This document shows positions 1 to 36,345 of a stretch of 36,345 bases of DNA, piece after piece. Within the stretch, counting starts at the first letter, position 1; each line of letters begins with the position of its first letter. The translations under genes and the position numbers were made by a program. Where the stretch lies: positions 1 to 36,345 of the forward strand of contig CAYNAV010000004.1 in assembly GCA_964395405.1 (NCBI GenBank), in the 5' to 3' direction. The notes below the pieces were generated by a model. It worked only from the letters and a program-made list of their open reading frames with translations, was not told the DNA's origin and made no database searches. Origin of the DNA: Candidatus Woesearchaeota archaeon. GTDB taxonomy: Archaea; Nanobdellota; Nanobdellia; Pacearchaeales; GW2011-AR1.

Positions 1-3000
1 ATATTTGTATTCATTTTATTTGGGATTATTTTGGCTGGGGGGGTTGGGGCGACTGCTCCTAGCTGGGGTAGTTCTTCCACTATAAATTACACCGCTATTG
101 AAGGGGTCAGTTATTATCATAATCTCAGCAGCAATATTACGGGTTTTAATAATGATGTAACTTTTGCTATAGATACTACGCCGCCAAATTATTATATTTA
201 TTGGACTACTTCAAATGGTCGGAGTTCTGTTTCTGTTGCAACTATTTCTTCATGGATTAATATTACTAATTCATCATCTGGCAACTTAACAATTAATGCA
301 AGATATGACAATCAAACTGGTTTTTTTGAGATTCCCATTCAGGCAAAAAATATTACTGATGATTCTGCCACAACAGAAGTTTTTGAGTTCATAATAAATG
401 CAACAAACGATGCGCCTAATTTTACATCTGCTGTTAACAGCAGTTATAGTGTTCCCATAAGCTCGGGTAACTATTCATTAAATCTTTATGCAACAGACGA
501 GGAGATGCATTATCCCCTTGCATTTAATTATACGGTCTATAATTGTAGTGTTTCTAGTTTAAGCACAAGATACAACTCAACAGGAGACGATAATTGTACT
601 TTAACAATCTCAAATGCTACATTATCTCAAACATCTTATCAGATAAATCTTACAGGCTTGACAAGTAATGATATGGGGGTTTATAATTTAAGTGTTTGCG
701 TAATGGATAATGCAACTGCTAATGTTTCGAGGATTCCTTTGTATGCTGATGCAAGTTATAATGACACTAAGTTTACATGTAAAAATATTAAACTAAATAT
801 CCAGTCTGCTTTGACGATTACTTCCAATTGTTCTGGATTAAATTTGACCGAAGATGGTATTTTGGGCTGTAGGATTAATGTTAGTACCAAAGGGGAGAGC
901 GACAATTTAATTTTATGGAGCAACGCTTCGTTGAGAGGGTATACTGCTTTGTCCGGAGCATTTAATCAAAGTTGGTTTTACTTTTATAATGCTTCTTCTG
1001 CTGAAAACTTCTTTTATTATGTTGATATTAATGTATCCCTTGATAAATTAAAAGTGGGAAACTGGTCCATTAATTTTACTGTTAATGATACAACTTCTTC
1101 AGAGGTTGGTTCAGCATTGTTTTATATCTATGTTAACTGGTCTGGAACTAATTCACTTCCTGCAATGACGTCTATTTCTAACATTAACAATTTATCAGTT
1201 AATTATTTTAAAGAGATTTATTTTAATGTTTCGGATAATGATATTATTGTTCCAGATAAAAATGTGAGAAATGAGACCTTTAATTATTCTTATACTGTTC
1301 TTAATCAAACAGATTTATCAGTGTTAGCTAATTTTAGCAGTGATTTTAATTTTTCTAGAATTGGAGATGTTGCAGGAACTAACAAAACTAGAATGAAGAT
1401 ATTATTCACGCCTAATTCTAGCGAGGCAGGTAATTATACTATTAATGTAACTGCAACCGATAGTTTTGGAGAGGTAACTTTTTCTTTGTTTAATGTCTCT
1501 ATTTTGAGCAATAGCGCTCCTCAATGGAATAGCAGTGTTAATTATGTTTTTAATTTAAATACAAGTACTGTGGCAGGTGACGAGAGCTTTAGATTTACAT
1601 TAAATCTCACAAATGCTTCTGGATTGGCTTATGCTTTCGATAATGAGTTGGATGAAATTAGTTTTACAAATGGTTCTGCATTTACTCATTTTAATCTTTC
1701 TAACGGTGTTATTAATTTTATCCCGTGGAAGCAAGATATTGGCTCTTGGAATATTAGCATTACTGCTACAGATACGCTTGGTCTGACTAATACAACTTAT
1801 TTTATTTTTAATATAAGCAATAATAATACTTCTCCGAAGATTATCTCTTTGACTTCCAATGATGACGAATCCCCGATAACAAATGGAAGCAGTGTTACTT
1901 GGGCAGAAGATGCTATTTTGACTTTTGAGTTGAGTATCAATGATACTGATTTATTAATTATAAATAAAAGTGTCTATAATGAATCTTTGAATGTTGATAT
2001 GGTTGTTGCATATCTAAATGGGACTGCTGTTTCTGATTTTTTTAACTTTAACTTTAATTCGAATAGCAGTGAAAACCAGACTTTCCTAGGAAGCTTTACA
2101 CCCGCTGCGAGTCAAATTGGGAATTATAGTGTTGTACTTAGTGTGACGGACAATAGCAGTGCCGTTGCATATCTTAATTTTAATGTTAATATAACATCTA
2201 CAGCTGACGCTCCGAATTTATCTTTAATTTCAAATCAATTTAAAACAACAAATGAGGCTCTTTATTTAGATATCAATGCGACTGATGAAGAAGATGGTAG
2301 TGATAGCTCTGGGAATTTAGTCTTTGCGATTTATAACTTAACTGCTGGAGGGAATTTCATTAATTCTTCTAATTTTAACTCTACTACTGGTGTTATTAAT
2401 CTGACAAGCCTTGAGGGATATGCTGGGCTTTGGACGTTTAATGTAACAGTTAATGATACTAATAATGATACTGATTCACAAGAGTTCAATATTACAATTT
2501 ATGGCCCTTATAGCTTGACATCTCCTTCTGAGGAAGATGTTTTTAACTTTACTGAAAATATAGCAGATAATTTTAGTTTCGCATTAAATCATTCCGTCGG
2601 AGATAACTTGACTTATGAGTTGTGGATGAATAATATTACCTGTTCTTATCAAAATAATTCTAATTGTACTTATTCCAATATGAGCTTAGTACAGTCTGCA
2701 AATAATTCTGGAAATGGGAGTTTATTTAACTGGAGTTTTACACCGAGCTACTGGGACGAGACTTATGGAAATTATAAAAATCTGACCTTGAGAGTTTATC
2801 CAGCAACATTGGAATTGAATTCAACACAAAAAACTTTGATTTCACAGAACTTTACATTTTATCTTAATATTAGTCATACTAATTATCCTGTTGTTGTTGT
2901 GCAGAATATTCCAAATCCTTATTCCAGCACGACTTATGGTTCAACTACCCCGATTACTATTGATTTAACTTCTTATTTTAGAGATATAGACTATCTAGAT

Positions 3001-3954
3001 GGTTATTATCTGCAAGATGTTATATTCAATATAACTACAAATGTCTCGAATAGCATTGTTCGAGCTGAGAGTTACGAGACGGCTAATCGATTGCCTTGGA
3101 ACGGCACAATTAGTGATTGGAGTTTGCAATTATATGGGGAAGAAGCAGGATCAGAGCAGATTACGATTGTTGCAAATGATTCTAATAGCTCTTCCACAAA
3201 TGGGCCATTTACAGTTACATTTACCGCTCCAAGCACAACCCCTGTGGCAACCCCCACATCTAGTGGAGGAGGAGGAAGTAGTATTAAACATTATTCATTA
3301 AGAATAATTACTCCTGCAGATATTATTGTTTCAGAGAACAATTTTATTTCAGTTCCGTTTTCGGTTGAGAATAATGGAGAAATAGATCTTGCAGGAATAA
3401 ATCTGAGCACGATGGTCTTTTATGAAAATTTATTTTCCGATGCAGTTAGTATTTCTCTTGAAGATGCATATATAGACAAACTTGGTTTTGGGCAGTCAAA
3501 AAATTTTACAATGACTATTCGTGCAAATACTCATGTCGCAGGAAAGTATAAGGCGACTGTTTATGCAGATATTACTTCTCCAAAGTTTTCAGATTGGGGA
3601 GATTTTTATATTGAGTTAAGAAAAACAAATGAATCAGAAGCAGAGCAGATGCTATTATTTACTGAGAAACTTATTTCGGAAAATCCAAAGTGTATAGAAC
3701 TTACCGAGTTGCTTAATGAGGCACGAAAGCTGTTGGACAATGCAGATTATAGCGCTTCTTTTCAAAAATCAAAAGAGGCACTTAATGCTTGTGAAAATGC
3801 AATATCCTCAAATGAGCAAGTTAATTATAGGACTGGAGAAACGCAAGATTTATTTACATATATAGGATACAGTACTTTGGTTGTATTTGGAATTGGTTTT
3901 ATTTTTTATATTTATAAAAGAGTAAGGTTTAATAAATCAAAAATCAATGACTAG
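1..3954 (+). CDS. Large cell-surface glycoprotein/adhesin with cadherin/Ig-like repeats and C-terminal TM anchor (5' partial)
   Basis: The frame is open from base 1 (IFVFILFGIILAGGVGA, a signal-peptide h-region), so the true start lies left of the window. Very dense N-x-S/T sequons, repeated beta modules (NDAPNF, NSAPQW, ADAPNL, ATDEED), a PSTTPVATPTSSGGGG linker, a CARDB-like domain (VENNGEIDL), then a TM helix and basic tail (YIGYSTLVVFGIGFIFYIYKRVR). Confidence 0.8.
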   Translation: MFVFILFGIILAGGVGATAPSWGSSSTINYTAIEGVSYYHNLSSNITGFNNDVTFAIDTTPPNYYIYWTTSNGRSSVSVATISSWINITNSSSGNLTINARYDNQTGFFEIPIQAKNITDDSATTEVFEFIINATNDAPNFTSAVNSSYSVPISSGNYSLNLYATDEEMHYPLAFNYTVYNCSVSSLSTRYNSTGDDNCTLTISNATLSQTSYQINLTGLTSNDMGVYNLSVCVMDNATANVSRIPLYADASYNDTKFTCKNIKLNIQSALTITSNCSGLNLTEDGILGCRINVSTKGESDNLILWSNASLRGYTALSGAFNQSWFYFYNASSAENFFYYVDINVSLDKLKVGNWSINFTVNDTTSSEVGSALFYIYVNWSGTNSLPAMTSISNINNLSVNYFKEIYFNVSDNDIIVPDKNVRNETFNYSYTVLNQTDLSVLANFSSDFNFSRIGDVAGTNKTRMKILFTPNSSEAGNYTINVTATDSFGEVTFSLFNVSILSNSAPQWNSSVNYVFNLNTSTVAGDESFRFTLNLTNASGLAYAFDNELDEISFTNGSAFTHFNLSNGVINFIPWKQDIGSWNISITATDTLGLTNTTYFIFNISNNNTSPKIISLTSNDDESPITNGSSVTWAEDAILTFELSINDTDLLIINKSVYNESLNVDMVVAYLNGTAVSDFFNFNFNSNSSENQTFLGSFTPAASQIGNYSVVLSVTDNSSAVAYLNFNVNITSTADAPNLSLISNQFKTTNEALYLDINATDEEDGSDSSGNLVFAIYNLTAGGNFINSSNFNSTTGVINLTSLEGYAGLWTFNVTVNDTNNDTDSQEFNITIYGPYSLTSPSEEDVFNFTENIADNFSFALNHSVGDNLTYELWMNNITCSYQNNSNCTYSNMSLVQSANNSGNGSLFNWSFTPSYWDETYGNYKNLTLRVYPATLELNSTQKTLISQNFTFYLNISHTNYPVVVVQNIPNPYSSTTYGSTTPITIDLTSYFRDIDYLDGYYLQDVIFNITTNVSNSIVRAESYETANRLPWNGTISDWSLQLYGEEAGSEQITIVANDSNSSSTNGPFTVTFTAPSTTPVATPTSSGGGGSSIKHYSLRIITPADIIVSENNFISVPFSVENNGEIDLAGINLSTMVFYENLFSDAVSISLEDAYIDKLGFGQSKNFTMTIRANTHVAGKYKATVYADITSPKFSDWGDFYIELRKTNESEAEQMLLFTEKLISENPKCIELTELLNEARKLLDNADYSASFQKSKEALNACENAISSNEQVNYRTGETQDLFTYIGYSTLVVFGIGFIFYIYKRVRFNKSKIND

Positions 3955-3956
3955 TA

Positions 3957-3963
3957 GAGGTGA
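3957..3963 (+). promoter_or_regulatory. Shine-Dalgarno GAGGTGA before moxR
   Basis: Archaeal-type SD, 3 nt before ATG 3967. Confidence 0.6.
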
Positions 3964-3966
3964 ATA

Positions 3967-4953
3967 ATGAAAAAAAGAGAAAATGCAGCTTTAGCAAGGG
4001 ATGTTTCTCATGTGCCAAAAGTTATAAATGGCATTGAAGAAGAAATGTCTAAAATAATTGTTGGACAAAGGGAGATTATTCATGGAATTATTCGAGCAAT
4101 ATTATGTGATGGGCATGTTCTTGTTGAAGGTGTTCCTGGTGTTGCTAAAACATTAATTGTAAAATCCATTGCAAAAATAATGGGTTGTGATTCAAAGAGA
4201 GTCCAGTTTACTGTGGATCTTTTACCTACAGATATTACAGGGATTATGAGTTATGATCCTAAAAAAGGATTTGAGATTGTTCGGGGCCCTATTTTTACTA
4301 ACTTTATGATTGCCGATGAAATAAACAGAAGTCCTCCAAAAACACAATCGGCTCTTCTTGAAGCGATGCAGGAGAAAGCAGTAACTATTTCAAGGAAGAC
4401 ATATAATTTACCTCTGCCTTTTTTTGTTATGGCTACTGAAAATCCGCTAGAAGTAAGCGGAGTATACAAATTGCCTGAAGCACAGGTGGATAGATTTTTA
4501 TTTAAATTACTTGTTGAGTATCCAAGCCAAAAAGAGGAGTTTATGATTCTTGATCAAAATATTTCTATTAGGAAATTTGAGGACTTTAAGATTAAAAGTA
4601 TACTCAACCCTAAAAAAATTATAGATTTGCAAAAACAAGTAAAACAAGTTTTTGCATCTGATGCAATCAAGAGTTATATTCTGGATATTGTTAATGAAAC
4701 GAGGAATAGTTGTACTGAGTATGGGCGGTTTATTTCATATGGTGCAAGCCCAAGAGCGTCCATTGCATTGATATTATCTTCTAAAGCAGAAGCACTAATG
4801 CATGGAAGAAATTATGTAATTCCTTCAGATGTAAAAGAGGTTGCACACCCTGTTTTAAGACATAGGCTTATCTTGAATTATGAGGCTGAGGCAGAGAAGA
4901 TATCATCTGATAAGATCATAAATCATATTCTGAACAGGGTTAGGGCACCCTGA
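3967..4953 (+). CDS. moxR: MoxR-family AAA+ ATPase
   Basis: Walker A GVPGVAKT, RVQFTVDLLPTDITG, Walker B region DEINRSPPKTQSALLEAMQE, GASPRA and VLRHRL. Confidence 0.95.
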   Translation: MKKRENAALARDVSHVPKVINGIEEEMSKIIVGQREIIHGIIRAILCDGHVLVEGVPGVAKTLIVKSIAKIMGCDSKRVQFTVDLLPTDITGIMSYDPKKGFEIVRGPIFTNFMIADEINRSPPKTQSALLEAMQEKAVTISRKTYNLPLPFFVMATENPLEVSGVYKLPEAQVDRFLFKLLVEYPSQKEEFMILDQNISIRKFEDFKIKSILNPKKIIDLQKQVKQVFASDAIKSYILDIVNETRNSCTEYGRFISYGASPRASIALILSSKAEALMHGRNYVIPSDVKEVAHPVLRHRLILNYEAEAEKISSDKIINHILNRVRAP

Positions 4954-4957
4954 TAAA

Positions 4958-5845
4958 ATGAAAGGTAAGTTTGAAGTTAATTTTGCAGGAGTTATCTCTG
5001 AATTTGAAAGAGCGATTCAGAAATTCCAGGTGAAGAGAATTCTTTATAAGACTGTTTTTAGAGGAAAGGGCCTTGAATTTGACAGCTATAGGGATTTTGA
5101 ATCTGATGATGATTCTGGCATGATTGACTGGAAGGCGAGTTTAAGGGGAAATAAGCTTCTCGCTAAGAAGTATGTTGAGGAAAGAGATATGGACATTTAT
5201 TTTTTTGTGGATGTGAGTAATAGCATGCTTTTTGGCTCTGGAAAGGTTTTAAAAGCAGAGTATGCCGCAGAACTTATTGCTTCTTTAAGCCATTTAATTA
5301 TGAATTCAGGAGATAATGTGGGGCTTGTGTTCTTTTCTGATAAAATTGTTAAGGTGCTTAGACCTTTAAGGGATGCAAATCATTTTGGAATTGAAACATC
5401 GATATTGTCCGATGCTGCTTATTATGGCGGCGGTTTTGATTTTAATAGTGCTGTTGATTTTGCTCTTAAAACAATAGTATCGCCTTCTTCAATGATTATT
5501 CTTGTTTCTGATTTTATTAGGATGAATGATAAATGTGAAAATCACCTAAAGTTGCTTGCTGCAAGATTTGAAACAATAGCTATTATGATAAGGGATCCTT
5601 TTGACGAGGAACTTCCAAATGTAAAAGGTCAGATGATAGTTCAAGACCCTTATTCAGGCAATCAAATGCTTATAGATCCCTCGTTGATTGCGGACCAATA
5701 TAAGCAGAATGCGTTGAAGCATAAGGAAAAGATAATTAGAATATTTAGAGAGTCTGGTGTTGATTTCTTTGAGATTAATACTAATAAAAGCTTTATTATT
5801 CCTTTTGTTTCATTCCTAAAAAGAAGAGCTGGAGGAGGGATATAA
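4958..5845 (+). CDS. DUF58 / vWA-domain MoxR partner
   Basis: GLEFDSYRDFESDDDSGMIDWKASLR (DUF58 signature), DVSNSM MIDAS-like motif, ILVSDF; directly follows moxR. Confidence 0.92.
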   Translation: MKGKFEVNFAGVISEFERAIQKFQVKRILYKTVFRGKGLEFDSYRDFESDDDSGMIDWKASLRGNKLLAKKYVEERDMDIYFFVDVSNSMLFGSGKVLKAEYAAELIASLSHLIMNSGDNVGLVFFSDKIVKVLRPLRDANHFGIETSILSDAAYYGGGFDFNSAVDFALKTIVSPSSMIILVSDFIRMNDKCENHLKLLAARFETIAIMIRDPFDEELPNVKGQMIVQDPYSGNQMLIDPSLIADQYKQNALKHKEKIIRIFRESGVDFFEINTNKSFIIPFVSFLKRRAGGGI

Positions 5846-6771
5846 TGGCTATTGTGAGTTTTTTATACCCTCGATTTTTGCTTTTGCTTTTTATTGTGCC
5901 TTTTTTCATATTTGTTTATTTTTTAAGCATGGTTTATAAAAAGAAAAGAGCGGTTGTCTTTTCAAATTTCGAGGCGATAGAAAGATTTTATGATGTAGAA
6001 TTCTTTTCAAAGAATTTTATTGCTCTTTACGTAAATATTGCAATTGTCTGCTTTATTGTTTTTGCACTTGCAGGAACTAATATTAACTTCGAGGCTAATA
6101 CAAGCACATATTCTTACGTTCTTCTTATTGATAATTCCTTGAGTATGAAAACGGCAGACATTCTTCCTAGCAGGCTTGAGGCTGCTAAGATTTCTGCAGG
6201 AAAGTTTGTGGACCTTCTTCCACCGGGAGTTGAGGTTGGTGTGGTTTCTTTTTCTGGGGATGCGGAAGTCATGCAGGAATTAACCTCTTTGAAATATAAG
6301 CTTAAGGAATCTATTAATGTGATTGATTTTGGTGTAGTTCAGGGAACAAATGTCTATAATGCTCTTCTTTCAGTAAAAAGGATTTTTGGGGATGCTCCAA
6401 GAAAGGCGGTTATTTTAATAAGTGATGGTCAGCTTAATGTTGGAAGTGCATCTCAAGTTGTGAGATATGCAAATCAGGAAAATTTTGTTGTGGATACTCT
6501 TGCAGTAGGGACTGCAGATGGGGGGATAACAGAAATGGATACTGTTTCGAAGTTAGATGAGGATTTTTTAAAATCTCTGGCGTTTGAAACTCAAGGTCAC
6601 TTTTTTACTGTTGAGGATAATGCCGGTTTTGACGAGTCTTTTAATGAGATTCTTTATGATACTAATAAAGATGTTTCTTTTGATATTTCTATGTATCTTT
6701 TGCTTGCGGCGATTCTTTTGTTTTGTTTTAGCTGGATAGCTGATAATTTCAGGTTTAAGATAACTTCTTGA
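5845..6771 (+). CDS. BatA-like membrane vWA-domain protein
   Basis: N-terminal TM (FLYPRFLLLLFIVP), MIDAS DNSLS...T...ISDG, SRLEAAK, C-terminal TM; TAATG overlap with the upstream gene. Confidence 0.9.
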   Translation: MAIVSFLYPRFLLLLFIVPFFIFVYFLSMVYKKKRAVVFSNFEAIERFYDVEFFSKNFIALYVNIAIVCFIVFALAGTNINFEANTSTYSYVLLIDNSLSMKTADILPSRLEAAKISAGKFVDLLPPGVEVGVVSFSGDAEVMQELTSLKYKLKESINVIDFGVVQGTNVYNALLSVKRIFGDAPRKAVILISDGQLNVGSASQVVRYANQENFVVDTLAVGTADGGITEMDTVSKLDEDFLKSLAFETQGHFFTVEDNAGFDESFNEILYDTNKDVSFDISMYLLLAAILLFCFSWIADNFRFKITS

Positions 6772-6931
6772 TGTTATAATCTTAATTTAGCATCAGTGAT
6801 ACTGTTTTTATTTTAATGAGAATGTATATCTTTTGTAATTTAATCTTTATTAGAACTTTGGTGGTTTGTTTTTAAACAAGGGAAGCGGAATTAAAGGGCA
6901 TCTAATTTTACATGTTTAGTTTTTTTAAAGA

Positions 6932-8257
6932 TTAAATAGACTTTATAATATTGAAGAAGAAGTCTGAAATTCTCTCAAGGATTGTTCTTTTAAATGTCTT
7001 TTTTTGTTTGAGAGAACAGTCTTGGCATGAGCCACCACAATCTATATCTATTTCTCCACTATCTTTTATCCCATTATGGCATGAATCGCAGTAATCATCC
7101 ATCTCTTTTCCTTCAGTTAAATCTATATTCAGATAGGGGTTTGCTTTATCTTTACTCTTTTCTATTCTTGCTATCATCTGGTTGTTAAGTTTGTTATAAA
7201 CTCCAGTATATTCTTTTCCGCATTTTTCAAATTGCAGGATATATACATCCATTGTTATTGCACATTCTTTTTTTTCATACTTTGTTTGTGTGCATGAATT
7301 TCTGTCTGAGCAGGTTCTTGAAGTTATACCCTCTATATTCTCAACTCCGTTTATTATATCTAAGAAATTATAATCTGCTTTACACTCACTCCAGTCGGTG
7401 CATATTGGATCTGGTCTGCACCTTTCTTCATTGTTATTGCATTCTAGTTTTTCAGGTATTGTATATTTAGTTCCACAATAGTTCTTATCTTTGCATGTTG
7501 GTGTGGTATATCCGTTAGCGCATTTAGACCATTCACAGTTCCAGGATTCTATACATGTATTATTACAATATCTTGTTAAATCTGGCGAGTCCGTAGGAAT
7601 TTTGCATTTATTTAAATCTTCACAGTCCCTTCTCTGAATCCCTTCTTGACATTGGTCCCATAGGCTGCAGGACCATTTTGAAGTGCATAAAGCTTTCCAG
7701 ATTCTTTCTTTGTTAATAAGCTCAGTAGCCAGGGTGTCTGAATCTTTTTGAATGGTATCTGAAGCTAAGCTGTTTGGCTCGAAGTTATTTATTCCAGAAC
7801 TTACATTTATAGATATTGCTGTGGTGCTAACATTACTGTTGCAATCTTTTATGAAAAGTGTTCTTGGTGTTTTGCATAGTGGCGCTGAAAATTCTTTTAG
7901 GATTTCGAGGGAAATTTGGACATTAATCGGGTTCTCATTTGTGTTAATTCTATACTTCTTTTTTTCACCTATATTTGGAATATCCGTTGTTATAAAATTC
8001 TCAGTCCCTGAAAAATTTATTTCTATTTTTTTAAGGTTATAAGTATCATAGCTTCTTTCAAGTTCTATAAAAATAGCTCTTGCCGAATTATCATAGCAGG
8101 CATCATAAACAAGACTTGTTACATGGTTTACATCTACACAATCATTTTGTGTTTTTGTTATCCCCTTGTTATTGAATCTTAAACCTATTAATATGAGGAG
8201 AGTTACTATGAGAAGTATTATGATGATATTTGTAAAGGTGATTAATTTTTTGCTCAT
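6932..8257 (-). CDS. Membrane-anchored Cys-rich extracellular repeat protein
   Basis: N-terminal TM; three related Cys/Trp repeats (CTSKWSCSLWDQC, CIESWNCEWSKC, CRPDPICTDWSEC); C-terminal CHNGIKDSGEIDIDCGGSCQDC module. Confidence 0.8.
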   Translation of the reverse strand: MSKKLITFTNIIIILLIVTLLILIGLRFNNKGITKTQNDCVDVNHVTSLVYDACYDNSARAIFIELERSYDTYNLKKIEINFSGTENFITTDIPNIGEKKKYRINTNENPINVQISLEILKEFSAPLCKTPRTLFIKDCNSNVSTTAISINVSSGINNFEPNSLASDTIQKDSDTLATELINKERIWKALCTSKWSCSLWDQCQEGIQRRDCEDLNKCKIPTDSPDLTRYCNNTCIESWNCEWSKCANGYTTPTCKDKNYCGTKYTIPEKLECNNNEERCRPDPICTDWSECKADYNFLDIINGVENIEGITSRTCSDRNSCTQTKYEKKECAITMDVYILQFEKCGKEYTGVYNKLNNQMIARIEKSKDKANPYLNIDLTEGKEMDDYCDSCHNGIKDSGEIDIDCGGSCQDCSLKQKKTFKRTILERISDFFFNIIKSI

Positions 8258-8315
8258 ATTTTATACTAATCTCTCCTGATTAATATTGCTATTTTTAACT
8301 CTGAAATTAATAATT

Positions 8316-9068
8316 TTAATGTTTTCTTCCAGAATGTTTAATTTTTATCTTTCTATGATTTTTTATAATCCTTGATGTCCTTATTGTTTTTGCCTTGTGA
8401 TGAATTGTCTTAGCATTGTGGTGGACTATTTTAGCTTTATGGTGCGTCATCTTAGTGTTGTGATGAACTGTCTTAATTTTATGATGGGCTTTTATGCTCT
8501 TTTCTAATTTTCTCTTTCTAATTTTCTCTTTTCTGTGGCTGAATTCTGATTTGAATGAGTTAAGAATTTTTCTGAAAAATCCTTGGTTTTCTAGTTGTTT
8601 CCTTAATTTTGCCATGTCTTTATTTCTTATTATTCTTATAAGTTCTGAGGAGAGCTCATTTAATTTTTCATTGTCTATCTTTTCTGGGAAGTAATAAACA
8701 TGCATCATCTCTTCGGATAATTCTGCTAATTCCAATTCCTTTATTTTTTTTAGTTCGTCGATAAGAAGAGGGTATTCTTCCCTTTGGGCGGAAGCAAGAT
8801 ACTCTTTAATCACTTCTTTCACTATTTCACTTATTGAATCTAACTTTTCTTTTGGAGTCTTATTAGTGTGATTTATCATTCTTATTCTTTTTATTCTTGG
8901 GTCTTCAGGAAGTGTTAACCCTATCCTACTTTTCATTTTGGGGTCTTTTTTCATTTTTCTTTCAAATAATGCAAGGATTAAAGCGAGAATTATTGCAAGC
9001 AAAACAATCCCGATAAGAAGATAAGTCGGACTATCTAAGATTTGTTCTAGAATATTATTCCACCCCAT
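8316..9068 (-). CDS. Single-pass membrane protein with His/Lys-rich repetitive C-tail
   Basis: 250-aa ORF; TM YLLIGIVLLAIILALILALF; TATA-like TTTTTATA about 25-30 nt upstream; HH heptad repeats. Confidence 0.8.
   Translation of the reverse strand: MGWNNILEQILDSPTYLLIGIVLLAIILALILALFERKMKKDPKMKSRIGLTLPEDPRIKRIRMINHTNKTPKEKLDSISEIVKEVIKEYLASAQREEYPLLIDELKKIKELELAELSEEMMHVYYFPEKIDNEKLNELSSELIRIIRNKDMAKLRKQLENQGFFRKILNSFKSEFSHRKEKIRKRKLEKSIKAHHKIKTVHHNTKMTHHKAKIVHHNAKTIHHKAKTIRTSRIIKNHRKIKIKHSGRKH
8383..8496 (-). repeat. Degenerate 21-bp tandem repeat (about 5 units) encoding HH-containing heptads
   Basis: IKAHHKI KTVHHNT KMTHHKA KIVHHNA KTIHHKA KTI. Confidence 0.8.
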
Positions 9069-9099
9069 AGATTATAGACAATTTGTTAATATAAAAACC

Positions 9100-10143
9100 T
9101 TATGTTGATGGATTTTTAATTATTTTTAGGATGTTTTCCTTAAATTGTTCTAGTAAGTCAATTGGGACTGTTGCGCCACATGCTTCTTCATGTCCCCCGC
9201 CAGTTGAGTCCTCTATGTCTTGGATTGCTTTTAGTGTTATTTCCTTTGCATTTTTTCCTCTTATGGATATATTTGCCCTATCTTGCCTTTTGAATGCGAC
9301 TATTATTGTCTTTTTTTTATTTCTAAAGTATAGCTTGTTTGACAGTTCAGAGGATATGCTTATTGTTCCAGAATAGGAGAAAAATATAATGTTCGGTAGT
9401 GTTTGTTGTGCCTCTGCTTTTTCTACGAGTTTGCTTAACATTGTGTTTAGTTCTTTGTATCTTTTATGAAGGTGGTAAGTCTGGCTATTTTCCTCTAATA
9501 AATCGTGAGGCGAATTTATTTTTTGAAGGTACCTTATGAGGTTTAGAACATTTGTTGTTGTATCTTTTAACCCAAAGTTTAGCATATTTACTATTTTTCC
9601 TATTTCTGTTAAGTAGATGGAATCAAAAGCATTCCAAGAATTATCAAAAAGCTCAGGACACTCTTTTGCAAACTCTTCTGAAAAATCTGGCTTATATACA
9701 TCTCCGATACAGCCAATCATTGCAAGCCATATATCTTGTTTTCTTTTGAAAATACTTTGGGCAATATAGGTTACTGGCTCTTCACTGGGCGATGAATTGT
9801 AGTAATATACTTTTTTTATGATATCTTCTTCGACCTGGACATTGTGGTGATCAATCCAGATTATTGGAATGTTTCTTTCAATGACTTCATTTATGAATTC
9901 ACTGCTTACTCTTGGCTTGTCCAGTATAAATATTGCGTCTGGATTTAACTCATTTATTTTTCTTAGGTATTCTTTGTTTAACTCGGGGAATGATTTTATT
10001 GCAACTCCTTTTCCCCTGTCTAAAGCTCTTCTTAAAATGAGGAAACTGCATAGTCCGTCCGCATCATTATCAAAAAAGAAAAGGGGATTTTGAGATTTTT
10101 CCAGATGTTCGCGAATTTCATTTAGCTTTTTTTGAGGTAACAT
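9100..10143 (-). CDS. DHH-DHHA1 family phosphoesterase
   Basis: Motif I DNDADG, motif II ILD, motif III WIDHH, motif IV GCIGDV, and DHHA1 SIRG...GGGHEEACG. Confidence 0.92.
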   Translation of the reverse strand: MLPQKKLNEIREHLEKSQNPLFFFDNDADGLCSFLILRRALDRGKGVAIKSFPELNKEYLRKINELNPDAIFILDKPRVSSEFINEVIERNIPIIWIDHHNVQVEEDIIKKVYYYNSSPSEEPVTYIAQSIFKRKQDIWLAMIGCIGDVYKPDFSEEFAKECPELFDNSWNAFDSIYLTEIGKIVNMLNFGLKDTTTNVLNLIRYLQKINSPHDLLEENSQTYHLHKRYKELNTMLSKLVEKAEAQQTLPNIIFFSYSGTISISSELSNKLYFRNKKKTIIVAFKRQDRANISIRGKNAKEITLKAIQDIEDSTGGGHEEACGATVPIDLLEQFKENILKIIKNPST

Positions 10144-10185
10144 TGTTTTTTATTAGGGGGTATTAATAGTTTAAAAAGATTGGTT

Positions 10186-11214
10186 TTAACTTAAAACTTT
10201 TCCCTCAAGAATCTGTGTTCTAAGGTTGTCTATTTCTTGTTTTATTTTGGAAGCTCTGTTTTTAAGAAGCGCTTCTAATTCTTCTTGGTTAGCTTCAAAG
10301 ATTCCTGAAAGGGTTTTGAATTGCGTTACTATTTGTGAGATTTCTTTTTCATTTAATGTAAGGTGAGAGAGGAATCTTATTCCTTCAGGGGAAATCGTTT
10401 CTTCAAGAGGTTTTTCAACAATAAGTCTGGATAATGCCTCTAAATCTAAAATTCCATCCAAGGTTAGGTTTGAAAGAAGGATTTTTGTCTTTTTGAGCGA
10501 CCATCTAGAATAGTCTCTTATTATTTTGTCTTCTGTTTTTTCAACATCTTTTAAGAGTTCTTTGTATCTTAGATACATTATGTTTCCTTCTTTTCCAAGT
10601 TCTGTAAAGCTTCTTTTTATGTTCTCAGATATTTTTAATATTAGTTCTGCTCTTTGAATTACCTTACATGCATCAGAGACAGAAACAAGTTCGGACATTT
10701 CGAGGATATTAAGATTACTAATTAGTTCATCAAAAATTTCTCTTTGTTTCTCCAGAACTTGAAGATTTGAGGAAACATCTCTTAACAATTCTTCTGAAGC
10801 TCTAAGGTAATATCTTGTTTTTCCAATATAGATTGTTGTCTTGTTTCTTCTTTCTGATACTGCTATTACAAATGTGTTTGCTTGTTTTGCAGTTCTTTCA
10901 CCAGCCTTATGACGGGTTCCAGTCTCATTTGAAGTTATTGTATTGTCTGGAGCTAAGAGGACATTTGCATATAAAATCCTCTTTAAATCTGAAGAAACGA
11001 TGATTGCTCCATCCATTTTGCATAATTCAAAGAGTCTTTGGGGTGTAAATCTACAATTTACCCTAAATCCGCCATCAATTATCTTCTGAACTTCTGGATT
11101 ATCAAAGACAATTAAAGCCCCTAATCCAGAACCTAGCAAATCATTTATCACTGTTCTTAATGGGGTTCCGGGAGATACTTTTTTTAGGTAATCTAGCAGT
11201 ATTTTTTCTTCCAT
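10186..11214 (-). CDS. disA: DNA integrity scanning protein DisA / diadenylate cyclase
   Basis: PGTPLR N-terminus, FTPQRLFELCKMDGAII (catalytic DGA), ETGTRHKAGER (RHR-like), VSERR, a helical linker and an HhH-like C-terminus (IVTQFKTLSGIFEANQEEL). Confidence 0.93.
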   Translation of the reverse strand: MEEKILLDYLKKVSPGTPLRTVINDLLGSGLGALIVFDNPEVQKIIDGGFRVNCRFTPQRLFELCKMDGAIIVSSDLKRILYANVLLAPDNTITSNETGTRHKAGERTAKQANTFVIAVSERRNKTTIYIGKTRYYLRASEELLRDVSSNLQVLEKQREIFDELISNLNILEMSELVSVSDACKVIQRAELILKISENIKRSFTELGKEGNIMYLRYKELLKDVEKTEDKIIRDYSRWSLKKTKILLSNLTLDGILDLEALSRLIVEKPLEETISPEGIRFLSHLTLNEKEISQIVTQFKTLSGIFEANQEELEALLKNRASKIKQEIDNLRTQILEGKVLS

Positions 11215-11459
11215 TGTTTGAAAATGTGGATGAAGTATTTATATGTTTTTGCTTATTTGATTGTTATTTTAAAGGGGTGGTGGGTTTTTTGCTTGTTTTC
11301 GGGTTTTTGTTGGTATTTGCTCAAGACTGTGAGCTTTGTTAGGCATTATATTCTTAATATTTAATTTATTGGTTAGGTTTTTTATTTAAAATATCCCGAC
11401 CCCTCATTTTTAATAGAACTTCCTCAATAAAAATATAAAAACCCTGTTAAACTAGGTTT

Positions 11460-13154
11460 ATGATGGATTATTCGATAACTTGCGAGGTTTACAATGAGCT
11501 TGAGTCAACTACCAAGGGGCTTGAGAAAACAGAAATACTTGCTAAATTTCTTGATAAGATTAAGGGAAGCTCGGAGGTAATATATTTATTGAAGGGGCGA
11601 GTTTTTCCTGATTATGACGAGAGAGAATTGGGGTTGTCTGAGCAACTTGTGATAAAAGCAATTTCAAAAGCAACGGGGGACAGGGAGGAAGAGGTTGTAA
11701 AAGAATTTAAAAAAATAGGCGATTTGGGGAAGGTTGCCGAAACTTTGATTAGCAGTAAGAAACAGTTCTCTTTGTTTTCAGGAAAGTTGAATAATGAAAA
11801 GGTTATTTTAAACTTGCAGAAACTTCCAGGTTTGGAGGGGAAAGGAAGTATTGATAAGAAAATTGGTTTAATTGTTGAATTGTTGCATTCTGCAAAGCCA
11901 ATTGAGGCGAGGTATATTATCCGAACAGTTTTAGGAGATTTAAAGGTTGGTGTTGGGGATGGGTTGTTAAGAGATGCGATTGTTGAATTTTGTTTTAAGC
12001 CTAAGGATATTGCAGAGAAAAAGGAATACGGGGAAAAGGTTCAACAGGCTTATGATAAACTGACTGATTTTGCAGAGGTTTTTGAAAAAGCTTGTGAAAA
12101 TAAACTAGATAAGATTTCTTTGTCTCCAGGGAGAGCCGTTAAGGTTATGCTCTTTCCGAAAGCTGAAAATATTGAAGATGCATTTAGAATTGTTGGGAAA
12201 CCGGCGGCTTTTGAATTTAAATATGATGGGTTTAGAATGATGCTTAATAAGGATGAAAATAATGAGATTAAAATTTTTACTAGAAGATTAGACAATGTTA
12301 CAAATCAGTTTCCTGATGCTGTTAAATATGTAAGGGAAAATGTTAAGGCGGAGACTTTTATTATTGATGCTGAAGCTGTTGGATACGATCCTAAGACAAA
12401 AGAGTACAAACCATTTCAGGCAATGTCACAGAGGATTAAAAGGAAGTATGATATTGAGAAGCTTGAAAAAGAGCTTCCAATTGAACTAAATGCTTTTGAT
12501 ATTATTTATTATGATGGAGAAAGCTTGATTAATAAGCCGTTTAAGGATAGAAGAAAGATTCTTGAGAAAATTATTCATGAAAAGAAACTTAAGATTAGAT
12601 TGGCTGAACAAATTATTACTGATGACGATAAAGTAGCTGAAAAGTTTTATGAAAAAGCACTGGAAGAAAGACAGGAAGGTTTGATGGTTAAGAATCTTGA
12701 TGCTCCTTATAAGCCTGGTGCGAGGATTGGGTATGCTGTTAAGTTAAAACCTGAAGCAAATGATTTTGATTTGGTTATTACTGGTGCTGAATATGGGACT
12801 GGAAAAAGGGCTGGATGGATGACTAGTTTTGATGTTTCTTGTAGGGATGAGGAAACAGGGGAATTATTAGATGTTGGAAAAGTTTCTACTGGGTTAAAGG
12901 AAAAAGAAGAGCAAGGATTAAGTTTTATTGAGCTAACTGATATTTTAAAGAAGATTATTGTAAAAGAAGAAGGAAGACATGTTTATGTTAGGCCTGAAGT
13001 TGTTGTAATTGTTGGATATCAGAATATTCAGAAGTCTCCTTCATATTCTTCTGGTTTTGCGATGAGGTTTCCAAGAATAAGGGCATTGAGACCTGATAGA
13101 GGCAAGGATGATGTTGCGACATTGAGGGATGTTGAGAAAGAAGTTGTGAAGTGA
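11460..13154 (+). CDS. lig: ATP-dependent DNA ligase (archaeal type)
   Basis: Adenylation motif EFKYDGFR, IIDAEAV, AFDIIYYDG, EGLMVK, YKPGAR, DLVITGAEYGTGKR and MRFPRI. Confidence 0.97.
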   Translation: MMDYSITCEVYNELESTTKGLEKTEILAKFLDKIKGSSEVIYLLKGRVFPDYDERELGLSEQLVIKAISKATGDREEEVVKEFKKIGDLGKVAETLISSKKQFSLFSGKLNNEKVILNLQKLPGLEGKGSIDKKIGLIVELLHSAKPIEARYIIRTVLGDLKVGVGDGLLRDAIVEFCFKPKDIAEKKEYGEKVQQAYDKLTDFAEVFEKACENKLDKISLSPGRAVKVMLFPKAENIEDAFRIVGKPAAFEFKYDGFRMMLNKDENNEIKIFTRRLDNVTNQFPDAVKYVRENVKAETFIIDAEAVGYDPKTKEYKPFQAMSQRIKRKYDIEKLEKELPIELNAFDIIYYDGESLINKPFKDRRKILEKIIHEKKLKIRLAEQIITDDDKVAEKFYEKALEERQEGLMVKNLDAPYKPGARIGYAVKLKPEANDFDLVITGAEYGTGKRAGWMTSFDVSCRDEETGELLDVGKVSTGLKEKEEQGLSFIELTDILKKIIVKEEGRHVYVRPEVVVIVGYQNIQKSPSYSSGFAMRFPRIRALRPDRGKDDVATLRDVEKEVVK

Positions 13155-13160
13155 GTGATT

Positions 13161-13505
13161 TTATTGTTTGTCCTGGAAACTTAGGTAAGTATTAAAAATT
13201 GCAGCACATCCGCCGATAAGAGTACCTATTCCCATCCCTATTAGTGTTTGTGTTGTTCTTGTTAATGTTTCGGGATTTTCTGAATAGTTATATCCTATTG
13301 CTGTTCCAAAGCCAGCTCCTAGAATAGTTAAAATTCCACCTGCGTAAACATTACCCCATTTATTAAAATGTTTGTCAACTTTGGTTATCCACGATTCTCT
13401 TGTTGTCTCTTTTAATATTTTATCAGCTTCTTCATGGGTTACAAAATCTAATCCAGAAATCTCATGTCCAAGCCTACCTATGTTAGGATTCATTTTTATT
13501 TTCAT
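13161..13505 (-). CDS. Hypothetical two-TM Gly-rich membrane protein
   Basis: 114-aa ORF with two glycine-rich hydrophobic helices; TATA-like element about 25 nt upstream. Confidence 0.7.
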   Translation of the reverse strand: MKIKMNPNIGRLGHEISGLDFVTHEEADKILKETTRESWITKVDKHFNKWGNVYAGGILTILGAGFGTAIGYNYSENPETLTRTTQTLIGMGIGTLIGGCAAIFNTYLSFQDKQ

Positions 13506-13601
13506 AAATTTTAATTGTCATTGATATTATTAAATATTTGTGTTGTGAAGGTGATTTGAATAGGGAATATAAATCTTTAAAAAGCAAGTATTTTCTTTTA
13601 T

Positions 13602-14132
13602 ATGATGGGAAAGGGAAATATGTTGGGCTATAGGGAAGTTGAAGTTGGTGGAAATCCGAGATTTATTGGAAGATTTAATTGGCCTGATAAATCATTGAGA
13701 GCTTATGTTCATGAAAGTGGATTAGAATATTTTGGGCGGGGAACAGTTGCAGGAGCTATTCAAAATGCAAGACAGCATTTAATTGATGTTGTTAAGAATC
13801 CAAGAACATTAGATATGATGGCATTTCGGGGACAGCAAGGTAATCAGCATATGATTGCTGCTATTTGGAATGATAATAAGGAGCCCATGATTGATTTCTT
13901 TAAGTTTTGTAATGGTAATAAATGGCCGGGAAATCCTGAAATGTATGGTTATGCTTTTAGGAATGGTGTTTATCTACCCAAAGCTCCCGCAACTTGTGGA
14001 GATGGATTGATTATTTTAGGTGCGGAAGAGCAGGATAGAAGAAGAGCTCCAAGTTTAAGAGATTATTTGGGATGCCCTCCTGTAGTAAAAGGCATTAAAC
14101 TTAGAGTTGACGAAGTAATTACTGATATCTAA
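13602..14132 (+). CDS. Hypothetical protein
   Basis: 176-aa ORF with TTTAAAAA about 20-25 nt upstream; no family recognised. Confidence 0.7.
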   Translation: MMGKGNMLGYREVEVGGNPRFIGRFNWPDKSLRAYVHESGLEYFGRGTVAGAIQNARQHLIDVVKNPRTLDMMAFRGQQGNQHMIAAIWNDNKEPMIDFFKFCNGNKWPGNPEMYGYAFRNGVYLPKAPATCGDGLIILGAEEQDRRRAPSLRDYLGCPPVVKGIKLRVDEVITDI

Positions 14133-14159
14133 TTGATGTTTAAACATTGAGAAGGCAAA

Positions 14160-14188
14160 CCTTTATAAACCAATTTCCTTTATAAAGG
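14160..14188 (+). promoter_or_regulatory. tbp promoter with duplicated TATA element
   Basis: CCTTTATAAA at 14160-14169 and again at 14177-14186; the second copy lies within the perfect palindrome CCTTTATAAAGG (14177-14188). Confidence 0.7.
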
Positions 14189-14190
14189 GT

Positions 14191-14769
14191 ATGGCTAAAG
14201 ATTCTTTAAAGGTTCAGAATATTGTTGCTACTACTTCTCTTGGCAAAGATGTTTCTCTTACTAAATTAGCGAGGACACAGCCAAATACAGAATATAATCC
14301 CGATACTTTTCCTGGATTAGTGTTGAGAGTTAAAAAACCTAAATCGGCTGTTCTTGTTTTTTCATCTGGAAATTTAGTATGTACTGGAACAAAGTCAATT
14401 GCTCAAGTTAAAGAGGTTGTTCAGCAGGTTATAAAACAATTAAGAAAAATTAATGTTAATGTTACTGATAAGCCAAAGATAACTGTTCAGAATATTGTTG
14501 CTTCTGGTTCAATTGATTTGGATTTGAATTTGAATTTGCTTTCATTGGAATTAGAAAATACTGAATATGAGCCCGAACAATTTCCTGGTTTGGTATATAA
14601 GTTGGATGATCCAACTGCAACTTTCTTATTATTCAGTAATGGGAAATTGGTATGTACTGGAACAAAAAACAAACAACAGTTAGATGAGAGTATGGAACAG
14701 TTGAATAAGAATGTAAGAGCTGCTTTGAAAAGGATTAAGGCTGGAAGCGGTAGTAGGGATTTAGAATAA
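14191..14769 (+). CDS. tbp: TATA-box-binding protein
   Basis: Two TBP repeats: VQNIVA...EYNPDTFPGLVLR...LVFSSGNLVCTG and VQNIVAS...EYEPEQFPGLVY...LLFSNGKLVCTG. Confidence 0.98.
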   Translation: MAKDSLKVQNIVATTSLGKDVSLTKLARTQPNTEYNPDTFPGLVLRVKKPKSAVLVFSSGNLVCTGTKSIAQVKEVVQQVIKQLRKINVNVTDKPKITVQNIVASGSIDLDLNLNLLSLELENTEYEPEQFPGLVYKLDDPTATFLLFSNGKLVCTGTKNKQQLDESMEQLNKNVRAALKRIKAGSGSRDLE

Positions 14770-14779
14770 TTCTGATTAA

Positions 14780-14935
14780 CTATTCTTTTTGGCATAAATC
14801 TATTATCTTGCCTTCAGGGGTTCTTATCTTGAATGAATTTAGGGTTCGGATGATGTAGTGTTCATTTGTGGGACATTGTTCAGAAGGAGTCCATGAGATG
14901 TCAATAACTTCTGCTGATTTACTACTGTAGCTCAT
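14780..14935 (-). CDS. Small hypothetical protein, 51 aa (not in ORF track)
   Basis: Hand translation MSYSSKSAEVIDISWTPSEQCPTNEHYIIRTLNSFKIRTPEGKIIDLCQKE; BRE/TATA-like CAAAAATATTTAAA about 23 nt upstream; fills the gap convergent with tbp. Confidence 0.6.
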   Translation of the reverse strand: MSYSSKSAEVIDISWTPSEQCPTNEHYIIRTLNSFKIRTPEGKIIDLCQKE

Positions 14936-15039
14936 AGGTTTGTAAGCTTATTTTACTTTAAATATTTTTGTGTTGTGTTCAAACTATCTATATTATATAG
15001 AATACAAATTGTTAAAAAGAGATTTTTTGTCATTTTATT

Positions 15040-15330
15040 ATGGATAAAGACAGTGCGAAGCAAAGAAAGTTGGACCTTGATAATCTAAGTGGGCTTTTGA
15101 ATTCTCAGGAAAATAAGAATCGTGGAGGGTGGTGGCAAGGGGTTTTACATACTAATGGTAGTATGCAAATTGTTGCGGCCGCAACTTCTGGAGAATTCGC
15201 TTATAGAGTTATAACCCAGGATTATGGGCGAGATATTCAAGGAGGGGCTTCTGTTTCTGTTGCTAGGTTAGGTGCTAGTGGAAATTTGGAAGTTTATGCC
15301 TTACGTGGGGAATTGATTTCTAAAAATTAA
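15040..15330 (+). CDS. Hypothetical protein
   Basis: 96-aa ORF with TTAAAAA about 22-28 nt upstream. Confidence 0.65.
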   Translation: MDKDSAKQRKLDLDNLSGLLNSQENKNRGGWWQGVLHTNGSMQIVAAATSGEFAYRVITQDYGRDIQGGASVSVARLGASGNLEVYALRGELISKN

Positions 15331-15396
15331 CCAAAACCCTTAAATACTATTAATTTTTTAGAAAATAAAGCGAGTTTTTGCTCGTTATAACTTAAG

Positions 15397-15831
15397 ATGG
15401 CAATAGAAAAAGGAAATAAAGTAAAGATGGAATATACTGGGACTTTAGATGGCGGTATGGTTTTTGATTCTACTACTCATGGAGATCATTCACATCCATT
15501 TGAATTTACTGCTGGAATTGGGCAGGTTATACCTGGTTTTGATAATGCGGTCTTAGGGATGGAATTGAATCAGGAGAAGGAATTTAGAATTGATGCAAAA
15601 GATGCTTATGGAGAAAAGAATCCTGATGCTGTTCAGAAAATTCCAAGAGATAAACTTCCATTAGATGCGGATATTCAAACTGGAATGATGCTTGGAGTTC
15701 AAACACCTGATGGAAGGCAGATGCCAGTTAAAATTGCTGATATCAATGATAAGGAGATTACTATTGATATGAATCATCCTTTAGCAGGCGAAGCATTGAA
15801 TTTTAAGATTAAGATTACAGGAATTGAATAA
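15397..15831 (+). CDS. slyD: FKBP-type peptidyl-prolyl isomerase (SlyD-like with IF domain)
   Basis: YTGTLDGGMVFDST, FTAGIGQVIPGFDNAVLGM, DAYGE and IDMNHPLAGEALNF. Confidence 0.95.
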   Translation: MAIEKGNKVKMEYTGTLDGGMVFDSTTHGDHSHPFEFTAGIGQVIPGFDNAVLGMELNQEKEFRIDAKDAYGEKNPDAVQKIPRDKLPLDADIQTGMMLGVQTPDGRQMPVKIADINDKEITIDMNHPLAGEALNFKIKITGIE

Positions 15832-15860
15832 AATTATAAAGTCTCTTTCTATTAAAGATT

Positions 15861-16256
15861 ATGAATAAACCTGTTAAATTTCGCGAGTATAAAACTTCAT
15901 CGGGGAAACTGGTTTTAGGTGGAAAAAGTGCAGAGAGTAATGAAGAATTAGTTGAACAAGTTGGTGAAAATGAAATTGTTTTGCATACTTCTTTGCCAGG
16001 AAGTCCTTTTGTAAATATTAAATCTGCTTCTGGAGAGGTTGGTAAAGAAGATATAAGGGAAGCAGGTATCTTTTGTGCTCGTTATAGTCAGGATTGGAGA
16101 GATAACAAAAAAAATGTTCTGGTTCATGTTTTCTTAGGAAAAGATATTTTCAAAGATAAGAAAATGAAAGCTGGGACTTTTGGTGTTAAGAAGTTTAAGG
16201 AAATTGTTGTTAAGAAGATTGAGATTGGGAGTTTTAAGTTAAATAGTGAGGATTAA
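15861..16256 (+). CDS. Stand-alone NFACT RNA-binding (DUF814) domain protein
   Basis: FREYKTSSGKLVLGGKSAESNEELV, LHTSLPGSPFVNIK, EAGIFCARYSQDW and KAGTF. Confidence 0.85.
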   Translation: MNKPVKFREYKTSSGKLVLGGKSAESNEELVEQVGENEIVLHTSLPGSPFVNIKSASGEVGKEDIREAGIFCARYSQDWRDNKKNVLVHVFLGKDIFKDKKMKAGTFGVKKFKEIVVKKIEIGSFKLNSED

Positions 16257-16298
16257 ATACCTTTAAAAGATAAGATAAAATATGGATAATAAGAAAAC

Positions 16299-16547
16299 AT
16301 GGTAAAAAAGATAAAAACATTGCAAATTGGGAAAAACGGGCTTACACCTGCGATAGTTGAACAAGTTAAGGGAATGATGGTGGATGTTCAGATAATGAAG
16401 ATTTCAATCTTAAAATCTGCATGCAAGAATAAGGAAGAGGCAATTCTAATTGCTGATTCTCTTATAAATTCTCTTGGAAAGAATTTTACTTACAAATTAA
16501 TTGGGCATACTATTAATTTGAGAAAGTGGCGAAAGGATATGCGGTAA
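16299..16547 (+). CDS. YhbY/CRM-domain RNA-binding protein
   Basis: LQIGKNGLT, MKISILKS and IGHTINL; conserved position upstream of rps19e. Confidence 0.88.
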   Translation: MVKKIKTLQIGKNGLTPAIVEQVKGMMVDVQIMKISILKSACKNKEEAILIADSLINSLGKNFTYKLIGHTINLRKWRKDMR

Positions 16548-16825
16548 CTATCTTGTGATGGGGATTTGGTAATTTTAGATATACTTTTTAATAGGTTTAG
16601 TAATATGCAAACAATTTTTGGCGAGATTAATATAAAGTCTTGTAGACTAAGGCAGATAATTACCCCTGTTTAGATAATTACTACTAAAATGTTGGAGGAT
16701 TATTATACTAAATTTCCCGTTAAAGTAATTACCATTAGATTTATAAAGCTAAATTTTCATAAAGTAGAAGGTTGAAATGATGCTTGCATCTATTTATCTC
16801 TGAAAAGAGAGCCTGATTAAATTCA

Positions 16826-17317
16826 ATGACAAAGGAAATATATAATAAGGATCCTCAGGAATTTGTTAAGAAGTTAGCAGATGCTTTAATGAAGATGCCT
16901 GAATTTAAGGCTCCTGAATGGTCTATGTATGTTAAGTCAGGTGTTTCAAAGCAAAGACCTCCCGCAGATGATAATTTTTGGTATATTAGAGCGGCGGCAA
17001 TATTAAGGCAGTTGTACATCAAAGGCGTTGTGGGTGTTAATAGGTTAAAAACAAGATTTGGTTCTAAAAAAGACAGAGGAGTAAGACCTGATAAATTCAA
17101 GAAAGCTTCTGGAAAAATTATAAGAGTAATATTACAACAGGCAGAGAAAGCAGGATTTGTTGAAAAGTTGAGTAGAATACAGTATGGAAGAAGATTGACT
17201 CAGAAGGGAAGAGACTTTTTAGATAAGATTGAAGTTCCTACAAGAAAGTCTGTTGAAGTTAGTTTTGATGCTGCAAGAGAGCCTGTAAAGGAGGAAGAAT
17301 ATGACGAGCAAGTTTGA
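16826..17317 (+). CDS. rps19e: 30S ribosomal protein eS19
   Basis: APEWSMYVKSGVSKQRPP, FWYIRAAAILRQLY, ASGKIIRVILQQAEKAG and GRRLTQKGRDFLD. Confidence 0.97.
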   Translation: MTKEIYNKDPQEFVKKLADALMKMPEFKAPEWSMYVKSGVSKQRPPADDNFWYIRAAAILRQLYIKGVVGVNRLKTRFGSKKDRGVRPDKFKKASGKIIRVILQQAEKAGFVEKLSRIQYGRRLTQKGRDFLDKIEVPTRKSVEVSFDAAREPVKEEEYDEQV

Positions 17318-17510
17318 TAAGAAAAGTAAGAAGAGACATTTGGATAAGGCAGGAAAGCAGACCAAGTGGGCCCCATTCTGGACAGTATTAAGAAAATTTG
17401 GAAAAGGCAAGAGAGTTCATCCATCTGCAATTACTCATGTTAAAAGAAGCTGGAGAACAAGAAAATTAAAAATTAAACCAAGAAGGATCAAGAAGGACTT
17501 CTTAGGATAA
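17301..17510 (+). CDS. rpl39e: 50S ribosomal protein eL39
   Basis: KKRHLDKAGKQTKWAPFW...KRSWRTRKLK; lies between rps19e and rpl31e. Confidence 0.88.
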   Translation: MTSKFDKKSKKRHLDKAGKQTKWAPFWTVLRKFGKGKRVHPSAITHVKRSWRTRKLKIKPRRIKKDFLG

Positions 17511-17569
17511 GGATAAAATCACTCTTTTCTTTTTAGAAAAAAGAAAATTGGTGTTTTAAAAGAAAAAAC

Positions 17570-18388
17570 ATGGAAAAACAAAAAAACAAAACGGAAACGG
17601 AAAAAACAGAAGTTGGTAAACCAAAAAAACTTGAAGATTTTAAGACAATGGGCGAGGGCGCTAAAACTCCAGAAGAAGTAAAAGAAAAGATTGAAAAGGA
17701 GACTGAAGCAAAAGCTAAGCCTGTTGAAAAACAGAAACCAGTTAAGGAGAAGGAAACAAAAACAAAAACTCCTAAAGCTACGGCTACTAAAATAACTGAG
17801 AAGAAAGGCGATAAAATTATTATTTTAGAACGGGAATATGTTATACCATTAAGAAGATACATCCTTACTGTTCCAAGATATAGAAGGGCTAAAAAAGCAA
17901 TTATGATTATTAGACAGTTTCTTGCCAAACATATGAAAACGGAAGATAGAAATGTAAGGAAAATTAAGATTGACAAATATTTGAATAGTGAAATATGGTT
18001 TAGAGGAATTAAAAACCCCCCTTCAAAAATCAAAGTTATTGCTAAGAAAGATTCTGAAGGTTTGGTGTGGGTAGAACTTGCTGAAATTCCAGATAAGGTA
18101 AAGTTTGATATGGAAAAGGACAAGAAAAGATTAGGGAAGCTTGATAAGAAAGCATTAAAACAGATTGCGGATAGGCAAGCTAAAGAAAAAGCGGAAGCTG
18201 AAGAGCAGGAAAAAGCTGAGGAAGGAGAAGACACTAAAGAAGAGAAGGAAAAAGAAAAAGCAGTTGCTGAACTTGGAGCAGAAGCGCAAGAAAAAGAAGC
18301 AAAAGAAATGAAACATACTACTGATTCTAAGAGAGAGAATAGAACTAAAGGCAAAGAAGAAATGCAGAGAAAGGCTTTGCAGAAGTAA
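17570..18388 (+). CDS. rpl31e: 50S ribosomal protein eL31 with long charged extensions
   Basis: Core EREYVIPLRR...PRYRRAKKAIMIIRQFLAKHMK...IDKYLNSEIWFRGIKNPPSKIKV, flanked by K/E/T-rich segments. Confidence 0.93.
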   Translation: MEKQKNKTETEKTEVGKPKKLEDFKTMGEGAKTPEEVKEKIEKETEAKAKPVEKQKPVKEKETKTKTPKATATKITEKKGDKIIILEREYVIPLRRYILTVPRYRRAKKAIMIIRQFLAKHMKTEDRNVRKIKIDKYLNSEIWFRGIKNPPSKIKVIAKKDSEGLVWVELAEIPDKVKFDMEKDKKRLGKLDKKALKQIADRQAKEKAEAEEQEKAEEGEDTKEEKEKEKAVAELGAEAQEKEAKEMKHTTDSKRENRTKGKEEMQRKALQK

Positions 18389-18389
18389 A

Positions 18390-18674
18390 ATGGTTTCTTT
18401 TAATGATTTTCATAGGAATTATTCTAATTCTTTAGTTGTCCCCTCCCAGTTTAGTAATAGAACTTTTTCTAAAGCTATAGAAAGATGTATCTCTTCTATT
18501 TATAGTCAAATTCGTGAGAATTATCAATGTGAACCTCAGGCAGTAAAGAATGGGAATGTCTTTGGATTTAATGTTAATGGAAGAGAAGCAGGAAGAGTAA
18601 GAGTTTCTGGAAGAAGAATAAGCTGGAGAACTTATATGCCTGGCAAACAGCCAGAGTTGCCTGTTTTTGCATAA
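18390..18674 (+). CDS. Hypothetical protein
   Basis: 94-aa ORF starting 1 nt after the rpl31e stop. Confidence 0.6.
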   Translation: MVSFNDFHRNYSNSLVVPSQFSNRTFSKAIERCISSIYSQIRENYQCEPQAVKNGNVFGFNVNGREAGRVRVSGRRISWRTYMPGKQPELPVFA

Positions 18675-18712
18675 AAGGATAGTTTTATATTTCTTATTTA
18701 TATTTTATTTTT

Positions 18713-19420
18713 ATGTTAGATAAGTTAAAAAAAGAGCTAAGGGAGAATGGGGATAAAGAGAGAGCAGAACATTCTAAGAGATTTTTTAAAACCGGCAAGG
18801 GAGAGTATGGGGAAGGAGATGTTTTTCTTGGATTAAAAGTGCCTGATGAAAGAGAGATTGTAAAGAAATACGATTTGGATTTTGAGGATGTGCAGAAACT
18901 GCTAGATTCAGATATTCATGAGGAAAGATTTGCTGGTTTGCTTATTTTGATTAGTAGATATAAAAATAAAAAGGCGGACGATGAATTGAGAAGAGAAATT
19001 TTTGATTTTTATCTTAAAAATGCTAAGAAAGGAAGAATAAATAACTGGGACTTGGTTGATTTGTCCTGTCATAAGGTTGTTGGGGCTTATTTGGTAGATA
19101 AGGATAGAGATGTTTTGTATGAACTTGTTAAAGGGAATTTATGGGAAAAAAGAATCGCTATTATTTCGTGTTTTGCATTTATTAAAAATAATGATTTTAA
19201 GGATGCTTTGAAAATTTCTGAATTGTTGTTTAAGGATAAGCATGATTTAATTCATAAGGCTGTTGGGTGGGTTTTGAGGGAGGTTGGGAAGAAAAATCAA
19301 TCTGTTGAAGAGGATTTTTTAAAGAAGCATTACAAGACTATGCCAAGAACAATGTTGAGGTATGCTATTGAAAGATTTGATGAGGGTTTGAGAAAGAAGT
19401 ATCTTGGTGGAGAAGTTTAG
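18713..19420 (+). CDS. AlkD-like DNA alkylation repair protein
   Basis: FFKTGKGEYGEGDVFLG, INNWDLVDLS, DLIHKAVGWVLREVGK and MPRTMLRYAIERF. Confidence 0.93.
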   Translation: MLDKLKKELRENGDKERAEHSKRFFKTGKGEYGEGDVFLGLKVPDEREIVKKYDLDFEDVQKLLDSDIHEERFAGLLILISRYKNKKADDELRREIFDFYLKNAKKGRINNWDLVDLSCHKVVGAYLVDKDRDVLYELVKGNLWEKRIAIISCFAFIKNNDFKDALKISELLFKDKHDLIHKAVGWVLREVGKKNQSVEEDFLKKHYKTMPRTMLRYAIERFDEGLRKKYLGGEV

Positions 19421-19517
19421 ATTTTTTTAATTATCTGTGTTTAGTAACTCGCATACTAATTTGCTATTGTTTATTTAATTTATTATTTTTATCGCCTTTA
19501 TTTTAGTGAAGGCATGT

Positions 19518-19994
19518 TTATCTATTTATTGTAATTTCATCCCCTATCTGAAGGTTATGTTGTGATGCAAAACCGGAATTGACTTCGAGAACATATTGGG
19601 CTGGCTTGGTGGGTGTGTATATCTCACATTGTTTGTTTTCTGGGCATGGAATTGCATTTGCGATATAAACAATTTTCATATCAGAAGAGATCCAGATAAT
19701 GTCTAGCGGTAGCTGGGTTTCACTCATCCAGAAGCTGTAAATTCCTCTTTTATCATAAGGGAATAACATCCCTGAACTTGGTCCTAGGAAGGTTTGATTC
19801 ATTAATCCTGTTTGCTTTTTTTCATCTGAATATGCCATTTCTGCATTGATGCATGTTGATTGGAGGTTAAAACAAACCTCTACTGTTTGATTATCGTCCC
19901 ATTTAGTAGTTGTTTTTTGAGGTACCATAGAAATTAAGATTAATATGACTAGGACAAGAATAATGCTAGCAATAAGTAAGTAACTTTTTTTCAT
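19518..19994 (-). CDS. DUF192 family exported protein
   Basis: N-terminal TM; GLMNQ, GMLF, FWMSETQLPLDIIWI and YVLEVNSG. Confidence 0.92.
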   Translation of the reverse strand: MKKSYLLIASIILVLVILILISMVPQKTTTKWDDNQTVEVCFNLQSTCINAEMAYSDEKKQTGLMNQTFLGPSSGMLFPYDKRGIYSFWMSETQLPLDIIWISSDMKIVYIANAIPCPENKQCEIYTPTKPAQYVLEVNSGFASQHNLQIGDEITINR

Positions 19995-20178
19995 CTTCTA
20001 ATATATATTTCTGATATTAAAAATGTTTAGAAATGACAATTACCACTCAAAAATAGAGCTGTATCTCTTAAAAGTGATTCAGTATATAAACCAAATTGTT
20101 GTGTAAGATATACTTTAGATTAAATAAGTCTATATAAAGAAAAACAGATTCCGATTGTTAAGGAGGTGCTATAAGGTT

Positions 20179-20313
20179 ATGGAAGTTGAAATAAAGTTTG
20201 GTAAGGCTTCAAAAGAGTCTTTTAAGAGGGATAAGCTTTTGAAGGCTATATATAAGAAGTTTAAGAATTCTCTTTGGGAGAAGTCTGAGAATGGGTATAG
20301 GGTTTTTATTTGA
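20179..20313 (+). CDS. Small basic protein, 44 aa (not in ORF track)
   Basis: MEVEIKFGKASKESFKRDKLLKAIYKKFKNSLWEKSENGYRVFI; SD AGGAGGTG at 20161-20168 and TATATAAA at 20131-20138. Confidence 0.7.
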   Translation: MEVEIKFGKASKESFKRDKLLKAIYKKFKNSLWEKSENGYRVFI

Positions 20314-20722
20314 TTTTTTCCCTAAGATATACTGAAAATCCCCATAGACTAAGTAGCGTAAATGAAAATATAGGTATTGAGATCTTTAGGGTTAGTTTTA
20401 AGAAAGAAAGCTAATTTTTAATATCATTTATAGTCATATTAAGATTATTGACTTGTTGATTAAGTATGATTATTTCCCGATTGGCAATAGTAATATTTTT
20501 ACTCTCATATAATTCTTTATAGTAAGAAGAAAGATTCATATAATAACTTAAATTCAATGTTAAATTAGTATTGTAGCTGTTGCAGGTAGTTAACTCAGTC
20601 TGATAAGGAAGAACCTCTTTACTACAATCCGTAGGTTGTGGAATTTCTGCATTTACAATCCCCAAGGTTGTAACTAATAATATAAATCCAATCAATATGG
20701 CTACTTTTTTACCCTCACCCAT
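20306..20722 (-). pseudogene. Secreted coiled-coil protein with C-terminal TM anchor, interrupted by an in-frame TAG at 20413-20411
   Basis: After the TAG the frame continues for 34 codons, LSFLKLTLKISIPIFSFTLLSLWGFSVYLREKIK, to TAA at 20308-20306, giving a TM helix plus basic tail. Confidence 0.65.
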
Positions 20723-20792
20723 CTAAATTAAATAAAATGCTTGTATATAAACGGTTCGGAATTTCGGACATGTAATATACCCGAGAATATAA

Positions 20793-20972
20793 CGCTCCCA
20801 CCGGGATTCGAACCCGGGTTTCCACCGTTCTCCGAAAATCTTAGAAAGTCTGAACTTTCAGAGATTTGCAGTTGCTCAAGAGAGCAAAGTTGTGGTCTCA
20901 TCGACATTAACTCCCTGCAAAACTTTTCAGTTTTGAGAGGGTGGTGTCCTTGACCGGCTAGACTATGGGAGC
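20793..20972 (-). tRNA. tRNA-Glu(CUC) with a 106-nt intron at position 37/38
   Basis: Acceptor stem GCTCCCA/TGGGAGC, D-arm GTCT..GGAC, anticodon stem CCACC/GGTGG with CTC at 20937-20935, T-arm CCGGG-TTCGAAT-CCCGG; no encoded CCA; TTTTTAAA about 25-30 nt upstream. Confidence 0.95.
20828..20933 (-). other. tRNA intron with relaxed bulge-helix-bulge/loop junction
   Basis: Exon CTCT pairs with intron GGAG; 3-nt bulge AA|C at the 3' site; enlarged bulge at the 5' site closed by GAAAA/TTTTC. Removing the intron restores a 7-nt anticodon loop CTCTCAC. Confidence 0.85.
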
Positions 20973-21026
20973 TTGGTTATAGAAATGTAAATTGGTTTAA
21001 AAATCTTTATAATTGAGATATTAAAA

Positions 21027-22097
21027 CTAAAACTTCCAAATACCGTTTTCTTGAACAACTTTTCCATCAAGAATGATTTTTGCATTTTTCATGCTTTTTA
21101 CAATATCCCAATGGATTGCGGAATCATTTCCACCGCCATTATCTTTGTAAGCCATTCCTAGAGCTAAATGGATTGTTCCACCTATTTTTTCATCAAATAA
21201 AAGATTTTTTGTGTATCTGTTTATCTTTGGATTCATTCCAATTCCAAATTCACCTACATAGCTAGAGTTTGTATCTGTTGCGAGCATTTGTTTTAGAAAA
21301 TCTTCATTTTTATCTGCTTTTGATTCTATTACTTTTCCATTTTCGAATCTTAGAAAGATTTCTGAAACTTCTTTTCCTGATTCAATTGCAGGATATTCAA
21401 ATTTAATCCAGCCGTTTAAACTTTCTCTGACAGGGGCCATGAAGACTTCTCCTCCAGGCATGTTCTCTTCTCCTTTATCTGCTTTTGCAAGATTTCCATG
21501 AATGTCGAATTTTAAATCCACACCTTCTCCTAATAGCTGGACTTTCTTTCCGTTTTTGAAGACTTTTAGAACTTTGTCAATTTGCTTCCCTAATTTTTCC
21601 CAGTCTTGTAAACAGGATGCGAATACAAAATTTTCATAATCTACCAAATCCATTTCAGCTTCCTGGGCTAGAGCGATACAGGGAAATCCAACTGTGCATC
21701 TTAATATCTTGTCTTTTTCATTTACAATATAATTGCTGATTGGTCTCGTTATTTTTGCTCTTGCTGTTATTTTTGCGGGATTGCAGGATGATAGTTCTTT
21801 TGTATTTGTTTCTGTGTCAATCCCAATATATTTTTGTGCATTTTTAACCATGAAGTCAAAGTGTTCCGGGAATTTTTCAATTTGCTCTTTATTTGCATGT
21901 TTGTAGAAAAAAGAAGATAAGCCGGGAATGTTTACCCTTAGGATTGGGTGAGCTCCTTTTAGGATTACTTCCTTGTATATTGCTGATATAAATTCACTTG
22001 CCTCTGTTCCTCCTGATATTACAACATTCTCTCCTTTCTTAACTTCGAGTGAGTAATTCACTAATAGTTTTGCAAGTTTTTGCGTTCTTATATCCAT
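21027..22097 (-). CDS. M29 family aminopeptidase (AmpS/PepS-like)
   Basis: KLAKLLVNYSL, NMPGGEVF, GEFGIG, LFDEKIGGTIHLALG and NDSAIHWDIV. Confidence 0.95.
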   Translation of the reverse strand: MDIRTQKLAKLLVNYSLEVKKGENVVISGGTEASEFISAIYKEVILKGAHPILRVNIPGLSSFFYKHANKEQIEKFPEHFDFMVKNAQKYIGIDTETNTKELSSCNPAKITARAKITRPISNYIVNEKDKILRCTVGFPCIALAQEAEMDLVDYENFVFASCLQDWEKLGKQIDKVLKVFKNGKKVQLLGEGVDLKFDIHGNLAKADKGEENMPGGEVFMAPVRESLNGWIKFEYPAIESGKEVSEIFLRFENGKVIESKADKNEDFLKQMLATDTNSSYVGEFGIGMNPKINRYTKNLLFDEKIGGTIHLALGMAYKDNGGGNDSAIHWDIVKSMKNAKIILDGKVVQENGIWKF

Positions 22098-22233
22098 GTC
22101 AATTATCCAGAAGCAGTCTGGTGCCGATCACCTTATTATTTACTGTTTATATATGTTTAAAAAGGTTTTGGGATGCAAATAGTTTTTGCAAAAGCTTTAA
22201 ATAGTTTTTATTGTTTGTATCTTTACTATACTC

Positions 22234-22268
22234 CCTGTTGATCTTAATCGATCAACAGGAACTTTTTT
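22234..22268 (+). promoter_or_regulatory. Perfect 10-bp hairpin plus T-tract in the leader of the NYN gene
   Basis: CCTGTTGATC-TTAATC-GATCAACAGG followed by AACTTTTTT, between TTTAAATA (about 22196-22203) and ATG 22272. Confidence 0.6.
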
Positions 22269-22271
22269 AAA

Positions 22272-22817
22272 ATGAGTGACAAAGAAAGATGTGCTATTTT
22301 TATAGACCGGGGATATTTAAGCCAAGTTATTAAGGATCAATTTAATGGAGGTTCTGTGGATTATTTCAGAATGTGCGATAAGATTTGTCATGATTTGGGA
22401 TTGGAGAGACTAAGAACATATGTATATACTTGCTTACTGCTTATAAGAAAAAATAATTTAGAGGATATTAAAAGAAAGGCAAATGTTCAGAAATTTCTTA
22501 GTAAACTTAGAAGGCTTCCACGATTTGAAATTAAGCTGGGAAAACTTCAATGGATAGGTAATCAATTCAGGCAGAAAATGATTGATGTGTTGATGTCTCT
22601 GGACATTGCTACCATGGCATACGAAGAACAGATAAAAGAGATAATTGTTTTTGCAGGAGATTCTGATTTTATTCCTGCTATCAAAAAAGCAAAAGATTAT
22701 GGGGTTGTTATACATTTATTTTATCATCGGTCTTCAGTACATAACGACTTACTCGATGAGGTAGACGAGATTCATGAAATAAATTTAGATCTAATAAATT
22801 CTTGCAAGATAAAATGA
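22272..22817 (+). CDS. NYN domain (LabA/DUF88, PIN-like) nuclease
   Basis: IFIDRGYL, QKMIDVLMSLD, FAGDSDFIPAIKKAKDYG and LLDEVD. Confidence 0.92.
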   Translation: MSDKERCAIFIDRGYLSQVIKDQFNGGSVDYFRMCDKICHDLGLERLRTYVYTCLLLIRKNNLEDIKRKANVQKFLSKLRRLPRFEIKLGKLQWIGNQFRQKMIDVLMSLDIATMAYEEQIKEIIVFAGDSDFIPAIKKAKDYGVVIHLFYHRSSVHNDLLDEVDEIHEINLDLINSCKIK

Positions 22818-23581
22818 AAATATCTTGTTTATCATCTGGTTCAAGCGGAAATTGCTTTTATGTTTCTAATAAAGATAGTGCGGTATTGATTGATTGTGGA
22901 ATTTCTTCAAAACAGGTTGAAGAAAGGCTTTCTATGATTAAGCAAAACCCTGAAAAGATTAAGGGAATTTTTATTACTCATGAGCATGGGGATCATACAA
23001 AAGGGGTAGATGTTTTTGCAAGAAAATTCAATATTCCGGTCTTTGCAACAAAAGGGACAATAAATAATTCTTTTTTAACTTCGGATAATGATTTGATATT
23101 TCCTATAAAGAACAATGAGACTCTTGAGCTTGGAAAGATGGAAATTGAAGCATTTTCAAAAGCTCATGATTGTGAGGATCCTGTTTCGTTTAGAATTAAA
23201 AATGGAAGAACTTTGTCCATTATAACCGATATAGGACATTCTTGCAGGAATGTAATTGACGCTGTTTCGGATTCTGATTTTTTAGTAATAGAGGCAAATC
23301 ATGATATTGAGATGCTCAAGAATGGAAGATATCCTTGGTTTTTGAAAAACAGGATTCTAAGTGAGAATGGACATTTGTCTAACTATGACTCTGGACTTTG
23401 TGTCATGGAGCATGGCAAGAGGAAACTTAAGAATGTTGTCCTTGCTCATTTAAGCGAAAACAATAATACTTCTATTGCTGCTCTTTCTACTTTTTCGGGA
23501 TTGATTAAACAGAGGAGTGACTTAAGGCCTAGATTGGGATTGTCTTTGAAAAACTCTGCGACTTGTTTGATGAAAGTTTAA
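22814..23581 (+). CDS. Metallo-beta-lactamase-fold hydrolase, YycJ/WalJ-like
   Basis: LSSGSSGNC, IDCG, THEHGDH, EANHD, GHLSN and LAHLSENNN; ATG 22814 preferred because it gives an ATGA overlap with the NYN stop. Confidence 0.92.
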   Translation: MKISCLSSGSSGNCFYVSNKDSAVLIDCGISSKQVEERLSMIKQNPEKIKGIFITHEHGDHTKGVDVFARKFNIPVFATKGTINNSFLTSDNDLIFPIKNNETLELGKMEIEAFSKAHDCEDPVSFRIKNGRTLSIITDIGHSCRNVIDAVSDSDFLVIEANHDIEMLKNGRYPWFLKNRILSENGHLSNYDSGLCVMEHGKRKLKNVVLAHLSENNNTSIAALSTFSGLIKQRSDLRPRLGLSLKNSATCLMKV

Positions 23582-23605
23582 ATATCTCTTTTTTGTTTAT
23601 TTGTC

Positions 23606-24268
23606 ATGGCTGATGAAGTATTATATGCAGTAGATGAAATGTTGAGGCCTTGGTTATTTGGAGCACTGAAAGATAAGATAGATATTGTCTGTGTTGGAGA
23701 TAGTATAACTGGGTGGAATAATTCTGGTAGTTCAGGGGATTGGCCATTTGTTACTTATCCAGGTCTTTTGCATGGGATATATCAGGGCTTGAGAAAAAAG
23801 TTAAGGGTTGTAAATTGTGGGATTGCCGGAGCATTAAGTTCTGCAGGGAGTGCATTGGTGGGCGAAGGTTTAGAAAAGTTTCCTAATTCTCAATATTTTG
23901 TAATAGGCTTTGGAGCTAATGATCTTGGAATGGGGGGAGGAGTTAGAGAGACTAGTGAAGGGATAATTGATAATCTCAGGGAAATGGTTAGCTGTGTTAA
24001 GGGACGAGGAAAGATACCTCTTTTGCTTAATGTACCTCATTTGGATGACTCTTGGTTTTCAGGAGATGTTGCAGATTATGCCCGCGAAAAAAGAGATTAT
24101 TATAATCCTCGGTTGAGGGATTACTGTTTGGGAAATGGAATAAAACTTGTGGATATTTGTTCAATACTTGGTAATGGTGATTTTGGGGATGGTCTTCATC
24201 CAAATAGTAATGGAGCAAGAAAGATTGCAGAGCAAGTCTTCTTAGCTTTGAATTCTTTTAGTGTTTAA
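23606..24268 (+). CDS. SGNH/GDSL hydrolase
   Basis: Block I VCVGDSIT, II NCGIAG, III GFGANDL, V DGLHPN. Confidence 0.93.
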   Translation: MADEVLYAVDEMLRPWLFGALKDKIDIVCVGDSITGWNNSGSSGDWPFVTYPGLLHGIYQGLRKKLRVVNCGIAGALSSAGSALVGEGLEKFPNSQYFVIGFGANDLGMGGGVRETSEGIIDNLREMVSCVKGRGKIPLLLNVPHLDDSWFSGDVADYAREKRDYYNPRLRDYCLGNGIKLVDICSILGNGDFGDGLHPNSNGARKIAEQVFLALNSFSV

Positions 24269-24305
24269 CCATTAGAATTAAATAATCGTTTAGCCTTAAA
24301 AATAC

Positions 24306-24788
24306 ATGGAAAAAGCTCAATTGTTGGACGAACTGAAGGAGAGATTTGCGATTATGAAAGCAGAGCTGGGGTTTAAGTCTAGCTTGGAGGATTTGAATAA
24401 TATTTTTTTTCTTGATGATTTTGTGATTAAAACTGAATTTGTTTCTAATAGGTTGTCAAGGCAGATATGTTCGAGAATTGTAGAGACTTATATGAACTGG
24501 AACAATTATCTTCATAGTTTAATTATTGCTAACCCCCAGAATATGATAAATGTTACGGAGAGTAAGGTTTTTAATGATGAAGAACGAGTAGAAATAAGGA
24601 AACTTATGACAAAAGCAATGGCGTTGGTAAGCACTAATACTTTAGTTGGTTTGACAAAGGACAGAAAAGCAGAATCTAAGTTTATTGATGATTCTGTGAG
24701 CTTTTGGGTTAGTGAATTTGGAGTTAAAGTTGAAGAGATCATGAGAAAAGTAAATGATGGGTGGAAAGAGAGGATTGCAAAATCATAA
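24306..24788 (+). CDS. Hypothetical alpha-helical protein
   Basis: 160-aa ORF with TTAAATAA upstream. Confidence 0.75.
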   Translation: MEKAQLLDELKERFAIMKAELGFKSSLEDLNNIFFLDDFVIKTEFVSNRLSRQICSRIVETYMNWNNYLHSLIIANPQNMINVTESKVFNDEERVEIRKLMTKAMALVSTNTLVGLTKDRKAESKFIDDSVSFWVSEFGVKVEEIMRKVNDGWKERIAKS

Positions 24789-24808
24789 ATTTTGAAAGGA
24801 GGTGATGA

Positions 24809-25348
24809 ATGATAAATTTATTTTTACAGGCGGCAGGAATGGGTGATGATGTATTTGGAGGAATGGTTGCAGGAGGAGCATTAGCTGGTTTAATCGGCTT
24901 TATTGCAGCTTTTTTTGTATTATTTCTACTAATAGGGATTGGGGTTTATGTCTATAGCTCCTTTGCATTTGTAAGGATTAGCAAAAAAGCAGGACTATCA
25001 AGTCCGAATATAGCTTGGATTCCTGGAGTTGGACCATTAATTAATGCGTTTAGGATTTCCAAGATGCATTGGTGGCCATGGCTTCTTTTGATAGCATACT
25101 TTATTCCGATATTGAATTTTTTTGCAATGATTCTTTTTGCAGTATATTCTGTTATCTGGATGTGGAAGATGTTTGAAGCGATTGGAAGACCTGGTTGGTG
25201 GATATTGCTTGGTTTAATACCTTTTGCAGGCGGAATTATCATGCTTGTTTTGATTGGAATTGCAGCTTGGGGGGAGCCCGAAACAATGAAGAGAAATGCT
25301 CCAATGAGAACTGCTGTTAAAAAGAAAACAGTTAAAAGAAGAAGATAA
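24809..25348 (+). CDS. Multi-pass membrane protein (DUF5684/DUF805-like) with basic tail
   Basis: SD AGGAGGTGAT at 24797-24806; KKAG..AWIP, WKMFEAIGRPGWWILLGLIPF; ends AVKKKTVKRRR. Confidence 0.8.
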   Translation: MINLFLQAAGMGDDVFGGMVAGGALAGLIGFIAAFFVLFLLIGIGVYVYSSFAFVRISKKAGLSSPNIAWIPGVGPLINAFRISKMHWWPWLLLIAYFIPILNFFAMILFAVYSVIWMWKMFEAIGRPGWWILLGLIPFAGGIIMLVLIGIAAWGEPETMKRNAPMRTAVKKKTVKRRR

Positions 25349-25409
25349 CCATAATTAAATTTTTTTTATTTTTTCATTAAATATTTAAACCCTCAAACCA
25401 TTAAAGTTT

Positions 25410-25802
25410 ATGGTAGAGGTGAAAGAAGAGGTTCATAAGATTTTTCATTCAAAAAGAACTTTTGGGCAGAGGGCAGCGGATTCTTTGACAAAGTATGCGG
25501 GAAGTTGGGGTTTTATAATTTTATTTTTTGTTTTCCTTTTAGTGTGGATTTTGATTAATGGTTATTTTCTTGTTATGTATCAACAAGGAAACCCTTTTGA
25601 CCCTTATCCATTTATTTTATTGAACTTGGCATTGTCTTGTTTAGCTGCGATTCAGGCGCCGATAATTTTGATGAGCCAGAATAGGCAGGCTGAGAAAGAC
25701 AGGAGAAAGGCGGAGTATGATTATAAGGTCAATGTTAAGGCTGAGAAAGAGATTCAGGAGATGCGTGAGCAGCTTAAGAGGATTGAGAGAAGGTTGAGAT
25801 AG
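25410..25802 (+). CDS. DUF1003 membrane protein
   Basis: TFGQRAAD..GSWGFI, FDPYPFILLNLALSCLAAIQAPIILMSQNRQ and DYKVNVKAEKEI. Confidence 0.95.
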   Translation: MVEVKEEVHKIFHSKRTFGQRAADSLTKYAGSWGFIILFFVFLLVWILINGYFLVMYQQGNPFDPYPFILLNLALSCLAAIQAPIILMSQNRQAEKDRRKAEYDYKVNVKAEKEIQEMREQLKRIERRLR

Positions 25803-25821
25803 GGTAAGTAGTAATCTGTTT

Positions 25822-26004
25822 TTACTTTAGCACTGCTGGAGAATAGTCTGTACATTCTGGAGTTATTCCAGTACAATTAACACATTCTTTTCTAAGATAA
25901 TATTTCAAATGAGGGGTATACCTTAACTCATAAGCTGTTTCGCATATGGGTTGGCTGTCATCTATATTTTCTGGTTGGGGATTAGTTCTTATTAGAAATT
26001 TCAT
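25822..26004 (-). CDS. Small four-Cys protein
   Basis: 60-aa ORF starting 5 nt after the alaS stop; CVNC plus two further Cys. Confidence 0.55.
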   Translation of the reverse strand: MKFLIRTNPQPENIDDSQPICETAYELRYTPHLKYYLRKECVNCTGITPECTDYSPAVLK

Positions 26005-26009
26005 GATAT

Positions 26010-27758
26010 TTAATCCAATATAGCTTTAATTCTTCTTACACCTTGAGAAGATGATTCTTCTTTTGTAATTTTGAAATGTCCTAGCTCTGAAAGATGAGAG
26101 ACATGGGGGCCTGCACAAATTTCTTTGCTGAACTTTCCAATGCTATAGACTTTAACTTTGTCTCCATATTTACTGTCAAAAATGCCTTGAGCGCCTTGTT
26201 TTTTTGCTTCATCAACAGTCATTTCTTCAACTTTAACCTTGAGATCGTTTTTTATCTCTTTATTAATTAAGTCTTCAATTTGTTTTATCTCTTCTGGAGT
26301 TAGTTTTCTATCAAAATTAAAATCAAATCTTAATCTTTCTGTGGTAATGTTGCTTCCTTTTTGGTGGATGTCTAGATTTTTTAGAACCATTCTTAGCGCT
26401 TGGTTTAATAAATGACATGCTGTATGAAGGCGAGTTGTTGCTTCGCTGTTGTCTGCAAGACCTGATTTGTACTGGCCGGCTGATGCTGTCCTACTTAGCT
26501 CTTGGTGCTCTTTGTTTGCTTGTTCAAATCCTTTTAAATCAACTTTAATGTTTTTCTCTTTTGCTAATTCTTCAGTCATTTCTATTGGGAAACCATAGCT
26601 TTGGTATAATAGGAATGCTTCTTTTCCTGAAATTGCTTTCTTGTCTTTTGCAACTTTATCGAATTCTTTCATTCCCTGTTCAATCGTTTTCATAAAGTTA
26701 TCTTCTTCTTTTTTTAATTCTAGGAGGATTTGGCCTTTGTTATCCTGTAAAACTTCATAGTCATCATAAATCCCAAAAACAGGAATTGCAATGTCTTGAG
26801 TAAAGTTTTCAATTCCTAAAAGTCTTCCATATCGTATTGCTCTCCTTATTAGTCTTCTTAATACGTATCCTCTTTCTGAATTGCTTGGAACTACGCCGTC
26901 TGCAATTATAAAAACAGAAGCTTTAATGTGGTCTGCTATTATTCTCATTGCTTTTTCATTTCCTTTATATGTTTTTTTTGAAATTTTTTCTATTTGACTT
27001 ATTATTGGTATCCACATATCAGCCAGATAATTATCTTCTAACCCTGTTAGTGTTGCAATTGTTCTTTCAACTCCTCCGCCAAAGTCAATGTTCTTTTGTT
27101 TTGCGAGATTGAATTTTCCCATATCCTCCTTGAGATATTGCATTAAAACATCATTTCCAATCTCGACCCAATTTTTATCATCTGGATTAAATGTCTTTGG
27201 TGCTGGTTTTGAATTAGTCTTCCAATAGAATTGTTCTGTACATGGGCCGCATGGTCCAGTGTTACCTGCTGGACCCCACCAGTTATCTTCTTCTAAAAAT
27301 GCTATTCTGTCTTTTGAGATTCCTAAAGATTCCCAGGTCTTTGCAGATTCTTCATCTTTTTCTGCATTTTTATTTCCAGAAAAGCAACTTACTGCATATC
27401 TTTCTAGTGGAATACCGAGAATTTTAGTGTGGAATTCGAATGTGAATTGAATCGCTTCTTTTTTAAAATAATCTCCTAACGACCAATTACCAAGCATTTC
27501 AAAGAGAGTATGGTGGTAAGTATCGCCTACATCTTCTATATCTCCGGTTCTAATACATCTTTGAACATTTACAAGCCTTTTTCCAAGTGGATGTTTTTCT
27601 CCTAGAAGGAATGGAACTATAGGGTGCATTCCTGCCGTGGTAAATAGAACTGTAGGATCGTTTGCAGGGACTAAGGAAGAGTTTGGTATTTCCTTATGTC
27701 CTTTTGATTTGAAAAATTCTATATATTTATTTATTAATTGTTTTCTGTTTATTTTCAT
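26010..27758 (-). CDS. alaS: Alanine--tRNA ligase (short form, no C-Ala domain)
   Basis: LFTTAGM, QRCIRTGD, FEMLGNWSLGDYFK, GPCGPCTE, RIIADH, GYVLRRLIRRA; editing motifs HTACH and CAGPH; ends at GVRRIKAILD. Confidence 0.97.
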   Translation of the reverse strand: MKINRKQLINKYIEFFKSKGHKEIPNSSLVPANDPTVLFTTAGMHPIVPFLLGEKHPLGKRLVNVQRCIRTGDIEDVGDTYHHTLFEMLGNWSLGDYFKKEAIQFTFEFHTKILGIPLERYAVSCFSGNKNAEKDEESAKTWESLGISKDRIAFLEEDNWWGPAGNTGPCGPCTEQFYWKTNSKPAPKTFNPDDKNWVEIGNDVLMQYLKEDMGKFNLAKQKNIDFGGGVERTIATLTGLEDNYLADMWIPIISQIEKISKKTYKGNEKAMRIIADHIKASVFIIADGVVPSNSERGYVLRRLIRRAIRYGRLLGIENFTQDIAIPVFGIYDDYEVLQDNKGQILLELKKEEDNFMKTIEQGMKEFDKVAKDKKAISGKEAFLLYQSYGFPIEMTEELAKEKNIKVDLKGFEQANKEHQELSRTASAGQYKSGLADNSEATTRLHTACHLLNQALRMVLKNLDIHQKGSNITTERLRFDFNFDRKLTPEEIKQIEDLINKEIKNDLKVKVEEMTVDEAKKQGAQGIFDSKYGDKVKVYSIGKFSKEICAGPHVSHLSELGHFKITKEESSSQGVRRIKAILD

Positions 27759-27782
27759 ATTTTGAATAGGTTTGCTGGGTTT

Positions 27783-28778
27783 TTAAGAATTATGTATCTT
27801 AAGAAGATTGCCAAAACCCGGAGTCCAAATATCAGTCATCATTAAAACAGTATCAACGGACTTTATTACTTTTGAGAATTCTTTTTTTAAATTCTCAATT
27901 AGATTGTAATACTCTTGAAAATTTGAGACTACAAGTTCTATTTCTATTTGAGCTAGATTCCTAATAAAATACTGAATGTTTGGCAGATTTGAAGCGTATT
28001 CAAAAAGCTTTTTTTCGTCTTCTTTATTGTATCGCTCTAGTCTAATAATTGCTTTGTAAAGTTCGGAGCCTATAAGATTAAGATTAATTCCTGTCCTAAA
28101 CTGAATAATAATTCCTTTTTCTTGTAACTTTTTTATTTTATTCGAGACAATAATCTCGGTTGATTTTACATTTTTAGCTAATTCAACAATGGATATCCTC
28201 GCATTATTAACGATCTCTTCTAATATTCTTGAGTCTAGTTCATCAATCTTGTTATTTACAATTTCTCCTGCAAACATTGTTGGTTTTTCTATCTTTCCAG
28301 TAAAATACATTTTTGGATACTGTTTAACATCAACCAGAATTCCATCTTCAGAATCAATGATAATATGGTTGAATCGAGAGATAAAATCATTTCTTAACTC
28401 ATAAAAATCGTAATCATTTTTTGCAAAAAAGGAGAATATAAGGTCCCATGAGCCAGAACATTCTCCAAGCCAGTAAACCCTACAGGACCTATTCAAATAA
28501 TTAAATAATTTTTCCTTTTCAGGAGGAATATTCCTTAATTTTACATAGATCTTATAGGCTTTATATCCTATTTTATGAGGATTGATTGCTGTATTAAAGC
28601 TTGTTATTATACCTTTTTCAACTAAATTGTTTATTCGGTATTCAACTGCTTGTCTTGATTTATTGACCTTCTTAGCCAACTGAGTTGATGGGATCCTACA
28701 GTTTTTGTCAAGTTCTGCAAGTATCTTTAAATCAATCTTGTCTAGTTTAATTCCATTTATATTATTCATTGTTAGCAT
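27783..28778 (-). CDS. Tandem (double) Lrp/AsnC-family transcriptional regulator
   Basis: Two HTH+RAM units: LDKIDLKILAELDKNCRIPSTQLAKKV...RINNLVEKGII and IDELDSRILEEIVNNARISIVELAKNV...KIKKLQEKGII. Confidence 0.92.
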   Translation of the reverse strand: MLTMNNINGIKLDKIDLKILAELDKNCRIPSTQLAKKVNKSRQAVEYRINNLVEKGIITSFNTAINPHKIGYKAYKIYVKLRNIPPEKEKLFNYLNRSCRVYWLGECSGSWDLIFSFFAKNDYDFYELRNDFISRFNHIIIDSEDGILVDVKQYPKMYFTGKIEKPTMFAGEIVNNKIDELDSRILEEIVNNARISIVELAKNVKSTEIIVSNKIKKLQEKGIIIQFRTGINLNLIGSELYKAIIRLERYNKEDEKKLFEYASNLPNIQYFIRNLAQIEIELVVSNFQEYYNLIENLKKEFSKVIKSVDTVLMMTDIWTPGFGNLLKIHNS

Positions 28779-28844
28779 AAACTATCTTAGATTTATAAAT
28801 ATTACTATTTATGCTCAAAAATCTGAAGAAACTTTGATATATCC

Positions 28845-28879
28845 GTTACTCTTAGTATTATTAACTTACAAGGAGTAAC
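28845..28879. promoter_or_regulatory. Inverted repeat in the Lrp / radical SAM divergent promoter region
   Basis: GTTACTCTT-N17-AGGAGTAAC (8 of 9 complementary); the right arm contains the SD-like AGGAG. Confidence 0.5.
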
Positions 28880-28881
28880 AA

Positions 28882-30402
28882 ATGATAAACACAAATACAC
28901 AACAGATGAAAGAAAGACTAGAAGCACTTCAGATTCCTATAGTTTACAATGTATTTCCACAAGATTTCCAATTAGATGTAAACGGATGGTCTTTCCCGGA
29001 TGATAAGGATAAACCCACAATTGATGTTGAGCTTAGTTTAGAAGAAATAGCAGAACTAGAAAGTAAGGGGTTTTTAGGGAAGATAAATCAGGTTTCAGAT
29101 AGATCATATCAAATAAAAAGATTAAGAACTTTAGACATAGAAATTGCTCCAGACGAAGTAATTGATGAAATGAATGCTTTGGCTGAAGAAAAAGATGCTT
29201 CAAGTTTAGATTTGCAATTGAAGTTTGGGAGATTATATAGAAAAACTTGTACTCAGAGGTGCCCTCATTGTTTTAATCAGGAAGATGATTTTTATGTAAG
29301 CAAGATTATTTCAGATCAAAAATTAATGAGGTGGGCTGAAACAAATGAAGTTATTCAAAAGGCCAAAAAATTAGGATTAGAATCTGTTAAATTTTTAGGA
29401 ATTGGAGAATTTTTTAAGAATCCGAGATTATTCCATATACTCGATGAATTACAAGGAGAAGGAATTAAAGCAGGCATATTCACTAAGGGTTCTGCATTGG
29501 GAGATGATTTAATTGCAAGGAATTGTGGTTATGATGGAATTAATAATGCAGAAGACTTGGTTAAAAGGTTAGCAGGTTACGATAATGTTAGTGTACTTTT
29601 AGGTGCAAATTCATTTAATCCTCAACTACAAGATGAAATGGTTGGATGTGGTCAGGATTCACAATGTGTAAAAGACTACACCATTGCAAGAAATAAAGCA
29701 TTGCAACTTTTAGTAAAATATAGATTTAATGATCCTTCTAAAGGAAAAAGACTTGCTTTAATCGCTGCACCAGTAACTCCTCAGGCAAGTGATGAAACTG
29801 TTGAGATGTACGAATGGGGGATGAGGAGAAACATTCCAGTAATTACAATTCCTACTATGGTTAGTGGGAAAGGAAAAAATGAATTAGAATGGTTGCTTAA
29901 CCAATTTGAAACAGATTCTAATCTTGTAGATAGATTTGATCCCAAAAGAGAAATGACTCGGGAGAAAAGATATACTGAATGGCTTACTGATTTTTACACA
30001 GATGTATACTCTAAAGCAATTGATATGGGCATAACTACTATAGAGAAAATAAATCTGGACGGAATTTCGGGATATGCAGGAACTGCTCAATGCCAGCAAA
30101 AGCAAAATGGAATGTATCTTAGATTGCCCGGCACAGTTCAAGAATGTCCTGGAAGATGTGTAGGGGCAGAAATAACTGGAGATATAAGAAAAACAGGACT
30201 ATTATCTACTTGGATTGGAAGTCGAAATTATGATAGAAAAAAAGATTGTAATTCTTTATGTGCTGTAAAGATGAAAGACTTAACTGGAAGTGGAGAAAAA
30301 CCTTGTGATTGTTGTGAAGTCTATGAGAATGTAGGTTCAATGCCTCCTGAGTTAGGTTCAAGAGTCATAGAAAAACTAAATCAAAAATATGGGACAAAAT
30401 AA
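28882..30402 (+). CDS. Radical SAM protein with C-terminal Twitch/SPASM-like Cys-rich domain
   Basis: CTQRCPHC (CxxxCxxC), FLGIGEFF (GGE-like), IFTKG; C-terminal CQQKQNGMYLRLPGTVQECPGRC...CNSLC...CDCC. Confidence 0.9.
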   Translation: MINTNTQQMKERLEALQIPIVYNVFPQDFQLDVNGWSFPDDKDKPTIDVELSLEEIAELESKGFLGKINQVSDRSYQIKRLRTLDIEIAPDEVIDEMNALAEEKDASSLDLQLKFGRLYRKTCTQRCPHCFNQEDDFYVSKIISDQKLMRWAETNEVIQKAKKLGLESVKFLGIGEFFKNPRLFHILDELQGEGIKAGIFTKGSALGDDLIARNCGYDGINNAEDLVKRLAGYDNVSVLLGANSFNPQLQDEMVGCGQDSQCVKDYTIARNKALQLLVKYRFNDPSKGKRLALIAAPVTPQASDETVEMYEWGMRRNIPVITIPTMVSGKGKNELEWLLNQFETDSNLVDRFDPKREMTREKRYTEWLTDFYTDVYSKAIDMGITTIEKINLDGISGYAGTAQCQQKQNGMYLRLPGTVQECPGRCVGAEITGDIRKTGLLSTWIGSRNYDRKKDCNSLCAVKMKDLTGSGEKPCDCCEVYENVGSMPPELGSRVIEKLNQKYGTK

Positions 30403-30403
30403 A

Positions 30404-30841
30404 ATGACAAAAAACTTAAGCATATTATTGGGAGATGATGAAATGGGTCCAGCCACTCAATCAGTTTTTGAACAAGAATTTACTCCAAGATTGCAAAGAG
30501 CACTTCCAAATTATCAGATTAATTGGCATTATGAAATGCTTCCTCAAAGGGTGATTGATGAAGCAAGAACTGGGAGATATGATTTAGTTGTGACTGATTT
30601 AGATTATTCTGATTTTGGAGACAGAAGTCACAAAGATGGATATCGAATAATTGACGCGGTTTGTACAATGAATCCAAAACCACTACTTATTCTCTGCACT
30701 TCAACAAAAGATAATCCTGAAATGGAACAGAGGACAAAAGGAAAGATTAATTTTAAGGTTGGCGGGGGAAACAATCATAAGTTTTCAGATTTAATTGATA
30801 AACTAATAGAACATTTTCAAATGAAAGAAGGTAATAAATAA
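30404..30841 (+). CDS. Stand-alone receiver (CheY-like) domain protein
   Basis: ILLGDDE acidic pocket, YDLVVTDLD phospho-acceptor Asp, DGYRII, ILCTS switch Thr/Ser; ATG 30404 chosen because it follows the upstream stop as TAA-A-ATG (track start 30389). Confidence 0.82.
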   Translation: MTKNLSILLGDDEMGPATQSVFEQEFTPRLQRALPNYQINWHYEMLPQRVIDEARTGRYDLVVTDLDYSDFGDRSHKDGYRIIDAVCTMNPKPLLILCTSTKDNPEMEQRTKGKINFKVGGGNNHKFSDLIDKLIEHFQMKEGNK

Positions 30842-30842
30842 A

Positions 30843-31601
30843 ATGGCAGAAGAAAATCTTGAAGAAGAAGTAGAAGCAAGAATCTATAGGGGCAATCGTA
30901 GTGAGTGGCCATGGAACATGTTTGAAAGAAAAGTATTTATAAGATTTCCTGGAAGAGTGATGATTGAGTATAAGGTGACTGAATTTAGGGATGACGCAAA
31001 AGATAAGGCTCATCGGCAACTTGGAGAACTTGCAGATTTAAAGCAACCGCCCCATGGTTTATTAAGAACGGCGGAGGCCGATGCGTTTGGTGTTTATAGA
31101 GATGATAAATTTTCTGAAAAGAGAGAAGACAAAGATTTATTTTCTTATAGGATTAGTCTTATTGGTACAAGTACAAGCGCGGTTCTGATTGCAACCCCAA
31201 AAGTTCCAAAAGATTTAGTAGATACTATTGAAAGGGAATATTTTGGTAAGGTTTCCTCCTCTCTTGATTTAAGACATGCGATAATTTCTGTAGCAAATCA
31301 ATCAGTTATTCAATCATGTAATCGTGTCCAGACTTTATGTAGAGAAGCAGAGAGTGGAAAACTCGCCCCATTGATTAAAGCAAATATCTTTAATGCTTAT
31401 TATAATTTTCCTGCTATAGCTGCTGCTGAACAGGTTATGTCTACTGCTATATCCGATTATGAAAAAAATGCTGTTGAATTTGTCAAAGCAATGAAGCAGT
31501 TACATGATTGCTATGCTGCTATGTGGTTAAGGAAGGCGCTAGGGAAAGCAGATGATAGTGGAAGTTTACCAGAATATTACGGAGTTTTAGATAAAGATTA
31601 A
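30843..31601 (+). CDS. Hypothetical protein, third gene of the radical SAM operon
   Basis: 252-aa ORF with a TAA-A-ATG junction to the receiver gene; no family recognised. Confidence 0.8.
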   Translation: MAEENLEEEVEARIYRGNRSEWPWNMFERKVFIRFPGRVMIEYKVTEFRDDAKDKAHRQLGELADLKQPPHGLLRTAEADAFGVYRDDKFSEKREDKDLFSYRISLIGTSTSAVLIATPKVPKDLVDTIEREYFGKVSSSLDLRHAIISVANQSVIQSCNRVQTLCREAESGKLAPLIKANIFNAYYNFPAIAAAEQVMSTAISDYEKNAVEFVKAMKQLHDCYAAMWLRKALGKADDSGSLPEYYGVLDKD

Positions 31602-31622
31602 AGAGAACCAGGAATATTTTAC

Positions 31623-31997
31623 TTACCCATTCAATCTCTTTAACTTATCCTGGATTTCTTGAAGTTCTTCATCCACATTAGCCATTCTTCTGTCTTCCTC
31701 TGTGAAGACAAACTTCTTTGGATGAAACTCTTTATGGGTTTCGTGATGGGTTTCTCTTATTAACTTTGTTTTAGGCATTTCTGGAAGCTTTTCATCCATC
31801 TTATCAAAATTATCGTTAAGGTCTTCAATAATGCTGTTTAATTCTTGCTTCAGTTTGTTTTTTTTATTTCTTAATTTTTGAATTTTGTATAGTTGTTTAA
31901 TTAAACTAAGAAGTGCAATCTGGGTACTAAGCAAAAAAGTATTTCCATTTTTAAACTCTTCAGGTTCCATGGAGATATACAGTTTTTCGTCTTTCAT
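31623..31997 (-). CDS. Hypothetical coiled-coil protein
   Basis: 124 aa with heptad-rich segments; 9 nt downstream of the next gene on the same strand. Confidence 0.75.
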   Translation of the reverse strand: MKDEKLYISMEPEEFKNGNTFLLSTQIALLSLIKQLYKIQKLRNKKNKLKQELNSIIEDLNDNFDKMDEKLPEMPKTKLIRETHHETHKEFHPKKFVFTEEDRRMANVDEELQEIQDKLKRLNG

Positions 31998-32006
31998 TTT
32001 TTAGAT

Positions 32007-32546
32007 TCAAATTTTTCCAAAAATCGTATTATCAATTTGAATTAGTCTGGATTTGATTTCTTCTAAATTTCTTGTCCAATCTTCTATTTCTTTGTTCTCT
32101 TTTGCGCTAATTTCTTTTATTCTACTGATAACGTTGTCAATTTCTCTTATTTTTTTCTTCATATCTTCAAAATCTTTTTGAGCTGCTTGAAATTTATCAA
32201 CTCTTATAAATATCGGACTTTTTGATGCGGGCATCATTTGCATTTGATGTGTTGGTTTGTCTCTCTCAATGTTTAATTCTGGTATCTTTTCAGAAGCAGA
32301 ATCGCTGAGGGACATTGAATAATCCCTCGGCAATTCCTCGACTATCACCTCGTCGTCTCCAGAAGAGTATGAATCATCAGATGAAACAGCAGATTTTACT
32401 ATATCACGATTAAAATTTTCACTTTTATTAGATGAAGGGAACGATGGAAGTTCATTTAATGCTCTTTTAGGGGGTTCTGGCAATTCTGGGAGCTGAGAAA
32501 TTCGAGGAATTTCGGGAACTTTTTCTTTTTTTGTAAATAGGCCCAT
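32007..32546 (-). CDS. Hypothetical protein with Pro-rich disordered N-terminus and C-terminal coiled coil
   Basis: MGLFTKK..PELPEPP..; PIFIRVDKF followed by a long helix. Confidence 0.78.
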   Translation of the reverse strand: MGLFTKKEKVPEIPRISQLPELPEPPKRALNELPSFPSSNKSENFNRDIVKSAVSSDDSYSSGDDEVIVEELPRDYSMSLSDSASEKIPELNIERDKPTHQMQMMPASKSPIFIRVDKFQAAQKDFEDMKKKIREIDNVISRIKEISAKENKEIEDWTRNLEEIKSRLIQIDNTIFGKI

Positions 32547-32647
32547 AGTTACTTTTGAGGAGTTTTGTTTTTATACCTTTATATTAATTTAAAAATGACG
32601 ACAAAAAAAAGCGAAAAGTATTTAATACGATTATTTTAAAGTTAATA

Positions 32648-33442
32648 ATGGTAACTTCTAAAAAAAAGATAACTTCTCAACAAAAGGCTACATCTACTCA
32701 AGTTTCTAAGAAGGAACAAATAAGGCTTCTAGAGGGACTTGTTGAAGAATTAGCCGGGATTGAGTCTGGTAAGATAGTCGATATTTTATTTAATAAAAGA
32801 GATGTTAATGAATTCTTCATTGCAAAAAAGATGAATCTTACAATAAACCAAGTTAGAAATATTTTGTATAAACTTTCTGCGCAGGGTTTGGTTTCATTTA
32901 TAAGAAAAAAAGATAGAAAGAAGGGCTGGTATATTTATTATTGGACTCTTGATACTGAAAAATGCCTCATCAAGCTTGAACAGTCTATCTTAGCTAAGAT
33001 TGGGAAGTTTAATGCTCAACTTGAAAAAAGAGAAACAAGGAGATATTATATTTGTCCTTCTTGCCATATAGAAGTTAATGAAGAGACTGCCTTGGAACAT
33101 AATTTCTCTTGTGAAGAGTGTGCGGAGATTTATGTTTTGGCTGATAATGAGAAACCAATTAAGGAAATAAAATTGAACATTGCTAAAGCAGAGAAGGGTT
33201 TAAAGATTATCCAGGTAGAGTTGATGGATGATAGGTCAAAGAAGGCAAAAAAGAGAGCAAAGACAGAAAAAAAGGAAGAAGCTTTGATAAAAAAAGAGAA
33301 AGACCAAAAAAAAGCCGAAAAGAAAAAATTGAGGGAGAAAAATAAAAAACCTGCTAAGGATAAAAAACAGGTTAAGGATAAAAAAATTACTAAAAAAATT
33401 TCTGTGAAAAAGAAAATAAACAAAAAGTCTAAAAAGAAGTAG
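32648..33442 (+). CDS. tfe: Transcription factor E (TFE alpha) with Lys-rich tail
   Basis: wHTH INQVRNILYKL...RKKDRKKGWYIYYW and zinc ribbon YICPSC...FSCEEC. Confidence 0.92.
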   Translation: MVTSKKKITSQQKATSTQVSKKEQIRLLEGLVEELAGIESGKIVDILFNKRDVNEFFIAKKMNLTINQVRNILYKLSAQGLVSFIRKKDRKKGWYIYYWTLDTEKCLIKLEQSILAKIGKFNAQLEKRETRRYYICPSCHIEVNEETALEHNFSCEECAEIYVLADNEKPIKEIKLNIAKAEKGLKIIQVELMDDRSKKAKKRAKTEKKEEALIKKEKDQKKAEKKKLREKNKKPAKDKKQVKDKKITKKISVKKKINKKSKKK

Positions 33443-33470
33443 TTTCTTCTATTTGAGAGTTAATATAAAA

Positions 33471-34139
33471 ATGAGAAAAGGAATACTTTCAACATATACT
33501 GCTTGGATTATTATTGCTAATATTGTTGCGTTCTTTTTGTTTTCGATTTTTATTTCTATATATGGTGGGGATGCAGGTGTTTCTTATTTTGCACTTCAGC
33601 CCGCTTCTATTTTAGCGGGGCAAAAACTTTGGACTTTTTTAACAAGTATGTTTTTGCATGCGAATCTTACTCATCTTTTGGTTAATATGCTTTCGTTGTT
33701 CTTTATCGGAACTTTTGTTGAAAAACTGATTGGGAAGAAGAGATACATTGCACTTTATTTTGGTGGAGGATTAGTTGCAGGAGTCTTCTTTGTTGCCTTG
33801 GCGGGATTGTTTGGAAATAGCGATTGGGGCATGAGGATCTTTGGTTCTCCTATGACTTATGCGGTGGGGGCTTCTGGAGCTATCTTTTGTTTAGGTGGTT
33901 TGCTTGCAATTTTGACTCCTCGGTTGCCTGTGTTGGTATTTTTTATATTGCCTATGCCTATGTGGATTGCAATGATTGGGCTTATGGCTGTCTTATGGCT
34001 TGCTTCATTTGCATTTTCTGCTAATATTGGGAATACGGCCCATCTCGGAGGTTTAGTTCTGGGAATTGGTTATGGTTTGTATTTAAAGTATAAATATCCG
34101 AGGAAGACGGCAATGATTTCTAGGTATTTTTCTAGATAA
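33471..34139 (+). CDS. Rhomboid family intramembrane serine protease
   Basis: WTFLTSMFLHANLTHLLVNM, catalytic GASGAI and AHLGG; ATG 33471 preferred over TTG 33453. Confidence 0.95.
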   Translation: MRKGILSTYTAWIIIANIVAFFLFSIFISIYGGDAGVSYFALQPASILAGQKLWTFLTSMFLHANLTHLLVNMLSLFFIGTFVEKLIGKKRYIALYFGGGLVAGVFFVALAGLFGNSDWGMRIFGSPMTYAVGASGAIFCLGGLLAILTPRLPVLVFFILPMPMWIAMIGLMAVLWLASFAFSANIGNTAHLGGLVLGIGYGLYLKYKYPRKTAMISRYFSR

Positions 34140-34187
34140 ATCTTATGATTGCATAATGTTTATATATAATCTTTATTTTATCAATTT

Positions 34188-34283
34188 ATGAAAAAGGGTT
34201 TTGATTGGCTATCTTTAATTGTTTGGGTGATAATCATTTTACTTGGAGTTTATTTAATTAAAAAATTATTCTTGGGCGGATAA
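34188..34283 (+). CDS. 31-aa single-TM peptide (not in ORF track)
   Basis: MKKGFDWLSLIVWVIIILLGVYLIKKLFLGG; TTTATATATA about 20-29 nt upstream; TAATG overlap with the next gene. Confidence 0.7.
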   Translation: MKKGFDWLSLIVWVIIILLGVYLIKKLFLGG

Positions 34284-34498
34284 TGAAAATTAAATGGATT
34301 GATATTGTTTTGATACTTCTTGGTTTAATGATTATTTATCAACTCTTGAAGAAAATATTTGGCGGAAGTTGGCAAACAGAAAGTATTATTATTGCTCTTC
34401 TTATGTTTAACTTGGGTTTAACTTGGAAAATTTGTATGAAATTAGACGGACATATTAATTGGCATAAATTAAAAGACGAAGTAAGAAAATATGAATAA
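34283..34498 (+). CDS. Small two-TM membrane protein
   Basis: 71 aa; overlaps both neighbouring genes. Confidence 0.72.
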   Translation: MKIKWIDIVLILLGLMIIYQLLKKIFGGSWQTESIIIALLMFNLGLTWKICMKLDGHINWHKLKDEVRKYE

Positions 34499-35078
34499 GA
34501 AAAAAGACAATTTTTTTGTGAGAAATTATCTGGCCTGTTGGAATTTTTTAAAGAAAGCTGAGGAACATGTGGTTATTGCATTTGCTATTTTTTGTGCTTT
34601 TGTGATTATTGGTTTTGCATTGCCGATATGGTTTAATAACGAGATTTTTGATTTAATAAGGAATATGTCTGAGCAGTTTACTGGGCTAAGTTTATTTTGG
34701 ACTATTATCAAAATATTTTTTAATAATATTCAAGCTAGTTTTTTTGCAATTTTTATCGGGATAGGGTTTGGAATTTTTCCCTTGATAACTGCAATAATTA
34801 ATGGTTATGTCGTTGGATTTGTCTCAAGATATGCAGTTAATCAGCAAGGAATTTTTATATTGTGGAAACTTTTGCCTCACGGAATTTTTGAGATTCCAGC
34901 AATAATTCTCTCAATTGGAATTGGTTTCAAGCTTGGATTAGAATTGTTTAAACCGTTTAAGAAGATGAAGTTTAAGTATAATTTTATTGAAGCAATGAGG
35001 TTTTTTGCTTTTGTTGTTTTTCCTTTACTTTTGATTGCTGCAGTTATTGAGGGTTTTTTGGTTTTTTATCTTGGGTAA
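34491..35078 (+). CDS. SpoIIM / DUF95 family membrane protein
   Basis: IFFNN, INGYVVG, LLPHGIFEIPAI and LLIAAVIEG. Confidence 0.93.
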   Translation: MNKKKDNFFVRNYLACWNFLKKAEEHVVIAFAIFCAFVIIGFALPIWFNNEIFDLIRNMSEQFTGLSLFWTIIKIFFNNIQASFFAIFIGIGFGIFPLITAIINGYVVGFVSRYAVNQQGIFILWKLLPHGIFEIPAIILSIGIGFKLGLELFKPFKKMKFKYNFIEAMRFFAFVVFPLLLIAAVIEGFLVFYLG

Positions 35079-35257
35079 AAAACCAAAAAGTGATTTATAC
35101 ATTTTGGTAATGCTAATCTGTTTTTTTAATAAGATTTAGTTTTTAGAATATTCAAACATCAGATTAATCTATTATTAGATAATTTTTTATATTTAATGAA
35201 GTTATCTCTAATAGGTTAGTATTTTGCCTAGAGACTAAAAACGGATTTGATTATATA

Positions 35258-36345
35258 TCATAAAAATTCTTTCAATGATTTTTGTTTTCCATAGTTCTTT
35301 AAAATCCAGGACATTTTTTTATATTTTTGAATTCCGGCTTTTAATCTTAAACTTGAAATTATCAATGCCTGCTCGATTGATTCTGGTTTTTCCATGTTTT
35401 CATTTGATGAAAACATTTTTTTCAGGCTTTCTCTTATTATTCCTACTCCCAAGGGTGCATAATATTCCTGTCTTTCCTCATGAAATACAATGGCTGTTGC
35501 TTGTCTCTTTATTGTTTCGAGGTATTCTGAGACGACAAGTCTGTCAGAGTAATAAGCACCAACGACATTAGAAGCATATTTTTTTCTTGGACTAAATCCT
35601 TCATAATCTTGCATGAATACATCGTTGCTTGCTTTTATTGACTCGTTCCAATTACTTCCTTGCATTGAAACTTCTATGACTTCAAAACTCCATTTCCCTG
35701 GAAGGAGTAGTACCTCAAAGTGATTTCCATTATAATAGTGATGCCAGAGCTGAATTTCATTTAATTCGGGATAGTATCTTATTTTTTCTAGGAGTTGTTT
35801 GCCGATGATATCGTCTACTGCTGTTATTGACCATCTTGTTGGGGTCATTTTTCTTTGTATCTTTACACCTAGGAGGCCAGATGCTAGAAGTTTTTGCAGA
35901 TGGCTTGTTGGAATGTTTGATTTGTAAAGTTCTTGAATTGCGTTGACTGCTTTTATGTCATAATCTGAAGTTAGATAATCTACCTTTTTTTCTACTTTAG
36001 GGTTTTCCTGAAGGATTACTTTTTCAACAGGGGCTGGATTTGACATTATAGAAAATACTTTGCTTGGTGTAAAATTTAAGATAGGTTTCTTTTTTAGTAA
36101 AAATTCTGTTGAAACTGGTTTACTAGATAGAGCTAGTTCTTGAGTAGCTTGTTTTATTTTTGAGTTTGATTTAATGTGGGAGATTGAACGTCCGTAAATT
36201 AAACTGCCTCTTAACTCAAGTATCTGTTCTATGGAGAGATTATTGCTAATCCATTCTTCTGGTGAGGCGAGAATAGTCGCATTGTTAATGTCTTCAACTG
36301 GGGAAAGAATTCCAGAAAAGACATTAGGATAATTGGTTCTTCCTA
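35258..36345 (-). CDS. nreA: Nre-family DNA repair protein (5' partial)
   Basis: The frame stays open upstream of the track start to the window edge (GRTNYPNVFSGILSP...PEEW); RKMTPTRWSITAVDD, YYAPLGVGIIRE and a C-terminal PIP box QKSLKEF. Confidence 0.92.
   Translation of the reverse strand, partial: GRTNYPNVFSGILSPVEDINNATILASPEEWISNNLSIEQILELRGSLIYGRSISHIKSNSKIKQATQELALSSKPVSTEFLLKKKPILNFTPSKVFSIMSNPAPVEKVILQENPKVEKKVDYLTSDYDIKAVNAIQELYKSNIPTSHLQKLLASGLLGVKIQRKMTPTRWSITAVDDIIGKQLLEKIRYYPELNEIQLWHHYYNGNHFEVLLLPGKWSFEVIEVSMQGSNWNESIKASNDVFMQDYEGFSPRKKYASNVVGAYYSDRLVVSEYLETIKRQATAIVFHEERQEYYAPLGVGIIRESLKKMFSSNENMEKPESIEQALIISSLRLKAGIQKYKKMSWILKNYGKQKSLKEFL

Follow-up and report, generated by a model that had tools for sequence, protein, structure and literature searches.

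On balance, a bacterial-type disA gene and a downstream gene for a compact DHH/DHHA1 phosphoesterase, here termed mini-RecJ, probably form a two-gene transcription unit in which an acquired disA was joined to a housekeeping gene and came to lie between mini-RecJ and its promoter. Both genes are on the reverse strand of the window, the whole stretch of 36,345 nt that was analysed, and occupy exactly the positions recorded in an earlier note on this DNA: disA at 10186..11214 (342 aa) and mini-RecJ at 9100..10143 (347 aa), separated by a spacer of 42 nt (10144..10185) that runs from the disA stop codon to the mini-RecJ start codon. Starting 29 nt upstream of the ATG of disA, a TATAAA hexamer on the same strand (11238..11243) probably serves as the promoter TATA box for a leaderless transcript of disA and mini-RecJ. 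The host is archaeal, as the window encodes TBP, S19e, L31e, TFE-alpha, Nre, and an ATP-dependent ligase; its assembly comprises 1.0 Mb and is 89% complete, and close relatives of its DisA bear Pacearchaeota, Woesearchaeota, or Nanoarchaeota labels. An Rfam search of the window at gathering thresholds returned no match. The sequence runs listed for window positions 8900-11500, 15 in total, are all lake-water metagenome DNA contigs, with no RNA set among them.

The product of 10186..11214 is a genuine full-length bacterial-type DisA (DNA integrity scanning protein/diadenylate cyclase). It exceeds the Pfam cut-offs for both DAC (82.9 versus 27 bits) and DisA-linker (89.4 versus 25 bits), and with the NCBIfam equivalog model for DisA, NF010009 (PRK13482), it reaches 325.4 bits (cut-off 201), residues 3-336 of the protein covering positions 6-352 of the 357 in the profile. 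Thermotoga maritima DisA (3c1y) aligns over residues 6-332 (E 5e-52), and the AlphaFold model (pLDDT 92.3) superposes on 9y9y_D with a TMq of 0.91 and an rmsd of 1.9, and on 3c1y_A with a TMq of 0.88. The DAC domain (about 10822-11145), the helical linker (about 10423-10806), and the C-terminal domain (about 10189-10422), all on the reverse strand, reproduce the three-domain architecture and fold of bacterial DisA from T. maritima (TM0200, 3c1y) and M. tuberculosis (9y4s/9y9y), including the DGA and RH(R/K) motifs. DGA and RHR are the catalytic motifs of the DAC domain. Across an alignment of 32 DisA sequences, no variation occurs at D68, G69, and A70 (DGA) or at G99 and R101, and H102 shows at least 90% conservation; the window protein reads GTRHK, with K instead of R as the third residue of RHR, in agreement with the DGA and RHK motifs described in the earlier note. 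Its catalytic motifs are intact, and this DisA is predicted to be an active cyclase.

The HhH motif of bacterial DisA binds DNA. The C-terminal region of the archaeal protein can be aligned to the 3c1y HhH domain and keeps the overall fold (TMq 0.88-0.91), and it has been remodelled in several respects. Unlike in bacterial DisA, the canonical GhG hairpins are lost in the archaeal clade, where the GIG hairpin is replaced (LLKNRASKI versus GIGEKRARAI), and a clade-specific tail with the consensus LKEQxxxGKxI has been added at the C-terminus. Pfam HhH gave no match in this domain at E<=0.01, and a single long helix spans residues 310-336 of the model.

A phylogenetic tree places 89 archaeal DisA rows on one side of a branch with an SH-aLRT of 98, opposite 22 bacterial rows. 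Given its lineage-restricted distribution (16 of the 301 genomes in a phylum-wide sample) and the single archaeal clade, the simplest explanation for disA is that it passed once from Bacteria into an ancestor of the Pacearchaeota/Woesearchaeota-labelled order. The tree was quickly built with few and biased bacterial rows, and the direction of events (insertion followed by losses, or repeated gains), of which insertion is the presumed one, rests on it. The gene context also differs from the bacterial radA-disA operon: bacterial loci L119 and L131 encode RadA/Sms immediately upstream of disA, whereas in this DPANN host mini-RecJ lies downstream instead, and no bacterial RadA/Sms in the genome exceeds the cut-off (best 31.5 bits versus 403). 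None of the literature matches listed connects Pacearchaeota, Woesearchaeota, or Nanoarchaeota with DisA or a diadenylate cyclase, and a survey of DAC architectures may cover them.

The partner protein contains DHH (34.3 bits, cut-off 28.1; about 9781-10071, reverse strand) and DHHA1 (33.5 bits, cut-off 25.9; about 9115-9357, reverse strand) and no further Pfam domain such as TrkA_N at E<=0.01. Its catalytic motifs, namely DxDxDG, D75, DHH (98-100), GCxxD (144-148), SxR (293-295), and GGH (316-318), are invariant among 27 mini-RecJ orthologues, and in the predicted structure (pLDDT 94.8) a long helix joins the two domains. The top NCBIfam matches, RecJ_archaeal (68 bits) and recJ (62 bits), all fall far below their cut-offs (68.3 bits versus 360 for NF053576). 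Searched against the PDB, the family profile recovers only RecJ-type chains at E<1e-4 (best 7bhi, 5.9e-12), and no NrnA, Pde2, Rv2837c, or GdpP chain appears at E<=1 except for a 33-residue match around GGGH in 9r7o. Structure comparison gives the same ranking. Foldseek places RecJ-Cdc45 first (2e-16), with DhhP, Pde2, and TmPDE at 5e-10 or weaker, and VIA-align yields Z scores of 28.9 (5f55, 317 residues), 28.2 (5yh1), and 27.4 (7bih) for RecJ-type structures, the 5f55 and 7bih matches spanning residues 1-347, versus 19.1 (TmPDE), 18.9 (Rv2837c), 18.7 (Bacteroides Nrn), 17.8 (DhhP), and 17.3 (Pde2) for NrnA-type structures. By both sequence and fold, mini-RecJ groups with RecJ-type enzymes and not with the stand-alone c-di-AMP/pApA phosphodiesterases, a placement in the DHH superfamily that comes from profile and fold ranking. 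The caveat attached to the earlier description, that the DHH gene could be of RecJ type, was well founded.

The closest counterparts in sequence and structure are archaeal RecJ/GAN/RecJ-Cdc45 proteins (Mth RecJ-Cdc45 7bih/7bhi, P. furiosus RecJ 5x4h, and M. jannaschii RecJ2 7ykv; arCOG00427; NF053576) together with the core of bacterial RecJ (5f55, 2zxo); mini-RecJ shares with them the DHH and DHHA1 domains linked by a long helix, and intact catalytic motifs. In contrast to archaeal RecJ, which has about 450 aa and a CID-like insert in its middle, mini-RecJ has 347 aa and lacks a CID or any extra domain. According to PMC3307487, archaeal RecJ has a conserved neighbourhood with rpS15. Mini-RecJ does not adjoin this gene; the rpS15 place is taken by a 445-aa paralogue on contig C9, which follows an S13/S15 gene and scores 317 bits with NF053576. 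Mini-RecJ amounts to a RecJ catalytic core alone. It most likely works as an exonuclease or phosphatase that requires Mn2+, and its candidate substrates are single-stranded nucleic acid, short oligonucleotides, and nucleotide bisphosphates. One structure shows that such a core can act on a small nucleotide: the DHH-family PAP phosphatase of Methanothermococcus thermolithotrophicus (8a8k), which has about 317 aa and resembles a compact RecJ core, aligns with a Z of 27.2 (rmsd 2.9, 295 residues, 17% identity). It was not picked up by sequence searches with mini-RecJ. Since this RecJ-core enzyme is a PAP phosphatase, the fold allows for pApA or c-di-AMP as possible substrates.

The distribution of mini-RecJ suggests a role of its own. 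In the phylum sample, the family is near-universal and single-copy within the class, being present in 285 of 301 genomes (a count that takes in two unpublished genomes, G303 and G304), as opposed to 66 of 151 genomes for canonical RecJ; no other RecJ-family protein is retained as widely in the class as the 347-aa mini-RecJ. Among 61 relatives, 58 carry an orthologue, 35 have a DisA over the cut-off, and 40 have any DAC domain, while 20 of the 21 without a DAC domain keep mini-RecJ. When 27 copies adjacent to disA are compared with 16 copies of DisA-less genomes, no column of the alignment sets the two groups apart, i.e., no residue change is tied to DisA. Mini-RecJ is therefore a class-wide core gene, probably essential, whose function is most likely independent of DisA or c-di-AMP; as a housekeeping gene that almost every related archaeon keeps, whether or not it has DisA, it does not encode a dedicated c-di-AMP-degrading enzyme.

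Linkage of the two genes extends well beyond this genome. The two lie side by side in 27 of 30 loci in one set and, among archaeal loci that could be evaluated, in 47 of 56. In Pacearchaeota/Woesearchaeota-labelled genomes, 73 pairs have a median spacing of 1 nt; 28 of them overlap, and 52 are spaced by <=25 nt. The pair stays joined while its surroundings vary, at least 12 different upstream neighbours having been observed. The DNA ligase gene, the divergent neighbour in the window, was considered as a conserved neighbour and rejected, as was a downstream 250-aa His-rich ORF (8316-9068) without a Pfam family as a conserved part of the arrangement; among 30 loci, each is found only at the window's own. 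All 16 inspected DisA-less loci of the same order hold mini-RecJ in the same block without disA, with L15e, deoxyhypusine synthase, or ornithine decarboxylase upstream and a convergent ProRS downstream, and the same genes recurrently flank disA-bearing pairs. Linkage is lower in the phylum sample: in its 15 DisA-bearing genomes that have mini-RecJ, disA lies within 0.9 kb of it in 7 and not in 8. Only one further order, f75, has DisA, and there about 195 kb lie between the two genes.

Promoter signals are consistent with insertion of disA upstream of mini-RecJ. In this genome, TATA-like hexamers have a sharp modal start at -29..-27, with 360 occurrences, equal to 44% of the ORF count (815 ORFs), and the TATAAA of the window disA starts at exactly -29. 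Among related disA starts, 57 of 83 have a TATA-like hexamer at -30..-26, compared with only 19 of 77 mini-RecJ starts downstream of disA; where disA is absent, 9 of 16 and 11 of 20 mini-RecJ starts have one. The general absence of a TATA element from mini-RecJ where disA lies upstream, and its presence at disA, is read as an acquired disA lodged between mini-RecJ and its promoter.

Based on these observations, a plausible sequence of events can be proposed. The ancestor of the order would have acquired a bacterial-type disA once, without its usual partner radA/sms, and this gene would have been inserted between the housekeeping mini-RecJ gene and its promoter. Because of this position, both genes would be read from the disA TATA box as a presumed co-transcript, in which the disA stop codon often overlaps the mini-RecJ start codon. 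The pair would stay joined while its flanks are shuffled because the probably essential mini-RecJ depends on the disA promoter, and precise loss of disA may have restored the ancestral arrangement seen in DisA-less relatives. Several observations count against this account. The window's own mini-RecJ has a TATA-like TTTAAA within the spacer (10170-10175, reverse strand) that starts 32 nt before its ATG. The element noted previously thus exists, although it is displaced by 3 nt from the modal -29..-27 of the genome. Adjacency is also lower in the high-quality phylum sample (7 near, 8 not, n=15). Against a purely structural linkage, moreover, mini-RecJ is the only consistently present member, in DisA-bearing genomes, of a superfamily known to hydrolyse c-di-AMP, and overlapping, probably translationally coupled genes often encode cooperating proteins, so that a structural account may understate a functional tie.

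The best-surviving alternative is a make-and-break arrangement, in which DisA produces c-di-AMP and the co-transcribed mini-RecJ, besides its housekeeping function, hydrolyses c-di-AMP and/or pApA, with co-expression balancing the two activities. It would account for the tight operon (median gap 1 nt, 28 overlaps among 73 pairs), for the persistence of the pair among varying flanks, and for the fully intact DHH/DHHA1 catalytic motifs, and 8a8k (Z 27.2) provides a precedent for a RecJ core with a small nucleotide as its substrate. A 2023 review (PMC10249747) states that the enzyme degrading c-di-AMP in archaea was not known and names DHH-DHHA1 proteins as candidates. Searches for competing hydrolases revealed no other consistently co-occurring candidate phosphodiesterase. 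A PgpH-type 7TM-HD domain was not found in the 89%-complete genome; a possible AtaC-like enzyme, one PF01663 protein (C12, 125.8 bits) without an informative NCBIfam match, recurs in only 2 of 61 relatives and was rejected as a DisA partner; and a second short DHH paralogue (C15, 343 aa), encoded just downstream of an amidase gene, is not a consistent partner, as 12 of 61 relatives have it (9 of 35 DisA-bearing and 3 of 26 DisA-less genomes).

This alternative is nevertheless rather unlikely. Mini-RecJ is far more widespread than DisA (285 versus 16 of 301 genomes), persists in 20 of 21 relatives without a DAC domain, and shows no DisA-linked residue change, while the two genes lie far apart in f75. 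Unlike a dedicated phosphodiesterase, it has no phyletic tie to DAC genes. Pde2/NrnA of S. aureus (8iu7), DhhP of B. burgdorferi (9r7o), Rv2837c of M. tuberculosis (5jju), TM1595 of T. maritima (5o25), and the catalytic domain of GdpP (5xsi) share with it the superfamily, a similar size, DHH, and GGGH, but the proven stand-alone phosphodiesterases and nanoRNases are clearly farther from it than RecJ nucleases (Z 17-19 versus 27-29; Foldseek E about 1e-9 versus 1e-16). The archaeal systems that also combine a DAC protein with a DHH/DHHA1 enzyme, exemplified by H. volcanii DacZ and P. yayanosii PyaDAC/PyaPDE, differ as well: their phosphodiesterase, the archaeal one described so far according to PMC12699388, has a TrkA_N-DHH-DHHA1 architecture, whereas mini-RecJ lacks TrkA_N and the cyclase here is of the DisA type. 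The same source reports dacZ to be absent from DPANN. The synthesis/degradation pair proposed in the earlier note is thus retained as regards DisA and the conserved adjacency, and not as regards a pair dedicated to c-di-AMP. A side role of mini-RecJ in pApA or c-di-AMP breakdown may exist, and co-occurrence lends it no support.

A third explanation assigns the pair to DNA integrity, with DisA and mini-RecJ acting on damaged or branched DNA, mini-RecJ taking the place of RadA/Sms and perhaps binding and tuning the cyclase. In its favour are the position of radA/sms directly upstream of disA in the bacterial relatives L119 and L131, the lack of an Sms over the cut-off here, and the RecJ type of the partner. 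Across the class, mini-RecJ recurs beside the DNA-repair-linked Nre, which is its divergent upstream neighbour in L146, L150, and L152, is two genes off in L148, and also occurs near it in L039, L041, and L011; single cases place mini-RecJ beside DNA ligase (divergent in the window), GyrB, SMC, an SSB-like protein, and RNR. Moreover, no canonical c-di-AMP receptor (TrkA_C, PstA-type receptor, or c-di-AMP riboswitch) was found in the 89%-complete genome. This explanation is nonetheless improbable, since DisA of this clade lacks the GhG hairpins of the DNA-binding HhH motif, the commonest mini-RecJ neighbours are translation genes (L15e, deoxyhypusine synthase, ProRS), and the ligase adjacency is restricted to the window's own locus. 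The broader proposition that mini-RecJ supplies the hydrolase for c-di-AMP/pApA that is missing from DPANN archaea with DisA, or binds DisA directly in place of RadA/Sms, is likewise doubtful.

If that proposition were true, a RecJ-core nuclease would couple a second messenger to the processing of DNA or nanoRNA, c-di-AMP would be used by organisms that current reviews leave out, and a DisA without the classical DNA-binding hairpins would signal via receptors not yet known. Under the favoured reading of a promoter takeover, the locus provides a clean example of an acquired gene welded to a core gene, and linkage of this kind calls for caution before conserved adjacency is taken as a sign of a shared pathway. 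Mini-RecJ is of interest in itself as a RecJ core of only 347 aa found in 285 of 301 genomes. For the host lineage, a DisA conserved in a large DPANN order implies either c-di-AMP signalling without a known receptor or a DisA that is used mainly for something else.

The best-supported reading of the disA locus, which we hold with moderate confidence, is that a bacterial-type DisA was acquired and is predicted to be co-transcribed with a pre-existing housekeeping mini-RecJ whose role is independent of c-di-AMP. Both open reading frames (ORFs) of the pair reported in the earlier note were recovered on the minus strand, namely disA at 10186..11214 (342 aa) and the DHH/DHHA1 gene, here mini-RecJ, at 9100..10143 (347 aa), with a spacer of 42 nt. 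Judged by its gene content, the DNA (GC ~33%) is archaeal, because TBP, S19e, L31e, TFE-alpha, Nre, and an ATP-dependent DNA ligase are all encoded in it. It forms contig C4 of a 1.0-Mb assembly (105 contigs, 89% complete) and is present in lake-water metagenomes. Among other features, a 250-aa ORF (8316-9068, minus strand) starts 31 nt past the stop codon of the DHH gene, in the same orientation. Its product begins with a hydrophobic stretch, is charged in its central part, and ends in a His-rich repeat (HHKAKIVHHNAKTIHHKAKTI-like); no Pfam family was assigned to it, and of 30 DisA loci only the window's own gave a match. Positions 1-6771 (plus strand) encode a surface-type protein of >1300 aa with an Ig-like KY domain, followed by a MoxR AAA ATPase, a DUF58/VWA protein, and a VWA/BatA-like protein. 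The alanyl-tRNA synthetase ORF (26010-27758, minus strand) has just 582 aa, comprising the catalytic domain and SAD, while in another genome of the class (locus L139, 2784-3482, minus strand) a separate 233-aa ORF that adjoins the mini-RecJ gene covers no more than the final part of the AlaRS core together with SAD; this class may have AlaRS in split or shortened forms.

Pfam assigns DAC (82.9 bits) and DisA-linker (89.4 bits) domains to the disA product, which also scores 325 bits (cut-off 201) over nearly all of the DisA equivalog profile NF010009 of NCBIfam and aligns with Thermotoga maritima DisA (3c1y, E 5e-52). Its model (pLDDT 92.3) superposes at TMq 0.88-0.91 on full-length DisA structures from Mycobacterium tuberculosis and T. 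maritima, and DGA, G99, and R101 do not vary among 32 aligned sequences (30 archaeal, 2 bacterial), so the full-length bacterial-type DisA proposed earlier stands. The C-terminal domain is unlike the bacterial form, with LLKNRASKI in the window's clade replacing the GIGEK(R/K)A hairpin, which in this 32-sequence alignment survives in bacteria and in families f8 and f75 but nowhere else; the model has one long helix at 310-336. A conserved clade-specific tail (residues about 325-342, 10189-10240; consensus LKEQxxxGKxI) is missing from bacterial, f8, and f75 DisA.

A rapidly built DisA tree (111 rows) has a branch (SH-aLRT 98) that sets all 89 archaeal rows apart from the bacterial ones, and its topology follows families, with f75, which belongs to another order, nesting with f8. 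Given the biased sampling of the 22 bacterial rows, a single acquisition of archaeal DisA is taken as likely. Among named records, those with the nearest DisA relatives bear the labels Candidatus Pacearchaeota, Woesearchaeota, or Nanoarchaeota/Nanoarchaeia. Two bacterial loci have RadA/Sms immediately upstream of disA, whereas no Sms match over cut-off was found in the 89%-complete source genome. In f75 (L056, G213:C1, 5014-7202), disA is followed by genes for a LAGLIDADG-domain protein and a reverse transcriptase, which suggests the surroundings of a mobile element; disA may have reached this family laterally from a donor resembling f8. Another locus (L105), in a record labelled Patescibacteria group bacterium, carries an archaeal-type disA/mini-RecJ pair (54% identity to the window's DisA, 411 bits for the DHH protein) whose DisA nests within the archaeal clade, and the bin label is probably wrong.

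The partner gene encodes DHH and DHHA1 domains, as identified by Pfam, whose catalytic motifs are all invariant in 27 orthologues. Its top NCBIfam matches, RecJ_archaeal at 68 bits and recJ at 62 bits, fall well short of cut-off, and PDB sequence and profile matches were confined to archaeal RecJ, GAN, and bacterial RecJ. With its model (pLDDT 94.8), Foldseek ranks RecJ-Cdc45, MjRecJ2, PfuRecJ, and bacterial RecJ (about 1e-16 to 1e-13) ahead of DhhP, Pde2, TmPDE, Rv2837c, and GdpP (about 1e-9), and VIA-align gives Z 27-29 to RecJ cores, PF0399, and the DHH-type PAP phosphatase 8a8k, compared with Z 17-19 to NrnA-type phosphodiesterases. By every one of these sequence and model comparisons the protein groups with RecJ-type enzymes, RecJ, GAN, and RecJ-Cdc45 being closest, which bears out the earlier caveat that it could be of this type. 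The source genome holds three further DHH proteins: a canonical RecJ (445 aa, 317 bits to RecJ_archaeal) directly downstream of an S13/S15 gene, a position given as a GAN-type neighbourhood in a passage of PMC3307487; a HAN-like protein (540 aa, 340 bits); and a second short DHH protein behind an amidase gene.

The earlier note had proposed a c-di-AMP synthesis/degradation pair. Conserved adjacency upheld part of this proposal: the DHH orthologue directly follows disA on the same strand in 27 of 30 DisA loci of relatives (the window's own counted) and in 47/56 evaluable archaeal loci of a named-record sample that partly overlaps the relatives (three identical DisA sequences), compared with 0/22 bacterial loci. 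By coordinates, the genes are also adjacent in relatives G016 and G058 and non-adjacent in G018, G025, G035, and G055, while no DHH orthologue was found in the DisA-bearing relatives G009 and G029. Thirteen further DisA genomes of an even phylum sample (301 genomes, 300 of them >=90% complete) comprise two adjacent cases (G278, G349), two within 0.9 kb (G331, G166), eight non-adjacent ones, including both f75 genomes with about 195 kb between the genes, and one without a DHH match. Spacers have a median of 1 nt, with 52/73 pairs at <=25 nt and overlaps of 1, 4, or 7 nt in 28/73; the window's 42 nt lies at the long end of this range.

The idea of a dedicated degrader, however, fared poorly, both from the RecJ-type core and from distribution. 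Among 61 relatives of the same family and order, DisA exceeds cut-off in 35 and any DAC domain in 40, while the DHH orthologue (250-486 bits) occurs in 58, including 20 of the 21 relatives without a DAC domain. Across the phylum sample, DisA was found in 16/301 genomes (13 in f1, one in f4, two in f75) versus 285/301 for the DHH family (profile A1 of its orthologues, E<=1e-20, mostly single copy; 283/299 without the unpublished G303 and G304). Canonical RecJ_archaeal (NF053576, E<=1e-40) was matched in 66/151 genomes of the phylum and in no genome of families f12 (0/16) and f20 (0/16), where mini-RecJ may serve as the chief or sole protein of the RecJ/Cdc45 kind. Catalytic residues are >=97% conserved throughout 67 orthologues, and no column among these separates 27 disA-adjacent copies from 16 DisA-less copies of the same order. 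A secondary role of mini-RecJ in clearing pApA or c-di-AMP is a less likely alternative.

disA is the sole DAC gene of the 89%-complete source genome, in which TrkA_C, a PstA-type receptor, the PgpH 7TM-HD domain, and a c-di-AMP riboswitch were likewise not found. A stand-alone DAC protein (open frames of about 185-240 aa; e.g., G016:C1:225102-225422 and G001:C8:1606-1926), not present in the source genome, occurs in 17/61 relatives and is the only DAC in five of them. Two candidate DisA partners, one PF01663 protein and the other short DHH paralogue, were rejected, as the occurrence of neither tracks DisA. A passage of a 2023 review (PMC10249747) describes the c-di-AMP-degrading enzyme of archaea as unknown, and sections of a 2025 paper (PMC12699388) report DPANN as without dacZ and a TrkA_N-DHH-DHHA1 phosphodiesterase in Thermococcales; among the matches listed, no literature tied DisA to Pacearchaeota, Woesearchaeota, or Nanoarchaeota.

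The loose block around the DHH gene is the same with or without disA (L15e, deoxyhypusine synthase, or ornithine decarboxylase upstream, ProRS convergent downstream), and at 16/16 inspected DisA-less loci of the order disA is simply absent from its position. At least 12 kinds of gene were seen preceding the pair. Among 20 DHH loci from other families of the class, Nre is divergent in three and two genes off in a fourth, a transglutaminase-like gene is nearby in five, L15e and ProRS each adjoin in two, and single loci have ligase, GyrB, SMC, an SSB-like gene, or RNR. A joint action of DisA and mini-RecJ on DNA is a further, less likely alternative.

Promoter patterns bear on how an acquired DisA came to be coupled with a housekeeping mini-RecJ. 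Across the source genome, TATA-like hexamer starts peak 29-27 nt before ATG (360 occurrences, 44% of the count of 815 ORFs), with 2-6% in flanking 3-nt bins; so sharp a peak is the pattern expected for leaderless transcripts and implies, from sequence, mostly leaderless mRNAs, and also offers a handy start-codon check for the lineage. The TATAAA of disA (11238-11243, minus strand) starts exactly at -29. The TATA-like element once ascribed to the DHH gene itself does exist (TTTAAA), but it starts at -32, off the genome peak. At -30..-26, a hexamer precedes disA in 57/83 related loci and the DHH gene downstream of disA in 19/77, compared with 9/16 DisA-less genomes of the order and 11/20 elsewhere in the class. 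Because the hexamer is rarer before DHH genes behind disA, disA would appear to sit between the DHH gene and its promoter, so that in most genomes the DHH gene would depend on the disA promoter, a dependence that could by itself hold the pair together.

Follow-up and report, generated by a model that had tools for sequence, protein, structure and literature searches.

Radical SAM enzymes of the SPASM type carry a seven-cysteine motif that includes CX2CX5CX3C, while the Twitch enzymes have a truncated SPASM, with a CX9-15GX4C motif, further Cys and one auxiliary cluster. Receiver (REC) domains are characterized by a (beta-alpha)5 fold with an acidic pair, a phospho-acceptor Asp, a Thr or Ser and a Lys. 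Lrp-fold enzymes that share a pathway with radical SAM enzymes have a precedent (PMC4145669). The Lrp-fold sirohaem decarboxylases AhbA/B and NirDL work alongside the radical SAM enzymes AhbC, AhbD and NirJ. Passages of PMC7159879 deal with other radical SAM/peptide conflict systems. We found no work joining radical SAM, Lrp and DPANN, and none on horizontal transfer of radical SAM genes between Nanoarchaeota and Patescibacteria; the accessible portion of the literature on SPASM radical SAM enzymes in the Candidate Phyla Radiation (CPR) held nothing related.

The stretch of DNA analyzed here (the window, 36,345 nucleotides) comes from a small symbiont-type archaeon and contains a block of four open reading frames (ORFs) at 27783..31601 (Table 1). 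A first-pass annotation had described these four ORFs, a head-to-head spacer of 103 bp and identical TAA-A-ATG junctions between the radical SAM and receiver genes and between the receiver and 252-aa genes, all of which are present in the sequence; alaS and convergent genes lie on the flanks, as it had also stated. The receiver ORF is listed with two starts, 30389 (150 aa) and 30404, and because homologues begin at the second ATG, we took the shorter form as the gene.

Table 1. Features of the alaS-p124 interval in window coordinates
Feature	Coordinates	Strand	Basis
alaS, left border of insertion	26010..27758	-	NF002436, 760 bits
Tandem (single-chain double) Lrp/AsnC-type transcription regulator, 331 aa	27783..28778	-	two PF13404 stretches, structure-profile matches
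Divergent promoter region, candidate operator	28779..28881	.	two TATA-like boxes and imperfect inverted repeat, conserved alignment
Radical SAM enzyme, 506 aa, "long form" of an uncharacterized Twitch/SPASM-like family	28882..30402	+	PF04055, Cys motifs, AF2 model
Stand-alone receiver (REC)-fold protein, 145 aa	30404..30841	+	AF2 fold, Foldseek, conserved residues
ORFan gene (p252), 252 aa, translationally coupled to receiver gene	30843..31601	+	TAA-A-ATG junction, no relatives
p124 and p179, conserved core genes, right border	31623..32546	-	synteny in related genomes

By synteny, the block is an insertion between alaS and p124. In related genomes the order p179-p124-alaS is kept, and TFE and a rhomboid-like gene are found next to it; p179 was detected in 47 of 61 such genomes, p124 directly abuts alaS in 22 of 29 loci, and the block is absent from all 29. 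Genome G155 has the regulator and the radical SAM gene located at this position too, with a comparable junction, and the receiver and the ORFan are missing there. The gap from alaS to the regulator stop is 24 bp, and the block borders showed neither flanking direct or inverted repeats nor a tRNA. Lake-water reads from four runs, in fragmentary contigs, contained a joint from 27749 to 31639 (in X7 and X10) that skips 3889 bases; this joint, weak because it has only 30 letters on its shorter side, fits relatives without the block. The idea of an accessory insertion thus holds by synteny, whereas composition and codon use are ordinary: z-scores of the block genes all lay within ±1.6 against the 769 genome ORFs of at least 150 aa, and codon fit was average to good (92nd, 96th and, for p252, 58th percentile). 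The first two plus-strand genes had been called more A-rich than others, which proved incorrect, their A fractions ranking at the 63rd (radical SAM) and 68th (receiver) percentile of the same 769 ORFs.

The regulator is a double Lrp/AsnC protein, as had been proposed. PF13404 (HTH_AsnC-type) matched twice, at residues 12-52 and about 175-225, with a score of 74.8 bits. A profile of five orthologues matched 25 solved Lrp/AsnC regulators at E<=0.01, and full-length chains of solved Lrp proteins aligned with its positions 1-154 (E 2e-17 to 1e-10). The RAM domain PF01037 gave no Pfam match in the window's regulator at E<=0.01 and was matched in both other tandem-Lrp paralogues of the genome. Orthologues are 58-78% identical across eight genomes, and the tandem-Lrp family, with up to three members per genome, is present in 28 of 61 related genomes. 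All three paralogues of this genome, which has 14 radical SAM genes in about 1 Mb, face a radical SAM gene, one of which is KamA-like (amino-acid aminomutase family; 120 bits, below the cut-off). In the wider family, 25 of 28 loci have a divergently oriented neighbor on the start side, the arrangement that local regulators would be expected to show. A radical SAM gene lies in the divergent operon in just 4 of 29 loci of an unbiased sample, indicating that the tandem-Lrp family is not specific to these enzymes.

The spacer between the regulator and radical SAM genes can be aligned in eight genomes, with a mean column identity of 65% and invariant blocks, and contains AAGGAG 8 nt upstream of the radical SAM ATG. 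It is a candidate operator. Within the genome, the motif TTATGCTCAAAAA occurs in the regulator-radical SAM spacer only. A genome search for the pattern GTTACT..AGTAA returned seven matches, which reduce to five sites because two are palindromes and were counted on each strand; they did not define a clear regulon. A scan for sigma-70 promoters, using a model that is not applicable to archaea, stayed at shuffle level.

PF04055 matched the radical SAM enzyme with 35.7 bits (cut-off, 29.5), and its CxxxCxxC motif is C123/C127/C130. These three residues and C404, C422 and C460 are invariant in 24 aligned sequences; the auxiliary-cluster-type motif is C404-x12-G417-x4-C422 plus C460, with G417 invariant as well. 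The annotation had counted at least seven C-terminal Cys, and there are eight from C404 on (C404, C422, C426, C456, C460, C479, C481 and C482). CX2CX5CX3C does not occur in the alignment, nor was the complete SPASM pattern of seven Cys observed; PF13186 (SPASM) gave no Pfam match in the window's enzyme at E<=0.01, although a number of shorter homologues and 58% of the nearest Atlas cluster carry this annotation. The AF2 model (pLDDT 89.6) was closest among solved folds to SkfB, itself a Twitch enzyme (Z 19.5), followed by SuiB (18.4), CteB (17.4), ChlB (17.1) and anSME (16.7), with the small-molecule enzymes BlsE, viperin and MoaA slightly lower (Z 16.0-16.4; viperin 16.4, MoaA 16.2); identity to any solved chain was at most 17%. 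In agreement with the earlier view that the enzyme belongs to no characterized family, no curated NCBIfam model came near its cut-off. Identity as MoaA (TIGR02666, 16.7 bits; cut-off, 284) or as viperin/pVip (NF038283, 18.4 bits against 180; PADLOC pVip, 21.7 bits over residues 121-213 only) was rejected.

The label "receiver" stands on structure and not on the domain model. PF00072 reached only 15.7 bits (cut-off, 30.2), whereas the AF2 model (pLDDT 91.4) has five strands and helices, and nearly all top Foldseek PDB matches are REC domains (probability 1.00; TM 0.53-0.66). Across the alignments, D11 and D12 (the acidic pair), D65 (the Asp in TDLDY) and T99 (the Thr in LCTS) do not vary, and a Lys is conserved. 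The genome, which is 89% complete, yielded no histidine kinase, its sole PF02518 (HATPase_c) match being a 634-aa GyrB/TopoVI-like ORF; a scan of viral contigs with the receiver gave no match. Receiver genes lie next to radical SAM genes in three separate lineages of the enzyme, on the downstream side in G000 and G169 but on the upstream side in G477. In a high-scoring LCTS subgroup three of the four genes adjoin a radical SAM gene, and the LCTS motif is specific to the subgroup linked to these enzymes. Members of the receiver family are also found away from radical SAM genes, and each is followed by an unrelated, family-less gene: 14 proteins encoded beside them, including p252, had no mutual similarity (phmmer, E<=1).

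The 252-aa protein, described at the outset as of no recognizable family, is a strict ORFan. It matched only itself in a 5.8-billion word-index search and a full HMMER search of 1.84 billion representatives, had no credible match in 300 related genomes (best E, 0.0036) and none in Pfam, NCBIfam, PADLOC or PHROGs. Its Atlas model was poor (pLDDT 0.34), with structure matches at TM <=0.40. The 252-aa gene behind the G228 receiver homologue is unrelated to it (BLASTP E 0.19).

Enzymes of the strong class occur in 14 of 401 genomes of the family, a sample whose members are not independent of one another and often 60-90% complete. A profile search found the tandem-Lrp regulator beside the enzyme gene in 9 of these 14 genomes. 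In 7 of them the two are immediate head-to-head neighbors, while in G189 and G121 a single gene separates them; among weaker-class loci, 10 of 13 have a regulator-type neighbor, as does G155. The receiver had been expected to co-occur with relatives of the enzyme, and it does so in 3 of the 14 genomes. The other 11 archaeal loci have no conserved co-operonic partner, which fits a metabolite substrate, and none of the 26 bacterial or metagenomic loci of the enzyme's closest relatives contains the receiver, in neighborhood data that leave out the closest metagenomic radical SAM proteins (P0002-P0012) and receiver homologues (P0067-P0070). The proposed four-gene system is therefore only partly supported, and the conserved unit is the regulator-radical SAM pair alone. 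Behind the regulator the enzymes differ: those of G000, G169 and G434 are just 34-42% identical to the others, compared with the 58-78% of the regulator. The window's enzyme is 56-69% identical to bacterial proteins, mostly from Firmicutes, and falls with bacterial proteins in a clade with 100% support; the family is patchy across DPANN-type archaea, CPR bacteria and Firmicutes.

We judge the locus to be an accessory, exchangeable, regulator-linked radical SAM module. Slightly better than even, in our judgment, is the chance that it works as a two-promoter module in which a regulator-switched radical SAM enzyme acts on a small metabolite, with the receiver as an occasional partner. The single-chain regulator would bind the shared 103-bp promoter region and, responding to a small ligand, would presumably switch the divergent operon. 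The radical SAM enzyme encoded first in that operon would carry a single auxiliary cluster of the Twitch/SPASM type, and our committed guess for its substrate is a small metabolite, probably amino-acid-like or host-derived, and not a ribosomal peptide. Regulator and promoter may form a conserved "socket" behind which different radical SAM types are exchanged, the slot here apparently holding the long form shared with Firmicutes. The receiver-fold protein would partner or modulate the enzyme as an accessory present only in some genomes, and the ORFan is probably a lineage-specific addition.

It is unlikely, but not negligibly so, that the enzyme is instead a protein or peptide maturase of the receiver (for example at the LCTS Cys) or of the 252-aa protein, yielding a modified signaling or effector protein, as the first-pass annotation had proposed. 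Fold comparison leans towards this, since the nearest solved folds are RiPP or protein maturases with SkfB at the top, and the maturases as a group (Z 16.7-19.5) rank above the small-molecule folds, which however lie within about 3 units of them. The recurrent receiver-enzyme adjacency, the predominance of such neighbors in the LCTS subgroup and the translational coupling of the three genes also favor it. Against it, the receiver is missing from most archaeal and from all bacterial or metagenomic loci, and the 252-aa gene is confined to the window's genome; moreover, the enzyme has no Pfam match to PqqD/RRE, and no short precursor ORF fits the 103-bp spacer. Some of the same observations bear on the improbable alternative that receiver gene and ORFan are unrelated passengers downstream of the enzyme, with no functional link. 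The lack of ORFan relatives, the syntenic G155 locus without either gene and the receiver genes located elsewhere suit such passengers, but adjacency recurring in three lineages does not, and one-base TAA-A-ATG coupling across three genes argues against chance.

An anti-virus or conflict module, producing a viperin-like toxic or chain-terminating nucleotide or other effector under a sensor regulator and with a variable downstream effector gene, is very doubtful. The patchy occurrence of the strong class, exchange between domains, the unrelated gene after each receiver-family gene and the viperin fold match would suit it. The viperin models, however, fell far below threshold, the PADLOC pVip match covering the cluster-binding stretch only, and the radical SAM family keeps a three-Cys auxiliary site that, to our knowledge, viperins do not have. 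The earlier suggestion of a defense function gained no backing from PADLOC or PHROGs, which returned no defense family matches (PHROGs gave no match of any kind), or from the loci read, in which no neighboring defense genes were present. We consider it very improbable that the tandem Lrp-like protein, instead of regulating, serves the radical SAM enzyme as an enzymatic or chaperone partner in the manner of AhbA/B or NirDL. Lrp-fold enzymes in a radical SAM pathway provide a precedent (PMC4145669, accessible text), one Atlas cluster has NirDL-like domains fused to a radical SAM domain (TM 0.52), and weaker-class enzymes beside tandem Lrps match NirJ/AhbD models best, at 81.6 bits against a cut-off of 500. 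Yet the regulator scored only 26.8 bits with AhbB and 19.7 with AhbA (cut-offs, 125 and 140), and its profile's 35 PDB matches at E<=10 included the true regulators and no sirohaem decarboxylase chain. In addition, a search of the genome (89% complete) detected no ALAD gene, and the regulator and radical SAM genes are head-to-head and not co-operonic.

A bolder version of the socket, which we regard as a long shot, would have swappable Twitch radical SAM cassettes behind the tandem Lrp, with the enzyme here covalently modifying a kinase-less receiver that acts on an ORFan effector. If true, Twitch-type cassettes would be traded among DPANN-type archaea, CPR bacteria and Firmicutes, radical SAM control of a REC domain would replace phosphorylation, and the effector gene would be lineage-specific and rapidly replaced, as exemplified by the ORFan. 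The genomes of DPANN archaea and CPR bacteria are tiny, and retained accessory, regulated chemistry hints at living off hosts. An uncharacterized radical SAM family is common to DPANN, CPR and gut Firmicutes, and it sits behind a conserved dedicated regulator where it has been swapped several times. Identifying its substrate would give a function to a family that lacks a curated model, and would also tell whether radical enzymes use the kinase-less receivers of such archaea as partners or as substrates. For such tests the locus provides the 103-bp candidate operator region and a confidently modeled enzyme.

Compared with SkfB, SuiB, CteB, anSME and the BtrN/MoaA-type Twitch enzymes, the radical SAM enzyme has in common the CxxxCxxC core and the C-terminal C-x12-G-x4-C motif, and it aligns to solved Twitch/SPASM folds with Z 16-19.5 over 250-320 residues. 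It differs in an N-terminal GW-x-F region of its own, in the N-terminal insert and Cys-rich C-terminal insert of the long form, and in that no precursor peptide or RRE was found here. The AhbA/B-AhbC/D and NirDL-NirJ systems likewise tie an Lrp-fold protein genomically to a SPASM-type radical SAM enzyme, but here the corresponding models fail, no tetrapyrrole marker was found, and the genes are divergent. Like CheY-like single-domain response regulators, the receiver has a REC fold and conserved acidic-pocket residues; unlike them, it scores below the Pfam threshold, carries an additional helix within the alpha-1 region together with a long beta-3 loop, and is coupled to a radical SAM gene in a genome in which no histidine kinase was found. 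The archaeal Lrp/AsnC regulators LrpA, FL11/PH1519 and PH0140 resemble the regulator in their architecture of HTH and, probably, effector domain, with full-length profile matches, and archaeal members that control a divergent neighbor resemble it in the head-to-head order, here with a conserved spacer. In contrast to LrpA, FL11/PH1519 and PH0140, two apparently complete units are fused here in one chain of ~330 aa, and the family is expanded and enriched beside radical SAM genes.

The block between alaS and the convergent genes p124 and p179 is a genuine accessory module that links a radical SAM enzyme to a regulator. The first-pass annotation had proposed a novel four-gene system here, and we found all four ORFs as it described them, including the 103-bp head-to-head spacer between the tandem Lrp/AsnC regulator and the radical SAM enzyme (rSAM) and the TAA-A-ATG sequence at both downstream junctions. 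As a system, however, only part of the proposal stood: the regulator-rSAM pair is conserved, whereas the receiver is an occasional companion and the last ORF, p252, is private. The receiver was assigned a length of 145 aa because its homologues start at the second ATG. The source genome (G000) is archaeal, comprises roughly 1.0 Mb in 105 contigs and is 89% complete. The window has a GC content of about 33% and encodes TFE as well as an alaS of a short bacterial type; automatic Atlas labels assign the closest archaeal rSAM cluster to Nanobdellota.

Positions of the block, its flanks and related loci (G, genome; C, contig; L, locus read)
Feature	Sequence	Position	Strand
alaS	window	26010-27758	-
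Tandem Lrp/AsnC regulator	window	27783-28778	-
rSAM	window	28882-30402	+
Receiver	window	30404-30841	+
p252	window	30843-31601	+
p124 and p179	window	31623-32546	-
Conserved core arrangement	window	31623-34139	
Joint in lake-water contigs	window	27749/31639	
Receiver paralogue with neighbouring genes	G000:C3 (L081)	256-1727	
Second tandem-Lrp paralogue and facing rSAM	G000:C89 (L084)	157-2203	
Third tandem-Lrp paralogue and facing rSAM	G000:C7 (L087)	3447-6329	
Tandem-Lrp gene, PTPS gene and rSAM	G322:C1 (L136)	2512-3493	
Split or short long-form rSAM	L010	5977-7552	
Charged 69-71-aa ORF	L006	5524-5739	
Charged 69-71-aa ORF	L007	1097-1312	
Charged 69-71-aa ORF	L010	5494-5703	
Charged 69-71-aa ORF	L017	3491-3700	

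The suggestion that the block is an accessory insertion was borne out by synteny, since kin loci keep the order p179-p124-alaS without it. No gene lies between these three, and p124 abuts alaS, in 22 of 29 kin loci; other genes occupy the site in five, two are cut, and neither a regulator nor an rSAM was found there in any of the 29. The gene p179 belongs to the core (47 of 61 kin genomes). The module occupies this site only in G000 and G155, with similar regulator-alaS junctions. The compositional sign of insertion that had also been claimed was absent, all z-scores lying within ±1.6 and the codon fit being good. Together with a divergent TFE gene and a rhomboid-like gene, p179-p124-alaS forms a core arrangement conserved in this order (22/29 loci); p124 and p179 themselves are charged, coiled-coil-like and family-less. 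Contigs from two lake-water runs join the two sides of the block, skipping 3,889 bases, with a shorter side of only 30 letters at a threshold of 85% likeness, which weakly fits a co-occurring relative that lacks the block.

The 331-aa regulator contains two AsnC-type HTH stretches. A profile of five orthologues matched 25 solved Lrp/AsnC regulators in the PDB at E ≤ 0.01, and its first half aligned along their full length. Because of these matches, and because sirohaem decarboxylase chains were absent from the PDB matches even at E ≤ 10, AhbA and AhbB models scored far under cut-off and no ALAD gene was found in the 89%-complete genome, we read the protein as a predicted DNA-binding regulator and rejected an Ahb/Nir-type enzyme identity. 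The wider tandem-Lrp family (46 matches in 28 of 61 kin genomes) has a divergent start-side neighbour at 25 of the 28 loci that could be read, an arrangement typical of local regulators. G000 has 14 rSAM genes in all, and each of its three tandem-Lrp paralogues faces one of a different class: the second is head-to-head with a 329-aa KamA-like rSAM, which scored 117 to 121 bits, under the cut-off, against glutamate/lysine 2,3-aminomutase models, and the third with a 464-aa rSAM that follows a 126-aa ORF of no recognised family. When the wider family was sampled without bias, the divergent operon included an rSAM at only 4 of 29 loci, and thus the pairing is enriched rather than universal. At one further locus (L136), a tandem-Lrp gene diverges from a PTPS (QueD-like) gene and a 228-aa rSAM, which look like a QueD-QueE pair.

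Among 401 sampled same-family genomes, which are incomplete and related to each other, the rSAM profile matched 24, of which 14 were strong matches (at least 395 bits). A regulator-type neighbour (regulator profile A2) stands at nine of the 14 strong loci (G000, G434, G169, G477, G418, G346, G232, G189 and G121, with one gene intervening in the last two); the profile found none at the strong loci of G092, G186, G459, G195 and G460. Such a neighbour also occurs at 10 of 13 weaker-class loci, and G155, from an order-level sample, provides an additional pair. The regulator-rSAM spacer, aligned across eight genomes, has a mean identity of 65% and contains invariant blocks as well as two TATA-like boxes, the rSAM-side one followed by an imperfect inverted repeat; we infer that it is a candidate operator. 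The regulators are 58 to 78% identical among the eight genomes. The rSAMs of G155, G232, G418, G346 and G477 share 63 to 83% identity, and those of G000, G169 and G434 only 34 to 42% with the rest. In a quick ML tree, for which SH-aLRT was the only support measure, the window rSAM falls in a 100%-supported clade with bacterial long forms and the G434 rSAM groups with CPR-type proteins, both clades being nested among archaeal lineages. The simplest reading of these sequences is that the rSAM was probably replaced repeatedly while the regulator and promoter in front of it were conserved, with genes passing between domains in one direction or the other.

The closest relatives of the rSAM are about 20 bacterial and metagenomic "long-form" proteins (56 to 69% identity), with 12 genome loci in Lachnospiraceae (6), Bacillota MAGs (2), Anaerobacterium, Eubacterium plexicaudatum, a Desulfopila MAG and an Actinomycetota MAG (one each, the last partial). 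A second tier (about 31 to 39% identity, about 410 aa) carries Patescibacteria/CPR labels wherever named. Screening the 12 genome and 14 metagenome rSAM loci with phmmer (E ≤ 1) yielded no relative of the receiver or p252, and in this screen a regulator relative occurred only next to another rSAM, in kin genome G004. The coupled neighbour of the bacterial rSAM is an MBL-fold hydrolase in L005, L006 and L009 and a YbaK-like deacylase domain in L004 and L008 (Pfam-tested); at the remaining bacterial loci these were assigned solely from the size and placement of the ORF. Frameshifts or decay are suggested by some contigs from Lachnospiraceae and metagenomes (L010, L017, L018; L027-L029), where the long form is either broken up (two ORFs of 378 and 150 aa) or short (318 aa; 286 + 157 aa). 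Four loci carry a conserved, charged 69- to 71-aa ORF some 200 bp upstream of the bacterial long form, adjoining an XRE-type HTH gene on the opposite strand; this ORF could encode a small regulator or precursor. On contig C4 of G186 (L043/L058), an rSAM homologue lies, as judged by eye only, amid an AmmeMemoRadiSam-like gene set, with a Memo-like ORF and two further Cys-rich rSAM-like ORFs on its flanks.

The Pfam match of the receiver was sub-threshold, and its AF2 model (pLDDT 91.4) has a REC fold, nearly all of its top-ranked PDB matches being REC domains (probability 1.00). The protein keeps the acidic pair, together with the TDLDY Asp, the LCTS Thr and a Lys; the sole HATPase_c match in the genome is a GyrB/TopoVI-like ORF. 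The main rival to the model we favour is that the rSAM modifies this protein, which we consider rather unlikely. The receiver gene is the downstream neighbour of the rSAM in G000 and G169 and its upstream neighbour in G477, three genomes whose rSAMs belong to different lineages, and the residue before the conserved Thr is Cys in the rSAM-linked subgroup versus His or Tyr in others. Of the 401 genomes in the rSAM survey, 15 encode the receiver family, and the gene that follows is family-less and different in each case. A weaker receiver-fold paralogue on contig C3 (129 aa; PF00072, 22.9 bits) has family-less genes (236 and 126 aa) on either side and an adjacent P-loop ATPase-like ORF. The ORFan p252 found no match other than itself in either large protein search, had no credible match in 300 kin genomes and none in four HMM libraries, and its Atlas model was not usable. 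It is very likely a real gene, judging from a start-coupled 759-nt open frame with ordinary codon use in 33%-GC DNA, and is tied to the rSAM by position alone.

The 506-aa rSAM passed PF04055 (35.7 bits versus a cut-off of 29.5) and none of the curated family models, and PDB sequence searches gave weak core matches only. C123/C127/C130, C404, C422 and C460 are invariant in a 24-sequence alignment, and the enzyme carries C404-x12-G-x4-C422, which we take to be a Twitch/SPASM signature. We favour a small metabolite, which would be sensed by the Lrp regulator, as the substrate, and give this overall model a slightly better than even chance. The AF2 model of the enzyme is confident (pLDDT 89.6); with identities of at most 17% throughout, its closest solved folds are the maturases SkfB (Z 19.5), SuiB (18.4), CteB (17.4), ChlB (17.1) and anSME (16.7), alongside BlsE and viperins (16.4) and MoaA (16.2).
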